This document shows, one piece after another, positions 1 to 64,000 of a stretch of 64,000 nucleotides of DNA (the stretch's first letter is position 1; each line of letters starts with the position of its first letter). The stretch is taken from NCBI GenBank assembly GCA_020636995.1, contig JACJWU010000006.1:217087-281086 (forward strand). The letters run 5' to 3'. The notes beneath the pieces are model-generated. The model ran no database searches. It worked only from the letters and a program-made list of their open reading frames with translations, and had not been told where the DNA came from. Both the position numbers and the translations under genes were made by a program. The stretch comes from Actinomycetota bacterium. GTDB lineage: Bacteria > Actinomycetota > Actinomycetes > S36-B12 > UBA10799.

Positions 1-306
1 GAGACCGAACGGATGCCCCTGGCGGGTCTGGTCCTCAACCGCGTGCAGGAGGTCCGCCTGCCGGATCTCTCGGCGGCCACCGCCCGGGCGGGAGCCGAAC
101 GTCTCGGCGACGAGCACACGTTGGTGGCCGAACTCCTGCGCCTGCACGCCGACCGGATGGAGACGGCCGCCCGGCAGGAGAACGTCGCCCGATCGTTCAC
201 CGGCGCGCATCCGCGGGTGCCGGTGGCGTCGGTCATCGCTCTGGCCGACGACGTGCACGACCTCGAGGGTCTGGAGACGATCGGGGATCTGCTCGCGAAG
301 GGGTGA
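1..306 (+). CDS. ArsA/Get3-like anion-transporting ATPase family protein, C-terminal fragment (5' end outside window)
   Basis: The frame-1 ORF is open to the window edge (track ORF 13..306). The family call rests mainly on neighbourhood: ArsA-like / WhiB4-like / class A PBP / metallophosphoesterase is the order known from mycobacterial Rv3679-Rv3683. No catalytic motif is visible in this fragment. Confidence 0.4.
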   Translation, partial: ETERMPLAGLVLNRVQEVRLPDLSAATARAGAERLGDEHTLVAELLRLHADRMETAARQENVARSFTGAHPRVPVASVIALADDVHDLEGLETIGDLLAKG

Positions 307-333
307 GCTCGAAGGCCGGGGCACCGACCGCCC

Positions 334-457
334 CCGTTTGTGACGTTGTTGTCCCGCGCCTCGCCCGTTTGTCGCGTTGTTGTGGGTTCGGCGGGCACTG
401 AACCCCGCACCTTCGTCACAACAGGGGTCGGAGGCCGGACAACAACGTCACAAAGAC
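334..457. repeat. Composite nested inverted repeat (arms GTTTGTGACGTTGTTGTCC / GGACAACAACGTCACAAA), same family as 25950..26072
   Basis: Outer arms 336..354 and 437..454 are an 18-nt perfect reverse complement. Inner arms are 367..385 and about 403..425. The string CCCGCACCTTCGTCACAA (404..421) recurs as its reverse complement at 25986..26003. Confidence 0.8.
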
Positions 458-536
458 GGTGGGCGGGTTCCACTTGACAAGTATTAGTTGATGCCTCAAC
501 AATATAGGTGAACGATCAATCACTTAGGAGACAACC

Positions 537-1082
537 ATGGCTGACCTCACGCAGTACACCGGAACCTGGACCATCGACCCCACCCACACCCGACTCGGTT
601 TCGTGGCGCGGCACGCGATGGTCACCAAGGTCCGCGGCTCGTTCACCGACTTCAGCGGCTCGCTGACCCTCGACGGGGCGAACCCGGCCGGCTCCAGCGC
701 CGAGGTCACCGTGCAGATGGCCAGCGTCGACAGCGGCACCCCGGACCGCGACGCCCACCTCACCTCGGCTGACTTCTTCAACGTCGAGACGTTCCCGACC
801 ATGACCTTCCAGAGCACCGCGGTGAAGCAGGACGGCGAGGAGTTCGTCATCATCGGCGACCTGACCATCAAGGACGTCACCCGCCCGGTGGAGATCGAGG
901 TGGAACTCGACGGCATCGTCACCGACCCGTGGGGCAACACGCGGGCCGGGTTCGCCGGCGAGACCGAGATCAGCCGCAAGGACTACGGACTGACCTGGAA
1001 CGTCCCGCTCGATGGCGGCGGCGTACTGGTCAGCGACAAGATCAAGATCCAGCTCGACGTGTCGGCCACCAAGTCCGCCTGA
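537..1082 (+). CDS. YceI family (polyisoprenoid-binding) protein
   Basis: The 181-aa ORF has the typical YceI N-terminus (WTIDPTHTRLGFVARHAMVTKVRGSF) and length. AGGAG lies 7 nt upstream of the ATG. Confidence 0.85.
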   Translation: MADLTQYTGTWTIDPTHTRLGFVARHAMVTKVRGSFTDFSGSLTLDGANPAGSSAEVTVQMASVDSGTPDRDAHLTSADFFNVETFPTMTFQSTAVKQDGEEFVIIGDLTIKDVTRPVEIEVELDGIVTDPWGNTRAGFAGETEISRKDYGLTWNVPLDGGGVLVSDKIKIQLDVSATKSA

Positions 1083-1087
1083 AAACG

Positions 1088-1134
1088 TACGACGAAGGGC
1101 CGCTCCCCGAGGTGGGGGGCGGCCCTTCGTCGTA
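1088..1134. terminator. GC-rich hairpin between convergent yceI-like and whiB-like genes
   Basis: TACGACGAAGGGCCGC (1088..1103) pairs with GCGGCCCTTCGTCGTA (1119..1134), a 16-bp perfect stem lying between two stop codons. Confidence 0.6.
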
Positions 1135-1140
1135 GGTTCG

Positions 1141-1485
1141 TCAGGCGAATGCGTGGCGGCGGATGTCGGCCTGTGCCGGGATCTGCCGGGTGGCCGCGTT
1201 CTGCAGGAGGTCGGTCCAGGACTTCACATGGGGACGCTTGCGCAGCAACGCCCGCCGCTCGCGCTCGGTCATCCCCCCCCAGACCCCGAACTCGATGCGG
1301 TTGTCGAGGGCGTCGGCCAGACACTCCATCTTGACCGGGCAGCCGTTGCAGATCTGCTTCACGCGGTTCTGAGCTGCTCCCTGCACGAACATCTCGTCGG
1401 GGTCCGTCTCGCGACAGGCGGCTTCATTGCTCCACGCGACTACATTCAGCACTTCGACTCTTCCCCTCAGTCGGCTTTGGGCCAC
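1141..1485 (-). CDS. whiB: WhiB family redox-sensing transcription factor (WhiB4-like)
   Basis: It has the four-Cys WhiB pattern (AAC...C-x2-C-x5-C: ICNGCPVKMEC) and the GVWGG turn followed by a basic tail. It closely resembles my recollection of M. tuberculosis WhiB4, and the synteny with a ponA2-like gene agrees. Confidence 0.9.
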   Translation of the reverse strand: MAQSRLRGRVEVLNVVAWSNEAACRETDPDEMFVQGAAQNRVKQICNGCPVKMECLADALDNRIEFGVWGGMTERERRALLRKRPHVKSWTDLLQNAATRQIPAQADIRRHAFA

Positions 1486-1767
1486 ACCCCCGAAAGACTG
1501 CTGTAACTGTAGGCAACCCGCAGGCTACCTTTCAGGGCCATTCGTACTACTTAGCCTAGTTCTTTAGGACTATTTGCAGTTGGTCGCACGATGTGTCTGC
1601 GTTACCTACGTCACATCTGCTGATAACCAGCATGGCCCATCCTGTCTGTGCATGCGCAACCGGGGTATACCTTTCCGTTACAAACCCCCCGGACGGCGCA
1701 AGGCCCGGCACCGGATAGCGACCTCGGTGAGTGCGGGCGGAACCGAAGCAACGTACCCTTACGTCTG

Positions 1768-3948
1768 ATGGCTGTGTCGAAGGATCCCCAAAACACATCG
1801 GCGAGTAAGCCGCTGTCCGCTGTCGCGCGCCTCGCGGTCGTCGGCGTCGTGGGCGGCGCCATCATGGCCGCCATGGCAGTGCCCGTCGTCGCCGCCTTCG
1901 GGAAGGCGTCCGAGGTCGCGGGCGAGCAGATCGGCGCCCTTCCCGCGGAGCTGGCCACACCCCCGCTTCCCAACCGCACCTACATGCTGGACGCCGACGG
2001 CAACCGGATCGCGACGCTGTTCGAGGAGAACCGGGTCTCGGTGCCGCTCAGCCAGATCAGCGAGAACATGCAGCGGGCCATCATCGCCGTCGAGGACGAG
2101 CGGTTCTACGAGCACAAGGGTGTGGACGTCCAGGGCCTGATCCGTGCTCAGTTGGAGAACACCGCCAGCGGATCCATCCAACAGGGTGCCTCGACTCTGA
2201 CCATGCAATACGTGCGCAACGTGCTGGTGACGGCCGCTGCCGACGAGGAGCAGGTCGAGGCAGCGGTTGAGCAGACGACCGCACGCAAGCTCCAGGAGAT
2301 CCGCTACGCGGTGCAGGTCGAGCGGGAGTTGACCAAGGACGAGATCCTCAACCGCTACCTGAACATCGCCTACTTCGGATCCGGTGCGTACGGCGTGGAG
2401 GCTGCATCCCGCCGGTACTTCGGCCACAGCGCCAAGAAACTCACCACGGCCGAGGCCGCCACTCTGGCCGGCATCGTGCAATCACCGGTGGGATACGACC
2501 CGCTCGTGAACCCGGAGGACTCCGAGACCCGGCGCAATGCGGTGCTGACGAAGATGGAGTCGCTGGACTACATCACGCCCGAGCAGTACCAGAAGGCCGT
2601 CGGCAAGCCGATCGGCTCCTACCTCAACCCGAAGAAGATCAGTAACGGCTGCGCGGAGAGCAAGTACCCCTTCTACTGCGACTACGCGGTCAAGCAGATC
2701 CTCAACGACCCCAACTACGGCAAGACCACGCAGGACCGCGAGGACTTCCTCAAGCGCGGTGGCCTGGTCATCCGCACAGCCATGCAGCCCAAAGCGCAGG
2801 CCGCCGCGACCAACGCCGTCATGAACACCATCCCGCCGAAGGACCCCAGCAAGAAGGGCGCCGCCATCGCGATGGTGAACCCGCCGACCGGCGAGGTCGT
2901 CGCGCTGGCCCAGAACCGTCTCTGGGGAACCAAGGGCAAGGGCAAGACGACGTACAACTACGCAGTGGACCAGAAGGACGGCGGCACCACCGGCATGCAG
3001 GCTGGGTCGACGTTCAAGATCTTCACGATCGCCGCTGCCATGGAAGCGGGCTTCTCCCCCTACACGGTGCTCGACTCCTCCGACGACAAGAACTTCGCCG
3101 CCGGTCCGTGGGGATGCACCGACGGCAACTACTTCGGCTCCTACACGGTGAGCAACTCGACGTCCTCCGGCGACTTCAACATGCTGCAGGGAACCGCCTT
3201 CTCGGTGAACACGTACTTCGTGGGCCTGGAGCAGCAGGTCGGCCTGTGCCGGACGGTCGACATCGCCAAGCGCACCGGGATGACTCTGGCCAACGGCGCG
3301 GACCTGCCGATCGTGCAGTCGTTCACGCTTGGATCGGTCGAGGTGTCGCCGTTGGCGCTGGCCACGAGCTACGCCACGATGGCCAATCACGGTGTGTACT
3401 GCAAGCCGCATGCGATCACCCGCATCATCGACGAGAAGAGCAGTGGCAAGAAGGTCGTCTCCAAGATCGAGCCGGAATGCCAGCAGGCCGTCAGCCGGGA
3501 GGTCGCGGACTCCGTGACCGCAGTGCTCACCCACGTGGTGGACGGCGGTATCGCCGGTCGCACCGGCGCGGCGATGAGCCTTGGCCGCGACACCACCGGC
3601 AAGACCGGAACCACCGACACCTCCGCCGCGGTCTGGTACGCCGGCTACACGCCGGAGTTGTCGACGGCCGTCTGGGTGGGTGACCCGCGGGGTGGCTTCA
3701 AGTACCCGATGAAGAACGTCTACATCAACGGCAACTACTACGGCCAGGTGTTCGGTTCCAGCCTCCCCGGACCGATCTGGAAGCAGGCGATGCTGGGAGC
3801 GTTGGCGGACACTCCGCCGTCATCCTTCGAGTTGCAGCCGCTGTTCGGACTGCGCACCGCTCGCGGCGGCGGCACGATCCTCCCGCCGAGCTACACGCCG
3901 GCGCCGGCACCGGGGATCGCCACCCCGACGCCGACCTACACACCCTGA
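1768..3948 (+). CDS. Class A penicillin-binding protein (bifunctional transglycosylase/transpeptidase), PonA2-like
   Basis: GT51 motifs are present (AVEDERFYEHKGVD, RKLQE), as are transpeptidase motifs STFK and KTGTT, plus an N-terminal TM helix. The track ORF starts at 1648. I prefer ATG 1768 (MAVSKD...) just before the TM segment, but the start is uncertain. Confidence 0.9.
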   Translation: MAVSKDPQNTSASKPLSAVARLAVVGVVGGAIMAAMAVPVVAAFGKASEVAGEQIGALPAELATPPLPNRTYMLDADGNRIATLFEENRVSVPLSQISENMQRAIIAVEDERFYEHKGVDVQGLIRAQLENTASGSIQQGASTLTMQYVRNVLVTAAADEEQVEAAVEQTTARKLQEIRYAVQVERELTKDEILNRYLNIAYFGSGAYGVEAASRRYFGHSAKKLTTAEAATLAGIVQSPVGYDPLVNPEDSETRRNAVLTKMESLDYITPEQYQKAVGKPIGSYLNPKKISNGCAESKYPFYCDYAVKQILNDPNYGKTTQDREDFLKRGGLVIRTAMQPKAQAAATNAVMNTIPPKDPSKKGAAIAMVNPPTGEVVALAQNRLWGTKGKGKTTYNYAVDQKDGGTTGMQAGSTFKIFTIAAAMEAGFSPYTVLDSSDDKNFAAGPWGCTDGNYFGSYTVSNSTSSGDFNMLQGTAFSVNTYFVGLEQQVGLCRTVDIAKRTGMTLANGADLPIVQSFTLGSVEVSPLALATSYATMANHGVYCKPHAITRIIDEKSSGKKVVSKIEPECQQAVSREVADSVTAVLTHVVDGGIAGRTGAAMSLGRDTTGKTGTTDTSAAVWYAGYTPELSTAVWVGDPRGGFKYPMKNVYINGNYYGQVFGSSLPGPIWKQAMLGALADTPPSSFELQPLFGLRTARGGGTILPPSYTPAPAPGIATPTPTYTP

Positions 3949-4649
3949 CCGATCCCCAGCAGGTCGGCGAGGACATTGAGTTCGAACTCGAAGTACGTGC
4001 GCCGGTCCGATTGTGAGTCCCCCACGACGTTGTGCCTGTGCCCGAAGAGCTCGAACGAGATCGACCCGATGATGTGCGTCCACGCCATCACGCCGAGGGC
4101 GAAGGCCGCATCGTTGAACTCCCGGGTCCGTAGATCCGCCCACTGATCAAGATTCGCCAGCGCGGGGCGCAGGCTGCGGGCCACCCGGGCGTCGAACGCA
4201 GACACGTCGGCCTGCACGTGAGCTTCCTGCAGGATCCCGATCAACAGTGCCGGGATCCGCGTGGCTGGGCCGATCGTGTCCTGCGGCGCCGCATATCCGG
4301 GGACCGGGCTTCCGTAGATGAGGGCGAACCTCTGGGGTTGCTCGATGGCCCAGTCCCGGCTTGCCAGACCGATCACCTGCCAGCGCTTCCGGGCTCCCTT
4401 CATACGCTCGGCGCGCGCCTCCACGGACTGAGCCATGTCGTTGAACGCGCCGACGATCAGCAGTGTGAGCAGCTCGTCGCGGGAGCTGACGTAGCGGTAG
4501 ATCGCGCTCGAGGCCATCCCCAGTTCCCGAGCAACGGCTCGCACCGACAACTCGGACGGACCGGCCTCCAGCAACTGCCGGTTCGCGGAGTCCGTGATCG
4601 CTGCCATGATCGCGGCGCGATTGCGGGCGCGGATCCCTGGTTCACTCAT
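3936..4649 (-). CDS. TetR/AcrR family transcriptional regulator
   Basis: The N-terminal TetR HTH is present (LSVRAVARELGMASSAIYRYVSSRDELL). The protein is 237 aa and is divergent from an oxidoreductase gene. Confidence 0.9.
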   Translation of the reverse strand: MSEPGIRARNRAAIMAAITDSANRQLLEAGPSELSVRAVARELGMASSAIYRYVSSRDELLTLLIVGAFNDMAQSVEARAERMKGARKRWQVIGLASRDWAIEQPQRFALIYGSPVPGYAAPQDTIGPATRIPALLIGILQEAHVQADVSAFDARVARSLRPALANLDQWADLRTREFNDAAFALGVMAWTHIIGSISFELFGHRHNVVGDSQSDRRTYFEFELNVLADLLGIGQGV

Positions 4650-4663
4650 GCTTCGAACTATAT

Positions 4664-4719
4664 GCGAGCAGTGCTCTTGCTTTCTACGCGAGCAGTGCTC
4701 TAAAGTGTGAGCAGTGCTC
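4664..4719. promoter_or_regulatory. Three copies of a GAGCA-N-TGCTC palindrome (candidate TetR operators) in the divergent promoter
   Basis: GCGAGCAGTGCTC occurs at 4664..4676 and 4688..4700, and GTGAGCAGTGCTC at 4707..4719. All lie between the TetR start (4649) and the ATG at 4736. Confidence 0.55.
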
Positions 4720-4735
4720 GCAATAGGAGGAACTC

Positions 4736-5668
4736 ATGAACACGCACGTCATCGTCGGAGCCGGTCAGGTCGGGACTCGTCTAGCAGGCCTGTTGGCCGA
4801 CCAGGGGCACGCGGCCCGTCTGGTCAGCCGCACCGGGAAGTCGATCCCGGGAGTTGAGGGTGTCAGTGCCGACGCTTCGGATCATGCAGCCCTGCTGGAC
4901 GCCACCAGCGGGGCGACGGTGATCTACAACTGCATCAACCCGCCCTACCACCGCTGGGAGCGGGACTGGCCGGCCATGAACGCCAACCTGATCGCGGCGG
5001 CCGAACAGTCCGGCGCCGTCCTTGTGACGCTGAGCAACCTGTACGGCTACGGCGCTGTGGACGGCCCGATGACCGAAGGGACCGCACTATCCGCTCACAC
5101 CCGCAAGGGCCGGGTGCGGGCCCGCATGTGGGAGGAGGCGCTCGCGGCTCACCGCGAGGGGCGCATCCGCACAACAGAGGTACGCGCCAGCGACTACATC
5201 GGGGAGGCGAGCGACCAGACGAACTTCGGCGTGCGCATCTTCCCCCGCATGATGGCGGGCAAGTCGATCATGCTCATGGGCAAGGTCGATCAGCCCCATA
5301 CCTGGACCTACACCGGCGACGCGGCAACGCTGCTGGCTCGGGTCGGACAGGACGAGCAGGCGTGGGGGCGGGCATGGCACGTTCCCAGCTGCGAGCCGCG
5401 AACCCAGGAAGAGGTGATCGCGGATCTCGCGCAGGGGCTCGGTGTTGAGATGCCGAAGATCCGCACCGCCGGCGCGGGCATGCTCCGCGTGGTCGGGTTG
5501 TTCAACAAGCCCGCCGGTGAACTGGTGGAGATGCTCTACGAGTTCGACCGCCCATTCGTCATGGACTCCTCGCTGACCCAGCGCACCTTCGGGCTCGAAC
5601 CCACCCCCTGGGGCGAGATCATCGCGCAGACGCTACGGGCCAATGGCGTGGAGAGCAGCGGGGTGTGA
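4736..5668 (+). CDS. NAD(P)-dependent epimerase/dehydratase family oxidoreductase (atypical SDR)
   Basis: It has an N-terminal Rossmann motif (VIVGAGQVGTRL), is 310 aa, and has AGGAGG upstream of the start. Confidence 0.75.
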   Translation: MNTHVIVGAGQVGTRLAGLLADQGHAARLVSRTGKSIPGVEGVSADASDHAALLDATSGATVIYNCINPPYHRWERDWPAMNANLIAAAEQSGAVLVTLSNLYGYGAVDGPMTEGTALSAHTRKGRVRARMWEEALAAHREGRIRTTEVRASDYIGEASDQTNFGVRIFPRMMAGKSIMLMGKVDQPHTWTYTGDAATLLARVGQDEQAWGRAWHVPSCEPRTQEEVIADLAQGLGVEMPKIRTAGAGMLRVVGLFNKPAGELVEMLYEFDRPFVMDSSLTQRTFGLEPTPWGEIIAQTLRANGVESSGV

Positions 5669-5788
5669 GGGTCGAGCGCCTGCTGAGCCGGCGCGGGAGA
5701 TGGGGCTCGTCGGCCGCTAAACCCCCCGGACTACCTGAACCCCACCGGACGGCGTGGGCCACCGGACGCGGGAGTCCCTTGGAGCGGT

Positions 5789-6250
5789 TCAGCCCTGCAG
5801 GCGTTGCCGCACGATCCCCGAAACGGTCTTGCCATCGGCGCGGCCCTTCGTGGCGGCAGTGACCTTCTGCATGACCGGGCCCATCGCGGCCATGCCAGTC
5901 TTCCCGTCGGCAGCGACCTCGGCGATCGCCTGGTCGATGATGGCCGAGACCTCGTCCGCCGTGAGCGGCGTCGGCAGGTACGTGGTCAGTACGCCGAGTT
6001 CGGCCTCTTCCCGATCGGCGAGTTCCGGGCGGTTGGCGTCACGGTAGGCGGTCGCAGACTCCCGGCGCTTCTTGGCCTCCTTGTCCAGGACGGTGAGCAC
6101 CTCGTCGTCCGACAACTCCTTGGCCTGCTTTCCAGCGACCTCAGCATTGGTGACCGCCGCCAGTGCCATGCGCAGGGTCGCGGCCGTCAACTCGTCGCGG
6201 GACTTGATCGCCGCGCGCAGGTCGGATTGGAGGGTCTCTTTCAGTGCCAT
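5789..6250 (-). CDS. GatB/YqeY domain-containing protein
   Basis: The full-length 153-aa protein resembles the YqeY family (LKxxLxxDLxxAxKxxD..., LxxYLP). Confidence 0.85.
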   Translation of the reverse strand: MALKETLQSDLRAAIKSRDELTAATLRMALAAVTNAEVAGKQAKELSDDEVLTVLDKEAKKRRESATAYRDANRPELADREEAELGVLTTYLPTPLTADEVSAIIDQAIAEVAADGKTGMAAMGPVMQKVTAATKGRADGKTVSGIVRQRLQG

Positions 6251-6324
6251 GTGGTCATCCTGTCATGTGACCTCGGCCATAGCCCCGGGGTTTGTGCGCG
6301 TGCGACCATGGTCTGGTGCATGCG

Positions 6325-7203
6325 ATGGCGAAGGTTGGTCTAGCGGGCATCGGAGCCGGTGCCGCAACGCTGGCCTATGCGCTGTGGGAAGCCCACCAGT
6401 TCACTCTGCGCTCGATCCGAGTCGAGGTGCTCGCGCCCGGCTCCCGCCCGGTTCGCGTGCTCCAGTTGACCGACCTTCACCTGACGCCCACCCAGCAGGA
6501 CAAGATGGCCTGGGTCAGGGCTCTGGCCGATCTGGACCCCGATTTCGTGATCCTCACCGGCGATCTGCTCGGCCACATGGATTCCGTGCCCTACCTGGCC
6601 AAGACCCTCGAGCCGCTCAACGGCGTTCCGGGCGTTTTCGTCTTCGGGTCCAACGACTACTGGAGCCCGAAGACGGTCAACCCGTTCAAGTACTTCATCA
6701 AGAATCGTGAACCCGTCATGTCGACGCGTCGGCTGCCGACCGACGAACTAGAGTCCGAGTTGCTGAACGCGGGATGGCAGAGCCTGAACAACGAGCGAGG
6801 CCGCCTCCGGGTGCTCGGCAACGAGATCGACATGCGCGGGGTCAACGATCCACACATCCGCCTCGATCGATACGACGATGTGGCCGGACAGTTCGATCCA
6901 GAAGCGTCCTTGCGCCTCGGCGTGACCCACGCGCCGTATCTGCGGGTGCTGGATCCCATGGCCACCGACGGCGCCGACCTCATCATCGCCGGGCATACAC
7001 ACGGCGGACAGGTGTGCGTGCCTGGCTACGGCGCGCTGGTGACCAACTGCGATCTGGACGGCAAGCGGGCGAAGGGCCTGTCCCGTCATCAGGGCGCGGC
7101 GCTGCACGTCAGCGCAGGTCTGGGCACGAATCCGTATGCGCCGGTGCGGCTGGCCTGCCCCCCCGAGGCCACGATGCTGTACCTCGTGCCTCGCAGCCGA
7201 TAG
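6325..7203 (+). CDS. Metallophosphoesterase (calcineurin-like) with N-terminal TM helix
   Basis: Motifs LTDLHL, GDLLG and GHTHGGQ are present. The synteny partner of ponA2 in mycobacteria is Rv3683. The track ORF begins at TTG 6292; I prefer ATG 6325, but the start is uncertain. Confidence 0.85.
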
Positions 7204-7230
7204 GGCGGTCGGTATCCTTGCAGAGCAAGC

Positions 7231-7290
<60 letters not shown>

Positions 7291-7307
<17 letters not shown>

Positions 7308-7521
7308 AGTGAAATGGGACTCCACGAAGTGGGGTCCCATTTCACTTGGTCGAGAAGGCCAAGGATTTGGGAGGACCGAGGCCGCAGGCCGAGGGACGGC
7401 TCCCGCCACCCCGACCAATGACAAAGGGGCTCCACGAAGTGGGTCCCTTTGTCATTGCGTTGGGTCAGGCCACGGAACCGGAGGGCTGCGACGGAGTCGG
7501 CCCGACGGCTCCCGCCACCCC
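7291..7521 (+). repeat. Direct repeats of the tRNA-Pro 3' end, each full copy followed by a hairpin
   Basis: TCCCGCCACCCCGACCA occurs at 7291..7307 (the tRNA 3' end) and again at 7401..7417. GACGGCTCCCGCCACCCC occurs at 7395..7412 and 7504..7521. Hairpins lie at about 7306..7349 and 7416..7457. Confidence 0.85.
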
Positions 7522-7530
7522 CCCCAAACC

Positions 7531-7842
7531 TCAGGCTCGGTCGCTTGGTCGTCCCGCCACCTCACCCGGCGTCGCCTGCACCAACACCTCGTAGGCACTC
7601 ACCCGATCCGCCGCGCTCACCATGACCGGGGCCGCGGCAACTTTGGCGTCGAACGACCCGAACCCGCGGCGCATCGAACCGACATCACGCCACTGGGTGC
7701 TGATGATCCAGACCTCGGGTTCGTCGGGGCTACGTGCGACCTGGCCCGACAGGAAACCATCAGCTCCGGCCAGCACCTCCAGCAACTCCCGGGCGGGATC
7801 CAGGAACTCGTCGCCTGCCCGGTGCTCAGTCACCACGATCAT
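7531..7842 (-). CDS. Antibiotic biosynthesis monooxygenase (ABM) domain protein
   Basis: The 103-aa protein has an ABM-like pattern (WIISTQWRDVGSMRRGFGS). Confidence 0.6.
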   Translation of the reverse strand: MIVVTEHRAGDEFLDPARELLEVLAGADGFLSGQVARSPDEPEVWIISTQWRDVGSMRRGFGSFDAKVAAAPVMVSAADRVSAYEVLVQATPGEVAGRPSDRA

Positions 7843-7882
7843 GTCCTCAAGCCTGCCACGCGCGCCCGGGCCCTAGCCTGGG

Positions 7883-8656
7883 GTGATGCGGCTGGTACCG
7901 AAGCACTGGAGCACGCAAACGTGGTGGTGCTCGATGCACGGCCACGTCGTCCCCGGGGCGCAGGCGCGATACCCCGACCGGCAACTACAGGTTCCCCTCG
8001 ACGAGGGCACCCAACTCGCCCGCTGCCTGCGGTGTGACGCGTGGGTGCACACACCGACCCCGCCCGCCGACGCACCGACCTCCGAGCTCCCACGCCCCCT
8101 GCGCGGCAAGGCGCTCGACGAACTCGTGGTCATCCGGGCGATCGCCCTGGAACGCGGGTTGCACGTGCTCTTCTTCCTCGCGATGGGGGTGTTGCTGGTC
8201 CTGGTGGAAGTGGGGCTCCCCGCCCTGCAGCGCGACGCGCAGGTCATTCTCCAAGGATTGGACCAGACCCGGTCCGGCCACCAGTTCCTCGCCCGGTGGC
8301 TCAACGATCTGGTCAACCTCGACGGCGGGCACGTCTGGGTCCTTGCCCTCATCGCGTTCGGCTACGCGGCCCTCGAGGCGGTGGAGGCCGTCTTCCTATG
8401 GCGCGGCAAACGCTGGGCGGAGTACCTCACGGTTGTGGCGACAGCAGCTTTCCTGCCGCTGGAGATCTACGAGATCGCCGAGAAGGCCAGCCTGCTCAAG
8501 GTCGGCGCGTTACTGGTCAACCTTGTGATCCTCGCCTACCTGATCTGGGCTAAGCGGCTCTTCGGTGTCCGCGGCGGACTGGCGGCGCTGGACCGTGAGC
8601 TGGCGGCCGACGTGGACTGGGAGGACATCCACGCCCACGCACCGACCGTAGGCTGA
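7883..8656 (+). CDS. DUF2127-like integral membrane protein with Cys-rich N-terminus
   Basis: A CxxC pair (CLRCDAW) is followed by about 4 TM segments. The overall resemblance to DUF2127 proteins is from memory. Confidence 0.55.
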   Translation: MMRLVPKHWSTQTWWCSMHGHVVPGAQARYPDRQLQVPLDEGTQLARCLRCDAWVHTPTPPADAPTSELPRPLRGKALDELVVIRAIALERGLHVLFFLAMGVLLVLVEVGLPALQRDAQVILQGLDQTRSGHQFLARWLNDLVNLDGGHVWVLALIAFGYAALEAVEAVFLWRGKRWAEYLTVVATAAFLPLEIYEIAEKASLLKVGALLVNLVILAYLIWAKRLFGVRGGLAALDRELAADVDWEDIHAHAPTVG

Positions 8657-8698
8657 GCCCCCTACCGCCGGTCCTGCCGCGTGGAACCCCGCTGGTCC

Positions 8699-8719
8699 GA
8701 TCCCCCGCTCGGGGGGATG
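8699..8719 (+). terminator. Short GC hairpin after the DUF2127-like gene
   Basis: ATCCCCC-GCTCG-GGGGGAT, a 7-bp stem lying 45 nt after the stop. No U tract follows. Confidence 0.35.
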
Positions 8720-8765
8720 CGGTGGGTGCGCCAGAGCGCTGGACTGGCGGCCAGGAGGTCCGACC

Positions 8766-11672
8766 ATGTCCGATGAACTAGTTCTGATCGTCGCCGCCTA
8801 CCAGGAACTGGACGCCGCGAACAGCGACTTCGAGGCCCTCACCGGGGCAGTCGCGAAGAAGAGCCTGAAGTCCGAGGCCATGCTGCTACTGGGCAAGAAC
8901 CCGAACGGCGAGATCCTGGTCGAGGACACCGGGGACCGGCTCGGGCGCCGCGGGGCCGCTTGGGGTGCCGGAGTCGGGGCGCTTGCTGGCCTGGTCCTTC
9001 CACCTGCCTTCATCGCGAGCACGATCGCGGGCACGGCTGCCGGTGGCATCCTCGGCAAGTTCGCATCCAACAAACTCAGGGGCGGATTGCAGGACAAGGT
9101 AGGTGAAGCGCTTGCCGATGGGACCGCGGTCATCATCGGCGTGTACCCGGCCGACCAGCAACTGGGTGCCGAGCAACTTATGCCGGGGTCCGCGGCGAAG
9201 TCCACCGTCACCTCCGACAAGCGCGGAATCAAGGAGCTTGAGTCCGCGCTGACCGAGGCGATGGGCAAGTTCCACCCGGACCGCACCGTGCTGCCGATCC
9301 CGGACAAGACGTTCGGCGGCACCATCGGACGGACCATGGACCACTCCGTGGCCGACTGGTCGATGATCCCGGGTCCCAAAGCCCCGGAGGATGCCCCCAA
9401 CGTGCTCATCGTGCTGATCGATGACGCCGGGTTCGGTGCACCGAGCACATTCGGTGGCCCGATCCAGACCCCCACCCTCACGCGTGTGCAGCAGATGGGC
9501 CTGACCTACAACCGGTTCCACGTCACCGCAGTGTGCTCGCCGACGCGGGCCGCCCTGCTCACCGGACGAAACCACCACCGGGTGGGGTTCGGCTCCATCG
9601 CGGAGTATCCCGGGCCCTTCCCCGGATACACGGCCGCCCGACCGCGCTCCTGCACGGCGTTGCCGCGCATTCTCAAGGAGAACGGCTACGTCACCGGCGG
9701 CTTCGGCAAGTGGCACCTCACACCGGACAACGTGCAGGGTGCGGCCGGGCCGTTCGACCATTGGCCCAAGTCCTGGGGCTTCGACCACTGGTGGGGATTC
9801 CTCTCCGGTGCCGCAGGACAGTACGACCCGATCATCACGGTGGACGACTCGGTGGTCGGTGTGCCCGAGGGCGAAGACGGCAAGCTGTACTACTTCCCCG
9901 ACGACATCACCGACAAAGCCGTGGAGTGGCTGCACGCGGTGCGGGCCCAGGACGCGGACAAGCCTTGGATGATGTACTACTCGACCGGGTGTTCCCACGC
10001 CCCGCACCACGTGGCCCCGGACTGGGCGGACAAGTACAAGGGCGCCTTCGACGATGGCTGGGACAAACTGCGCGAGCGGACCCTGGCCCGGCAGAAGGAA
10101 CTGGGCATCGTCCCGCCCGACACCGCACTCACAGACCGCCCGGACCTGTTCCCCGCGTGGGACGCGATGAACGACGATGAGCGCAAGTTGTACATCCGGC
10201 AGATGGAGGTGTTCTGCGGGTACTCCGAGAACGCGGACTGGAACGTCGGCCGTCTCCTCGACGCGATCGAGGAGATGGGCGACCTCGACAACACGTTGAT
10301 CATGTACATCTGGGGCGACAACGGCTCCAGCATGGAAGGAACGGTCACCGGTTCCTTCAACGAGATGACCTTCCTGAACGGTGTCGTCCTGGACCCCCAG
10401 CAGCAGTTGCAGCTCATCGATCAGTACGGCGGCATCGAAGCCCTCGGCGGCGAACACACGGCGCCGCACTTCGCGGCCGCCTGGGCGCATGCGCTGAACA
10501 CCCCGTTCCAGTGGGGCAAGCAGATGGCCAGCCACCTCGGCGGCGACCGGGACCCGATGGTCGTGGCGTGGCCGCGCCGGATTCCGGCCGGTGGCAGTAT
10601 CCGGCCGCAGTTCACACACTGCATAGACATCGCCCCGACCGTGCTCGAGTTGGTCGGCATCCCGGAACCGGATCAGGTGGACGGCATCGCGCAGGAGCCG
10701 ATGGACGGCACCAGTTTCGCCTACACACTCGACGACCCGCAGGCGGCCGAGCAGCACACGGTGCAGTACTTCGAGATGTTCGGCAGCCGGGCGATCTACA
10801 AGGACGGCTGGTGGGCGTGCGCACGCCTGGACAAGGCCCCGTGGGATTTCTCGCCGACAACGCTGGCACGCTTCGCGCCGGGCGTCTACAACCCCGACGA
10901 CGACACGTGGGAGTTGTACTACCTGCCCGACGACTTCTCGCAGGCCCACAACCTCGCGGCAGACAACCCGGAGAAGCTCAGCCAACTGCAGGACCTGTTC
11001 TGGGAGGAGGCCGAGCGCAACCGCGCGCTGCCCCTGCTGGGTGGCATGTCGATCTTCTTCGGGATACTGCCGCCACTGCCCACGCAGACCCGGTACACGT
11101 TCGCCGGTGACGTGCAGAACATCCAGCGCGGGATGGTCCCGCGCATCCAGGGGCGCAGTTACGCCATAGAGGCCGACCTCCTGGTACCCGAGGACGGGGG
11201 TGCGGAAGGCGTCATCGTGGCCAATGCCGACTTCATCGGCGGGTTCGGACTCTGGGTGGATGAGGACGGCAGACTCAATCACACCTACTCCTTCCTCGGC
11301 GTGGAGAACTACCGGCAGACCTCGCAGGCGCCGCTGCCCACTGGCGAAGTCACGGTGAAGATGCTGTTCGAGTCCGACAAACCCGAACCGGGTTCTGGCG
11401 GCAACGTCACGCTCTTCGCGAACGGCAAGCCGATCGGGGCCGGCCGCTTGGACCACACGGTCCCCATCGCGTTCTCGTCGTACGCGGGCATGGACATCTC
11501 CCGCGACAACGGGCTGGTGGTGGATCGCGACTACGCGGACAAGGCCCCATACGCGTTCACCGGGACGGTCAAGAAGGTGGTCTTCGACCTGAAGCCGCTT
11601 GGACATGATGACCTGACGGCACTGCACGCCGCCGCATCGCGGCACGAGGTCGGCCACGGCGCTGCCGGGTGA
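8766..11672 (+). CDS. Arylsulfatase (Cys-type, formylglycine-dependent) with N-terminal DUF1269-like glycine-zipper membrane module
   Basis: It has the sulfatase signature CSPTRAALLTGRNHH and the metal site LIDDAGFG. The roughly 190-aa N-terminal extension carries GAAWGAGVGALAGLV...AGTAAGGILG segments. There is no in-frame stop between the two parts. Confidence 0.9.
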   Translation: MSDELVLIVAAYQELDAANSDFEALTGAVAKKSLKSEAMLLLGKNPNGEILVEDTGDRLGRRGAAWGAGVGALAGLVLPPAFIASTIAGTAAGGILGKFASNKLRGGLQDKVGEALADGTAVIIGVYPADQQLGAEQLMPGSAAKSTVTSDKRGIKELESALTEAMGKFHPDRTVLPIPDKTFGGTIGRTMDHSVADWSMIPGPKAPEDAPNVLIVLIDDAGFGAPSTFGGPIQTPTLTRVQQMGLTYNRFHVTAVCSPTRAALLTGRNHHRVGFGSIAEYPGPFPGYTAARPRSCTALPRILKENGYVTGGFGKWHLTPDNVQGAAGPFDHWPKSWGFDHWWGFLSGAAGQYDPIITVDDSVVGVPEGEDGKLYYFPDDITDKAVEWLHAVRAQDADKPWMMYYSTGCSHAPHHVAPDWADKYKGAFDDGWDKLRERTLARQKELGIVPPDTALTDRPDLFPAWDAMNDDERKLYIRQMEVFCGYSENADWNVGRLLDAIEEMGDLDNTLIMYIWGDNGSSMEGTVTGSFNEMTFLNGVVLDPQQQLQLIDQYGGIEALGGEHTAPHFAAAWAHALNTPFQWGKQMASHLGGDRDPMVVAWPRRIPAGGSIRPQFTHCIDIAPTVLELVGIPEPDQVDGIAQEPMDGTSFAYTLDDPQAAEQHTVQYFEMFGSRAIYKDGWWACARLDKAPWDFSPTTLARFAPGVYNPDDDTWELYYLPDDFSQAHNLAADNPEKLSQLQDLFWEEAERNRALPLLGGMSIFFGILPPLPTQTRYTFAGDVQNIQRGMVPRIQGRSYAIEADLLVPEDGGAEGVIVANADFIGGFGLWVDEDGRLNHTYSFLGVENYRQTSQAPLPTGEVTVKMLFESDKPEPGSGGNVTLFANGKPIGAGRLDHTVPIAFSSYAGMDISRDNGLVVDRDYADKAPYAFTGTVKKVVFDLKPLGHDDLTALHAAASRHEVGHGAAG

Positions 11673-11913
11673 GGTGGGACACAGCACAGACAGCATGCGA
11701 TCCACCGCTCGCGAGGCCCTGGCCAGGCTCGCCGCAGCGATCGGCAGCGTCCCGGACGGGATGACCACCGCAGTACTCGCGGACGCCGAATCCACAGCGC
11801 GGCGGGGCCCGCGAGTCATCGGGGCTCGTCTGCGTCAGCCGGCCGCAACCGCTTGCGGCATTCGCCTCCTGCCACGAAGCTGCGATCGCGGCATCAGTGC
11901 GAGGCCGCCCGTC

Positions 11914-12318
11914 TCAGGCATCCTTCATCTCGCGCCCATGCACGATCACCGCGTAGATGATGAACACGTCGATCGTGATGATGATGATGCTCCAGACGGG
12001 GAACACCGGAAGCCATAGGAAGTTCGCCACGATACTGATGACCGCCACGATGACCGCCAGCGTACGCCCGAAGAGATTCCCCTGGATGACGAGCAATCCC
12101 GCCAGTGCCATCAACAGACCGAAGATCACGTGCAGCCATCCCCAGCCCGAAACGTCCAGGAAGAGCGCTGCGTCCCGACCGAAGACCACCCACTCATCGT
12201 TGAACACCGCCACGAAGCCGACGATCGCCCACAGGATGCCACCGATGATCATCATGACCCCGGCAAAGACGATCCAGCCGGTCCACCCCGAGCGCTCCTG
12301 CGTCGAGTAGTCACTCAT
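11914..12318 (-). CDS. Small integral membrane protein (4 TM, Trp-rich)
   Basis: The 134-aa protein has four clear hydrophobic helices. I cannot name a family with confidence. Confidence 0.6.
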   Translation of the reverse strand: MSDYSTQERSGWTGWIVFAGVMMIIGGILWAIVGFVAVFNDEWVVFGRDAALFLDVSGWGWLHVIFGLLMALAGLLVIQGNLFGRTLAVIVAVISIVANFLWLPVFPVWSIIIITIDVFIIYAVIVHGREMKDA

Positions 12319-12506
12319 TGTTCCCTCCTCGATTGAGTCCCACCGTTACTGATCGCTCTACGGCGATCACTGTCGACGCTATGCAGGGGCCCTCCTGCCG
12401 CCATCACCCGTCGAGGGGGAACGATCTCCCCCGCAGCGGGCGATGCGAACACGACCACAGGCCGGGAGACTCGTGTCGCGCCAGGGCGCGGATGGAGGGA
12501 CATGCC

Positions 12507-13898
12507 ATGACCGATCAGACCTCCCGGCCAACCGTCGCCGATCGCGTCCTCTGCGGACGAGAGGCGAGATCACGAATCAGTCGGACCGGACACGCGCAGT
12601 GGACACCGGATCCGGATCGGCGCGATCCAGTGACGATCCTGAGCACTCAGAACGAGCAGCGGGTGCCATGGCTTGTCCCCATCCGCCATGCCCGGATGAG
12701 CGCTTCGCCGTTCACCTTCTACCGGGGGGCCGCCGCCATCATGGCCGAGGACCTCAGCGGGAGCCCGGACAGCGCGCTGTGGGTGCAGGCCGGCGGCGAT
12801 GCGCACCTGTCGAACTTCGGCGCCTACGCATCGCCGAGCCGGGAGCTGGTGTTCGACGCCAACGACTTCGACGAGACTCTGCCGGGGCCCTGGGAATGGG
12901 ACCTGAAGCGCCTGACCGCCAGCCTGGTGGTGGCCGGGCAGCACCTCGGTTTCCCCGAGTCGCAGAACCGCGAAATCGCGGCTCATGCGGTCCGGGCATA
13001 CCGCAAAGCGATGGAACACTACGCGAAGATGCCGGTCTTGGACCTCTGGTACGACTACCTCGATGTCGACGACGTGAGGAAGTTGTCCGGGATGTCGGCC
13101 GAGGAACTCCACACGCGACTGGCCCGCTTCGAGGTCAAGGCGCGCAGCCGGACCAGCCTGCAGGCGCTGAGGAGACTCGCCACCCGCGAGTCCGGGTCGT
13201 TGCGGATCCGCAGCCAACCACCCCTACTCGTACCGCTCGCACAGGTGCCCACCGAGTACGACTCAGAGACCACAGACAACGCCACACGAGAGGCCTTCAG
13301 TCGCTACGCGGCGACCACCGAGGATCACATCCAGGTGCTGCTGTCCCGCTTCCGGTTCGTGGACATCGCCATCAAGGTAGTAGGCGTGGGCAGTGTCGGG
13401 ACCCGCTGCTGGATCGTCCTGCTCGAAGGCCGCGACGACCAGGACCCTCTGTTCCTGCAGATCAAGGAGGCCGTGCCTTCGGTGCTGGAGGACCACCTTC
13501 GCCCCAGCCGATACCCCCACCAGGGTCAGCGGGTGGTGCAAGGCCAGCGTCTGGTGCAGGCGCAGACCGACATCTTCCTCGGATGGACCACGGGGCTTGA
13601 GGGAAGGCACTTCTACGTGCGGCAATTGCGGGACTGGAAGGGGTCGGTCGATGTGGAGAACGCCACCCCCCGACAACTCCGGTTCTATGCCGCTCTGTGT
13701 GCCCGGACCCTGGCGCGAGGTCATGCCCGTTCCGGCGACCCCGTGGCGATATCGGCCTACATGGGCAGATCCGCCAAACTGGACGACGCGATCGCGGAGT
13801 TCTCGGTGCGCTACGCCCGACAGAATCTCGAAGACTACGCACAGTTCAAGGACGCGATCGCAGATGGACGGCTGCCGGTGGCCGAGGAGGGATCGTGA
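12507..13898 (+). CDS. DUF2252 domain-containing protein
   Basis: The DUF2252-like core is present (RVPWLVPIRHARMSASPFTFYRGAA...GDAHLSNFG). I chose ATG 12507, preceded by GGAGGGA. The track ORF extends to 12318 and overlaps the divergent gene. Confidence 0.75.
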   Translation: MTDQTSRPTVADRVLCGREARSRISRTGHAQWTPDPDRRDPVTILSTQNEQRVPWLVPIRHARMSASPFTFYRGAAAIMAEDLSGSPDSALWVQAGGDAHLSNFGAYASPSRELVFDANDFDETLPGPWEWDLKRLTASLVVAGQHLGFPESQNREIAAHAVRAYRKAMEHYAKMPVLDLWYDYLDVDDVRKLSGMSAEELHTRLARFEVKARSRTSLQALRRLATRESGSLRIRSQPPLLVPLAQVPTEYDSETTDNATREAFSRYAATTEDHIQVLLSRFRFVDIAIKVVGVGSVGTRCWIVLLEGRDDQDPLFLQIKEAVPSVLEDHLRPSRYPHQGQRVVQGQRLVQAQTDIFLGWTTGLEGRHFYVRQLRDWKGSVDVENATPRQLRFYAALCARTLARGHARSGDPVAISAYMGRSAKLDDAIAEFSVRYARQNLEDYAQFKDAIADGRLPVAEEGS

Positions 13899-13920
13899 CG
13901 ATGCGCCGGGGTGATCGGTC

Positions 13921-15369
13921 ATGAGGCCGACAGCCCCCGCTGCGCGCGCGTTCCATGTGATGAGCAAACCGACCGGCGCCATCTGCAATCTGGATTGCGA
14001 GTACTGCTTCTTCTTGTCCAAGGAGCAGTTGTACCCGGACAGCACCTTCCGCATGTCCGAATCCGTGCATGCCGCCTACGTCGAGCAACTCCTCGCGGCA
14101 CACAACGGTGCGCCCGAGGTGGTCGTCGCGTTCCAGGGCGGCGAACCCACAATGATGGGCCTCGACTTCTTCCGGCACACACTGGAACTCGAAGAGAGGT
14201 TCCGGCGACCCGGCCAGCGGATCCTCAACACCATCCAGACCAACGCCACGTTGATCGACGACGAATGGGCCGCCTTCCTCAAGCGCCACGGCTTCCTTGT
14301 GGGCGTCTCCATCGACGGGCCCCGGGAGATGCACGACGCTTTCCGCGTGGACAAGGGCGGCAAGCCCACGTTCGACCGGGTCATCGCGGGCTTGGAGACA
14401 CTCAAGCGGCACGAGGTCGAGTGGAACGCCCTCACCACCGTGAACGCCGCCAACGGCGATCACGGCCGAGAGGTCTACGGCTTTCTGCGTGACGTGCTCG
14501 GGGCGTCGTTCATCCAGTTCATCCCGATCGTGGAACGGGGGACACCGGAACTGCTCGCGGCCACGGCGCGGGGCTGGACGTCCCCCAAACGTCCCCTCTA
14601 CACACAGAGCGGGAGCGAGGTGACCCACCGCAGTGTGGGCCCCGGACAGTACGGCCGGTTCCTGATCGACGTCTTCGAGGACTGGGCGCGACACGACGTG
14701 GGGGATGTGTTTGTGCAGATGTTCGACACGTCGCTGGCGCATTGGCTCGGTTTGGGCCAGGTCGGACTGTGCGTGCACGCCCGCACGTGCGGCGACGCGG
14801 TGGCGCTCGAGCACAACGGCGACCTCTACTCCTGCGACCACTACGTCGAGCCCGACTATCTGCTGGGCAACATCACGCAGGGCCGCACGCTGCTGGACTT
14901 CGTGGACTCGCCGCAGCAACGGGCCTTCGGCGAGGCGAAGCTCCGCACGCTCCCGCAGTTCTGCATGTCCTGTGATGTGCGTTTCGCCTGCAACGGCGGA
15001 TGCCCCAAGGACCGCTTCGCGACAGCACCCACCGGGGAACCGGGCGTCCACTATCTGTGCCCGAGCTACAAGGACTTCTTCTCCCACATCACGCAGCCAA
15101 TGCACGTCATGGCCGACCTACTGCGGACTGATCAGGACGCGGCGGCGCTACGTGACTGGTACGCCGCTGCCGACGCCGAACGGTCCCGGAACGCCCCGTG
15201 CACCTGCGGCAGCGGGCGCAAGTGGAAGAAGTGCCACGCAGTCCCCTGGACAGCAGCCGTGCCCGCACCGGGGGTCGATGCGATACCACCCATCGAGCCG
15301 GGAGAGGCTCCTAGGCTGAATCCACACGCGGCGTTGCCGACACAGGGCCGCAGTCAGGAGAGATCATGA
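13921..15369 (+). CDS. Anaerobic sulfatase-maturating enzyme (radical SAM/SPASM) with C-terminal SEC-C motif
   Basis: It has the radical SAM motif CNLDCEYCF, Cys-rich SPASM-type clusters (CDHY..., CMSCDVRFACNGGCPKDR), and a tail CTCGSGRKWKKCH. Confidence 0.9.
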   Translation: MRPTAPAARAFHVMSKPTGAICNLDCEYCFFLSKEQLYPDSTFRMSESVHAAYVEQLLAAHNGAPEVVVAFQGGEPTMMGLDFFRHTLELEERFRRPGQRILNTIQTNATLIDDEWAAFLKRHGFLVGVSIDGPREMHDAFRVDKGGKPTFDRVIAGLETLKRHEVEWNALTTVNAANGDHGREVYGFLRDVLGASFIQFIPIVERGTPELLAATARGWTSPKRPLYTQSGSEVTHRSVGPGQYGRFLIDVFEDWARHDVGDVFVQMFDTSLAHWLGLGQVGLCVHARTCGDAVALEHNGDLYSCDHYVEPDYLLGNITQGRTLLDFVDSPQQRAFGEAKLRTLPQFCMSCDVRFACNGGCPKDRFATAPTGEPGVHYLCPSYKDFFSHITQPMHVMADLLRTDQDAAALRDWYAAADAERSRNAPCTCGSGRKWKKCHAVPWTAAVPAPGVDAIPPIEPGEAPRLNPHAALPTQGRSQERS

Positions 15370-16619
15370 ACGAGTCGAAGCCCGGCCAGACTCCGGTCGA
15401 GCCGGAAGCCGCGTTCGGTGATCTGCTGCCCGAGCGCCCCGACACCCCCGCACCCACCGCGGTGGCCGAGGCACCGGACTGGGTGATGCCGATGGTCCGC
15501 AAGATCATCTGGCGGGTCGTCTTCGTGGCTCTGATCGTGGCAGTGCTGCTGGTAATGGCCGCCAAGGCCCGCAGCCTGCTCAGCATGCTGTTCATCGCCG
15601 CGTTCTTCGGGATCGCGATGGAACCCGCAGTGAACCACCTGCACATGAAGCGGGGCATGAAGCGCGGCGCTGCGACCGGCCTGGTCTTCCTGCTCTCGGC
15701 GACCTTCCTCGTCGTCCTGACGTTCATCATGATCCCAGGACTCATCAACGTGGCCGGCGAGATGTCGAACACCTTGAAGTCGGCCATCCCGAAGATCAAC
15801 GATCAGTTCAACACCGACTTCCCGACATCCAAGACCGACCCGGCGTTCGCCACCGCCGAGCAGAACGTGAAGGACTGGATCCAGACCAACGCATCGGACA
15901 TCATGGGGTTCGCAAGTAGCACGATCGGCCTGATCTTCCAGTTCTTCACCATCGCCATGTTCGCGTTCTACTTCGCAGCCGACGCCCCGCAGATCCGCCG
16001 TGCGATCCTCCGGCGGTTCTCCCCTGAACGGCAGCAGCGACTCGGGTGGGCCTGGGACACCGCCATCGAGCAGACCGGTGGGTACCTGTATTCGCGCATG
16101 CTCCTCATGCTCATCAACGGCGGCCTGTTCTTCTTCGTCATGCTTCTGGTGGGCGTGGACTGGAAGATCGCCCTGCCCCTGTCGATCTTCGAAGGGTTCG
16201 TGGCGGAGTTCATCCCCGCGATCGGCACGTACATCGGGGCGGCGGTCCCGATCATCATCACGTGGGGTATCCAGGGGCTGACGTCCGCAGCGATCCTGCT
16301 GATCTGGACTCTGATCTACCAGCAACTCGAGAACTACTTCCTCAGCCCCAAGATCAGCGCGAAGACGATGGAGATCAACGGCGGCATCGCATTCGGCGCG
16401 GCAATGGCCGGCGGCGCGATCGGCGGACCGATGCTGGCGTTCATGTCCTTGCCGATCGCCGCCCTTGTGACGTCCTTCCTGAGGAACTTCGCACGAAGGT
16501 ACCCGCTGGCCTACTTCTCGCCGTACGACGGCGACTACACCGAGGACGATGAACAGGCGAAGATCGAGGACAACCCGCAGGTCGTCCGGGGGGTCGCCGA
16601 GGAGTCTGACGCGTCCTGA
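15366..16619 (+). CDS. AI-2E family transporter (PerM/UPF0118), paralog 1
   Basis: The 417-aa polytopic protein is collinear with 20539..21768. Its ATG overlaps the upstream stop (ATGA). Confidence 0.85.
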   Translation: MNESKPGQTPVEPEAAFGDLLPERPDTPAPTAVAEAPDWVMPMVRKIIWRVVFVALIVAVLLVMAAKARSLLSMLFIAAFFGIAMEPAVNHLHMKRGMKRGAATGLVFLLSATFLVVLTFIMIPGLINVAGEMSNTLKSAIPKINDQFNTDFPTSKTDPAFATAEQNVKDWIQTNASDIMGFASSTIGLIFQFFTIAMFAFYFAADAPQIRRAILRRFSPERQQRLGWAWDTAIEQTGGYLYSRMLLMLINGGLFFFVMLLVGVDWKIALPLSIFEGFVAEFIPAIGTYIGAAVPIIITWGIQGLTSAAILLIWTLIYQQLENYFLSPKISAKTMEINGGIAFGAAMAGGAIGGPMLAFMSLPIAALVTSFLRNFARRYPLAYFSPYDGDYTEDDEQAKIEDNPQVVRGVAEESDAS

Positions 16620-16731
16620 GACATCCGCCGCTGGGATTCTCCCATCCGAAGCGTTGACCGGCCCACCGGTGCGTCTGCCTATCATGTGCTGGGACTTGCG
16701 TACCCCGCAGCGCAGCCATGAAGGGAACGTG

Positions 16732-18921
16732 ATGGACGTGGATTCTGTGACGACTCCCGCCACGCCCGCGTCAAAACTGCGCCCACCACGGGTCCGTCAC
16801 GTCGAACTGACTCGCGAGGACTTGCTGTCGGATCCGAAGATCCTCCAGGCCGAGGTGCTCGCCATCTGCGCACCCGCCGGGTACGGGAAGACCACGCTCG
16901 CGATCCAATGGGCCTCGCGCGCAGATCGATCGACCATCTGGCTGACCCTCGATGAGGCCGACAACGACCCGGTCGTGCTCATGTCTAGCGTCCTTGCCGG
17001 TGCGCGGCACGCAGGTTTCGACCTTCCCAGCCCGGCAGAATCACTCACATCCTCCGAACCGGCGTTCACGCGACGGGTTCTGACGGACTTCCGGCAGGTC
17101 ATCGGACGACTGGCTGAGCCCGTAACGGTCGTCCTGGACGACGTGCACGTCATCGATGACGCCCAGTGTCGACGGATCCTCAGCGCGTTGGTCGATGAGT
17201 TGCCCATCGGCTCGCAACTCGCCCTCGTCGGGCGGAGTCTGAACGGGGCTACGCTGCCCCTGTGGCGCGGACAGGGCCGCGTGGTCGACATCACCGGACC
17301 GGACCTGCAGTTCGACACGGACCTGACCCGCAGCGCCTTGGGGCAGTTCACGGAGATGCCGGTGTCCGACGCGGTTGCCGAGATGGTGCAGACCACAACC
17401 CAGGGGTGGCCCGTGGCCGTCTTCCTCATGTCCGAGCGCCCCGCCGGCATCTCGTCGGCGGTCGCGGCTCCCGGTCCCGGGGCGATCGATGAGTTCATCG
17501 AGACCGAGATCCTGCAACCGATGCCGGAGGAAGTGCGCCGCTTCGTCTGCGAGACCGCCGCTCTGGGTGTCGTGAACGCGGACCTCGCAGAGTACGCGAC
17601 CGGAACTGTGGGGGCGGCCCACATGCTCGGCACGCAGATCACCACGGTCCTCATCCAGCGGACCGTGGACGGCTGGTACGGCTACCACCCGCTGATGCGC
17701 GAGTGCGCGACGGGGATCATGTCGCGAGATGCTCCCGACCGCCTGCGCGAGATCTTCAGCCGTGCCGCCCGGTGGCACCTGCAGAACGGCCACTCGGACA
17801 CCGCCGCACAGTACGCTCTGACATCCGGTGACTGGCCGACCATGGGTGAGGTCATCTGGCCGGCGGCCCGGTTGTCGCTGCTGCGGGGCAGCACCAGGAC
17901 CGTGCAGACGTGGCTGGCCCGCGCCGGCGACATCGCCGTCATGCGCGTGCCGCAGTTGAGCTTGACCGCAGCCTGGACGGGCCTGGCAACCGGCGACTTC
18001 GGCCAGACCCTGCGCTACGCCCGGTCGACTGTGGAGGCCATGCCTGATGGATGGCAGGACGACCTCTCCACGACCGACATCGCCCCGCACCTGGCACTGT
18101 TGCTCGCGGTGACCGGCTACGGTCTCGATGGAGCCGCTGAGGCCGCCGACCTCGCCGGTCGCGCCTGGGATACCGTGCACGCCGAGGATCCAATACAAGC
18201 GCTCGCCGCCGTGATCACCGGGCTGAACCGCGCCCTCATAGGGGATCCTGGCGCACAGAGCGCGCTGAAGCAGGCATCGGCACTCGCCCGCTCGACGGGC
18301 ATCCCCTCTTCCGAAGTGGAGTCACTGGCACTGCTCGGACTGGTGCAGATGGCCGACGGTCAGGACACGGCCGGTTGCGACTCCATCCAGGAGGCCACGA
18401 CCTCATACGCCTTCCACGACCTGGACGAGATGATCTCGACGACCGGCGTCTTGAGGATGGCCCACGTCGCATCCACCGTCTTCCGAGGTCGCGTGGCCGA
18501 CACCCATACGGCGATCGAGGCGCTGCACCAGGTGCGGCCCGCTTTGGAGAGCGCGTTCCCCTGGTTCCGGCCCCTTTGCGGTGGAGTGCTCGCGTTCGCC
18601 GCGGTGCGAACCGGCGACACGAACGGATACCGGGAGTACGCCACCTGGTGTGAGGACTCGCGGGCGCCCGAGGCAGGGCTGTGCCGCAGATTGCTCGCAC
18701 GCGCGGAGCATGAATTCGCAGTGGCAAGCCCACTGCAGCAACTGAGTCCGGCCGAGTTGCGGGTCTGGGAACTGCTGAAGAGCCGGATGACCCTCAGCGA
18801 GATCGCCGACCAGCTCTTCCTCTCTCGCGAGACCGTCAAGAGCCATACGGTGTCGATCTACCGCAAGCTGGGCGTGGCCTCACGACGCCAAGCCCAGGAC
18901 CTGGCCGAGTCCTGGGGCTGA
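16732..18921 (+). CDS. LuxR family transcriptional regulator, large ATP-binding (LAL/MalT-like) type
   Basis: It has a Walker A motif (APAGYGKTT), a long helical middle region, and a C-terminal LuxR HTH (LSPAELRVWELLKSRMTLSEIADQLFLSRETVKSHTVSIYRKLGV). I chose ATG 16732, after GAAGGGA. Confidence 0.9.
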   Translation: MDVDSVTTPATPASKLRPPRVRHVELTREDLLSDPKILQAEVLAICAPAGYGKTTLAIQWASRADRSTIWLTLDEADNDPVVLMSSVLAGARHAGFDLPSPAESLTSSEPAFTRRVLTDFRQVIGRLAEPVTVVLDDVHVIDDAQCRRILSALVDELPIGSQLALVGRSLNGATLPLWRGQGRVVDITGPDLQFDTDLTRSALGQFTEMPVSDAVAEMVQTTTQGWPVAVFLMSERPAGISSAVAAPGPGAIDEFIETEILQPMPEEVRRFVCETAALGVVNADLAEYATGTVGAAHMLGTQITTVLIQRTVDGWYGYHPLMRECATGIMSRDAPDRLREIFSRAARWHLQNGHSDTAAQYALTSGDWPTMGEVIWPAARLSLLRGSTRTVQTWLARAGDIAVMRVPQLSLTAAWTGLATGDFGQTLRYARSTVEAMPDGWQDDLSTTDIAPHLALLLAVTGYGLDGAAEAADLAGRAWDTVHAEDPIQALAAVITGLNRALIGDPGAQSALKQASALARSTGIPSSEVESLALLGLVQMADGQDTAGCDSIQEATTSYAFHDLDEMISTTGVLRMAHVASTVFRGRVADTHTAIEALHQVRPALESAFPWFRPLCGGVLAFAAVRTGDTNGYREYATWCEDSRAPEAGLCRRLLARAEHEFAVASPLQQLSPAELRVWELLKSRMTLSEIADQLFLSRETVKSHTVSIYRKLGVASRRQAQDLAESWG

Positions 18922-18953
18922 ACGTCAGCGCCGGATAAGGCAGCTGGCCGCAG

Positions 18954-19268
18954 TCAGCCGAGGATCTTCGCCTTCTGCGCGGCGAACTCCTCATCGGTGA
19001 GGATGCCCTGCTCGTGCAGTTCGCCGAGCTGCTTGAGCTGCTCGATCTTGTCATCCATGCCACCGGTGGCCGGTGCGGCAGCGGGGGCGGGCGCTGGCGG
19101 TGCGGCCTGCTGCGGTTGCTGCGGTTGCTGCGGTTGCTGCTGTTGCTGCTCCTGTTGCGCCTTCTTCTCCCAGCGCCCGTACTGACGACGGGAGACGCCG
19201 TTGGAGACGGCGGTCGCGGTTCCGGCGATGACGGCGGTGCGGGCAACGCCGCGGATCAGACCTGGCAT
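18954..19268 (-). CDS. SHOCT domain-containing membrane-associated protein with Q/P-rich linker
   Basis: The C-terminal SHOCT motif is present (LKQLGELHEQGILTDEEFAAQKAKIL). The start ATG overlaps the upstream stop (TGATG). Confidence 0.75.
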   Translation of the reverse strand: MPGLIRGVARTAVIAGTATAVSNGVSRRQYGRWEKKAQQEQQQQQPQQPQQPQQAAPPAPAPAAAPATGGMDDKIEQLKQLGELHEQGILTDEEFAAQKAKILG

Positions 19269-19744
19269 CAGGCGTTCTCCTCTTCCTGGGTTTCGAGTGC
19301 TGCGATGATTGCGTTGATCGGGATGCGGCCGTTGGCGATCAGGTCCGCTCCGGCCTTGCGCAGAGCGGTGGCGAAGGGCGCGGCCCACGTGTTCTCGTAG
19401 ACCAAGATCGCCCCGATCGCACCGGGCGTCATGATCGACGCGGTCTCGGCGATGTCCTCGTCGTCGAGGATGCCGGTCGATGCACCTGCGAAGACCGCCA
19501 GATCGCCTGCCACAGCCTCTTGGATGTCGTTGAGGTCGATGACAGCGACATCGCCGTCAACGCTCTTGGCGATGATCGCCACGTCGAGGATGCGTACGAT
19601 TCCGCGATCCACCAGGTCGATCAGGTGAGGCAGCGCCTCACCGGTCGGGTTTCCGTCGGGGTACTCGACGACGAGGTAGTCGATCGGTCCTAGTTGCACC
19701 TCGTCGGTGGTCTCTTCTGTCATTTCCATCCCTTCGCTGGACAC
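19268..19744 (-). CDS. Conserved hypothetical protein (DUF1269/DUF6325-like fold suspected), co-transcribed with the SHOCT protein
   Basis: The 158-aa acidic protein is translationally coupled to the SHOCT gene. The domain name is recalled from similar SHOCT-adjacent actinobacterial genes and is not verified. Confidence 0.5.
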   Translation of the reverse strand: MSSEGMEMTEETTDEVQLGPIDYLVVEYPDGNPTGEALPHLIDLVDRGIVRILDVAIIAKSVDGDVAVIDLNDIQEAVAGDLAVFAGASTGILDDEDIAETASIMTPGAIGAILVYENTWAAPFATALRKAGADLIANGRIPINAIIAALETQEEENA

Positions 19745-19858
19745 CTCATCGTAAACGGATCCTGGCGCATCGACCCACCCCGTCGTTCGCGCCGGTCAGC
19801 GCAACCGTAGACGGGAGGCGACGAAGTCACCATCACCCGTGCAGGGTGAATCCCGCTG

Positions 19859-20467
19859 GTGCCGCAACACCCACCCACGTACGGCGAGAATAGGACCGTG
19901 CTGCAGGCCGCCCGGGAGATCGCCCATGAGATGTCGCAGGTCGACCGCGCCCTGTACGCCGCCGTGGCAGCGACCCCCACGCCCTATCTCGACGATGGAC
20001 TGCGGAACCTGTCGCGGGCGGCAGACAAGTCCGTCCTGTGGATGGCGGTCGCCGGCGGCATGGCCGCGCTGGGTGGACCCCGTCAACGTCGGGCCGCTGC
20101 AACCGGCCTGGCCAGCATCGGGGTGGCCAGCCTGCTGGTGAACGCCGGTTTCAAGTCACTGGCCCGCCGCAAGCGGCCCGAGCGCCAGGAGGAACCGGGG
20201 GACCGGCACGTGCCCATGCCCTCCTCCACGTCGTTCCCATCGGGACACTCGGCCTCGGCGTTCGCCTTCGCGCAAGGGGTCTCCTCCGTCACACCCGAGT
20301 TGTCCGTCCCACTGCATCTGGCCGCGGTCGCGGTCGCCTACTCACGAGTGCACACCGGCGTTCACTACCCCGGTGATGTCGTAGCAGGCTCCATGATCGG
20401 CATCGTCACGGGTGGCGCGGTGGGCCGGGTATCCGGCCGCCGCGCGGCAAGCAGGCGCACCGTCTGA
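19859..20467 (+). CDS. PAP2 family phosphatase (membrane)
   Basis: PAP2 motifs are present: KxxxxxxRP (KSLARRKRP), PSGH (SFPSGHSA) and SRxxxxxHxxxD (SRVHTGVHYPGD). Confidence 0.85.
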   Translation: MPQHPPTYGENRTVLQAAREIAHEMSQVDRALYAAVAATPTPYLDDGLRNLSRAADKSVLWMAVAGGMAALGGPRQRRAAATGLASIGVASLLVNAGFKSLARRKRPERQEEPGDRHVPMPSSTSFPSGHSASAFAFAQGVSSVTPELSVPLHLAAVAVAYSRVHTGVHYPGDVVAGSMIGIVTGGAVGRVSGRRAASRRTV

Positions 20468-20538
20468 CACGCATGACGTCCGTAACCCTGAACGCCGTGG
20501 GCACGAGTAGCCTATGAGCGCTCTGCAGAGGAGGAACC

Positions 20539-21768
20539 ATGGACGACAACGGCAAGCCCACCCCCGAAGCCGCATTCGGCGATGCCTTGCCCGAGCGCCC
20601 CGACATGGCACCGCCACCCCCGGTGGCCGAGGCGCCCGACTGGATAATGCCCATGGTCCGCAAGATCATCTGGCGGGTCGTGATCGTGCTGCTCGTGACC
20701 GCGCTACTGATCGTGATGGCGCTCAAGGCACGCAACCTCCTGAGCATGCTGTTCATCGCGGGGTTCTTCGGGATCGCGATGGAACCGGCCGTGAATCACC
20801 TCCACATGAAGCGGGGCATGAAACGCGGCGCGGCGACCGGGCTGGTCTTCGTGGTATCGGCGACCTTCCTGCTGGTGCTGGTCTTCGTCATGATCCCCGG
20901 TCTAGTGGCGGTGGCAGGTGAACTGTCCAACAGCCTCAAGGGCGCCATTCCTAAGATCAACGATCAGTTCGGCACCACCTTCCCGACCTCCAAGACCGAC
21001 CCGGCCTTCGCGACGGCGGAGGAGAACGTCAAGAACTGGCTCCAGGACCACGCCACCGATCTGATGGGCTTCGCAGGCAACACGATCGGACTGATGTTCC
21101 AGTTCTTCACCATCGCGATGTTCGCCTTCTACTTCGCGGCCGACGCCCCCCAGATCCGGCGCGCGATCCTGCGCAAGTTCGCCCCCGAGCAACAGCAGCG
21201 ACTCGGCTGGGCCTGGGACACCGCGATCGAACAGACCGGCGGCTACCTCTACTCCCGACTGCTCCTCATGGTGATCAACGGCGGCTTGTTCTTCTTCGTC
21301 ATGCTGCTGGTCGGTGTGTCATGGACGATCGCGCTCCCGATGGCCATCTTCGAGGGTTTCGTGGCAGAGTTCATCCCCGCTGTCGGAACCTACATCGGGG
21401 CTGCCGTGCCGATCCTTTTCACCTTGGTCATCCAGGGCCTGACCGCTGCGGTCATCCTGCTGATCTGGACGCTGATCTACCAGCAGTTGGAAAACTACTT
21501 CCTCAGCCCGAAGATCAGCGCGAAGACCATGGAGATCAACGGTGGAGTCGCGTTCGGGGCGGCCATCGCCGGCGGTGCGATCGGCGGCCCGATGCTCGCA
21601 TTCATGTCACTGCCGATCGCAGCACTGATCACGTCCTTCGTGAAGAACTTCTCGCGCCGCTATCCGCTGACGTACTTCTCGCCCTACGACGGCGATTACA
21701 CCGAGAAGGACGAGGACGCGGCGATCGAGGCCAACCCGCATGTGGTGCGCGAGGTGCCCCAGGACTGA
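20539..21768 (+). CDS. AI-2E family transporter (PerM/UPF0118), paralog 2
   Basis: The 409-aa protein aligns without gaps to 15366..16619. By eye, roughly four of five residues are identical. Confidence 0.85.
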   Translation: MDDNGKPTPEAAFGDALPERPDMAPPPPVAEAPDWIMPMVRKIIWRVVIVLLVTALLIVMALKARNLLSMLFIAGFFGIAMEPAVNHLHMKRGMKRGAATGLVFVVSATFLLVLVFVMIPGLVAVAGELSNSLKGAIPKINDQFGTTFPTSKTDPAFATAEENVKNWLQDHATDLMGFAGNTIGLMFQFFTIAMFAFYFAADAPQIRRAILRKFAPEQQQRLGWAWDTAIEQTGGYLYSRLLLMVINGGLFFFVMLLVGVSWTIALPMAIFEGFVAEFIPAVGTYIGAAVPILFTLVIQGLTAAVILLIWTLIYQQLENYFLSPKISAKTMEINGGVAFGAAIAGGAIGGPMLAFMSLPIAALITSFVKNFSRRYPLTYFSPYDGDYTEKDEDAAIEANPHVVREVPQD

Positions 21769-21793
21769 TGCCGGAACCCGCCCACCTGGGCAG

Positions 21794-22195
21794 TCAGCGC
21801 AGTTCCGCAGCTGCCTGCGCGATGACCTCCGGGTCGCCCGGGGTCGGGATCCATGGCAGTTCCAGCCCGTCGTTGCCCTCGTACCGGGGCACGACGTGGA
21901 TGTGGAAGTGGAACACCGTCTGCCAGGCCGCGCTCCCGCAGGCGTTGACCAGGTTCACCCCGTCGGCGTCGAGGCGATCGATGGCACGCCGGGCGATCTG
22001 TTTCGCCAGCGCCGTACAGCGGGCGAGGTCGTCCTCATCGATCTCCATGAGGTCGGCGGCATGCTTCTTCGGGATGACAAGTGCGTGCCCCCGGGTGGCG
22101 GGGTTGATGTCCATGAACGCCAGCGTGTGGTCGGTCTCGGCGATCACGGTGGCCGGCAGGTCACCGGCGACGATGGCGCAGAAGATGCACGTCAT
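21794..22195 (-). CDS. HIT family (histidine triad) protein
   Basis: It has the HIT motif HFHIHVVP and N-terminal CIFCAI. I chose ATG 22195; the track ORF extends to 22225. Confidence 0.9.
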   Translation of the reverse strand: MTCIFCAIVAGDLPATVIAETDHTLAFMDINPATRGHALVIPKKHAADLMEIDEDDLARCTALAKQIARRAIDRLDADGVNLVNACGSAAWQTVFHFHIHVVPRYEGNDGLELPWIPTPGDPEVIAQAAAELR

Positions 22196-22218
22196 GGCGT
22201 GAGCATAGGCTGTCCGAC

Positions 22219-23280
22219 GTGGCACCGCCCCTGAAGGACCAGTTCGGCCCGGCAGTGGTCGAGCGGATAGCCGACACCCTGCCGGTCGACCGCGATTCGT
22301 TCATCGCCGCCTGCCTGTCCGGGTTCGCGGATCTCGAACTCATGGCCCGTGCCCGCCACGTCGCCGACGTCATGCACACCCACCTCGACCCTGATCCCGC
22401 TGTGGCCGTGCAGCAGGTTCACACCGCGATCGGGACCGAACGGCTTCCCGGGATGTCCGCCTTCTTCTACAACCCGCACTCGGCGTTCATCGGGGCCTAC
22501 GGACTGCCTGCGTTCGACGCATCGATGGCCGCGATGTACGACCTCACGAAGGTCTTCACCGCCGAGTTCTGCGTCCGTCCCTTCCTCCAGGAGGACCCCC
22601 GCACGATGGACCATCTGCGGGCTTGGGCAGGCGACCCCGATGAGCATGTGCGGCGTTTGGTGAGCGAGGGAACCCGACCGCGGCTGCCCTGGGCCCAGCG
22701 ACTGCCTGGCTTCATCGCCGATCCGCAGCCCGTCATCGAGTTACTGGACCTACTGAAGGATGACGGCTCGGACTATGTGCTGCGCTCGGTCGGCAACAAC
22801 CTGAACGACATCTCCAAGGACCATCCAGAGCTGGCCGTCGAGGTGGCCTCCCGATGGTCGCCGGGGCGCGCAGCGCTGATCCGGCGAGGGTTGCGGACTC
22901 TGATCAAAGACGGCGACCCGGCGGCTCTGGCCGTCCTGGGCTACGCGCCGAACCCGGCGACCGCCCACGCGGACCTGCCGACCGAGATCGCCATCGGAGA
23001 CACGCTGCCCCTTGCTGTGGAACTACGGGGGCACGGGAAGGTCCTGCTGGACATCGCCGTGCACTTCGTGAAGGCCAACGGAACCACCTCCCGCAAGATC
23101 TTCAAAGGCGGTGAGGTCGACCTGGCGGGAACGGCCGTGATCCGCCGGACCATCAGTTTCGCCCAGCACAGCACACGCCGTCACTATCCAGGGCCGCACC
23201 GGGTCGAGGCGCTCATCAATGGCCGGACGCAGGAACTCGGTGTCGTGCAGGTCCGGCCAACGCCGGTTTCCCCCGCGTAG
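22219..23280 (+). CDS. DNA alkylation repair protein (AlkC-like HEAT-like repeat glycosylase family)
   Basis: It shows the family pattern (RRLVSEGTRPRLPW, YVLRSVGNNLNDISKDHPE) and is about 350 aa. The start is GTG. Confidence 0.7.
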   Translation: MAPPLKDQFGPAVVERIADTLPVDRDSFIAACLSGFADLELMARARHVADVMHTHLDPDPAVAVQQVHTAIGTERLPGMSAFFYNPHSAFIGAYGLPAFDASMAAMYDLTKVFTAEFCVRPFLQEDPRTMDHLRAWAGDPDEHVRRLVSEGTRPRLPWAQRLPGFIADPQPVIELLDLLKDDGSDYVLRSVGNNLNDISKDHPELAVEVASRWSPGRAALIRRGLRTLIKDGDPAALAVLGYAPNPATAHADLPTEIAIGDTLPLAVELRGHGKVLLDIAVHFVKANGTTSRKIFKGGEVDLAGTAVIRRTISFAQHSTRRHYPGPHRVEALINGRTQELGVVQVRPTPVSPA

Positions 23281-23331
23281 GGTGATCCCCGGACGACCCG
23301 GACTGCAGCAGTCTGGGCACGGGAGGTCGAC

Positions 23332-24651
23332 ATGAGTGACGCCACCGGTGACGCGCAGATCCAGCAACTGCAGGAGCAGGTCGCGCAGTTGCAGAGCGAA
23401 CTGGACTCGAAGCCGAGAGGGCACTGGATCCGGACGTTCTGGTCCACCGTGCTGATCGTGGTCGCGGTGATCCTGGCACCGCTGTCGGTGGTCTCCGTCT
23501 GGGCCCGCGGCGAAGTCACCGACACTCAACGCTATGTGGCGACGATGGCACCCCTGGCCGAGAACCCCGCCATCCAGGACGCGGTCGCCACGCGGATCAC
23601 CGACGAGATCTTCACGTACATCGATGTCTCAGCATTGGCCAACGAGGCGATCAGCACTCTCACATCGAACCGTGACCTCAATGCCCGGCAGACCGCCGCG
23701 CTGGAGGCACTCGCGGGCCCGCTGACCCAGGGGGTCGAGTCGTACACCGCGGATGCCGTGAACAAGGTGGTGCGTTCAGAGCAGTTCGCCGCCGCATGGA
23801 ACGAGGCCAACACCCGCGTCCACGAGCGGCTCAACGCCGCCCTGACCGGCGACAACACGGACAACGCCGTGATGATCGAGAACAACCAGGTGGTCCTTGA
23901 TCTCGGAAACCTGATCACGCAGGTCAAGCAGATCCTGATCAGCAGGGGCTTCACCGTGGCGGAGCGGATCCCGACCACCGATGCCACCATCGTTCTGTTC
24001 GACGTGCCCAATGCCGCCACCGTGCAGACCGCCTACAACCTACTCAACACCGTGGGCTTCTGGCTGCCGATCATCGCGATGGTCCTCGCGCTCGTGGGCG
24101 TGTTCGTGTGCCACACCCCACGTAAGGCGTTGACCTGGCTCGGCTTCGGGCTCATGCTCTCCATGGCACTGGCCGTGTTACTGCTCGCCGTCGGCCGGAC
24201 CGCCTATCTCGCCGAACTCCCGGACACCGTCAACTCGCAGGCGGCGATGGCCCTGTTCGATCAACTCACCGGATTCCTCAGGCAATCGTTGTGGGCAGGC
24301 GCAGCCGCGGGCCTGGTGCTCTTCCTCGCGGGATTGCTCCTTGGGCCGAATGCGTTGTCGACTGCGATCAGGTCGCTCCCGGTGGCTGCCGCCGCGGCGA
24401 TCCAGCGCGGACTCGACGGTGTGGGCCTGCACATGGAGGGTGCCCGCGGGTGGGTGGCGGCCCAAGCCACCGGGCTGCGGATCGCGGTGTCGCTGGCCGG
24501 CCTGGTCTTCGTGATGCTGCAGCGCTACAAGACCCCGGAGTTGATCCTGTGGACCACAGTCGGGGTGTTGGCCGTGCTGTTCGTGATCCAGATCCTCGCC
24601 TCCGGAACCGAGGAGGAGGAGATCGTGGTGGTCGAAGAGGTGCGGGCCTAG
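23332..24651 (+). CDS. Hypothetical integral membrane protein (coiled-coil N-terminus, acidic C-terminus)
   Basis: The 439-aa ORF has a TM helix after a Q-rich N-terminus and several C-terminal TM helices. I recognise no family. Confidence 0.6.
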   Translation: MSDATGDAQIQQLQEQVAQLQSELDSKPRGHWIRTFWSTVLIVVAVILAPLSVVSVWARGEVTDTQRYVATMAPLAENPAIQDAVATRITDEIFTYIDVSALANEAISTLTSNRDLNARQTAALEALAGPLTQGVESYTADAVNKVVRSEQFAAAWNEANTRVHERLNAALTGDNTDNAVMIENNQVVLDLGNLITQVKQILISRGFTVAERIPTTDATIVLFDVPNAATVQTAYNLLNTVGFWLPIIAMVLALVGVFVCHTPRKALTWLGFGLMLSMALAVLLLAVGRTAYLAELPDTVNSQAAMALFDQLTGFLRQSLWAGAAAGLVLFLAGLLLGPNALSTAIRSLPVAAAAAIQRGLDGVGLHMEGARGWVAAQATGLRIAVSLAGLVFVMLQRYKTPELILWTTVGVLAVLFVIQILASGTEEEEIVVVEEVRA

Positions 24652-24669
24652 CTGCGCCCTATCCCCCAG

Positions 24670-24778
24670 CACAGCCGTTAGCACTTCTCGCCCATCACAG
24701 CCGTTAGCACTTCGCAGATCCGTTAGCGGTTGCGCGCCGCCGACACGCTCACCGATCTCGGAAGTGCTAACGGCTATG
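24670..24778. repeat. asd-leader repeat set: two direct arms plus one inverted arm (CACAGCCGTTAGCACTTC)
   Basis: Identical 18-mers lie at 24670..24687 and 24696..24713. A degenerate CCGTTAGCGG lies at 24720..24729. The inverted copy GAAGTGCTAACGGCTATG lies at 24761..24778. Confidence 0.85.
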
Positions 24779-24786
24779 CCTTGGGT

Positions 24787-24864
24787 CACCGGCCGCCCTG
24801 GCCACCCCCCTGCCCTGGCCACCCGCCTGCCCTGGGCCACCGGCCGCCCTGGGCCACCGGCCGC
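24787..24864. repeat. Tandem repeat of about 17 bp (CCACCGGCCGCCCTGGG-like), about 4.5 units
   Basis: The units are CCACCGGCCGCCCTGG / CCACCCCCCTGCCCTGG / CCACCCGCCTGCCCTGGG / CCACCGGCCGCCCTGGG / CCACCGGCCGCG. The repeat ends 47 nt before the asd ATG. Confidence 0.8.
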
Positions 24865-24868
24865 GTAA

Positions 24869-25930
<1,062 letters not shown>

Positions 25931-25949
25931 GCCACTGGCCGCTCACCGA

Positions 25950-26072
25950 CCCTTTGTGACGTTGTTGCGCCCTTCAAGGGACGGTTTGTGACGAAGGTGC
26001 GGGCCGTCACCGGGCATGGCCAGCAACAACGTGACAATGCGGTCGAAAGGGCCGACAACTTCGTCACAATCG
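25950..26072. repeat. Composite inverted repeat, same family as 334..457
   Basis: TTTGTGACGTTGTTGC (25953..25968) pairs with GCAACAACGTGACAAT (26023..26038). TTTGTGACGAAGGTGCGGG (25985..26003) pairs with CCGACAACTTCGTCACAAT (26052..26070). Confidence 0.8.
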
Positions 26073-26103
26073 GGGCAGCACGCGAGGCGGGCAGGGGCCG
26101 TGG

Positions 26104-28257
26104 TCAGACCTTCCGCACCTCGACGGGAACGGACTTGAACGCCGGAGTCTTGGACTCCGGGTCGAGCCGGGCATCGACCAGGACGTTGGCCTCCGGGTAG
26201 TACATGGCCACCGCGTGCCGGGCGATGTCGACGATCGCCGCGTGGACCCGCATCGTCCCGACCGCGGACGACACCTCGACCCGGTCCCCCTCTCGCAACC
26301 CGAGCAGCGCGGCATCCACCGCGTTCAGCATCACCACGTCGCGACGGCCATTGCCCCGGTAGAGGTCCTCCTCGTCGTACACGACCGTGTTGAACTGGCC
26401 CTCCGAACGGATCGTCATCAAGCGGAAGCCATCCGGAGCCGGCGGTACGTCGACCACGTGGAAGCGTGCCCGACCGTCTTCGGTGGCGAAATGCGGTTCG
26501 TGGAAGGTCCGGCCGGACACCTGGAACTCGCCGTCGGCGGCGATCCGGTCGATCGCCTCGTAGCCGGGGACCACCGCCGCGATCCCAGCCCGCAGTCCGG
26601 CATGGGAGCGCAGCGCGTTCCAGTCGAATCGGTCACTGCCCAACGCACCGGCGGCGAGCGACGCCAGCACATCGGTCTCCGAACGCAACTCCCCCTCGAC
26701 ACTCGGCTGCCCCCCTTCGGAAAGCCGCACGTAGTTGAACATCGACTCCTGGGTGGTGGCCTGCTGCTCCTCGTCCCTGGCGAGCACCGGCAGGATCACC
26801 GCGGTACGGCCGTTGCCATGGAAATGCCCCGGGTTCAACTTCGTGGTCAACGACACGGTGGTCCCGATGTTCTGCAGCGCCTGGGATGCCCACGCGCTGT
26901 CGGGGTTGCTTCCCCACAGGTTGCCGCCCACGAGCACCGCGACGTCGACATCGCCCGCCAGTGCGGCCTGCATCGATGCGAACGTGTCCTGCCCGGAGGG
27001 CTGCGCGGTGATCCCGTAACGCTGCTCCAACTCCTGCGCGAACGCCGCCTTCAGCGTCGGCGAGACGCCCATGGATCCGACCCCCTGCACGTTCGAGTGC
27101 CCGCGGATCGGCATGAGCCCCGCACCGGGGCGGCCGAGGAAACCCCGCGCCAGCGCAAGGTTCCCCAACGCGCGGATATTGTCCGTGCCGTGCTCGTGGT
27201 GGGTCAACCCCATGGACCACATGAAGATGCCGCGGCGTGCCTGGGACACCAGCGCGGCTGCCTGCCGGATCTGTGCAAGCGGCACCCCACTACTCTCGTC
27301 GAGCCCGGACAGGTCCACGTCTGCGAGGAACTCGCGCAGCGGCTCCGCACCGCTGGTGTGCTCGGCCACGAAACCCTCGTCCCAGTCGACGAGTGCGAGC
27401 AACGCCGTGAACAGCGCGATGTCACCCCCGATGCGCGGCTGCAGGTACAGATCACTGACCTGGGACCCTGCAGCGAGGCTGCGCGCGTCCGAGGGCAGCC
27501 GGAATCGGCGCAACCCCAACTCCGACAGCGGGTTGACGACGATCACCTTCCCGCCGCGCCGACGCAACGTGATCAGTTGTGTCACCAGCCGCGGGTGGTT
27601 GCTCGCCGGGTTGGCACCGGCGACGATCACCAGATCGGCCTTCGACAGGTCGTCCAGCGTCGTCGACGCCGTTCCGCTTCCGTAGATGTCGGTGAGGGCG
27701 ACGGTCGAGGCGTTGTGGCAGTAGAACGAGCAGTTGTGGATGTTCGGTGATCCGTAGGCTCGCGCGATCAGTTGCATCAGAAAGGCCGACTCGTTGCCGG
27801 ATCGACCGCTGGCGTACCAGAACGTGCGGTCCGGCTGTGTCGTACGCAGGGCGTCACCGCCGACGCGCAGGGCCTCGTCCCACGTGACCCGCTCGAAGCG
27901 ATCTGCTCCGGGTCGCAGGGCGATCGGGAAACCGAGTCGGCCCAGATTCTCGGCCTGCGCGCTGCTCAGCCGACGCAGCGCTGTGAGGTCGTGGGCGCGG
28001 AAGTACGACTCCGGGATCGCCGGCTGCATGTCGGCCGCCTGCGCCTGTACCGACTTCTTGCAGACCTCCGGGAAGTGGCCTACCTCGTTAACCATTCCGC
28101 CGTTCTGACCGCCCATCCCCAGCGCGCATGTCTTGCACGTGTTCTTCGACTTCAGCCGTTTGAGCGTGTCGCTGAACTCCCCCGTGCCCCAGGCCTTGCG
28201 CATGACGTATGCGATCGCCGGCAGTCCACCGGCGGCGTTCACCCTCGGTCGCGCCAT
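26104..28257 (-). CDS. FdhF/YdeP family molybdopterin oxidoreductase
   Basis: The N-terminal pattern is typical of the YdeP family (AGGLPAIAYVMRKAW...CKTCALGMGGQ.GGM.NE.G...EVCKKS). The protein is about 715 aa. The start is either ATG 28257 or GTG 28266. Confidence 0.85.
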   Translation of the reverse strand: MARPRVNAAGGLPAIAYVMRKAWGTGEFSDTLKRLKSKNTCKTCALGMGGQNGGMVNEVGHFPEVCKKSVQAQAADMQPAIPESYFRAHDLTALRRLSSAQAENLGRLGFPIALRPGADRFERVTWDEALRVGGDALRTTQPDRTFWYASGRSGNESAFLMQLIARAYGSPNIHNCSFYCHNASTVALTDIYGSGTASTTLDDLSKADLVIVAGANPASNHPRLVTQLITLRRRGGKVIVVNPLSELGLRRFRLPSDARSLAAGSQVSDLYLQPRIGGDIALFTALLALVDWDEGFVAEHTSGAEPLREFLADVDLSGLDESSGVPLAQIRQAAALVSQARRGIFMWSMGLTHHEHGTDNIRALGNLALARGFLGRPGAGLMPIRGHSNVQGVGSMGVSPTLKAAFAQELEQRYGITAQPSGQDTFASMQAALAGDVDVAVLVGGNLWGSNPDSAWASQALQNIGTTVSLTTKLNPGHFHGNGRTAVILPVLARDEEQQATTQESMFNYVRLSEGGQPSVEGELRSETDVLASLAAGALGSDRFDWNALRSHAGLRAGIAAVVPGYEAIDRIAADGEFQVSGRTFHEPHFATEDGRARFHVVDVPPAPDGFRLMTIRSEGQFNTVVYDEEDLYRGNGRRDVVMLNAVDAALLGLREGDRVEVSSAVGTMRVHAAIVDIARHAVAMYYPEANVLVDARLDPESKTPAFKSVPVEVRKV

Positions 28258-28345
28258 GGGGACCACCGTAAACGCTCACCCCCGATGGGGGAGCCGTAGC
28301 GGGTCGACAAGGCGCACACTTGTGAGGACCGGGAAGGGACGACAC

Positions 28346-28879
28346 ATGGGATTGCGGGACAGGATTCAGGAGCGCAGGGCCGACAACAGCGGCGAGCAGT
28401 TCTTCACGATGCGCCAGAAGCTGCTGTCGATCGGGGATGACTTCTGGATCGAGGACAACAACGGCAACCGGGTCTTCAAGGTCGACGGCAAGGCGTTGCG
28501 TGTGCGGGAGACACTCAAGTTCGAGGACGCCCAAGGCAACGAGTTGCTCAAGATCCAGGAGCGCATCGCACGGGTGCGCGACACGATGAAGATCGAGGAT
28601 GCCAGCGGCAACACAGTGGCAACCGTCAAGAAAGCCATGATCACGCCGCTGCGGGAGCGTTGGCACGTGGACACGCCCAACGGCGACCTGAAGGTCCAGG
28701 GCAACATCGTCGATCACGAATACGAGATCGAAGCCAACGGCCAGAAGGTCGCGGAGGTCTCGAAGCGCTGGCTGCGGGTCGCGGACTCCTACGGGGTGCA
28801 GGTGGCTCCGGGACAGAACGCAGTGCTGATGCTGGCCATCGTGGCCATCCTCGACGAGATGGCACACCCGGACCGCTGA
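28346..28879 (+). CDS. LURP-one-related (DUF567, tubby C-terminal-like) family protein
   Basis: The 177-aa protein has the repeating beta-strand pattern typical of the family (FFTMRQKLLSIGDDFWIEDNNGNRVFKVDGK...). ATG 28346 follows GGGAAGGGA. Confidence 0.7.
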   Translation: MGLRDRIQERRADNSGEQFFTMRQKLLSIGDDFWIEDNNGNRVFKVDGKALRVRETLKFEDAQGNELLKIQERIARVRDTMKIEDASGNTVATVKKAMITPLRERWHVDTPNGDLKVQGNIVDHEYEIEANGQKVAEVSKRWLRVADSYGVQVAPGQNAVLMLAIVAILDEMAHPDR

Positions 28880-28881
28880 GG

Positions 28882-29538
28882 TCACAGTCGCAGCCGGCAT
28901 CCGCCCGGTTCGGCGAAGGGATGCAACTCGGCATCGGGATCGTGACCCATCTCCTGCAGAGCGCCCCTGACCAGCCCCAGGTGCACCTGGCAGACAACTC
29001 CCGGATGTTCGCGTGCGACGTCGAGCAGCGGGCACCGGCGAAGCAGTACGGACCGCACCTCAGAATCACCGGAGGGGTCGAAACCCAAGACGTCGAGCAG
29101 GCGCACGACCTCGGCGCGCGCCTCCCGGGCGCTGTCGGCCACTACACCCTCGACCATGCCCCTGCCCCATTCGGCTCCCGCGACACGGGCGTCCAGCTCC
29201 GGATCCGGGCTGCGTTGCGCCACCACTGACGCCAGCGCGGCGGCGAGGTAGGCGTAGTCGCGGATCCGGGGATCGGCGTCCTGGGGCGCACCGGACAGGT
29301 AGGTCATCGGAGGTCGTCCACGGCCCGCGGGGACTCCGGGTCGGCGCACGGCGAGTCCGGCGTCCACCAAGCCGTCGAGATGCAGCCGTGCGGAGTTGTC
29401 GTGAAGGTCGAGAGACCGCGCGACTTGCGCCGGGGTCACAGGGTCCGCGCAGGACTGCAAATGTTCCAGCACACGTGCCCGCGCCGCCGACAGGTTGAGC
29501 AGCGCTGCTCGTCGCGACGGCGCCGGACTATTTACCAC
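28882..29538 (-). CDS. Winged-HTH (ArsR/COG2345-like) transcriptional regulator with C-terminal Cys/His motif, paralog of 43576..44355
   Basis: The wHTH is present (VLEHLQSCADPVTPAQVARSLDLHDNSARLHLDGLVDAGL...GRGRP), with tail CPLLDVAREHPGVVCQVH. I propose a GTG start at 29538; the track ORF runs to 29646. Confidence 0.7.
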   Translation of the reverse strand: MVNSPAPSRRAALLNLSAARARVLEHLQSCADPVTPAQVARSLDLHDNSARLHLDGLVDAGLAVRRPGVPAGRGRPPMTYLSGAPQDADPRIRDYAYLAAALASVVAQRSPDPELDARVAGAEWGRGMVEGVVADSAREARAEVVRLLDVLGFDPSGDSEVRSVLLRRCPLLDVAREHPGVVCQVHLGLVRGALQEMGHDPDAELHPFAEPGGCRLRL

Positions 29539-29564
29539 AGGTATGAGTGTAGTAAATTGACTCC

Positions 29565-29849
29565 ATGCAGAGCGAACTGAAGTTGACGAAGGCGTCGAGT
29601 TGCCGGTGCGGAGAGCACAACGCGGGCGACCCGATCCTGGATGCACGGACCATCCCGCACGAGATCAGGCACCCGGCCATCTTCGGCGCTCTGGATTCCC
29701 TCAAGTCCGGCAGCGCGATCGAACTGATCGCCCCGCATGATCCGATCCCGCTCCTGGCACAGGTCACGAAGCGCTATCCGGACGGATTCGAGGTCAGTTA
29801 CCTCGTCGAGGGCCCGGAGGAGTGGCGACTCCGACTCGCCCGGCGCTGA
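29565..29849 (+). CDS. DUF2249 domain-containing protein
   Basis: The 94-aa protein has the pattern LDARTIPHEIRHPAIFGALDSLKSGSAIELIAPHDPIPLL, typical of DUF2249. Confidence 0.75.
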   Translation: MQSELKLTKASSCRCGEHNAGDPILDARTIPHEIRHPAIFGALDSLKSGSAIELIAPHDPIPLLAQVTKRYPDGFEVSYLVEGPEEWRLRLARR

Positions 29850-29863
29850 ATACCCTGGGTGCC

Positions 29864-30451
29864 ATGACTGCTTCGCATTGGGAGTCTGTGCACTCGACCA
29901 AAGGCGCCGACGTCAGTTGGCGGCAGACGGCCGACCAGGTGTGGATCGACCTCGTCGACGACTTGGCACTCGACCCCGCGGCGCCCGTGGTGGATGTGGG
30001 GTCCGGGTCGTCGCTGTTCGTGGATGCGCTGGTCGGCGCCGGCTTCCGGGATGTGACCGCGGTCGACGTCTCCGCAGCAGCACTTGCCAGCCTCCGATCG
30101 CGCGTGGGCGACAGCGCGCACCTGGTTGTGTCGGATGTCCTCGAGTTCGTCAGCCCCCGGCCGGTCCGGCTATGGCACGACCGCGCGGTCTTCCACTTCC
30201 TGGTGGACCCCGCCGACCAGTCACGGTACGCGCGGAATCTGCACGCTTCACTGTCGCCTGACGGCCACGCGATCATCGCCACTTTCGCCCCCGAGGGTCC
30301 CGAGACGTGCAGCGGGCTACCGGTGCAGCGGTGGGCGGCCGACGACATCGCCGCTGCGCTGGGACTCACCCTCGTCAGGTCCGAAAGCCGGGTACACACC
30401 ACCCCGTGGGAGTCGACGCAACCCTTCACGATCGCCGTTCTACGACCCTGA
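29864..30451 (+). CDS. Class I SAM-dependent methyltransferase
   Basis: Motif I is present (VVDVGSGSSLF), with an acidic residue after beta-2 (VTAVDVS). I chose ATG 29864. Confidence 0.8.
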   Translation: MTASHWESVHSTKGADVSWRQTADQVWIDLVDDLALDPAAPVVDVGSGSSLFVDALVGAGFRDVTAVDVSAAALASLRSRVGDSAHLVVSDVLEFVSPRPVRLWHDRAVFHFLVDPADQSRYARNLHASLSPDGHAIIATFAPEGPETCSGLPVQRWAADDIAAALGLTLVRSESRVHTTPWESTQPFTIAVLRP

Positions 30452-31199
30452 CCTCATCACCAACGCGCAGTTCGCCCAGCGTCCTGTGCACCGCGTTCTG
30501 ACCGAACATCACCCCACCCTTTGCCTTGCGGAACGTGCCGAGTGTGCGAAGCGGTTCACCGTCGCCGCGGATGCCTGTGGCTTGATCCACACGGGTGATC
30601 GCACATCGGGCGCACGGTTTGACCACGTCGATCGGGATGCTGCCGACCTCGATGCGCAGCCAGTCATCCTCGACGAACGGCGCCGACCCCGAGACCACCA
30701 GATTCGGCCGGAAGCGGTTCATCGGCAGGGGGTCGGGCACGCGGGTGTTGAGATCAGCCAACGATTCCTCGGTGGCGATGAGCAACGGGTACCCGTCGGA
30801 GAAACCGACCTCACCGTGGCCGAGTTCGGTGGGGCGTGTGTGCCCCGGTGCTAAGGCCACCAGCCGGCATCGCCGTTCCACATGGTCGCTGAGTAGCGCC
30901 CCCACGTCATCGCCGCAGTCGAGGGCCGGTCCGGTGTGTTCCCAGACGCTGACCTCCACCCGTTCACCTGGTTGTGCGACAGCGCTGCCGCCCGGGGTCA
31001 CGACGCGCAGTTGCTCGCCGAGTTCGGGCCGCACAGTGGCCAGCCGGGGTGCCTCGCGCTGGGTCAGGAACCGGCCCTGCTCGTCGACCACCATGTAGGA
31101 CCGGTCGCCCACCAGCCCGCGCTCATCCAGGGCCCAGTCGTCGACCGACAACCCTGCGCAGGACTTGATGGGATAGACGAACAGCCCGGTCAGACGCAT
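30426..31199 (-). CDS. MOSC domain-containing protein (with N-terminal MOSC beta-barrel)
   Basis: The N-terminus MRLTGLFVYPIKSC and the conserved Cys region (VKPCARCAIT) are present. I chose ATG 31199. Confidence 0.85.
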   Translation of the reverse strand: MRLTGLFVYPIKSCAGLSVDDWALDERGLVGDRSYMVVDEQGRFLTQREAPRLATVRPELGEQLRVVTPGGSAVAQPGERVEVSVWEHTGPALDCGDDVGALLSDHVERRCRLVALAPGHTRPTELGHGEVGFSDGYPLLIATEESLADLNTRVPDPLPMNRFRPNLVVSGSAPFVEDDWLRIEVGSIPIDVVKPCARCAITRVDQATGIRGDGEPLRTLGTFRKAKGGVMFGQNAVHRTLGELRVGDEVRVVERRS

Positions 31200-31290
31200 G
31201 GTGCCATTGTTGCCCCGGTGACTGCGTTGGTGTGGGGGCACCCGAACCCACGAGGGGTGGGATGTGGGTGCCGTTCGGGGCGACTACGCC

Positions 31291-31342
31291 GGAAGGTTGA
31301 ATGAGACCGACAACTTAATGGTCGTTTTCATTCAACCTTTCC
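31291..31342. repeat. Hairpin element GGAAGGTTGAATGAGACCGAC / GTCGTTTTCATTCAACCTTTCC, related to 39833..39878
   Basis: An imperfect stem of about 20 bp with a 9-nt loop lies just downstream of the K+ channel gene. It shares AAGGTTGAATGAGA-CGACAAC with the narG-narH spacer. Confidence 0.75.
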
Positions 31343-31399
31343 GCCGCGGCGCCTCAGTTGACGTGTGGACGCCCACAATCCGTGGGGTTCCGCCGGATT

Positions 31400-33124
31400 T
31401 CAGCGATCCACCAGGGTCCGCCAGATCCAGGACTGGCCCACCCGGTCGCCGGTCAACACGTACTCCGCCGCAGTCGGCACGCTCACGGTGGTGTCGAGGG
31501 CCCGCCGGTCATAACTCATTCCCACCAGCAGGAGCTCGTCGCCGGCCTGCAGAGGCTCGTCGTCCGCGGGCGTCAGCAGGACGGCATCCCCCCGCTTGAG
31601 CAGCAGCACAACGGCGTCGAGCTCCCGGGTCCGGTCCTGCGGATCGCGCAGCAACCCCGCAACTGTCGCCTGCTCGAGGTGGGGGATCAATGCGGGAGCA
31701 CCGGTCGGCGTCATCGCCAGCGTCCAGATGTCCGGTCGCTCCGTGCCGCATCTGGTCGTGATGCGTTCGAGGAGGGCCTGACCCCACTCATCGGTGTGGT
31801 GCTGAGCCTGCTGCACGAAGTCCCACAGCAGCGGATCACCTATCCGGGCCAGTACCTCATGCGCGATCAGCTTCGTCGGCAAAAGGGTGGAGTCGATCGG
31901 CAGGCCGTCGAACAGCGGCGTGTTGGCGGGATCGTTCTGGCGGGCGATCGTGAACAGCCGGGGGTTCGCCTTCTTCGCGGACACCAGCAGCGACAGGTTC
32001 GTGATGTCGTTGTTCGTCGCCGCCGCGAACGCGACAGCCGACCCGAGGTCGGCCCGCTCCAGGACCTCGGGGTCGGTGGCGTCCCCGGTGATAACCTCAA
32101 CGCCCTCCAGTGGGCCGGAGTTCTCATCGATCACGGTGACTGGGATCCCGGATCGCCGTAGATCCGCTGTGAGGTGCCCACCGAATCGTCCGTAGCCACA
32201 GACGACCCAGCGCCCGTGCTGTGGGATGGCCATGGCCTTGGGCAACGGATCCTCCGGGTTCGACGTCAGCCATGAGATCAGTTGGTAGGCGTGCGGGGCC
32301 CGCAGCGCCACGAGCAGTTCGTCACCGAAGAGGTTGAAGGGATCGATGATGATGGGGCTTCCGAACGCACGAATACGTTCTATGAGCACGTCTTCCATCG
32401 TGCGGCAGACCACCGGCACGTCCGGACGCATCAGCGCCGCGGACATGGTGATCGCGAGGTTCGCCTCGTCATCGTTGGTCAGGGCGATCACACCGGAGCA
32501 GTACTTGCTCATCAGGCCGGCCCGACGCAGTTCGTGGGGGTTGCTCGCGTCGGCGGGCAACCCCGGGACGTCGGAATGGAAGGCCGCGAGATCCAGCGCC
32601 TCGATGCGGCCCGGCTCCACATCGAGGACCACCACCCGATGGTCGCGACGGTCGAGCGAGCGAGCCACAACCTCACCGGCCTGCCCGAATCCGGCCAGGA
32701 TCACGAACGGTTCCCGCATCCGTCGCACCTGTCGTTCGAAGCGCTGCAGACCGAGCGCCTCCTTGAACCCTCGGTCCTGCAGCAGCGCCAGCACCGAGCC
32801 GATCGCATACGCCCACGCCACCACGCTGAGGTAGATCGTGACGATGACCCACGCCCTTTGCGCCGTGCTGAACGGGTAGGGGATCTCCCCGAAGCCGATG
32901 GTCGTGGCCGTGTAACTCATGAAGTAGAACGCGTCGAACAGATCCATGCGCCAGGGCTGGCCCTCGATGTCCTGTCCGGGCACAAGGGTCAGGCCGAGAA
33001 CACTGATCGCGAACAGGGAGATCAGCACGATCAAGGGCAGACGCATCCGGCGCAGCACCAGGAAGATCGCGGTGGTCGAGGGCCCCTGCGAGGCCACCCG
33101 TCGAACGGGTGCGGGGCTGCTCAT
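31400..33124 (-). CDS. Two-TM potassium channel family protein with tandem RCK (TrkA-N) domains
   Basis: The pore region is YTATTIGFGE. Two Rossmann-like RCK domains are present (ILAGFGQAGE..., VVCGYGRFGG...). Confidence 0.85.
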   Translation of the reverse strand: MSSPAPVRRVASQGPSTTAIFLVLRRMRLPLIVLISLFAISVLGLTLVPGQDIEGQPWRMDLFDAFYFMSYTATTIGFGEIPYPFSTAQRAWVIVTIYLSVVAWAYAIGSVLALLQDRGFKEALGLQRFERQVRRMREPFVILAGFGQAGEVVARSLDRRDHRVVVLDVEPGRIEALDLAAFHSDVPGLPADASNPHELRRAGLMSKYCSGVIALTNDDEANLAITMSAALMRPDVPVVCRTMEDVLIERIRAFGSPIIIDPFNLFGDELLVALRAPHAYQLISWLTSNPEDPLPKAMAIPQHGRWVVCGYGRFGGHLTADLRRSGIPVTVIDENSGPLEGVEVITGDATDPEVLERADLGSAVAFAAATNNDITNLSLLVSAKKANPRLFTIARQNDPANTPLFDGLPIDSTLLPTKLIAHEVLARIGDPLLWDFVQQAQHHTDEWGQALLERITTRCGTERPDIWTLAMTPTGAPALIPHLEQATVAGLLRDPQDRTRELDAVVLLLKRGDAVLLTPADDEPLQAGDELLLVGMSYDRRALDTTVSVPTAAEYVLTGDRVGQSWIWRTLVDR

Positions 33125-33511
33125 CTACTGCCGCCGGAAGGACACGGTTTCAACGACGAGCAGAGTCACGGAGATGATGTTCGCCAGCAGGGCGCCGCCG
33201 GACAGCGAAACGACGCTGGAGATCTGCTCGGTGTTCAGCGCCCCATCGCTAACGTTTGTGAAGATCGCCCACAGCGCGGCAGCCGCCACCAGTTGCAGGC
33301 TCGCCACCAGACTGGTGGCCAGATGGATCGCGCCGATCTGCGTTCGGTCCCCGAACTTCATCACGAGCGCGATCAGGTTGACCACCACCGCCGCGAAGAG
33401 CTCCCACTCGTTGTGGACCGCCGGATTATCGATCGGACCGATGAAGAACCCGAAATTGAGGGTCGCGGCCAGCACGACGAAGAAGCCGAAAACCACCTTC
33501 TCGAAGTTCAC
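33125..33511 (-). CDS. Small integral membrane protein co-transcribed with the K+ channel
   Basis: The 128-aa protein has 4 TM helices. GTG 33511 is preceded by AAGGAGGGGG. Its stop abuts the channel ATG. The 396-aa track ORF is an over-extension. Confidence 0.6.
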   Translation of the reverse strand: MNFEKVVFGFFVVLAATLNFGFFIGPIDNPAVHNEWELFAAVVVNLIALVMKFGDRTQIGAIHLATSLVASLQLVAAAALWAIFTNVSDGALNTEQISSVVSLSGGALLANIISVTLLVVETVSFRRQ

Positions 33512-33656
33512 GGCCCCCTCCTTTCGTCCGAGGGCGAGTGTAGTGGCGATGCCGCACTCGATGCCGTACTCGGTACGTGTGGCTGGCACGGCACGAACCG
33601 GGTACGTAGTATGCGTTTGTCCCGAAAGCCGGGCAGCACACACCGAAAGGAACCCG

Positions 33657-33833
33657 ATGAGCGACGAAGAGACCAACCCCCTCGGCGACGGCGGTGCGGA
33701 CGGCGGTGCCGACAGCGGCGCGCATGGTCCGGCTGATGGTGGCGCGGGCACCGGCCACGACGGCGGTGCCGACGGCGGCGCGGACGGCGGTGCCGACGGC
33801 GGTGCCGACGGCGGCGCGGACGGCGGTGCGTGA
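33657..33833 (+). CDS. Candidate 58-aa acidic (DGGA)n repeat micro-protein
   Basis: ATG 33657 is preceded by GAAAGGAA. A 12-bp tandem repeat (33687..33830) is in frame. The stop TGA (33831..33833) overlaps the GTG start (33830) of the next gene. All frames are open here, so coding status is unproven. Confidence 0.4.
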   Translation: MSDEETNPLGDGGADGGADSGAHGPADGGAGTGHDGGADGGADGGADGGADGGADGGA

Positions 33834-34999
33834 CAGCTCTCTCCCGCCTGTGCTCTGCACCCGCTGAGCGGTTCGCCGGCGAGATCTGGGGGCGGCGCGA
33901 ATGGTTGTCCACGGGTATGCCCGTCGACGACCTGTTCTCGCTGGCCGCCGCCGACGAACTGCTCAGCAGGCGTGGCCTGCGTACCCCCTTCCTGCGGATG
34001 GCCGCCGACGGCCGTGTTTTGCCGACCGGACGGTTCACAGGATCGGGAGGGGCGGGTGCGAACGTGGCCGATCAGGTGCGCGACGAGGCCGTACTCGGTC
34101 TCTTCGCGGATGGCGCCACGGTCGTGTTGCAGGGCCTTCACCGACTCTGGGAACCGGTGGGGGCCATCGCAGCGGAGCTCGCTGATGAACTCGGTCACCC
34201 GGTTCAGGTCAACGCCTACATCACACCGGCGCAGTCCCAGGGGTTCGATCCTCACTACGACACCCACGATGTGTTCGTCCTGCAGGTCAGCGGCAGCAAA
34301 CACTGGCGCGTCCATGCACCGGTGTTGACCGACCCCATGCCGGACCAGCCGTGGGGCCTGGTGTCCGAGCAGGTCGTGGCGCGCGCTGAAGGGACCCCCC
34401 TGCTCGACGCCGTCCTGTCACCCGGCGACTGCCTGTACCTTCCGCGGGGCTTCATCCACTCCGCAGTGGCCCTCGAGCAGGTCAGCGCCCACTTGACCTT
34501 CGGCATCCACAACGTGACTCAACGCGACGTGGTCTCGGCCGCCGTAGAGGAGTTGCGCACCAGCGGATGGCAACCGACGCTACCGGTCGGATGGGATCCG
34601 GCCAGCGACCTCGCGGGCATCCGTGAGGTGATTGAAGAAGCCGCCGAGCGTCTGCGGCTGATCGATCCGGCATCCGTCGCCGCCCGTCTGCTCGACAAGC
34701 GCGCTGCGGCGCAACGGCCTGAGCCACTGGCACCACTGGCCATGGCGCAGGCCGCCTCGAATCTCACCGCCGGGGACGTCGTGCGGTGGCGCCGCCATTC
34801 GGGAGCGAGGCTGCAGGGGACCGTTCTGCGCGTGAGTGATACTCGGACGGTGACGTTGACCCAGACCGAGACGCCGGCCGTAGAGCAGTTGCTGCCCGGG
34901 AAACCTCATCGAGTCGGCGATCTCCCGGGGGACAGCCCCGTGGAACTCGTCGCGCGCCTCATCCGGGAGGGCGTCGTCGTCCTGGCCGACGATGACTGA
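33830..34999 (+). CDS. JmjC/cupin-4 family 2-oxoglutarate oxygenase-like protein
   Basis: The 389-aa protein resembles the cupin-4 family (VNAYITPAQSQGFDPHYDTHDVFVLQVSGSKHW; HxD...H arrangement with a later FIHSAV). Confidence 0.75.
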   Translation: MTALSRLCSAPAERFAGEIWGRREWLSTGMPVDDLFSLAAADELLSRRGLRTPFLRMAADGRVLPTGRFTGSGGAGANVADQVRDEAVLGLFADGATVVLQGLHRLWEPVGAIAAELADELGHPVQVNAYITPAQSQGFDPHYDTHDVFVLQVSGSKHWRVHAPVLTDPMPDQPWGLVSEQVVARAEGTPLLDAVLSPGDCLYLPRGFIHSAVALEQVSAHLTFGIHNVTQRDVVSAAVEELRTSGWQPTLPVGWDPASDLAGIREVIEEAAERLRLIDPASVAARLLDKRAAAQRPEPLAPLAMAQAASNLTAGDVVRWRRHSGARLQGTVLRVSDTRTVTLTQTETPAVEQLLPGKPHRVGDLPGDSPVELVARLIREGVVVLADDD

Positions 35000-35855
35000 C
35001 ACATTCCGCTGCTCGTGGGCCTCACGACGGCGCGGGGACAGCCTGATCGCCACGGCTCCGCCCGCACAGCGCTGGCTGCTCATCGAGCGGGAGGGACCCT
35101 GGCCACGCCGCGCCCTCGACGTCTTCGAACCCGCCGCCGCACGACAGGTGGCCGACCGGGCCCACACTCTCGGCGCTCGGATCAGCCTCATCCGCCGACC
35201 CGCCCGCCATCCGCGGACACCCGGCCCATTCCGCTGGGCGGTCGCCGACATCCGCCCGGGCCAGGAGGGTATCCGGTGGAACGTCGCCCAGTCCCTCGAC
35301 GACGTGGTGCACACGCCCTGGGAGGTGACTGCCGGGGAGGGTGAACCGGTGGCCTTGGTGTGCTGCCACAGCAAACACGACGTGTGCTGCGCACTACGCG
35401 GACGCCCGGTCGCCGCCGCCATGGACCCGCTGTGGCCGGGTCGGGTCTGGGAATGTTCACACCTCGGCGGTGACCGCTTCGCCGCCACGGCGGTGCTGTT
35501 GCCACACGGGTTGTGCTACGGCCGACTGGATCCGGACAGCGGCCCCGCCGCGCTGAAGGCCTTCGAGCACGACACGGTTGTGCCGGAACACCTGCGTGGA
35601 CGCAGCGCCTTCAGTCGGCACGTGCAGGCGGCCCAGGCTCTGGCGCGGGAGGCGGGTCGGGGCAGCGACGCCATCGACGGGCTGCAGCCACTACACGTGA
35701 CGGGCCTCGGCGACGGTCTCATCGAGGTCGATCTCGCCGACCCCGATCTCCGCATCCGATTCCGGGAACGGGAAGTCACACTCAGCACCCCGGCCACCTG
35801 TCACGCACTCAGACCTGGCACGGCCTTCGAGTACGAGACGCTCAGCATCACCTAG
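34992..35855 (+). CDS. Sucrase/ferredoxin-like (thioredoxin-fold Fe-S) family protein
   Basis: The Cys cluster VCCHSKHDVCCALRG and the downstream SHLGGDRFA are typical of the Suc_Fer-like family. The ATG overlaps the upstream stop by 8 nt. Confidence 0.75.
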   Translation: MTDTFRCSWASRRRGDSLIATAPPAQRWLLIEREGPWPRRALDVFEPAAARQVADRAHTLGARISLIRRPARHPRTPGPFRWAVADIRPGQEGIRWNVAQSLDDVVHTPWEVTAGEGEPVALVCCHSKHDVCCALRGRPVAAAMDPLWPGRVWECSHLGGDRFAATAVLLPHGLCYGRLDPDSGPAALKAFEHDTVVPEHLRGRSAFSRHVQAAQALAREAGRGSDAIDGLQPLHVTGLGDGLIEVDLADPDLRIRFREREVTLSTPATCHALRPGTAFEYETLSIT

Positions 35856-35895
35856 ATGGCCCGGAGCGCTCGGCTCACGGCCTGCCGCCCTCAGT

Positions 35896-35956
35896 GTTGA
35901 GTGTTGCGTGGTTACGGGTTTCGGGGCCTGGGATCGGTAACCGCGCAGCAATCAAC
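35896..35956. terminator. Long 20-bp-stem hairpin between convergent genes
   Basis: GTTGAGTGTTGCGTGGTTAC (35896..35915) pairs with GTAACCGCGCAGCAATCAAC (35937..35956). On the + strand there are 17 Watson-Crick pairs, 2 G-U pairs and 1 mismatch. Confidence 0.5.
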
Positions 35957-35970
35957 TGGTGCGGCGGCCG

Positions 35971-36753
35971 TCACGCCAGCGCAAGCGCGGCCCCCACGAC
36001 AACCAACACCGAGACCACGATCTCCACCGCACCGATCACGGCTGGCCGACTCCCAGCGGGGACAGTGAACGCACGCACCGCCGCCACCCCGAAAGGCAGC
36101 AGGAGCCACACAGAGATCAGTCCCATCGCCAGGGCTGCCACGTGGAAGACGCGGGATGCGATCGCCCATCGACGATCGTCGGCTTCCCGGATGAGGGACT
36201 TCACGTGCAACACCGAACCGGTGAAGAACACCAGGCAGATGAAGGCGGCCAGCCAAGCGTCGGTGGCCGCCGGATCAGCGATGCCGAGGTTGGCGGTGTT
36301 GGTGGCGATACCCCACATCAGCGGTACGGCCACGGCGGCCTGGGCAACCAGCAGCAGATCGTTGCTCGCCCCGCGTTCGTGACCGGTCCGTGTGAGCCAC
36401 ACACTCAGCGCCCACAGGCCTGCCAGCACCGCACCCACCCACAGCAACCACGGCCGCAGGACGAGCAGTGCCACCGCGGGGACTGCCGCCATCAGAATCC
36501 ACGGCAGCCCGTCCCGCAGTTCTCGCTTGGCCAACCGCGACCACGTGCCACGTCGCCAGCGGATGACGACCGCGCGGCCCAGGTAGTAGCTGGCCGGATA
36601 GGCCAGCACCCAGGCGACAGCGAACAGCCCCGTGACCCACGACCAGCCTGCAACCAGGAACCCCAGCAGCAGTGGCACCAACAGGAAGGCCCACGCACCG
36701 TGCTGATTCGGGATGGCGATGCGTCGCGACGTCGGCGTGGTGCCAGTCGTCAC
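35971..36753 (-). CDS. YwiC-like family membrane protein (nar operon-associated)
   Basis: It has the motif NQHGAWAFLLVPLL. GTG 36753 overlaps the narI stop (GTGA). ywiC lies adjacent to narGHJI in Bacillus. Confidence 0.75.
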   Translation of the reverse strand: MTTGTTPTSRRIAIPNQHGAWAFLLVPLLLGFLVAGWSWVTGLFAVAWVLAYPASYYLGRAVVIRWRRGTWSRLAKRELRDGLPWILMAAVPAVALLVLRPWLLWVGAVLAGLWALSVWLTRTGHERGASNDLLLVAQAAVAVPLMWGIATNTANLGIADPAATDAWLAAFICLVFFTGSVLHVKSLIREADDRRWAIASRVFHVAALAMGLISVWLLLPFGVAAVRAFTVPAGSRPAVIGAVEIVVSVLVVVGAALALA

Positions 36754-37523
36754 GGCCCCCCGACCTTCTCCCACCCACGACGGGGCTGCCGGTTGCCCGC
36801 ATCATGCGGACCCCGGTCGCGATACACGATGTAGGGCCGGAAGGCGTAGCCGAACGGCGCGCTGAACGCGTGCACCAGGCGAGTGAACGGCCAGACGATG
36901 AACAGCGCCATGCCGGCCAGAGCGTGGACGCGGAAGGCCATCGGGGCCTCGGCCATCAGTTGCCCCTGCGGATCGAGGTAGAAGATCGACCGGAACCACA
37001 CGGACACGTCCTCGCGGTAGTTGTGGCCCTCCCCGAGCACGCCCGCGCCCGACAGTGTGGCCACCACGCCGAGACAGATGGCAGCCACCAGGAAGATGTA
37101 CATGGTCTTGTCGTTCTTGGTGGTGGATGCGAACACCGGCCCGACTGTGCGTCGCCGGTACACCAGCAACACGATGCCGAAGAGCGTGGCTGCTCCGGCG
37201 AAGGCACCGAGGAGCACCGCGAAGAAGTGGTAGGTCCCCTCCGAGATCCCGATCCCGTCGGTCCACGCCTGCGGGATGAGCAGCCCCACCACGTGTCCCA
37301 TGACAACGGCGAGGATGCCGAAGTGGAACAACGGACTGGCGATCCGCATCAGTTTGCGTTCGTACAGTTGACTCGAGCGGGTCGTCCAACCGAAGCGGTC
37401 GTAGCGGTAACGCCAGATCATGCCCACGACGAAGACCGCAATCGTCACATACGGCAGGACGTCCCACAGCAGGATGTCAGCGGTGCTCATGCCGGTCTCG
37501 GTGGTGTCGACAAGTGGCCTCAT
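36750..37523 (-). CDS. narI: Respiratory nitrate reductase gamma subunit
   Basis: The typical NarI N-terminus is present (LLWDVLPYVTIAVFVVGMIWRYRYDRFGWTTRSSQ), with heme-ligand His residues. Confidence 0.95.
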   Translation of the reverse strand: MRPLVDTTETGMSTADILLWDVLPYVTIAVFVVGMIWRYRYDRFGWTTRSSQLYERKLMRIASPLFHFGILAVVMGHVVGLLIPQAWTDGIGISEGTYHFFAVLLGAFAGAATLFGIVLLVYRRRTVGPVFASTTKNDKTMYIFLVAAICLGVVATLSGAGVLGEGHNYREDVSVWFRSIFYLDPQGQLMAEAPMAFRVHALAGMALFIVWPFTRLVHAFSAPFGYAFRPYIVYRDRGPHDAGNRQPRRGWEKVGGP

Positions 37524-38143
37524 CTGCGCGCTCCCGTCATCTGAAGTCCGAACGGTTCGAGTCCCACCTGCTCCACCGGCGGTCCGTGGGTGGCGATCTG
37601 TGCCATGCGCTCGGCGATCGCCGGCGTCATCTGAGGCAAGGTCGCCGTGACCGCCTGCAGCACCATCGCGTAGGGGGAGTCCACAGACTCCAAGGCCGAT
37701 TGCAGCAATCCGATCGCTGCGGTGTGCTCGGAGAGCAGTGCGTCACCGGTGAGCCGGTCGCCGATGGCCGCGAACTCGAGCACCACCGCAAGATGATCGG
37801 CGAGTTCGGCGTCACCCGCATCGAACCCGGCATCCAGGTAGGCCTGCTTGAAGTGCAGAATGGCCATTCCGCGGTTTCGGGTGTCGCCATGCGTCCAATA
37901 CGTCAGATACGGACAGGCCTTGCGCTTCATGTCGAACGTCTGGACGTACTCCCGACGCACGGCCATGAGGTCGGTCGATTCGAACCAGTCCATGAACGCC
38001 GACAGCGGATCGCGAGCGTCGTCCGGCAGTTCGGCCACCGCAGCACGAATGTCGGGCATCCGGACCATCAGTTCGTCATCCGGGTACCAGAGCAGCCAAG
38101 CGGTGGCCAGTCGTGCGACGGCCTTGTCATGCTCATGCATCAC
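37520..38143 (-). CDS. narJ: Nitrate reductase molybdenum cofactor assembly chaperone
   Basis: Its position between narH and narI, with ATGA overlaps on both sides, and its NarJ-like sequence support the call. Confidence 0.9.
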   Translation of the reverse strand: MMHEHDKAVARLATAWLLWYPDDELMVRMPDIRAAVAELPDDARDPLSAFMDWFESTDLMAVRREYVQTFDMKRKACPYLTYWTHGDTRNRGMAILHFKQAYLDAGFDAGDAELADHLAVVLEFAAIGDRLTGDALLSEHTAAIGLLQSALESVDSPYAMVLQAVTATLPQMTPAIAERMAQIATHGPPVEQVGLEPFGLQMTGARR

Positions 38144-39813
38144 TGCTCCTCCGGCTTCTTCGGCGGCACCGAGGGCATCCCCAGCGGAACGCCGACCCCG
38201 TCCCAGTTCAGCAGGTTCACCCGAGCGTCCCGCTGCTCCGCGGGCACGATCGTCTCGGACTTCTGACGCTGCGCCAACGCGTGGAACGTTTCGACCGCGA
38301 CCGGCACCGGTCGGCCGGAGGCCTCCCCGAACGGTCCCTGCTCGTACATGCCAGGCGCGCCCTCATAGTCCAGGGAACAGGCGATCTCTTCGAGGTTCTT
38401 CGCGGTCTCCGTGTGTGCCTCGGGGATGACGTAGCGGTCCTCGTACTTCGCGATCGCCAGCAGGCGGTAAAGGCTGAACATCTCCTGCTCGCTCATACCA
38501 ACCGCAGCCGGAATAGCCGCGTCGGGCGGATTGCCCAGGTTGCTGTCACGCATGAACGCGCGCATCGCCGCCAGCACCCCCAGGCTGTTCTTGACGGGCA
38601 CCACATCACCGGCGGTGAACAACTCCGCAAGGTACTCGATCGGGATCCGCAGTGCGTTGAGCGCTCCGAAGAGGTTGCCGGCGTCCTCAGCGTCGTTACC
38701 GGTCTCGCGCAGGGCGTCGACTACCGGCGACAACGGCGGGATGTACCAGACCATGGGCATGGTCCGGTATTCCGGATGCAGCGGCAGCGCCACCTTGTAC
38801 TTCTTGGCCAAGGCGTACACCGGCGACCGTTTGGCCGCCTCCAGCCAGTCCTGCGGGATTCCGTCGCGACGTGCCTGCTCGATGACTTCCGGGTCGTCCG
38901 GGTCCAGGATCAGGTCCAGCTGCGCCTCATACAGATCCTGCTCGTTCTCCGTGGCTGCCGCCTCTGTGACTCTGTCCGCGTCGTAGAGGAACAGGCCGAG
39001 ATAACGCAGTCGGCCCACACACGTCTCCGAGCACACAGTGGGCAGACCCACCTCGATGCGCGGGTAGCACAGCGTGCACTTCTCCGCCTTGCCGGTGCGG
39101 TGGTTGAAGTACACCTTCTTGTACGGACAACCGGTGACACACATGCGCCAGCCGCGGCAGGCGTCCTGGTCCACCAGGACGATTCCGTCCTCGCTGCGCT
39201 TGTACATGGCACCGGACGGACAACTGGCCACACAGGCCGGATTCAGGCAGTGTTCGCAGATGCGCGGCAGGTAGAACATGAACGCCTGCTCGAACTCCAG
39301 CTTCACCCGGTCGCCGACATCCTTCTTGATCTTCAGCAGAACCGGGTCCGCGGGGGCGAGTTCCGGGCCACCGGCCAGATCGTCGTCCCAGTTCGCCGAC
39401 CACTCGATCTTCATGGGCTTGCCGGTGATCAAGGACTTGGGACGCGCGACCGGCGTGTGCTCACCGAGGGGGGCGGAGATGAGGTTGTCGTACTCGTACG
39501 TCCACGGCTCGTAGTAATCGCGAAGCTCCGGCAGTTTGGGGTTGCTGAAGATCATCGACAGCCGGTGCAAACGCCCGCCCGATCGCAGCTTGAGTTTGCC
39601 GCGCTTGGTCCGGACCCATCCGCCCTTCCACTTGTCCTGATCCTGATAGGTGCGCGGGTACCCCTGGCCGGGGCGGGTCTCGACGTTGTTGAACCACACG
39701 TACTCGACCCCGGCGCGGTTGGTCCACGCCTGCTTGCACGTCACCGAGCAGGTGTGACACCCGATGCACTTGTCGAGGTTCATCACCATGCCCATCTGGG
39801 CCATCACCTTCAT
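38140..39813 (-). CDS. narH: Respiratory nitrate reductase beta subunit
   Basis: MKVMAQMGMVMNLDKCIGCHTCSVTCK and further Fe-S Cys groups are present. ATG 39813 is preceded by AGGAG. Confidence 0.95.
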   Translation of the reverse strand: MKVMAQMGMVMNLDKCIGCHTCSVTCKQAWTNRAGVEYVWFNNVETRPGQGYPRTYQDQDKWKGGWVRTKRGKLKLRSGGRLHRLSMIFSNPKLPELRDYYEPWTYEYDNLISAPLGEHTPVARPKSLITGKPMKIEWSANWDDDLAGGPELAPADPVLLKIKKDVGDRVKLEFEQAFMFYLPRICEHCLNPACVASCPSGAMYKRSEDGIVLVDQDACRGWRMCVTGCPYKKVYFNHRTGKAEKCTLCYPRIEVGLPTVCSETCVGRLRYLGLFLYDADRVTEAAATENEQDLYEAQLDLILDPDDPEVIEQARRDGIPQDWLEAAKRSPVYALAKKYKVALPLHPEYRTMPMVWYIPPLSPVVDALRETGNDAEDAGNLFGALNALRIPIEYLAELFTAGDVVPVKNSLGVLAAMRAFMRDSNLGNPPDAAIPAAVGMSEQEMFSLYRLLAIAKYEDRYVIPEAHTETAKNLEEIACSLDYEGAPGMYEQGPFGEASGRPVPVAVETFHALAQRQKSETIVPAEQRDARVNLLNWDGVGVPLGMPSVPPKKPEEQ

Positions 39814-39832
39814 GACGCGACTCCTGTCGGAC

Positions 39833-39878
39833 AAGGTTGAATGAGAACGACAACTGAGTGGTCGGATTCCTTCAAGCT
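39833..39878. repeat. Degenerate copy of the AAGGTTGAATGAGA hairpin element inside the narG-narH spacer
   Basis: AAGGTTGAATGAGAACGACAACTGAGTGGTCGGATTCCTTCAAGCTT aligns with 31293..31340. Confidence 0.7.
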
Positions 39879-39895
39879 TCGAAATCCTGGGCTCA

Positions 39896-42800
39896 TCAGT
39901 ACTGCACCTCCTGCGAGCGGCGGCGGATCACCGTGACCTCGTCGCGCTGGTTCCCGGTCGGCCCGAGGTAGTTGAGGAAGAAGGACAACTGGGCGTATCC
40001 ACCGACGACGTGGGTGGGCTTGATGAGCAGCCGTGTCAGCGAGTTGTGGATGCCGCCGCGCAGCCCTGATGTTTCGGTCCGTGGCACGTCCACCGTCCGG
40101 TCCTTGGCGTGGTACATGAACACGGTTCCCGCAGGCATTCGGTGGGACACGATGGCACGGGCGACGACCACACCGTTGCGGTTGTAGGCCTCGATCCACT
40201 CGTTGTCCTTGACCCCGATCGCGTCGGCATCCTGCGGACTCATCCAGATCTCAGGACCACCGCGCGACAACGAGAGCATGAACAGGTTGTCCTGGTACTC
40301 GGAGTGGATCGACCACTTGGAGTGCGGGGTGAGGTAGCGCACCGTCACCTCGCGTCCCTGCCCCGTCCCCTGGTCGCCGTACAACCGGTGCATGTTCAGC
40401 GGCGGCCGGAACGTGGGCATCTGTTCGCCGATCTCCGTCATCCAGTCGTGATCGAGGAAGAAATGCTGGCGACCGGTCAGCGTGTGCCACGGCTTCAGGC
40501 GTTCGACGTTGATCGTGAATGCCGTGTAGCGGCGCCCGCCGTGCTCACTGCCCGACCACTCCGGGCTGGTGATGACCGGCACCGGGCGGGCTTGGGTATC
40601 GGCGAAGGAGATCCGCTTTCCCTCGTTGTCCAGCGCCAGGTCGGCCAGGCGCTGCCCGGTGCGCTCCTCCACCCCGCGGAAACCTTCGACCGCGACCCGT
40701 CCGTTGGTTGTGCCGGACAGCGTGAGGATCGCCTCGCATGCCTGCGCCGCGGTGACGATGGCCGGTTGCCCGGCAGTCGGACCGTCGGGGATCACACCGT
40801 TGAGGCGCCGCAAAAGATCCATCTCCGGCGCGGTCTTGACCGCTACCCCTTTGGTCACGGTGCCGAGGGTCTCCAGCAGCGGGCCCAGCGCCGTCATCTT
40901 CGCACCGACCGTGGTGTAGTCGCGCTCGCAGACGATCAGCTTGGGTGCGGTGACCCCGGGGATCAGATCGACCTCGCCCTTGCGCCAGTCCTTCACGACA
41001 CCGCCCGGGACGGCCATCTCGTCGGGGGTGTCGTGGTACAGCGGGATGCACATCAGATCCTCGAACGTCTCCAGATGGCCGTGGGCCAACTCCGAGACCT
41101 TGCGCCCGAGGTCACCGAAGATGTCGTAGTCGCTCTTCGTCTCCCAGGGCGGGTCGATGGCCGGCGTGAACGCATGGACGTAGGGGTGCATGTCCGTGCT
41201 CGAGATGTCGTGTTTCTCGTACCAGGTGGCCGCGGGCAGCAAGATGTCGCCGAACAGGCCCGTCGAGGTCATCCGGAAATCGATGCTGACCAGCAGGTCG
41301 AGTTTGCCCGACGGGCCCTCGTCGCGCCACGTCACCACGTCCGAACGATCCGGGGTCTCCGAGGCGCGCACGGCGTTGCTGGTTCCCAGCAGGTGCTTGA
41401 GGAAGTACTCGTTGCCCTTGCTGGACGAGCCGAGCAGGTTGGCCCGCCACACCGTGAGCACCCGGGGCCAGTTCTCCGGTGCGTCCGGGTCCTCGATCGC
41501 GAAGCGCATGTCGCCGGACAGCAGTTGCTGCTTGACGTACTCGGCCGGTTCCATCCCGGCCTCACGGGCCTCCCGGACGATCTCGATCGGGTTGCGGTTG
41601 AGGCTCGGGAACGACGGCATCCAGCCGGAACGAGCCGACTGCGCGATCGTGTCGATCATCGTCGCGCCCTCGAAACGCCCCTCTCCCAGCGGCGTGGCCA
41701 ACAGGTCGGCGCCCAGGTTGTCGTAGCGCCACTGGTCGGTGTTGACGTACCAGAAGGCAGTGCCGATCATCTGCCGGGCGGGCCTCTGCCAGTCCAGGGC
41801 GAAGGCCAGATTCGCCCAGCCGGTGATCGGTCGCGCCTTCTCCTGGCCCACGTAGTGCGCCCAGCCGCCGCCATTGACGCCCTGGCATCCGGTCATCGTG
41901 ATCATGGCCAGGAACGTGCGGTAGATGGTGTCGGAGTGGAACCAGTGGTTCGTGCCGGCCCCCAGGATGATCATCGAACGGCCGCCGGACTCCTCGGCGT
42001 TCTGCGCGAACTCCCGTCCGATCCGTGCGGCCATCGAGGCCGGCACGCCGGTGATCTCCTCCTGCCACGCCGGGGTGTAGGGCGCCGGGTCGTCGTAGCC
42101 CTGCGGCCAATCACCCGGCAGGCCGTCGCGACCCACGCCGTACTGGGCGAGCATGAGGTCGTACACGGTGGTGACCAGGCGCTGGCCGCCGGCGGTCTCG
42201 ACAGGCACCACGGGGACACCCCGGGTGTGCACACCGCCGCCCTCGCCGTCCTGCTGACCGACATCGAATCGGGGGAGGTGGACCTGGACGTTCTGCGAGC
42301 CCCCGGCGCCGTACAGGGACAGCGCCGGGTCGATGCTCTCGAGGTCGAGGTTCCACCGACCCTTGCCGGCTTCCCCGTAGCGGAAGCCGAGCGACCCGTT
42401 GGGCACCACGGCCCGGCCGGAATCACCGTCGATGAGGACGGTCTTGAAAGCCGCCCCCTCGCTGTCGTCCCCGAGGTCGGAGGCGGTCAGGAACTTGTCC
42501 GGGACGTACGCACCGTCCTTCTCCTTCAACGTGATGAGGAAGGGCATGTCCGAGTACTTCTTCACGTACTCGACGAAGCGCGGCACCTGGCGATCGACGT
42601 AGAACTCCTTGAGAATCACGTGACCCATCGCCATGCCGAGGGCGCCGTCGGTGCCGGGATGCGGGTTGAGCCATTCGTCGGCGAACTTGGTGTTGTCGGC
42701 GTAGTCCGGCGAGACGGTCACGACCTTCTGACCGCGATAGCGTGCCTCGGCCATGAAGTGGGCGTCCGGCGTGCGGGTGACTGGAACGTTGGCGCCCCAC

Positions 42801-43579
42801 ATGATCAGGTAACTGGCGTTCCACCAGTCCGCCGATTCGGGCACGTCGGTCTGGTCCCCGAAGACCTGTGGCGATGCCACCGGGAGATCGCAGTACCAGT
42901 CGTAGAAGCTCAGCATCGCCCCGCCCATGAGACTGATGAAGCGGCTGCCTGCTGCGTGCGAGGCCATGGACATCGCGGGGATCGGGGAGAAGCCGAAGAT
43001 CCGGTCCGGGCCGTGCTCCTTGGCCGTGTGGATGTGTGCTGCGGCGATCATCTCGTTGACCTCGGCCCACGAGGACCGGACCAAGCCGCCCTTGCCTCGC
43101 GCGCTCTGATAGGCCCGGCGGGTGTGTTCGTTGCCGACCACCGCGGCCCATGCGTCCACGGGATCGGAGTGGTCCAACTTCGCGGCGCGATAGGCCTCGA
43201 GCAGGATGGAGCGCACGTAGGGATACCGGATCCGTGTGGGCGAGTACGTATACCACGAGAAGGCAGCGCCGCGCGGACATCCGCGGGGTTCGTACTCCGG
43301 GGAGTCCGGGCCGATGGACGGGTAGTCGGTCTGCTGGGTCTCCCAGGTGATGATGCCGTCCTTGACGTACACCTTCCAGGAGCAGGAACCCGTGCAGTTC
43401 ACACCGTGCGTGGAGCGGACCACCTTGTCGTGGCTCCAGCGGTCGCGGTAGAAGACATCACCCTCGCGGCCGCCGTGTCGGGTCACGGTGCGCAGGTCGG
43501 ATGAGACCTCACCCGGGGTGAAGAACCTTCCCGCCTTGACGAGGAATTCGTCGGTGGCGTCCGATCGCGTGGTGGTCAT
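39896..43579 (-). CDS. narG: Respiratory nitrate reductase alpha subunit
   Basis: The 1227-aa protein has the FS0 motif HGVNCTGSCSW and resembles NarG along its full length. Confidence 0.97.
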   Translation of the reverse strand: MTTTRSDATDEFLVKAGRFFTPGEVSSDLRTVTRHGGREGDVFYRDRWSHDKVVRSTHGVNCTGSCSWKVYVKDGIITWETQQTDYPSIGPDSPEYEPRGCPRGAAFSWYTYSPTRIRYPYVRSILLEAYRAAKLDHSDPVDAWAAVVGNEHTRRAYQSARGKGGLVRSSWAEVNEMIAAAHIHTAKEHGPDRIFGFSPIPAMSMASHAAGSRFISLMGGAMLSFYDWYCDLPVASPQVFGDQTDVPESADWWNASYLIMWGANVPVTRTPDAHFMAEARYRGQKVVTVSPDYADNTKFADEWLNPHPGTDGALGMAMGHVILKEFYVDRQVPRFVEYVKKYSDMPFLITLKEKDGAYVPDKFLTASDLGDDSEGAAFKTVLIDGDSGRAVVPNGSLGFRYGEAGKGRWNLDLESIDPALSLYGAGGSQNVQVHLPRFDVGQQDGEGGGVHTRGVPVVPVETAGGQRLVTTVYDLMLAQYGVGRDGLPGDWPQGYDDPAPYTPAWQEEITGVPASMAARIGREFAQNAEESGGRSMIILGAGTNHWFHSDTIYRTFLAMITMTGCQGVNGGGWAHYVGQEKARPITGWANLAFALDWQRPARQMIGTAFWYVNTDQWRYDNLGADLLATPLGEGRFEGATMIDTIAQSARSGWMPSFPSLNRNPIEIVREAREAGMEPAEYVKQQLLSGDMRFAIEDPDAPENWPRVLTVWRANLLGSSSKGNEYFLKHLLGTSNAVRASETPDRSDVVTWRDEGPSGKLDLLVSIDFRMTSTGLFGDILLPAATWYEKHDISSTDMHPYVHAFTPAIDPPWETKSDYDIFGDLGRKVSELAHGHLETFEDLMCIPLYHDTPDEMAVPGGVVKDWRKGEVDLIPGVTAPKLIVCERDYTTVGAKMTALGPLLETLGTVTKGVAVKTAPEMDLLRRLNGVIPDGPTAGQPAIVTAAQACEAILTLSGTTNGRVAVEGFRGVEERTGQRLADLALDNEGKRISFADTQARPVPVITSPEWSGSEHGGRRYTAFTINVERLKPWHTLTGRQHFFLDHDWMTEIGEQMPTFRPPLNMHRLYGDQGTGQGREVTVRYLTPHSKWSIHSEYQDNLFMLSLSRGGPEIWMSPQDADAIGVKDNEWIEAYNRNGVVVARAIVSHRMPAGTVFMYHAKDRTVDVPRTETSGLRGGIHNSLTRLLIKPTHVVGGYAQLSFFLNYLGPTGNQRDEVTVIRRRSQEVQY

Positions 43580-44355
43580 GCGGTCCTCCTCGACCTCTTG
43601 GACTTGCGGTTCGTCGGCTCGGCAGCCACGGTTCGCTCAGGCGCCGATCCGGCTACCACGCGCTGTGGTCCCACGTCGGGGCGGTGCAGGTGGGCCACAC
43701 ACACCCCGCGACGCGGGAAGACGTCGACCGAGGCCAGTGCAACGGGCTGTCCGGTCCCAGCGAGGATCTGCTCCACCGCGTGGGCGTGGATGTCACAGAT
43801 GACCGGATTGTCGGCGATCAGTGCCGCGTAGGGACACCGGCCGAGGTAGATGGCATCCCCGACCGGCGACACGTCAACCTCGAAACCGAGCCGACCCAAC
43901 GATCGGGCCGCAATGGTCACCGCCTCGTCCGGGGTGGCAGCCGACTCCTTCGCGACACGGTCGCTCTCCCGCCAGCGCCGCGCTGCCTGGACAGCCAGGG
44001 CTGGGTCAGTCGAATCGCTGAGGGTCTGAGAGAGGTCTGACGCCAGCTGCGAGTACCGATCCTCTTCGGCCGCGGTGCTGTACAGCCACTTCGGCCGGCC
44101 GCGACCCGCGGTGAGTTCTCTGGTGCGCTCGACCTTGCCCGCCGCGCGGAGAACCTCCAGATGTGTCCGCACGGTGTTCACGTGCAGATTGGCCACCTTC
44201 GCGATGTCCTCCACACTCAACCGCTGTTCGGACTCCCGCACGATGCGCAGGATGTTGTCTCTGCTGTTGTCGGCGTCCGCAGAATCGCCGCGCGAGGCGA
44301 AGTGGCTCAGCCGTGCCAATGTGCGCCCGATGCTTTCTGCGCTTCCCGCGACCAT
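43576..44355 (-). CDS. Winged-HTH (ArsR/COG2345-like) regulator with Cys/His tail, first gene of the nar operon
   Basis: The wHTH is present (LSVEDIAKVANLHVNTVRTHLEVLRAAGKVER...GRGRP), with tail CPYAALIADNPVICDIH. Its stop overlaps the narG ATG (ATGA). The start is uncertain (44355 or 44379). Confidence 0.75.
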   Translation of the reverse strand: MVAGSAESIGRTLARLSHFASRGDSADADNSRDNILRIVRESEQRLSVEDIAKVANLHVNTVRTHLEVLRAAGKVERTRELTAGRGRPKWLYSTAAEEDRYSQLASDLSQTLSDSTDPALAVQAARRWRESDRVAKESAATPDEAVTIAARSLGRLGFEVDVSPVGDAIYLGRCPYAALIADNPVICDIHAHAVEQILAGTGQPVALASVDVFPRRGVCVAHLHRPDVGPQRVVAGSAPERTVAAEPTNRKSKRSRRTA

Positions 44356-44381
44356 AAAACATTCATACCACATATCCACCG

Positions 44382-44409
44382 TTGATTTTAATTAACACGG
44401 TGCTAACAT
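44382..44409 (+). promoter_or_regulatory. Candidate narK promoter (TTGATT-N16-TAACAT) overlapping an FNR/CRP-type half-palindrome TTGATTTTAATTAA
   Basis: This is the only strongly AT-rich stretch in the nar/narK divergent region. The -35-like hexamer is at 44382..44387 and the -10-like hexamer at 44404..44409. TTGAT-N4-ATTAA lies at 44382..44395. Confidence 0.35.
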
Positions 44410-44438
44410 CTCAAGCAGTGAATAAAGAGGGGGCTGAC

Positions 44439-45827
44439 ATGACCGCCACTGAGACCGCACCTGCGACGGAACCTCCGGCAGAGGGCCACGGTTGGAACCT
44501 GCGCCCCGGGGCCGTTCGGGTGCTGGTGATCTCCACCGTCGGCTTCACCCTGATGTTCGCGGTGTGGCTGATGTTCGGGGTGCTCGGTATCCCCATCCGC
44601 AAGGAGTTCGGCCTCAGCGACGTCCAACTGTCCTGGATCACCGCGGTCGCGGTCCTCAACGGTGCGATCTGGCGCCTACCCGCCGGCATCCTGGCCGACC
44701 GGGTCGGCGGCCGGCTGGTCATGACCGTGATGCTCGCCGCGACGGCCGTCCCGGCGTTCCTGGTATCCACCGCTGACAACTACGTCCAACTGCTCATCTA
44801 TGCGTTCCTCGTCGGACTGGCGGGCAACGCCTTCAGCGTCGGCATCGCTTGGACCAGCGCCTGGTGGCCGTTCCAGCACCAAGGCTTCGCGCTCGGCGTC
44901 TTCGGAGCAGGCAACGTGGGCGCATCGGTCACCAAGTTCATCGGGCCGGCCCTCATCGCCGCCGTCCCGGCGGCCGGCTTCCTGGGGTTCATCCCCGGTG
45001 GCTGGCGCTTCATCCCCTTCCTCTACATGGTGCTGCTGCTGATCATGGCGGCGGTGACGTGGTTCGGCTCCCCCCGCCACGACATCGTGCCGGGACAAGG
45101 CCGCTCGCTCGCCTCGATGCTGCGGCCGTTGAAGCAGATGCGGGTGTGGCGCTTCAGCCTCTACTACGTGGTGGTCTTCGGCGCCTACGTGGCACTGGCC
45201 GCGTGGCTGCCCAAGTACTACGTGGACGTGTACGACCAGAGCCTGTCCCACGCGGCCTTGCTGACCGCCCTGTTCATCTTCCCGGCGTCGCTGCTGCGTC
45301 CGGTGGGCGGCTGGATCTCCGACCGCGTCGGAGCACGTCGTGTCATGTACGCGACGTTCGGCGTGATGCTCGTGGCCACGGGAATCCTGATGATGCCGTA
45401 CGGCTACATAGTCATCGAGCGCAACGACGGCACCACCAACGAGATCCTGCCCTGGACGGTGGGCGTCGGCATGTTCACCCTGCTGGTGTTCATCACCGGA
45501 TGTGCGATGGGGATCGGCAAGGCGGCCGTCTACAAGCACATCCCCGAGTACTTCCCGAAGGACGTCGGCGCGGTCGGCGGCCTCGTCGGATCCATCGGCG
45601 CGCTCGGCGGGTTCTTCCTGCCGCCCATGTTCGCCTACGCCACGGCGTGGACCGGGGCGCCACAAGCGACCTTCGGCGTGCTGTTCCTCGTGACCCTCTG
45701 GGCGGCCCTGTGGATGCACTGGACGGTCGTCAAGGTCCTGCACCGGGCAAGCCCCGACCTCACCAACAAGTTCGAACACGACTACAGCCCGCAGATGCCG
45801 GCTGACGAGATGACAGGAGTCAAGTGA
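44439..45827 (+). CDS. narK: MFS nitrate/nitrite transporter (NarK family)
   Basis: It is a 12-TM MFS protein with NarK-like motifs (GxxxDRxGGR). ATG 44439 follows AAGAGGGGG. Confidence 0.9.
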   Translation: MTATETAPATEPPAEGHGWNLRPGAVRVLVISTVGFTLMFAVWLMFGVLGIPIRKEFGLSDVQLSWITAVAVLNGAIWRLPAGILADRVGGRLVMTVMLAATAVPAFLVSTADNYVQLLIYAFLVGLAGNAFSVGIAWTSAWWPFQHQGFALGVFGAGNVGASVTKFIGPALIAAVPAAGFLGFIPGGWRFIPFLYMVLLLIMAAVTWFGSPRHDIVPGQGRSLASMLRPLKQMRVWRFSLYYVVVFGAYVALAAWLPKYYVDVYDQSLSHAALLTALFIFPASLLRPVGGWISDRVGARRVMYATFGVMLVATGILMMPYGYIVIERNDGTTNEILPWTVGVGMFTLLVFITGCAMGIGKAAVYKHIPEYFPKDVGAVGGLVGSIGALGGFFLPPMFAYATAWTGAPQATFGVLFLVTLWAALWMHWTVVKVLHRASPDLTNKFEHDYSPQMPADEMTGVK

Positions 45828-47161
45828 TGAGTGCTGTATCCAGTGCCCCCACCCGCAAGGGCGGTGACTGGCTCGACAGTTGGAACCCCGAGGACGCCGC
45901 CACGTGGGACTCCGGCAGGGCGTGGAAGACCCTGTGGATCACCACATTCAACCTGACACTGGCCTTCATCACCTGGTTCCTCGTGTCCGCCATCGCGCCC
46001 CAGTTGAACAACATCGGGTTCGATCTGAGCAAGGGGCAGCTCTACTGGCTGGCCGCCATGCCCGGCCTGGCCGGTGGATTCCTACGACTGGTCTGGATGT
46101 TCTTGCCACCGATCCTGGGCACCCGCAAGTTGGTCTGGATGAGCAGCCTGCTGCTGGTGATCCCCCTAGTCGGCTGGGCGCTGGCGGTGCAGAACTCCGG
46201 GACCTCCTACACGGTGCTGCTGTTGTTGGCGTTCCTCGCCGGTGTCGGCGGTGGTGTGTTCAGCGGGTTCATGCCCAGCACCTCATATTTCTTCCCCAAG
46301 GCGAAGCAGGGCACCGCGCTGGGCATCCAGGCGGGCATCGGCAACTTCGGTGTCAGCATCGTGCAGTTCGTGACGCCGTGGATCATCGGCTTCGCCCTCA
46401 TCGGCGGATCGCAGGCCTTCGTCAACGAGGAGAAGGGCATCAACAAGGAGGTCTGGTACCAGAACGCCGGGTACGTGTGGATCCCGTTCGTGATCGTGGG
46501 CGTCATCCTGGCCTATACGATGCTTCGCTCGGTGCCGGTCCAGGCCCGCGGGGTGAAGGATCAGCTGGACATATTCGGCAACAAGCACACGTGGCTGATG
46601 ACCTGGCTGTACGTGCTCACCTTCGGAACCTTCTCCGGCATGGCCGCGCAGTTCGCCCTGCTCATCAAGAACTTCTACGGCACACCATTCGGGGCAGAGG
46701 GGATCAACCCGGTCTCCTACGCCTTCCTCGGAGCACTCGTCGGCTCCGCGGCCCGCGTGCTCGCCGGCCCGGTGGCCGACCGTGTGGGGGGTGCCAAGGT
46801 GACTCTGGTGGCGGTCCTCGGGATCGGGCTGTCCGCGCTCTACACGAGTTTCCAGTTGTCCCCCACCTCCGTGGACACGTTCCCGTCGTTCCTCTGGGGG
46901 ATGCTGGCGATCTTCTTCTTCGCCGGTGTGGGCAACGCGAGCACCTTCAAGCAGATGCCCATGATCTTCGAGCCCCGGCAGGCCGGCGGAGTGATCGGGT
47001 GGACGGCGGCGATCGCGGCCTTCGGACCGTTCGTGTTCGGCGTCATGTTTGCCACCGGCAACGCCCAGTTGCTCTACTGGCTCGGCACGCTCAGCTGCGG
47101 CATCGGCGCGGTGCTGACCTGGTGGTTCTACGCCCGTCCCGGCGCGGAGAAGCCGTCCTGA
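45824..47161 (+). CDS. MFS nitrate/nitrite transporter (second NarK-type paralog)
   Basis: The 445-aa MFS protein has a start that overlaps the narK stop. A tandem NarK1/NarK2-like arrangement is known from other nitrate respirers. Confidence 0.88.
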   Translation: MMSAVSSAPTRKGGDWLDSWNPEDAATWDSGRAWKTLWITTFNLTLAFITWFLVSAIAPQLNNIGFDLSKGQLYWLAAMPGLAGGFLRLVWMFLPPILGTRKLVWMSSLLLVIPLVGWALAVQNSGTSYTVLLLLAFLAGVGGGVFSGFMPSTSYFFPKAKQGTALGIQAGIGNFGVSIVQFVTPWIIGFALIGGSQAFVNEEKGINKEVWYQNAGYVWIPFVIVGVILAYTMLRSVPVQARGVKDQLDIFGNKHTWLMTWLYVLTFGTFSGMAAQFALLIKNFYGTPFGAEGINPVSYAFLGALVGSAARVLAGPVADRVGGAKVTLVAVLGIGLSALYTSFQLSPTSVDTFPSFLWGMLAIFFFAGVGNASTFKQMPMIFEPRQAGGVIGWTAAIAAFGPFVFGVMFATGNAQLLYWLGTLSCGIGAVLTWWFYARPGAEKPS

Positions 47162-47168
47162 TGGACCC

Positions 47169-47202
47169 GGGTGGGGCCGGTCTGGCGGGACCGGTCCCAC
47201 CC
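47169..47202. terminator. GC-rich hairpin between convergent narK2 and moeA
   Basis: GGGTGGGGCCGGTC pairs with GACCGGTCCCACCC with one mismatch. Confidence 0.45.
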
Positions 47203-47216
47203 GCCATCGTTGCCGG

Positions 47217-48359
47217 TCATGGCAGCGCGAGCCAAGCCACGGTGTCGCCTTCGGCAGCACCACCGGGTGGGAGTACCGCGAAACCATCGGCGGCGGCGAG
47301 GCCGCGCAGCATGGCCGAGCCCAGATGCTGCACCGGCGTGGCGGTCAGGCCATCGAGTCCGCAGGCCAGCAGGCGGTGTTCATGGTCCGGCGCCTTGGCT
47401 GCCTGCGCCAACATGACCTGCGGAAGGTCGTCGGACCGGCGGCCCAGCAATGCCTCGAACAGCGGCTTGCCGAGGGAGACCAGGGACACGATGGCGCTCT
47501 GCGGATTGCCCGGCAGGGCCAGTAGCCACGTCGGCCCGAGGCGCGCGAGAGCCATCGGGTGTCCGGGCCGCACGGCCACGGAATCCACGACAAAACCGCC
47601 GCCCAACTCCGCCACGGCAGTATGCAGATGGTCGACCGGTCCGGCCGCAGTCCCCCCGGTGGTCATCACCACATCGACCCGCTCACTGACCTCCCGCAGC
47701 GCCGCTACATGCGCATTCAGCGTGTCCTGGACCCGGCGCACCTCGACGACCTCCGCACCCAGCCTCCGCACCCACCCGGGCAACTGCGGACCCAGTGCGT
47801 CACGGACCTGCCCGATGCCGGCCACGCCGGTCTCGACGAGTTCGTCGCCGAACAGCACCAACGCCACCCGCGGGACCCGCCGCACCTCGACCTCGTCGAT
47901 CCCGGCGGCGGCCAGCAGACCCATCGCCGCCGGGGTCACGACGGTGCCCGCCTCGAGCAGAACCTCGCCGGTGCGGCATTCCTCGCCAGCCGGTCGCATG
48001 TGTGAACCCTGCTGGTACGCAGCCGTGAGCACCCGGTCCAGCACACCGTCCTCGCGTTTGATCACCGCCGTGGCACCCACCGGCACAGCGGCGCCGGTGG
48101 CGATCACACAGCCGCGTCCTGCCGTGAGTTCGACGGCTGGCGCAGAACCTGCCAGCACCTCGCCGCTGATCTCCCACGGCCCCTCCCCCGACACCGCCCA
48201 GCCGTCCATGGCCGCGGTATCGAAGGCGGGGAGGTCGGTCAACGCGACCTGGTCGGCTGCCAGCGTGCGCCCGTCGGCCATCGCCAGAGGCACCGTCTCG
48301 GCGGGCAGCGGCGACGCCGAGCCGGCCACCTCACGTGCGGCGTACCAGCCCTCACTCAC
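47217..48359 (-). CDS. moeA: Molybdopterin molybdenumtransferase
   Basis: The protein resembles MoeA along its full length (AAMDGWAV, TTGGT) and is 380 aa. Confidence 0.9.
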   Translation of the reverse strand: MSEGWYAAREVAGSASPLPAETVPLAMADGRTLAADQVALTDLPAFDTAAMDGWAVSGEGPWEISGEVLAGSAPAVELTAGRGCVIATGAAVPVGATAVIKREDGVLDRVLTAAYQQGSHMRPAGEECRTGEVLLEAGTVVTPAAMGLLAAAGIDEVEVRRVPRVALVLFGDELVETGVAGIGQVRDALGPQLPGWVRRLGAEVVEVRRVQDTLNAHVAALREVSERVDVVMTTGGTAAGPVDHLHTAVAELGGGFVVDSVAVRPGHPMALARLGPTWLLALPGNPQSAIVSLVSLGKPLFEALLGRRSDDLPQVMLAQAAKAPDHEHRLLACGLDGLTATPVQHLGSAMLRGLAAADGFAVLPPGGAAEGDTVAWLALP

Positions 48360-49149
48360 CCGGGGTGTCCCACGCCTGCGCCAGCGCCGCGATCTTCGCT
48401 GCCGCTTCGGCAGGGGACGCTCCGGCGCCGACAGCGAGGCCGAGCAGGTACGTAGTCACCGGCGCGGCCGGTCGCTGCACCTTGTGGGCGGCGTCCTTGG
48501 CCACATCCAGGATGAGATCGACATCGACGTCGGCATCCAGTCCGAGTTCCTTCTTCACCGCATCCAGCCAGCTCTGCATGTCGACCCTCTCCTCGTCGGA
48601 CTCCATTATCGCCAGACGTTCTTCCGCGGCGACCAGAGCCGCTGGAGTGTCGATGTCGGCGAAGGCCGACTCGGGCATCGGGACAGCACGGACCTGCAGC
48701 CGATCCAGCAGCGCGCGCATGGAGGTGCCCGCCACCAGTTCCGCGTCGCGCAGGGCGGCCGTGCGGTACGCCGCCGCCAGCGGCTGCAAGTGCCCTCCGG
48801 CCCGTGGCACTCGCGCATCCTCGGGACCCATGCTCTGGGTGAGTCGCGCGACCACTGGGACGGCCCAAGGCATGTCTGCGGCGATCACCCCCACCACGTC
48901 GGTGTGGGCGAGTTCGACGCCCGCGTCGATCGCCGCCACCGGACCGCCCCCGGGGGGATCTTCACGGGTCACCTGCACCGATCGCTGTACGCCGGGATCC
49001 GGACCGACGACCACCACCGGCACATCCGCGGGGATCTGGTCCAGCACCCGGTCGATCATCCGTCGGCCCGCGACGACCACGGTGGCCTTGTCCTGGCCGA
49101 GCCGCGTCGAACCGCCACCGGTGAGCACGATTGCCGTCCAGGACGCCAC
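48352..49149 (-). CDS. mobA: MobA-like molybdenum cofactor guanylyltransferase fused to a C-terminal DUF6457-like domain
   Basis: The N-terminus LTGGGSTRLGQDK is the NTP-transferase signature. The C-terminal roughly 80 aa (WLDAVKKELGLD...) resembles a separate small domain often found with mobA in actinobacteria, from memory. Confidence 0.8.
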   Translation of the reverse strand: MASWTAIVLTGGGSTRLGQDKATVVVAGRRMIDRVLDQIPADVPVVVVGPDPGVQRSVQVTREDPPGGGPVAAIDAGVELAHTDVVGVIAADMPWAVPVVARLTQSMGPEDARVPRAGGHLQPLAAAYRTAALRDAELVAGTSMRALLDRLQVRAVPMPESAFADIDTPAALVAAEERLAIMESDEERVDMQSWLDAVKKELGLDADVDVDLILDVAKDAAHKVQRPAAPVTTYLLGLAVGAGASPAEAAAKIAALAQAWDTPGE

Positions 49150-49177
49150 ACCCGCAGACTAAGGGCAGGAGGTTGGC

Positions 49178-49648
49178 ATGAGTGATGGCTTGACGCACAT
49201 CGACGAGCGGGGGCAGGCGCGCATGGTCGATGTCGCCGAGAAGGACGTCACGGTGCGCACCGCGGTGGCCGTCGGCGAGGTCCATACGCACGCAACCGCG
49301 GCGATCCGGGAAGGCGCCGTCGCGAAGGGTGACGTGCTCGCGACCGCCCGCATCGCCGGAATCATGGCCGCCAAGCGCACCTCCGACCTGGTTCCGATGT
49401 GCCACCCCATCGCGATCCACGGCGTGGTCGTGGAGGTCGCTGCGGACGAGGCCGAGGACATCGTCCGGGTCCGCGCACAGGTACGCACGGCCGACCGCAC
49501 CGGTGTCGAGATGGAGGCGCTGACCGCAGTCACAGTCGCCTGCCTCACCATCGTGGACATGACCAAGGCTGTGGATCCCGCAGCCACGATCACCGGGGTC
49601 GCCGTCGTCGAGAAGACCGGGGGACGCAGTGGGGACTGGTCACGGTGA
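49178..49648 (+). CDS. moaC: Cyclic pyranopterin monophosphate synthase
   Basis: The 156-aa protein resembles MoaC along its full length (MVDV..K..T.R.A.A, CHPI). Confidence 0.93.
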
Positions 49649-50511
49649 AAGCACGCGTGATCGTCTGCTCCGATTCCGCGGCGGCTGGATCCACCGAGGA
49701 CACGACCGGGCCTGTGCTCGTCACGGGTCTTCGCGACCTCGGGTGCGACGTCGACGAACCCCTGGTGGTGCCCGATGACGTGGCCGCCATCACCGAGGCG
49801 ATCGGTGCCGGGGTGGCTGATGTGATCGTCTGCACGGGAGGCACCGGTCTGGGCCCGCGCGATGTCACGCCGGACGCGGTCCTGGCACTCATCGACCGCG
49901 AACTCCCCGGGTTCGGCGAGGCCTTCCGGGCCCGCGGCCGGGCGCAAACCCCCCTGGCGGACCTGTCCCGCGCGGTCGCGGGCACGCGCGAGGGGTGCCT
50001 GCTCGTGGCCCTCCCCGGCAGTCACGGGGCGATCGCCGACGGCCTCGCGGTGCTCGGCCCACTGCTCGAGCACGCCCACCACGTCATCGCCGGCGCCGAC
50101 CATCGCCGACTCATCCGTTCCACGCCAATCACCACGGCGGAGATCGAGGCGGAGGTGCACCGACCCGACGCCGGTGCGGTGGTTGTCTTCGAGGGCCGCG
50201 TTCGCGATCACGATCATGGACGGTCCGTGGCGTCGTTGACCTACGAGGCACACCCCGACGCGGACGCCGTGCTTCGCGAGGTCGTGGCCGAGGCTCTCGA
50301 CCAGCCAGGGGTTATCGCTGCCGCTTCCCTGCACCGGGTCGGCGACCTGGCCATCGGTGACCTGGCCTTCACAGCGGCGGTGTCCGCCGCGCATCGCGGT
50401 GAGGCCTTCGCGGCGTGCGCCTGGCTCGTCGACGCGGTCAAAGAACGACTGCCGGTGTGGAAACTGCAGCGCTTCACCGACGGAACACAGGAGTGGGTCA
50501 ATTGCGCCTAG
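49645..50511 (+). CDS. MoaB/Mog-like domain fused to molybdopterin synthase catalytic subunit MoaE
   Basis: The N-terminal half carries TGGTG and a MogA/MoaB-like fold signature. The C-terminal half is MoaE-like ([13 protein letters not shown]...WK). GTG 49645 overlaps the moaC stop (GTGA). Confidence 0.8.
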
Positions 50512-51482
50512 TCGACACCTTCGGACGCGTCCACGACGACCTGCGGGTCTCGTTGACCGACAGATGCTCGCTGCGGTGCACCTACTGCATGCCGGCTGAG
50601 GGCCTGCCCTGGCTGCCCGGCGAGCACATGCTGACCAACGACGAGTTGCTGCGCCTGATCGGCATCGCCGTCGACCTCGGCGTCACTTCCGTACGCCTGA
50701 CCGGCGGGGAACCCCTGCTGCGACCTGACGTCGTGGACATCGTTGCTCGTGTCGCGGCACTCGGCGTGGCGGTGAGCATGACCACCAACGGCCTGCGCCT
50801 GCCCGGGCTGGCCGCGCCCCTCAAGGACGCCGGCCTGCAGCGGGTCAACATCAGCCTCGACACCCTCGACCGCGAGACGTTCAAGCAGATGACCCATCGC
50901 GACCGGCTGGTGGACACCCTGGCCGGCATCAAGGCCGCACAACTGGCCGGGTTGGAGCCCGTCAAGGTGAACACCGTGCTCCTGCGTGGGGTCAACGATC
51001 ACGAGGCCCCGGACCTGCTTCGATGGGCGATCGGGGAGGGCGTGCACCTGCGCTTCATCGAGCAGATGCCGCTGGACCCGCAGCACGGCTGGCGCCGCGA
51101 CGAGATGGTGACCGCCGACGAGATCATGGCCTCGCTGGTGGGCGCGGGCTTCCACCTGAGCCCGATCGACGACCCCGGGCCCGCACCCGCGAGACGGTGG
51201 TCGGTCAACGGCGGGCTGGCCGAGGTGGGCATCGTGGCATCGGTCACCCGGCCCTTCTGCGGGACCTGCAACCGCCTACGGTTGACCGCCGACGGCCAGT
51301 GGCGCAACTGCTTGTTCGCCCACGAGGAGAGCGACCTGCGCACGCTGATTCGGGAAGACGCCACCGACCCGCAGATCGCCGAGCGCATGCAGGCCGGCGT
51401 CGCGGGCAAACGTCCGGGGCACGGCATCGACGACCCGACTTTCCTGCAGCCCCCACGGCCGATGTCGGCGATCGGGGGCTGA
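50502..51482 (+). CDS. moaA: GTP 3',8-cyclase (radical SAM)
   Basis: It has the motif CSLRCTYCMP and a C-terminal Cys cluster (CGTCNRLRLTADG). I propose TTG 50502, after ACAGGAG. The track ORF start at 50415 lies inside the moaE-like gene. Confidence 0.92.
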   Translation: MRLVDTFGRVHDDLRVSLTDRCSLRCTYCMPAEGLPWLPGEHMLTNDELLRLIGIAVDLGVTSVRLTGGEPLLRPDVVDIVARVAALGVAVSMTTNGLRLPGLAAPLKDAGLQRVNISLDTLDRETFKQMTHRDRLVDTLAGIKAAQLAGLEPVKVNTVLLRGVNDHEAPDLLRWAIGEGVHLRFIEQMPLDPQHGWRRDEMVTADEIMASLVGAGFHLSPIDDPGPAPARRWSVNGGLAEVGIVASVTRPFCGTCNRLRLTADGQWRNCLFAHEESDLRTLIREDATDPQIAERMQAGVAGKRPGHGIDDPTFLQPPRPMSAIGG

Positions 51483-51483
51483 C

Positions 51484-51702
51484 GTGGTCACGGTGCGATT
51501 GTTCGCCGCAGCCCGCGAGGCAGCGGGCACGGATCATCTGGAAGTTGCAGCGGGCCCGCTGGTCCTGCCGGACCTCGGACCGCGATTCGCGCAGGTCGCC
51601 ACCATCTGCACGCTGCTGTGTGACGGTGAACGGGTCGCCCTCGGTGACGAGGTCCGCGACGGGGCGGTCGTCGACGTGCTGCCCCCCTTCGCAGGGGGCT
51701 GA
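51484..51702 (+). CDS. moaD: MoaD/ThiS family sulfur carrier
   Basis: The 72-aa protein ends in FAGG (C-terminal Gly-Gly) and lies immediately after moaA. Confidence 0.8.
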   Translation: MVTVRLFAAAREAAGTDHLEVAAGPLVLPDLGPRFAQVATICTLLCDGERVALGDEVRDGAVVDVLPPFAGG

Positions 51703-51705
51703 GCC

Positions 51706-52218
51706 TCAGCGGCCGGTGCCCGCGTAGACCACGGCTTCCCCCTCGGCGTTCAGGCCGAAGGAGGTGTGCAGCGCCTGCACCGCCTTCGCAGCGTCTTCGG
51801 CGCGGGTGACGACCGAGATCCGGATCTCCGAGGTGGAGATCATCTCCACGTTGACGCCGGCATCAGCGAGGGTGCGGAAGAACGTGGCCGACACGCCAGG
51901 GTGCGAGCGCATCCCGGCGCCGACCAGGGACACCTTCGCAATGCCCTCGTCCTGCAGCAACTCGCCGAACGCGATCTCCTCCTGGCGAGCCAGCAGGGCC
52001 GCACTGGCGGCACCGAGGTCGGCGTTGGGCAGCGTGAACGTGATGTCTGTGCTGCCGTCGGCGGACACGTTCTGCACGATCATGTCGAGGTTCACCCCGA
52101 TGCCGGCCAGCGTCTCGAAGACCAGCGCCGCCTCACCAGGCAGGTCCGGCACGGCCGTGACCGTGATCTTGGCCTCGGACAGGTCCTGGCTCACACCGGA
52201 GATGATCGGTTGCTCCAT
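51706..52218 (-). CDS. Aspartate kinase beta subunit (nested in-frame internal start)
   Basis: The internal ATG 52218 (MEQPIISGV...) is preceded by GAGGAG 9 nt upstream. It sits at the position of the known lysC-beta start in Corynebacterium and Mycobacterium and gives 170 aa. Confidence 0.55.
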
Positions 52219-52968
52219 CGCGATGTTCTCCTCGATCTCGTGCACGACCAGCGTGCCGGGCTTGTCGGTGAAACTGGAACGCACCCGCAGCGGCACGTCG
52301 AAACGGCGGGCGTACTCCACGCACCGCAGATGCAGGACCTTGGCGCCGTGCGCGGCGAGTTCCAGCATCTCCTCGTAGGTGATGTAGGGGACCTGCCGGG
52401 CCGCCGGGACCAACCGCGGGTCCGCGCTGAACACCCCGTCGACGTCGGTGTAGATCTCGCACACGTCGGCGTCGAGGGCCGCCGCCAACGCCACCGCCGT
52501 GGTGTCCGAGCCGCCCCTGCCCAACGTGGTGATGTCCTTGGTGTCCTGGGCGACACCCTGGAACCCGGCGACGATCGGGATCGCGCCTTCGGCCAGTGCC
52601 GCCTGGATGCGGCCCGGCGTCACATCGATGATGCGGGCCTGGCCGTGGTACCGGTCGGTGATCAGGCCGGCCTGGGAGCCGGTGTAGGAGCGCGCTTCGG
52701 CGCCGAGGTCGGAGATCGCCATGGCCAGCAGCGCCATCGAGATCCGCTCGCCGGCGGTCAGCAGCATGTCGAGTTCCCGGCCCGGCGGGTCCGGACTCAC
52801 CTGCTGGGCTAGGTCCATGAGTTCGTCGGTGCTGTCCCCCATCGCGGAGACGACGACGGTGACCTGGTTGCCCGCCCGCTGGGTCTCCACGATTCGCCGA
52901 GCGACCCGTTTGATGCTGTCGGCATCGGCGACGGAAGACCCACCGTACTTCTGCACGACCAGCGCCAC
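51706..52968 (-). CDS. ask: Aspartate kinase (alpha subunit reading frame)
   Basis: GTG 52968 follows AAAGGAG. The N-terminus is [12 protein letters not shown] and there are two C-terminal ACT domains. The protein is 420 aa. The 695-aa track ORF is an over-extension. Confidence 0.95.
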
Positions 52969-53011
52969 GGGCGAACTCCTTTTCTGCTCTCGCCAATGGT
53001 AGCGGGGGCTG

Positions 53012-53145
53012 GCGTACGGAACTGGTTGGCCCGACCCCCTCGCCAACCAGTTCCGTACGTGACACGCCGCGATTCGGGGGTGCGGGCCGAACGGCATCGC
53101 GTGTTGCTGGTTCGCGGGGGCAGCGGGCCAACCAGTTTCGTACGC
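53012..53145. repeat. ask/ahcY intergenic repeat set (GCGTACGGAACTGGTTGGC arm; one forward and two inverted copies)
   Basis: The forward arm is at 53012..53030. The 18-nt perfect inverted copy is at 53042..53059. A second inverted copy with one change is at 53127..53145. Confidence 0.85.
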
Positions 53146-53191
53146 GCAGTCCGCCGTTGTGCGCTCCCGAGCCTCCTGAGAGACTGGGCAA

Positions 53192-54619
<1,428 letters not shown>

Positions 54620-54650
54620 CGCGGGCGCTTCGAGCCGGTAGCGTGCATCC

Positions 54651-55208
54651 ATGAAGATCGCCCACGCGGCCGTCGCTGCCGCCCTCGTCGTCCCCGCCCT
54701 CGTGGCCACGCCCGCGTCCGCGGCGACCAACACGGTCAAGGTCAAGGTGTCCGTGGACAACTGCACCAACTGTGAAGTCATGGCCACGTGGAGCAAGAAG
54801 GCAGGACTGAACAGCAAGTACAAGAGTGCCTCCAAGATCCTGAAGGCTGACAACGACACCGTGACGTTCAAGGTGCCCAAGGGGTACTGGCTGTACTTCA
54901 CCGCCACCAGCCCGGAGGCGGATGTCGATGCGGCATCGGTGCTCGTCACGCAGTACGTGGGCCAGAAGCAGGGATCCAAGGTGTCGCTGAAGAAGGCCAA
55001 GAAGGGCACGAAAGGCGCCTACTTCTGCATGATCGCGGCGAAGGGGACCATCGAGGCCTCCGCCGGCATCGTGAAGTCCAAGGGTTCGAACCTGCTGGCC
55101 GTGTGGGCCACCCCGCAGTTGGAGGCCCAGGGGGCCAAGCTGCCGGGCAAGCAGAGCATCAAGGGTGTCTACGGCACACAGAACACGTTGCCCTGCCAAG
55201 GGAGTTGA
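54651..55208 (+). CDS. Secreted hypothetical protein (signal peptide, Lys-rich, 4 Cys)
   Basis: The signal peptide is MKIAHAAVAAALVVPALVATPASA|A. I recognise no family. Composition is visibly less GC-rich than the flanking genes. Confidence 0.6.
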   Translation: MKIAHAAVAAALVVPALVATPASAATNTVKVKVSVDNCTNCEVMATWSKKAGLNSKYKSASKILKADNDTVTFKVPKGYWLYFTATSPEADVDAASVLVTQYVGQKQGSKVSLKKAKKGTKGAYFCMIAAKGTIEASAGIVKSKGSNLLAVWATPQLEAQGAKLPGKQSIKGVYGTQNTLPCQGS

Positions 55209-55213
55209 TCCGT

Positions 55214-55251
55214 CCTCAGCCCCGCCTCCGGTCACGGCGGCGGGGCTGAGG
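55214..55251 (+). terminator. GC-rich hairpin after the secreted-protein gene
   Basis: CCTCAGCCCCGCC pairs with GGCGGGGCTGAGG, a 13-bp perfect stem. No U tract follows. Confidence 0.5.
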
Positions 55252-55332
55252 CGTACCCGAGCAGGCGGATCGGTCCGTGCAGCCGGGTACTACAGTTACT
55301 GGTCTGTGGAGTTGCACTGAGGGGAAAGATCC

Positions 55333-56526
55333 ATGTCGAAACGGTTGTTCACGTCTGAATCCGTGACCGAAGGCCATCCCGACAAGATGGCCGACCAGAT
55401 CTCGGACACCATCCTGGACGCGATGCTCAAGGACGATCCGAAGAGCCGGGTCGCCGTCGAGACCTTCCTGACCACGGGACTGTGTGTCGTGGGTGGCGAG
55501 GTGACCACCTCCACGTGGGTCGACATCCCGGAACTGGTGCGCGAGACCGTCCTCGACATCGGCTACGACTCCTCGGAGAAGGGTTTCGACGGGAAGTCCT
55601 GCGGGGTCTCCATCGCGATCGGTAAGCAGTCCCCCGACATCGCAGTCGGCGTCAATGACGCCTTCGAGGAGCGGGTGGGTCACAGCCACGACCCGCTGGA
55701 CTCGCAAGGCGCCGGTGACCAGGGACTGATGTTCGGCTACGCCTGCGACGACACCCCGGAACTCATGCCGCTGCCCATCTCACTGGCGCACCGGCTGGCC
55801 AAGCGCCTGACCGACGTCCGCAAGGACAAGACCCTGCCCTACCTGCGCCCGGACGGCAAGACCCAGGTGACGATCGAGTACGACGGCGAGCAGGCCCGCC
55901 GCCTCGACACCGTGGTGCTGAGCACCCAGCACGCGCCCCGGATCGACCTCGAGAACATGCTCGCCCCGGACATCCGCGAACACGTCGTGGATCCGGTGCT
56001 CGCCGACCTGGATCTGCAGACCGACGGGTACCGGCTGCTGGTCAACCCGACCGGCATCTTCGAGATCGGCGGCCCGCAGGGCGACGCCGGCCTGACCGGA
56101 CGCAAGATCATCGTCGACACCTACGGGGGAATGGCTCGGCACGGTGGTGGCGCCTTCTCCGGCAAGGACCCGTCCAAGGTCGACCGGTCCGCGGCGTATG
56201 CGATGCGCTGGGTGGCCAAGAACGTCGTCGCCGCAGGGCTGGCCAAGAAGTGCGAGGTGCAGGTGGCCTACGCCATCGGCGTCTCCCACCCGGTGGGGCT
56301 CTTCGTGCAGACCTTCGGCACCGGGACGGTCCCCGACGAGCAGATCCAGCAGGCGGTCACAGAGGTCTTCGACCTACGGCCGGCAGCGATCGTCGCGGAA
56401 CTCGATCTGCTGCGCCCGATCTATGCACAGACGGCCGCCTACGGTCACTTCGGCCGGGAGCTGCCGGACTTCACGTGGGAGAGCACGCACCGCGCACCTG
56501 CGCTCGCTGCGGCCGTCAAAGGCTAG
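55333..56526 (+). CDS. metK: S-adenosylmethionine synthase
   Basis: [17 protein letters not shown] and GGGAFSGKD are present, and the 397-aa protein resembles MetK along its full length. Confidence 0.97.
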
Positions 56527-56580
56527 TTCTTCCGAACGCTGGGCCCGGCAACGTGGTGCGTCCGCGGCCGGGAGCCAGGC

Positions 56581-56982
56581 TCATTCGTCGAGACCGGCGG
56601 CGTCCCGCACCGCCTTCTCGAACGCATCCGGATCGGCCACGGTGACCGTCAGTCCCGGATGCAGGATGATGCCCGACGGATCGAGGATCTTGACCGGTTC
56701 TTTGAACTCCACGCAGACACCGCCGGCCGTGGTCGTGCCAAATGTGGCCCCCCTGTCGCTAAATGAACCCCTGGCCCCGATAGCCTTCACTGCTGAGTAG
56801 GGGCCGGTGCGGGTCACGCAGGAGATGTTCTTGAGGGAGGTGCGGCACCGCCACGGACCGAACCGGGCGTCCAGGGATTTGGCGCTGACATCGACCCTTG
56901 CGGTGAGTGGAGTCACCCCGATAGCCGCCAGCGCGGGGAGATACTTCTTTTCAAAGGCGAAGTCGAAACGCACAAGACCCAC
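56581..56982 (-). CDS. Hypothetical protein
   Basis: The 133-aa ORF has plausible codon bias. I recognise no family. Confidence 0.5.
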   Translation of the reverse strand: MGLVRFDFAFEKKYLPALAAIGVTPLTARVDVSAKSLDARFGPWRCRTSLKNISCVTRTGPYSAVKAIGARGSFSDRGATFGTTTAGGVCVEFKEPVKILDPSGIILHPGLTVTVADPDAFEKAVRDAAGLDE

Positions 56983-57005
56983 CGTACGACGGGCCCACAG
57001 GTGAG

Positions 57006-58064
57006 GTGAAGGACATGATCAGGAAGGGACATTTCCCGTTCCTCCCTGAACCCATGCCGTCCGACCCCGCGGACACCCGGCGGAGCAACCGCAGCCGGCT
57101 CCTGCAGTCGATCATCACGCGCGGTCCGGCCACTCGCGCGGAGCTGTCACGGCGCCTCGGCCTGAGTCGGCCGACCATCTCCGTGATCGTCGGTGAGTTG
57201 CTCACGGTGGGGGTGATCACCGAGGGCGACCGGGTCTCCAGCGGCGGGGCACCGGGGACACTGCTCGAGATCTCCAAGCAGACCGGCGTCATCACCGTGG
57301 CCGATCTGCGATCACCCAACGAGGTACGCCTCGCAGCGGTGTCTGCTGCCGGTGAGGTGGTGACGGCTGACGACGTCCGGGCGGTCACAACCGATCAGGT
57401 CCTCGCGGCGGTCACGACCTTCATCGAGCGCTGCGAGCCCCAGACGGTGATCGGTGTTGTCCTCGCGGTTCCCGGGATGGTCGTACGCGGTGAGTGGTCG
57501 GGTACCGACGAGCGCGACGGTGAGGCGCTGGCGCTCGGATTGCGCCGGGCGCTGCGCCTTCCGGTACTGGCCGTGAACGCCGCCGAGGCAACGGCGATCG
57601 CCGACCTGCGGGACAGCCCCTCCGATGTGGGCATGGCGACGATCATGCTCGACGACGTAGTGTCCGTGGCGTTGATCCTCGGTGGACGGCTGCACTCGGG
57701 GGTCCGTCGCCCGACCGGTGAGATCACCCACCTCGTGCCAGGCACCCCGGGTCCGGTCTGCGATCAGTGCGGGCGCGAGTGTCTCGTGGCCCAGCTGCGG
57801 ACTCTGTCCCTCCCCTCCGTTGATGCGTCCGCGCCCGCCGTCGCCGCGGTCCTTGCCCCGATCGCCGCAGCGGTGGAACTCGGCGACGTGGTGCTCAGCG
57901 GCTTCCCCGAGCAGACCGCCGAGGCCCTGGCCCCGCTGGTACAGGAGGAACTGCGTACCAGGATGCCTCCGGCGGAGGTACCCGAGGTGCGCGTGTCCCG
58001 TCGGGGGGCGGCTGCCACCCCCATCGGGGCGGCGGCCCTGCTTCTCTACCGCATCCTCGGCTGA
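57006..58064 (+). CDS. ROK family transcriptional regulator
   Basis: The N-terminal wHTH is present (NRSRLLQSIITRGPATRAELSRRLGLSRPTISVIVGELL), followed by a ROK sugar-kinase-like body with a Cys motif (CDQCGRECL). The start is uncertain. Confidence 0.8.
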   Translation: MKDMIRKGHFPFLPEPMPSDPADTRRSNRSRLLQSIITRGPATRAELSRRLGLSRPTISVIVGELLTVGVITEGDRVSSGGAPGTLLEISKQTGVITVADLRSPNEVRLAAVSAAGEVVTADDVRAVTTDQVLAAVTTFIERCEPQTVIGVVLAVPGMVVRGEWSGTDERDGEALALGLRRALRLPVLAVNAAEATAIADLRDSPSDVGMATIMLDDVVSVALILGGRLHSGVRRPTGEITHLVPGTPGPVCDQCGRECLVAQLRTLSLPSVDASAPAVAAVLAPIAAAVELGDVVLSGFPEQTAEALAPLVQEELRTRMPPAEVPEVRVSRRGAAATPIGAAALLLYRILG

Positions 58065-58065
58065 C

Positions 58066-59544
<1,479 letters not shown>

Positions 59545-59598
59545 TCATCGGCCGCTGAACCCCACCCCCCGGCACTCGGCGGCCCGTAGGCTGGCGTC

Positions 59599-60222
59599 AT
59601 GGCCCCCCACGACCACCCCGTCTTCACCCAGGTCTACAAGTGGCTGGCCCGCGCCGAGGACGCCGGCGCGATCGGCAAGGCGCGCACGGAGGTATCCCGC
59701 GCCCTGCACGGGCGGTTGCTCGTTGTCGGGCTCGGGCCGGCCGAGGATCTGCACCACCTGCCCGAGACGGTCACCGAGGTGGTCGGGATCGAACCCAGCG
59801 CGTCGATGCGCAAGGCGGCCGCGGCCGCTGTGGACGCCGCCCCCATGCCGGTCGAAGTGATCGATGCGATGGGTGAGCAACTTCCCCTGCCCGACAACAG
59901 CGTGGACTCGGCGTTGTTCGCCTACGTCCTGTGTTCGGTGGAGGATCCGGAACTCGTGATCGCCGAGGCTCTGCGCGTACTGCGGCCTGGTGGCACGATC
60001 GCCGTGCTCGAGCACGTCAAGGCCCGTGAGGGAACGTGGATGCGCCGGGCGCAACGGCTCGCGTCCCCGGTGTGGCCCCACCTGGCCGGGGGGTGCAGGT
60101 GCGACCAGGACACCCGAGCGGTCTTCGAAGCCGCCGGCCTGGATCTCAGCGGGCTCTCCAGTCCGGATCTGACTCCGGTGCCACCGGTAGCACCGTCACT
60201 GGTCGGCACGATCCAGGTCTGA
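59599..60222 (+). CDS. Class I SAM-dependent methyltransferase
   Basis: Motif I is LLVVGLGPAED, the post-I motif is VVGIEPS, and LRPGG is present. Confidence 0.8.
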   Translation: MAPHDHPVFTQVYKWLARAEDAGAIGKARTEVSRALHGRLLVVGLGPAEDLHHLPETVTEVVGIEPSASMRKAAAAAVDAAPMPVEVIDAMGEQLPLPDNSVDSALFAYVLCSVEDPELVIAEALRVLRPGGTIAVLEHVKAREGTWMRRAQRLASPVWPHLAGGCRCDQDTRAVFEAAGLDLSGLSSPDLTPVPPVAPSLVGTIQV

Positions 60223-60251
60223 TCAACGCGGATCACGCGTAGCCTGGAGGT

Positions 60252-60962
60252 GTGGAAGGGACGTGGCAACCCGACCCCACCGGCCGTCACGAAGCCAGGT
60301 TCTGGGACGGCGAGACGTGGACCGCGTGGGTGAGCGACGGTGGGGAGCAGGCGGAGGACCCACCGGGATGGCCGCAGCCACCGGCATCAGCCGGACTCGG
60401 ACTTCGATCCGGGGGGCTTCGGTACTTCCGCCGCGGCGGCGGCCCGTGGCCCGTGGTGGACATGTCCGGCGGTCAGGTCGGATATCTGACGCGCAGTTCC
60501 TTCTCCTTCACCGGCCGCTCGATCGTCGTCTGGGACATGGCGAACATCGCGTGGCTGACGGTCAAGCAGGGAATCCACGGCACGGGCATCCTGGTCGCCG
60601 ACCGGGAGATCGGTCGCATCGGGTGGCACGGCGTGGGATCGCTGAGCACCGTGGACATCAGCGTGAACCTAGCCGGACGGATGCGGGCCCGGATGCGCGC
60701 AACGCGTCAGGACCTGGCTGCCGGGACGGCCGTGTTGACCGATCCCGCCGGGGCGCCGTTGATCGCTCTGACCATCACCCGCGACAGCGATACGAAGGTC
60801 CTGAGCCTGCAGCGTCTGGTGGGGCTGCCCGAGGATTACGAGTACGCCGTGCAGGCCGTGGTACCCGCGATCATCCTCGAACTGGACAACCGGGCCGGCT
60901 TCCAGGCAACCCACGACGACGACAACAGCACGTTCAGCGGCCGCAGCCCCTGGCCGGACTGA
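60252..60962 (+). CDS. DUF2510 domain-containing protein
   Basis: The N-terminus WQPDPTGRHEARFWDGETWT is the DUF2510 signature. I do not recognise the rest of the protein. Confidence 0.65.
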   Translation: MEGTWQPDPTGRHEARFWDGETWTAWVSDGGEQAEDPPGWPQPPASAGLGLRSGGLRYFRRGGGPWPVVDMSGGQVGYLTRSSFSFTGRSIVVWDMANIAWLTVKQGIHGTGILVADREIGRIGWHGVGSLSTVDISVNLAGRMRARMRATRQDLAAGTAVLTDPAGAPLIALTITRDSDTKVLSLQRLVGLPEDYEYAVQAVVPAIILELDNRAGFQATHDDDNSTFSGRSPWPD

Positions 60963-61709
60963 CTAGCGGACGCGCACAGACAGGCACGTGACGCACCCTT
61001 CGAGTTTCTCGAACTCGCCGATGTCCACCTCGATGGTGCGCAGGCCCCGTTCCTGCAACATGCCCGCCGTGCGGGGCGCCGATGACGCCATGAGCACGGT
61101 CTTGTCGTCAACGACCACCACGTGCGATCCGGGTTCCTCGGGAACCGGCAGGAAGCGTGCGAAGACCCCGGGGTCATCGACCAGCGGTTGGTACCCGATG
61201 ACCGTGCCGTCCGGCAGCGCCGTCACCGCACTCTTGAGGTGCAGAGCCTTCGTGATGGGGACGGGCACCACCTCGACACCGAAGAACGCCGCGAGCTGAG
61301 AGCATGCCCCGGGCGTAGTGCGGTCACCCACGCCCACGTACCAACGGTCGGCGACCTTCAGGACGTCCCCGCCGTCCAGCGTGTCGGACCCCTCGATGGC
61401 TGCGAGTTCCAGGCCCAACTGCCGAACCGTGGATGCCGTACCCACCGTCTCGCCACGACGCTCACGTGCCCCCGGCCTGGCAAGCATGGCCCGATGCCCG
61501 TGCACGACCACGGTGTCCTCGACGAACACCCCGTCGGGATGATCGGGTGCGGGCGCCACCTCCACCGGCGACCAGCCCACCGACTCCAGCGCCGCGACGT
61601 AGCCGTCCCACTGCCGGCGCGCGAGGTCGTAGTCGACGTCCGTCCGCTCGAGGTGCGTCAGCAGCCCCTGCGCCAGATGCGGACTCGGCACCCGCACGAG
61701 CGCCTTCAC
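60963..61709 (-). CDS. Dimethylarginine dimethylaminohydrolase (DDAH)/amidinotransferase family protein
   Basis: The family pattern is present (PDGVFVEDT, DGGDV, the HLKS motif, and a catalytic Cys near the C-terminus in GCVTCLSV). Confidence 0.8.
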   Translation of the reverse strand: MKALVRVPSPHLAQGLLTHLERTDVDYDLARRQWDGYVAALESVGWSPVEVAPAPDHPDGVFVEDTVVVHGHRAMLARPGARERRGETVGTASTVRQLGLELAAIEGSDTLDGGDVLKVADRWYVGVGDRTTPGACSQLAAFFGVEVVPVPITKALHLKSAVTALPDGTVIGYQPLVDDPGVFARFLPVPEEPGSHVVVVDDKTVLMASSAPRTAGMLQERGLRTIEVDIGEFEKLEGCVTCLSVRVR

Positions 61710-62101
61710 GACAACTGCTCGAGCAGTTCTGCCATCCGGGCATGGACCACGTTGACGGCCTTGAGCGGGCGCACCATCACTTTGAAATCACTGATGAGTC
61801 CCTGCTCGTTCCAGGTGATCAGATCCACACCATTGACGTGGACCCCTTCGATCTCCGTCTCGAACTCGAGCACCGCATCGTTGCCCTCGCACACCTCACG
61901 CACGTAGCGGAAGGACGGGTTCGCGATGACGTGCAGGGCTCCGGTCAGATACAGCGCCACAAGGTCCCGGCCCTGCTGGGGTCGGAAGAGGATCGGCGAG
62001 TGGAAGACCGCATCCTCGGCGAGGATCTGGTTGAGCAGCGCCGGGTTCCGGCTCCGCACGACCTCGTGCCAATGCTCCAGTCGAGCGTCGGTCGCCATCA
62101 C
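61706..62101 (-). CDS. NTF2-like (SnoaL-type) domain protein
   Basis: At 131 aa, its size and pattern fit an NTF2-like fold. It overlaps both neighbours by 4 nt. Confidence 0.6.
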   Translation of the reverse strand: MMATDARLEHWHEVVRSRNPALLNQILAEDAVFHSPILFRPQQGRDLVALYLTGALHVIANPSFRYVREVCEGNDAVLEFETEIEGVHVNGVDLITWNEQGLISDFKVMVRPLKAVNVVHARMAELLEQLS

Positions 62102-63282
62102 GCCTCCATCTCCTCAGGACCGGTGATCCCGGCCAGTTCGATCACGGCGTCGACGAAGGTTCCGACGTCGCCGTCCGCGAAGTAGTAGTGCGCCCAGGAG
62201 CGCAACTGGTCGAGTTCCTCAGTGCTTCCGGCCCGCTCAAGGGCTTCCACGATCGCCGTGGATCGCTCGACGGACAACAGTGGCAGGGCGGCCAGCATCC
62301 CGCCACTGAGGATCGGCGCCAGGGGCTGGACGGGACGGGTGACAACCAACGGCTTCCCGGTGGTCAACCAGTCCACGGCGACCGCCGAGATGTCACACAC
62401 AAGAGCATCCGCCACCTCCCGTTGCCAGCCGAAGCGAGGTGTGGAGTCAACGTAGTGCCCACCCGCAGCCCCGGTGAGCAGATCCGCGATCTTGCGGACT
62501 GCGCTGGCGTGGGAGTTCTGCCGCCGGCCCGCCTGGGGGTGTGGCCGGAAGATGATCCGGTAGTTCCCATCGGCCAGCAACGCCTGCACCATGTCCACCC
62601 CGTGGCTTGCCAGCGAGCCGTACTCCATCGGCGGTGCACTCCCCTCCGTGGTCGGCGCGTACACCACGGTGCGGGCACGATCGGTCGGCGGCAGGTCCGG
62701 CGGTGGCGACTCGGGGATGTGCAACTGCGGCCGGCCGATGACCCGCAGTTTCGAGTCCGTGTCGAAGTCGTGCAGTGCCGCGCGATATCGGTCCACTGCG
62801 GCTTGCCCCGCCACGAATGTCACGTCGTACGCCTTGGCCTGGTTGGACACCATGTACACCTTGTCGCTCTCGCCGTGGCTGAGGAAGACGTGCTGCGGGC
62901 GGGCGTAGGCGAGGACGTCGAAGTTCGACACGTTCTGGTTCACGTAGAGCACGACGTCGGGCAGGTAGGTGTTCATGAGGCCATCGATGTCGGCCAGCCA
63001 CCGGGCCAGCATCACCGGCAGCGCGGTCATCTCGGTCAACGCCAGCGCAACCCGGGGATCGCGGGCGATGATCGCCACCGGCAACCGCTCTGCCAGGGCT
63101 GACAGCGGAGCCAGCCAGTCGCGGATCTGGTAGAGGTACTGCTCGCCGGACCCGAAGTACACGAAGACTGCGATGCGCTCCGGGCGGGACGAGCCGCGAC
63201 GCTTCAGTTCCCGAAGGGCGGTGCGGCTATCGATGACCGAACGGCCACGGTCCATCGCTATCCGCAACGGGCTGGAGGCCAT
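62098..63282 (-). CDS. CDP-glycerol glycerophosphotransferase (TagF-like) family protein
   Basis: VFLSHGESDK, VVYAPT and ALVCDISAVAVDWLTTGKPLVV resemble the TagF family catalytic region. Confidence 0.55.
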   Translation of the reverse strand: MASSPLRIAMDRGRSVIDSRTALRELKRRGSSRPERIAVFVYFGSGEQYLYQIRDWLAPLSALAERLPVAIIARDPRVALALTEMTALPVMLARWLADIDGLMNTYLPDVVLYVNQNVSNFDVLAYARPQHVFLSHGESDKVYMVSNQAKAYDVTFVAGQAAVDRYRAALHDFDTDSKLRVIGRPQLHIPESPPPDLPPTDRARTVVYAPTTEGSAPPMEYGSLASHGVDMVQALLADGNYRIIFRPHPQAGRRQNSHASAVRKIADLLTGAAGGHYVDSTPRFGWQREVADALVCDISAVAVDWLTTGKPLVVTRPVQPLAPILSGGMLAALPLLSVERSTAIVEALERAGSTEELDQLRSWAHYYFADGDVGTFVDAVIELAGITGPEEMEA

Positions 63283-63334
63283 GGGACCAAACTAACGCCA
63301 GAACTCGTGGGCCTGCTCAGCCAGAACATCCATG

Positions 63335-64000
63335 TCAGGCGTCCAGGAGTCGCTCGACGACCCGTGCGGTGGCCTTGCCGTCCTCGGCCGGACAGAACCG
63401 GGCCCGCGCCTGCGCGATCGGGACCGGCGGCGGCGGGGGGCCGGCCGACACCCACTGCTGCAGGGTCGGCAGGTCGGCGGTGCGGGACCCGGGCAGTTCG
63501 TCATCGGCCAGGTACATCCCGCGCGGGTAGTCCATCGGGGTGAAGAAGAGGATCCGGCTCCCCGTGGCGAGGAAGTCGAAGGCCACGCTCGAGAAGTCGG
63601 TGATGAGCGTGTGACAGCGCGCGAGCAGGGCGTTCGTCCCGATCTCCGGCGGGATCAGGAAGGGGGCCAGCCGTGGATCCCCGGCCGCCTTGGTAGCGAG
63701 TTTGCCGTGCACGCGCAGGACCGGCCGCGTGCCGGCCGGCACCGCCTCGCTGATCGCAGCCATCCGCACCGCCACCTCGTCGAGGTCGTCGACGGCCTCG
63801 GTGTACGTGGCCTCCTGCCAGGTGGGTGCGTACAGCACGAGGTCGCCTGCCTCGCCGGGCAGGAACTGCACATCCACGCGCGGCGAACCCAGCTCGACGA
63901 CGTTGCCGGTCTCCACGCCATACGCCCCCCGATACATGGTGGCGGTCATGTAGGGGCTGCTGGACAGCAACAGATCGGCTGCTTCGAAGTTCGCCACGGT
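63335..64000 (-). CDS. CDP-glycerol glycerophosphotransferase (TagF-like) family protein, C-terminal part (5' end outside window)
   Basis: LYAPTWQE and TLITDFSSVAFDFLATGSRILFF...YPRGMY are typical TagF-family motifs. The ORF is open to the window edge. Confidence 0.7.
   Translation of the reverse strand, partial: TVANFEAADLLLSSSPYMTATMYRGAYGVETGNVVELGSPRVDVQFLPGEAGDLVLYAPTWQEATYTEAVDDLDEVAVRMAAISEAVPAGTRPVLRVHGKLATKAAGDPRLAPFLIPPEIGTNALLARCHTLITDFSSVAFDFLATGSRILFFTPMDYPRGMYLADDELPGSRTADLPTLQQWVSAGPPPPPVPIAQARARFCPAEDGKATARVVERLLDA

Follow-up and report, generated by a model that had tools for sequence, protein, structure and literature searches.

Organization of the Locus

Three overlapping genes were found on the forward strand of the window, that is, of the whole 64,000-nt stretch of DNA that was analyzed. 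An acidic repeat mini-protein gene of 58 codons (33657..33833), delimited from the open reading frame (ORF) listing and the comparison across lineages, is followed by a JmjC_2 oxygenase gene that starts with GTG and encodes 389 amino acids (33830..34999; Pfam JmjC_2) and by a gene that starts with ATG 34992 and encodes a 287-aa Suc_Fer-like protein of the thioredoxin-like ferredoxin family (34992..35855; Pfam PF06999). The mini-protein ORF translates as MSDEETNPLGDGGADGGADSGAHGPADGGAGTGHDGGADGGADGGADGGADGGADGGA and contains a 12-bp tandem repeat on the forward strand (33687..33830), the 12 copies of which encode DGGA units. For this repeat, Tandem Repeats Finder gave a period of 12, 12.0 copies, 71% matches, a score of 118, and the consensus GACGGCGGTGCG. 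The TGA of the mini-protein (33831..33833) and the GTG of the oxygenase (33830..33832) share GTGA, and the oxygenase stop (34997..34999) overlaps the ATG of the Suc_Fer-like gene (34992) as ATGACTGA, an overlap of 8 nt. The repeat and both junctions had been described in the initial annotation, and all of their coordinates were borne out in the sequence.

The sequence GAAAGGAA (33645..33652) lies 4 nt upstream of ATG 33657, with the GGA core 5 nt upstream. Further upstream on the same strand is a promoter-like block (33580..33612), composed of TGGCTGGCA (33580..33588) and GGGTACGTAGTAT (33600..33612), in which a −35-like CTGGCA (33583..33588) and a −10-like TAGTAT (33607..33612) are separated by an 18-nt spacer. 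The bases of this block were invariant in four lineages, and the flanking intergenic DNA diverged and carried indels; judged from this conservation, the block may function as a promoter. An E. coli-type consensus scan found no promoter at 33580..33612. The 5′ leader (33623..33656, forward strand) is conserved in the alignment as well, with CGAAAG(C/T)CGGGCAGC at 33623..33637 and the ribosome-binding site GAAAGGA at 33645..33651, and indels of 1–2 nt at 33638..33643 break the upstream reading frame, so that the start is fixed at ATG 33657. This leader matched no Rfam family and folded no better than its shuffles (z = +1.46).

The Repeat Encodes a Protein under Purifying Selection

The initial annotation had cautioned that every frame across the repeat is open and that the repeat might be noncoding. 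The single sequence bears this out: of the six frames across the repeat, five contain long ORFs, and the remaining one, that of the oxygenase, is interrupted only by a TGA near 33731, with no further stop before the GTG. GC content by codon position, which had been suggested as a check, singled out no frame (GC3 was 0.79 in the DGGA frame vs. 0.91 in the +1 frame). Both the open frames and the uninformative GC3 are compatible with a GC-rich intergenic minisatellite in which the ORF is open by chance. Once lineages were compared, however, the caveat fell away. Among four lineages whose oxygenase proteins diverge by 12–26%, the first 39 codons of the mini-protein differed at 10–18 third positions, at no first position, and at no more than one second position. 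In an independent clade, the differences at positions 1, 2, and 3 of the mini-protein ORF numbered 413, 497, and 1721; amino acid identity was 81% in the DGGA frame versus 49–51% in the other two frames at a nucleotide identity of 76%, and 45 of 54 invariant amino acid columns used more than one codon.

The ATG, the ribosome-binding site, and the stop position of the mini-protein were conserved among relatives, and indels among close relatives broke the frame upstream of ATG 33657 but never within the ORF. The mini-protein was 58, 70, 78, 82, or 86 aa long in close relatives, always in steps of multiples of four codons, as had been anticipated for a repeat that changes by multiples of 12 bp; copy number varied by 12-bp steps even between contigs with an identical oxygenase protein (58, 70, and 86 aa). 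Broken copies among about 80 loci comprised one that was frameshifted (L068) and one that was truncated (L073). The start position and the N-terminus MTALSRLCSAP of the oxygenase were also conserved in close relatives, and none of the observations named beforehand as speaking against the gene and accessible to computation (a missing open frame, frame-breaking indels, or an oxygenase start further upstream) was made.

The third-position-confined divergence, the conserved start, ribosome-binding site, and stop, the identity of about 50% outside the DGGA frame, and the presence of the same peptide family upstream of the oxygenase across Actinomycetota orders all argue against the minisatellite, to which we give practically no credence. 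A noncoding tandem repeat was ruled out by codon-position bias and the conserved reading frame and is effectively refuted. The micro-ORF proposed from the single sequence is a real gene under strong purifying selection on its protein, as is evident from divergence confined to third positions, and we are nearly certain that this protein-coding gene is functionally tied to the oxygenase.

An Acidic Repeat Peptide Family of Actinomycetota

The 58-aa mini-protein consists of an N-terminal MSDEETNPLG, two His-containing modules (..SGAHGPADGGAGTGHDGGA..), and (DGGA)n, and has a net charge of −13. Members of the family are about 58–130 aa long (median 83 aa), are dominated by Gly (36.5%), Ala (19%), and Asp (17.8%) with conserved Asp, Asn, and His positions, and have no signal sequence, no Cys, and no aromatic residues. 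Their N-terminal motif is M-[AS]-[LI]-[DN]-D-D-D-[IM]-T-T in most lineages and MSDEE(T/M)NPLG in the clade of the source genome. After it come modules with ADGGA or DGGADG cores, in numbers that vary between members; many members use (E/H)GPADGGA-x3-6-(H/Q/S/T)DGGADG(G/S)A, for example EGPADGGANPxGHDGGADGSA, or plain (DGGA)n. Modules of 21–24 residues are repeated two to three or more times, and their amino acid detail is kept across orders. The mini-protein is a small cytoplasmic acidic repeat protein of an unannotated Actinomycetota family, and no record of the peptide was found in Pfam, NCBIfam, or the literature.

At 90% identity, 205 clusters of the family were found, and at 50% identity, 97. 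Related loci exist in Micrococcales, the setting first considered, but the range is far wider and includes Mycobacteriales, Micromonosporales, Geodermatophilales, and Nanopelagicales-like metagenome-assembled genomes (MAGs). Cultivable genera with the family include Mycolicibacterium, Agromyces, Agreia, Leifsonia, Klenkia, Blastococcus, Actinoplanes, and Micromonospora.

A JmjC Hydroxylase of the Ribosomal-Oxygenase Type

The oxygenase matched Pfam JmjC_2 (PF08007) with 101.6 bits (cut-off 22; E = 2.9e-29). A profile search of PDB sequences returned NO66 with E = 5e-35 over the JmjC, dimerization, and C-terminal domains, profile positions 121 to 400 aligning with NO66 residues 133–447, and YcfD with about 5e-11. 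When the AF2 model (pLDDT 89.7) was searched with Foldseek, NO66 was the best match (E = 6e-25, TM 0.67–0.69), followed by MINA53 and YcfD, and full-length chains were matched. Six residues (H142, D144, H210, K157, N128, and Y130) were invariant in 23 aligned family members. The first three align to the HxD...H of NO66, and the 2-His-1-carboxylate site that remained to be confirmed in the initial annotation is thus present; K157 aligns to the Lys of GRKLWRV, and N128 and Y130 lie in an NxYxTP-type motif. By sequence and predicted fold, the protein is a three-domain ribosomal-oxygenase-type JmjC Fe(II)/2OG hydroxylase closest to NO66. The JmjC/cupin assignment therefore stands for the family and is refined to the NO66/MINA53/YcfD type.

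As in NO66/RIOX1, MINA53/RIOX2, and YcfD/RoxA, PF08007, the three-domain fold (JmjC, dimerization, winged-helix), the metal ligands, and the 2OG-binding Lys are kept. Those enzymes, however, modify ribosomal proteins (a His of uL2 and of uL15, an Arg of uL16), and none of them is known to be encoded together with a peptide dedicated to it, whereas here an acidic repeat mini-protein gene precedes and a Suc_Fer-like gene usually follows the oxygenase gene. The oxygenase family also differs from NO66 in having an extra conserved, family-specific N-terminal segment (LLSRRGLRTPFLRMA...FTGSGGAGA), which falls outside the NO66-aligned region, and an invariant Gly (G225) at the position of Ser421, one of the two residues with which NO66 holds the substrate His (PMC9994133). 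The oxygenase has a net charge of −14 and a pI of 5.25. Enzymes that bind basic ribosomal proteins are likewise acidic. In the AF2 model, the C-terminal domain has the order beta-beta-beta-(beta)-alpha-alpha; PF08007 proteins reportedly carry a fold like that of the RRE, and bacterial homologues are reported from RiPP-like settings (PMC12710340).

Linkage of the Genes across Genomes

The peptide ORF was present upstream in nearly all of about 80 loci that had at least 200 nt of upstream DNA, at oxygenase identities of 45–88%. Conversely, in peptide-first look-ups a JmjC_2 gene lay directly downstream in all four genomes (Mycobacterium, Actinoplanes, Micromonospora, and a Rhodococcus MAG), so the linkage of peptide and oxygenase is reciprocal. 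The stop and start codons overlapped by 4 nt or 1 nt at 37 loci or more. Conservation of the 4-nt overlap, expected from the locus studied here, was confirmed only in part: it is common, but other loci have a 1-nt overlap, a short gap, or a spacer of about 150 nt that contains a hairpin. At the two loci with such a spacer, a strong G+C hairpin lies directly 3′ of the peptide stop and the enzyme has its own ribosome-binding site; their overall folds were no better than those of shuffles (z = −1.69 and −0.31). Such a hairpin-separated layout is the common one where the product of a structural gene is needed in larger amounts than its enzyme.

These junctions also suit an ORF that is mainly a cis-acting regulatory leader, with an acidic N-terminus and Asp/Gly-rich repeats that are hard to translate owing to intrinsic ribosome destabilization or slow peptide-bond formation, the completed translation of which would gate oxygenase synthesis by coupling or hairpin attenuation and so provide feedback on the state of the ribosome. 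The overlaps tie translation of the oxygenase to the upstream ORF, strong hairpins stand 3′ of the ORF at the two spaced loci, and the enzyme that would be regulated is a member of a ribosome-modifying family. Moreover, acidic runs near the N-terminus have been reported to destabilize translating ribosomes (PMC12673854, PMC9718836, PMC11162784), and the N-terminal D/E run of the family (M-A-L-D-D-D-D-M-T-T; MSDEE here) matches such sequences; to this extent its conservation counts against the mini-protein being a substrate. However, the conservation of the repeated modules exceeds what an acidic or Gly-rich stall needs, leader peptides are usually shorter than these ORFs of 58–130 aa, the number of modules is free to vary, and the hairpins come without an identified alternative antiterminator and in folds that do not surpass shuffles. 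We consider a predominantly regulatory leader quite improbable.

Of 69 loci with enough DNA downstream of the oxygenase, 63 had a Suc_Fer-like gene there; the gene was missing from the unit in Actinoplanes, Micromonospora, and a Rhodococcus MAG. The three-gene unit of the initial annotation thus recurs at many loci, but its conserved core is the peptide plus JmjC_2. Because the flanking genes differ between lineages, the unit is self-contained. No conserved protease, exporter, or other tailoring gene was found with it, the neighbors differing in every lineage examined; in Mycobacterium sp. SMC-4, it adjoins a FecCD/ABC/periplasmic-binding importer. A short co-oriented ORF adjoining a putative peptide-modifying enzyme, one of the features by which RiPP clusters are recognized, is conserved across taxa. 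Since a conserved protease or exporter is absent, the unit is a RiPP-like module only in a loose sense, as an enzyme that comes with a ribosomal peptide of its own.

The Suc_Fer-Like Protein

The Suc_Fer-like protein matched PF06999 with 67.5 bits (cut-off 34.9; E = 2.2e-18) and has a pI of about 7.2. Conserved residues are C7, C124, H126, H129, D130, C132, C133, C155 (88%), H157, G159, G160, D161, and C270. Its single-sequence AF2 model was unusable (pLDDT 36), and no match was found among PDB sequences. The protein resembles the Apd1/Aim32-type [2Fe-2S] ferredoxins in belonging to PF06999 and in keeping C-x8-C (C124...C133) and H-x-G-G (H157). The ligand pattern of those ferredoxins is C-x8-C ... 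H-x3-H, from which the Suc_Fer-like protein departs in having D161 at the second His position; it also has a C-terminal extension of about 80 aa. The additional conserved H126, H129, C132, C7, and C270 suggest that a different or additional metal site may be present. A literature search found no link between Suc_Fer-like proteins and a JmjC enzyme.

A Proposed Peptide Substrate for the Hydroxylase

The pair of peptide and NO66-like hydroxylase genes, undescribed in Pfam, NCBIfam, and the literature searched, most likely represents a hydroxylase with its own dedicated peptide substrate. We put the probability that the mini-protein is a dedicated multi-site substrate of the hydroxylase at about one in two. 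The mini-protein gene is transcribed together with the hydroxylase gene, with translational coupling through GTGA at the locus studied here. The scheme that we infer covers the substrate relation, the target residue, the function of the product, and the role of the Suc_Fer-like protein. The N-terminal motif would serve as the recognition sequence, possibly bound by the C-terminal winged-helix/RRE-like domain of the enzyme, and the repeated modules would be hydroxylated on a side chain. The candidate targets would be Asp, the sole functional residue common to every family member, and His where present. At 15 loci, which belong to several unrelated lineages, the peptide lacks His and the enzyme shows no corresponding change; this rules out His as the universal target. 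Hydroxylation at many sites would yield a polyanionic peptide such as an intracellular metal ligand rich in beta-hydroxy-Asp, and the Suc_Fer-like protein may be a redox or iron-handling helper.

Several observations count in favor of the substrate reading. Characterized ribosomal oxygenases hydroxylate side chains of Gly-rich loops (GRGNAGGLHHH in Rpl27a, FGGGNHQH in Rpl8; PMC9994133), and the peptide modules (GGANPGGHDGG) resemble these loops. The coding signature of the ORF, the reciprocal linkage of the two genes, the NO66-like sequence and fold, the invariance of the metal and 2OG ligands, the RRE-like fold reported for PF08007 proteins, the precedent of the JmjC hydroxylases CzlI and BipG, which act on ribosomal precursor peptides, and the hairpin-spaced layout, which fits a peptide made in excess of the enzyme, point the same way. 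On the other side, all enzymes of this type that have been characterized target ribosomal proteins, and at His or Arg rather than Asp; no precedent is known for Asp hydroxylation by the NO66-like subfamily. The replacement of NO66 Ser421 by Gly, the lack of visible global charge complementarity between an acidic oxygenase and a polyanionic peptide, and the lack of a conserved protease, exporter, or tailoring gene also count against a substrate.

Alternatively, the mini-protein could be a partner of the oxygenase, of the Suc_Fer-like protein, or of both without being a substrate, either as a metal-binding polyanion that acts as a buffer or carrier for Fe(II), Ca(II), or Mn(II) or as a pseudo-substrate regulator of an enzyme that targets a ribosomal protein. 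Its Asp/Gly-rich composition and conserved Asp, Asn, and His suit such a partner, and similar loops rich in Asp, Asn, and Gly are found in Ca-binding motifs. The oxygenase is acidic like the ribosomal-protein hydroxylases while the Suc_Fer-like protein is near neutral (pI about 7.2–7.7), and the tight stop/start overlaps suit roughly stoichiometric co-production. MINA53 and NO66 are inhibited by peptides that resemble their substrates but carry Asn or Gln where the His would be (PMC9994133), in agreement with a pseudo-substrate, and the importer beside the unit in Mycobacterium sp. SMC-4 agrees with metal handling; however, such a metal-transport neighbor was seen in that lineage only, the flanks differing elsewhere. 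Variable module number and the hairpin-separated layout better fit an excess product than a subunit of fixed stoichiometry, and the peptide persists where the Suc_Fer-like protein is absent, which is thus not its obligate partner. On balance, we regard a non-substrate partner as rather unlikely.

Comparison with Known Systems and Implications

CzlI (curacozole, Phe hydroxylase; PMC11575548) and BipG (biphenomycin, Orn hydroxylase; PMC12707348) are JmjC enzymes encoded beside, and acting on, a ribosomal precursor peptide, and the present unit likewise has a JmjC Fe(II)/2OG hydroxylase gene next to a ribosomal peptide gene. Theirs are, however, multi-enzyme clusters (cyclodehydratases, MNIO or rSAM enzymes, proteases, and transporters) for small secreted antibiotics, whereas here the conserved unit has two or three genes without protease or exporter and the peptide is a 60–130-aa acidic tandem-module protein without Cys or aromatics; CzlI, moreover, is closest to YxbC and not to NO66. 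In the SmaO/SmaX system, an Fe(II)/2OG oxygenase hydroxylates a precursor-peptide Asp to hydroxy-Asp, which is converted to aminomalonate by a second iron enzyme (PMC12186529). With Asp as the putative target, the present unit would be a formal parallel, namely an oxygenase and a second metalloprotein on an Asp-rich peptide, but the second enzyme there is an HD-domain protein and here Suc_Fer-like, and SmaO is described merely as an Fe(II)/2OG oxygenase. Bufferins are reportedly widespread small ribosomal peptide metallophores with one dedicated iron enzyme (MNIO) and a proposed role in metal homeostasis rather than as antibiotics, and they share with the present family the pairing of a widespread small ribosomal protein with one dedicated iron enzyme. 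They contain Cys, are exported to the periplasm, and are modified by MNIO (DUF692) enzymes, whereas the peptides here have neither signal sequence nor Cys and are paired with a JmjC enzyme.

Among the bacterial members of the ribosomal-oxygenase family that our literature and PDB searches returned, only the YcfD type has a known substrate (uL16 Arg81), and these searches found nothing on the function of the NO66-like enzymes common in Actinomycetota, for which the conserved co-translated partner peptide is a concrete candidate substrate. Were the peptide the substrate, a new and very widespread peptide family would join the targets of JmjC-type hydroxylation. Asp or His might then prove to be hydroxylated on a scaffold of tandem modules, and small proteins modified without protease or exporter would form an additional class, present in cultivable genera. 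We hold more tentatively, as a possibility somewhat short of probable, the broader proposal that the NO66-like lineage in Actinomycetota, including mycobacteria, hydroxylates the co-encoded mini-protein at many sites instead of, or in addition to, ribosomes, with the Suc_Fer-like protein as third component and a new class of intracellular polyhydroxylated polyanionic peptide (e.g., a beta-hydroxy-Asp metal ligand or an oxygen- or iron-dependent signaling protein) as the product. Should the ORF instead be a hard-to-translate leader, it would link the performance of the ribosome by feedback to an enzyme that modifies ribosomes, which would also be new. Current databases carry the peptides as "hypothetical protein"; they are sometimes missed, and one is mislabeled "BatC".

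Gene Organization around the Repeat

A 12-bp tandem repeat was located by Tandem Repeats Finder at 33687..33830 of the window (12.0 copies, 71% matches, consensus GACGGCGGTGCG). It falls within a 58-codon micro-ORF that begins at ATG 33657, is preceded by the ribosome-binding site GAAAGGAA (33645..33652) and translates as MSDEETNPLGDGGADGGADSGAHGPADGGAGTGHDGGA(DGGA)5. The stop TGA of the micro-ORF (33831..33833) overlaps GTG 33830, the start of a 389-aa gene, and the stop of the latter (34997..34999) overlaps ATG 34992 of a 287-aa gene. Pfam assigned the 389-aa gene to JmjC_2 (PF08007, E 2.9e-29) and the 287-aa gene to the Suc_Fer-like family (PF06999, E 2.2e-18). The repeat, the reading frame and both overlaps had been noted in the initial annotation, and all were as described when the sequence was rechecked.

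Upstream of the unit and divergent from it are genes for a small membrane protein of the DUF6394 family (33128..33511, minus strand), for a TrkA-N/ion-channel protein and for a MOSC protein. Downstream, on the minus strand, narI, narJ and narH, which code for the gamma, delta and beta subunits of respiratory nitrate reductase, are preceded by ywiC (36753..39834). The DUF6394 gene lies immediately upstream of, and abuts, the TrkA-N/Ion_trans_2 potassium-channel gene (31403..33511, minus strand). Because this pair was kept in all close relatives (DUF6394 identity 96-97%), the conservation suggests that DUF6394 is an accessory subunit of the adjoining channel. In L002, a relative of 74% identity, a 1.2-kb DUF222 + HNH endonuclease gene (6234..7460) is placed between the Suc_Fer-like gene and ywiC; it looks like a mobile HNH element that some close relatives have and others lack, since the corresponding stretch of the window (35856..35970) is only about 115 nt long.

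The sole Rfam match over the whole 64-kb window and the leader was a tRNA (7231..7304). A promoter and terminator scan with E. coli-type consensus sequences returned nothing relevant, and the 5'-leader hairpin folded no better than shuffled sequences. The element GGGTACGTAGTAT (33600..33612) was invariant in four lineages, and its internal palindrome TACGTA overlaps a -10-like TAGTAT; it could serve as a promoter element and also as an operator for some regulator. Between DUF6394 and the micro-ORF there is also a second small 12-bp repeat, CGATGCCGCACT (33547..33572, 2.2 copies, 92% matches), found in the 88% relative L010 and absent from the 74-77% relatives.

Coding Status of the Micro-ORF

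The initial annotation had cautioned that the repeat might be non-coding, and on the window alone this caveat holds: long ORFs cross the repeat in 5 of 6 frames, the oxygenase frame having a single TGA near 33731, and codon-position GC and GC3 composition were ambiguous and singled out no frame. The comparative data, however, refuted it. In all relatives whose oxygenases were 74-88% identical (contigs L002-L012), an ORF was found at the corresponding position, again overlapping the oxygenase gene by 4 nt. Its length was 58, 70, 78, 82 or 86 aa, always in 4-codon steps, as the expectation of repeat-number changes in multiples of 12 bp had it. Throughout the entire ORF the DNA alignment showed two conserved bases followed by one variable base. 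When the first 39 codons were compared among four lineages, each pair differed at no first position, at no more than one second position (T6M) and at 10-18 third positions. On these counts purifying selection is stronger on the peptide than on the oxygenase, because the oxygenase gene had 46-105 non-synonymous codons in the same pairs. Indels of 1-2 nt located 5' of the ATG disrupt the reading frame, and the start is therefore fixed at ATG 33657.

A clade of ten peptides with three modules each served as an independent coding test. Summed pairwise differences were 413, 497 and 1721 at codon positions 1, 2 and 3, more than one codon was used at 45 of the 54 invariant amino-acid columns, and amino-acid identity was 81% in the peptide frame versus 49-51% in the other two, at a nucleotide identity of 76%. 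Thus, composition left the matter ambiguous, whereas the substitution pattern by codon position supports coding; judged by this pattern, the micro-ORF is established as a real protein-coding gene. A non-coding repeat was rejected on the third-position-biased divergence in the four lineages and in the ten-peptide clade, which leaves it virtually no probability.

Two other readings of the junction were also discarded. A programmed -1 frameshift joining peptide and oxygenase at GTGA was rejected because there was no slippery site and the junctions vary between lineages (overlaps, gaps and 150-nt spacers). Four database proteins of 241-765 aa (P0272, P0269, P0255 and P0306) contain peptide modules together with Arg-rich out-of-frame stretches and parts of the oxygenase; they were rejected as fusions because the sequences are riddled with frameshifts. 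Such products of frameshift-ridden assemblies could pass for natural fusions.

Upstream of a 100% identical oxygenase (P0005), the peptide had 86 aa in L002, L003 and L012, 58 aa in L004 and 70 aa in L005. Given these different lengths beside one enzyme, the DGGA copy number varies in 12-bp steps within one population or species, which may reflect either a genuine in-frame VNTR-like polymorphism or a short-read assembly collapse.

The Peptide Family

The single-protein scan of genome contigs with the oxygenase gave one locus, and the alignment-based metagenome scan gave 80 further loci (45-76% identity). Where 200 nt or more of upstream DNA was available, nearly all loci had a plus-strand ORF that encodes such a peptide and stops at the oxygenase start or shortly before it; relatives without an upstream open frame, which the initial annotation had regarded as evidence against the gene, were thus confined to a few special cases. 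These were L019, with a contig that breaks off 268 nt upstream, L073, where a truncated remnant is left, and L068, which carries one frameshift when compared with its close relative L080.

The 79 distinct peptides had a median length of 83 aa and were composed mainly of Gly (36.5%), Ala (19%) and Asp (17.8%), with Cys, Trp, Phe and Tyr nearly lacking. Most began with M-[AS]-[LI]-[DN]-D-D-D-[IM]-T-T and usually ended in DGSA or DGGA. His occurred in 67 of 79 and the dipeptide HD in 57. The module E-G-x-A-D-G-G-A-N-x-x-G-H-D-G-G-A-D-G-(S/T)-A of the best-defined subgroup was invariant over the two or three copies of each peptide and over species. The N-terminal acidic run resembles sequences that destabilize translating ribosomes (PMC12673854, PMC9718836), and the micro-ORF might accordingly be a cis-acting, hard-to-translate leader coupling oxygenase synthesis to ribosome performance; even with this resemblance, we regard such a role as improbable.

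Low complexity lowered the score of a single-sequence search with the 58-aa peptide, which yielded only 3 weak matches, and a profile of the three-module peptides was used instead. This profile retrieved 205 clusters at 90% identity, of which a single one, the "BatC protein" of Leifsonia poae, has a name other than "hypothetical protein". Among the genera represented are Mycobacterium/Mycolicibacterium (e.g., Mflv_0336), Rhodococcus, Actinoplanes, Micromonospora, Phytohabitans and Leifsonia. When 1.84 billion representatives were searched exhaustively with a profile, 97 clusters at 50% identity resulted. Five diverse peptides scanned against Pfam and NCBIfam, with E values of up to 10 allowed, matched no family apart from spurious hits to Ser-Asp repeat adhesins, and a literature search found no paper containing the peptide motifs. 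The peptide family is new and unannotated.

Linkage of Peptide and Oxygenase

Peptide and oxygenase genes overlapped by 4 nt or 1 nt at their stop and start in at least 37 loci, with short gaps in others. In Klenkia and a Rhodococcus MAG, a spacer of about 150 nt opens with a long G+C hairpin and closes with a separate ribosome-binding site. The 4-nt overlap is therefore a constant of the L002-L012 relatives but not of the family. When genomes were looked up from the peptide, a JmjC_2 gene was directly downstream in 4 of 4. By gene order, the linkage is reciprocal and co-translation frequent. Since the flanking genes differ in every lineage examined, the unit is self-contained. A Suc_Fer-like gene followed the oxygenase in 63 of the 69 loci with room for it (count corrected for overlapping starts) and was missing from Actinoplanes, Micromonospora, the Rhodococcus MAG and three metagenomic loci. 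The core is therefore the pair of peptide and oxygenase, and of the three-gene unit first proposed, the third member is frequent but not constant.

In two loci with a spacer of about 150 nt, L091 (5853..5900, 12+7 bp) and L098 (4187..4245, 14 bp), long perfect G+C hairpins without a U tract lie directly 3' of the peptide stop; they may be a terminator/attenuator or an mRNA-stabilizing element setting the peptide-to-enzyme ratio.

The Oxygenase and the Suc_Fer-like Protein

The oxygenase belongs to the JmjC_2 ribosomal-oxygenase family by Pfam score, metal ligands and architecture. Its family profile matched NO66 at E 5e-35, spanning the JmjC, dimerization and C-terminal domains, followed by MINA53 (1e-24) and YcfD (about 5e-11). 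The AF2 model (mean pLDDT 89.7) had NO66 as its best Foldseek match (E 6e-25, TM 0.67-0.69), then MINA53, YcfD and YxbC. H142, D144, H210, K157, N128 and Y130 were invariant in the family alignment; the first three align to the NO66 metal ligands, bearing out the 2-His-1-carboxylate site anticipated earlier, and K157 to the Lys of GRKLWRV. From these alignments, the hydroxylase paired with the peptide is NO66-like, with its catalytic residues intact. Ser421 of NO66, which helps to hold the substrate His (PMC9994133), is replaced by an invariant Gly in the window oxygenase family. The oxygenase is acidic (net -14), and no global charge complementarity was seen between it and the peptide.

The Suc_Fer-like protein is near neutral. 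Its family alignment keeps C7, C124, H126, H129, D130, C132, C133, C155, H157-x-G-G-D161 and C270. The resulting pattern, C-x8-C...H-x3-D, is related to that of Apd1/Aim32, yet differs from it in having Asp where the latter has the second His. H126, H129, D130 and C132, together with the terminal C7 and C270, hint that the metal site is unusual or that a second one exists. An AF2 model from one sequence was unusable (pLDDT 36), a PDB sequence search found no homologue, and a literature search found no paper linking Suc_Fer-like proteins to JmjC.

A Possible Substrate Role of the Peptide

In the pathways of curacozole and biphenomycin, JmjC hydroxylases modify precursor peptides encoded alongside them (PMC11575548, PMC12707348), and an RRE-like fold has been reported in PF08007 proteins, with bacterial homologues in RiPP-like contexts (PMC12710340). 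We consider that the peptide is most likely the dedicated multi-site substrate of the oxygenase, a plausible reading to which we give a probability of about 0.5. By analogy, the unit would work like a minimal enzyme and precursor pair, that is, a predicted protein or peptide hydroxylase and a ribosomal peptide dedicated to it, although it differs from RiPP clusters in lacking their conserved protease or exporter.

The known substrates of enzymes of the ribosomal-oxygenase type are loops that are rich in Gly and contain His (Rpl27a GRGNAGGLHHH and Rpl8 FGGGNHQH; PMC9994133). These loops resemble the peptide module GGANPGGHDGG, a likeness that offers a lead rather than a test. His as the universal target was rejected, because the peptides of 15 loci lack it, these loci are polyphyletic, and no column of the oxygenase alignment co-varies with its presence. 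The sole functional residue common to all peptides was Asp, in ADGGA/DGGADG.

If the peptide is the substrate, its N-terminal motif would be the recognition sequence for the oxygenase and the product would be a hydroxy-Asp-rich polyanion. The modified peptide would remain intracellular, because there is no signal peptide, protease or exporter, and metal binding would be a plausible role for it. Alternatively, the peptide might be a metal-binding or regulatory partner that is not a substrate, which we think rather unlikely.

A link of the unit to metal uptake may be coincidental, as an importer neighbor was seen in one lineage only: in Mycobacterium sp. SMC-4 (L094, 7741..10183), the three-gene unit is followed by an iron-siderophore-type importer comprising a FecCD permease, an ABC ATPase and a periplasmic binding protein.
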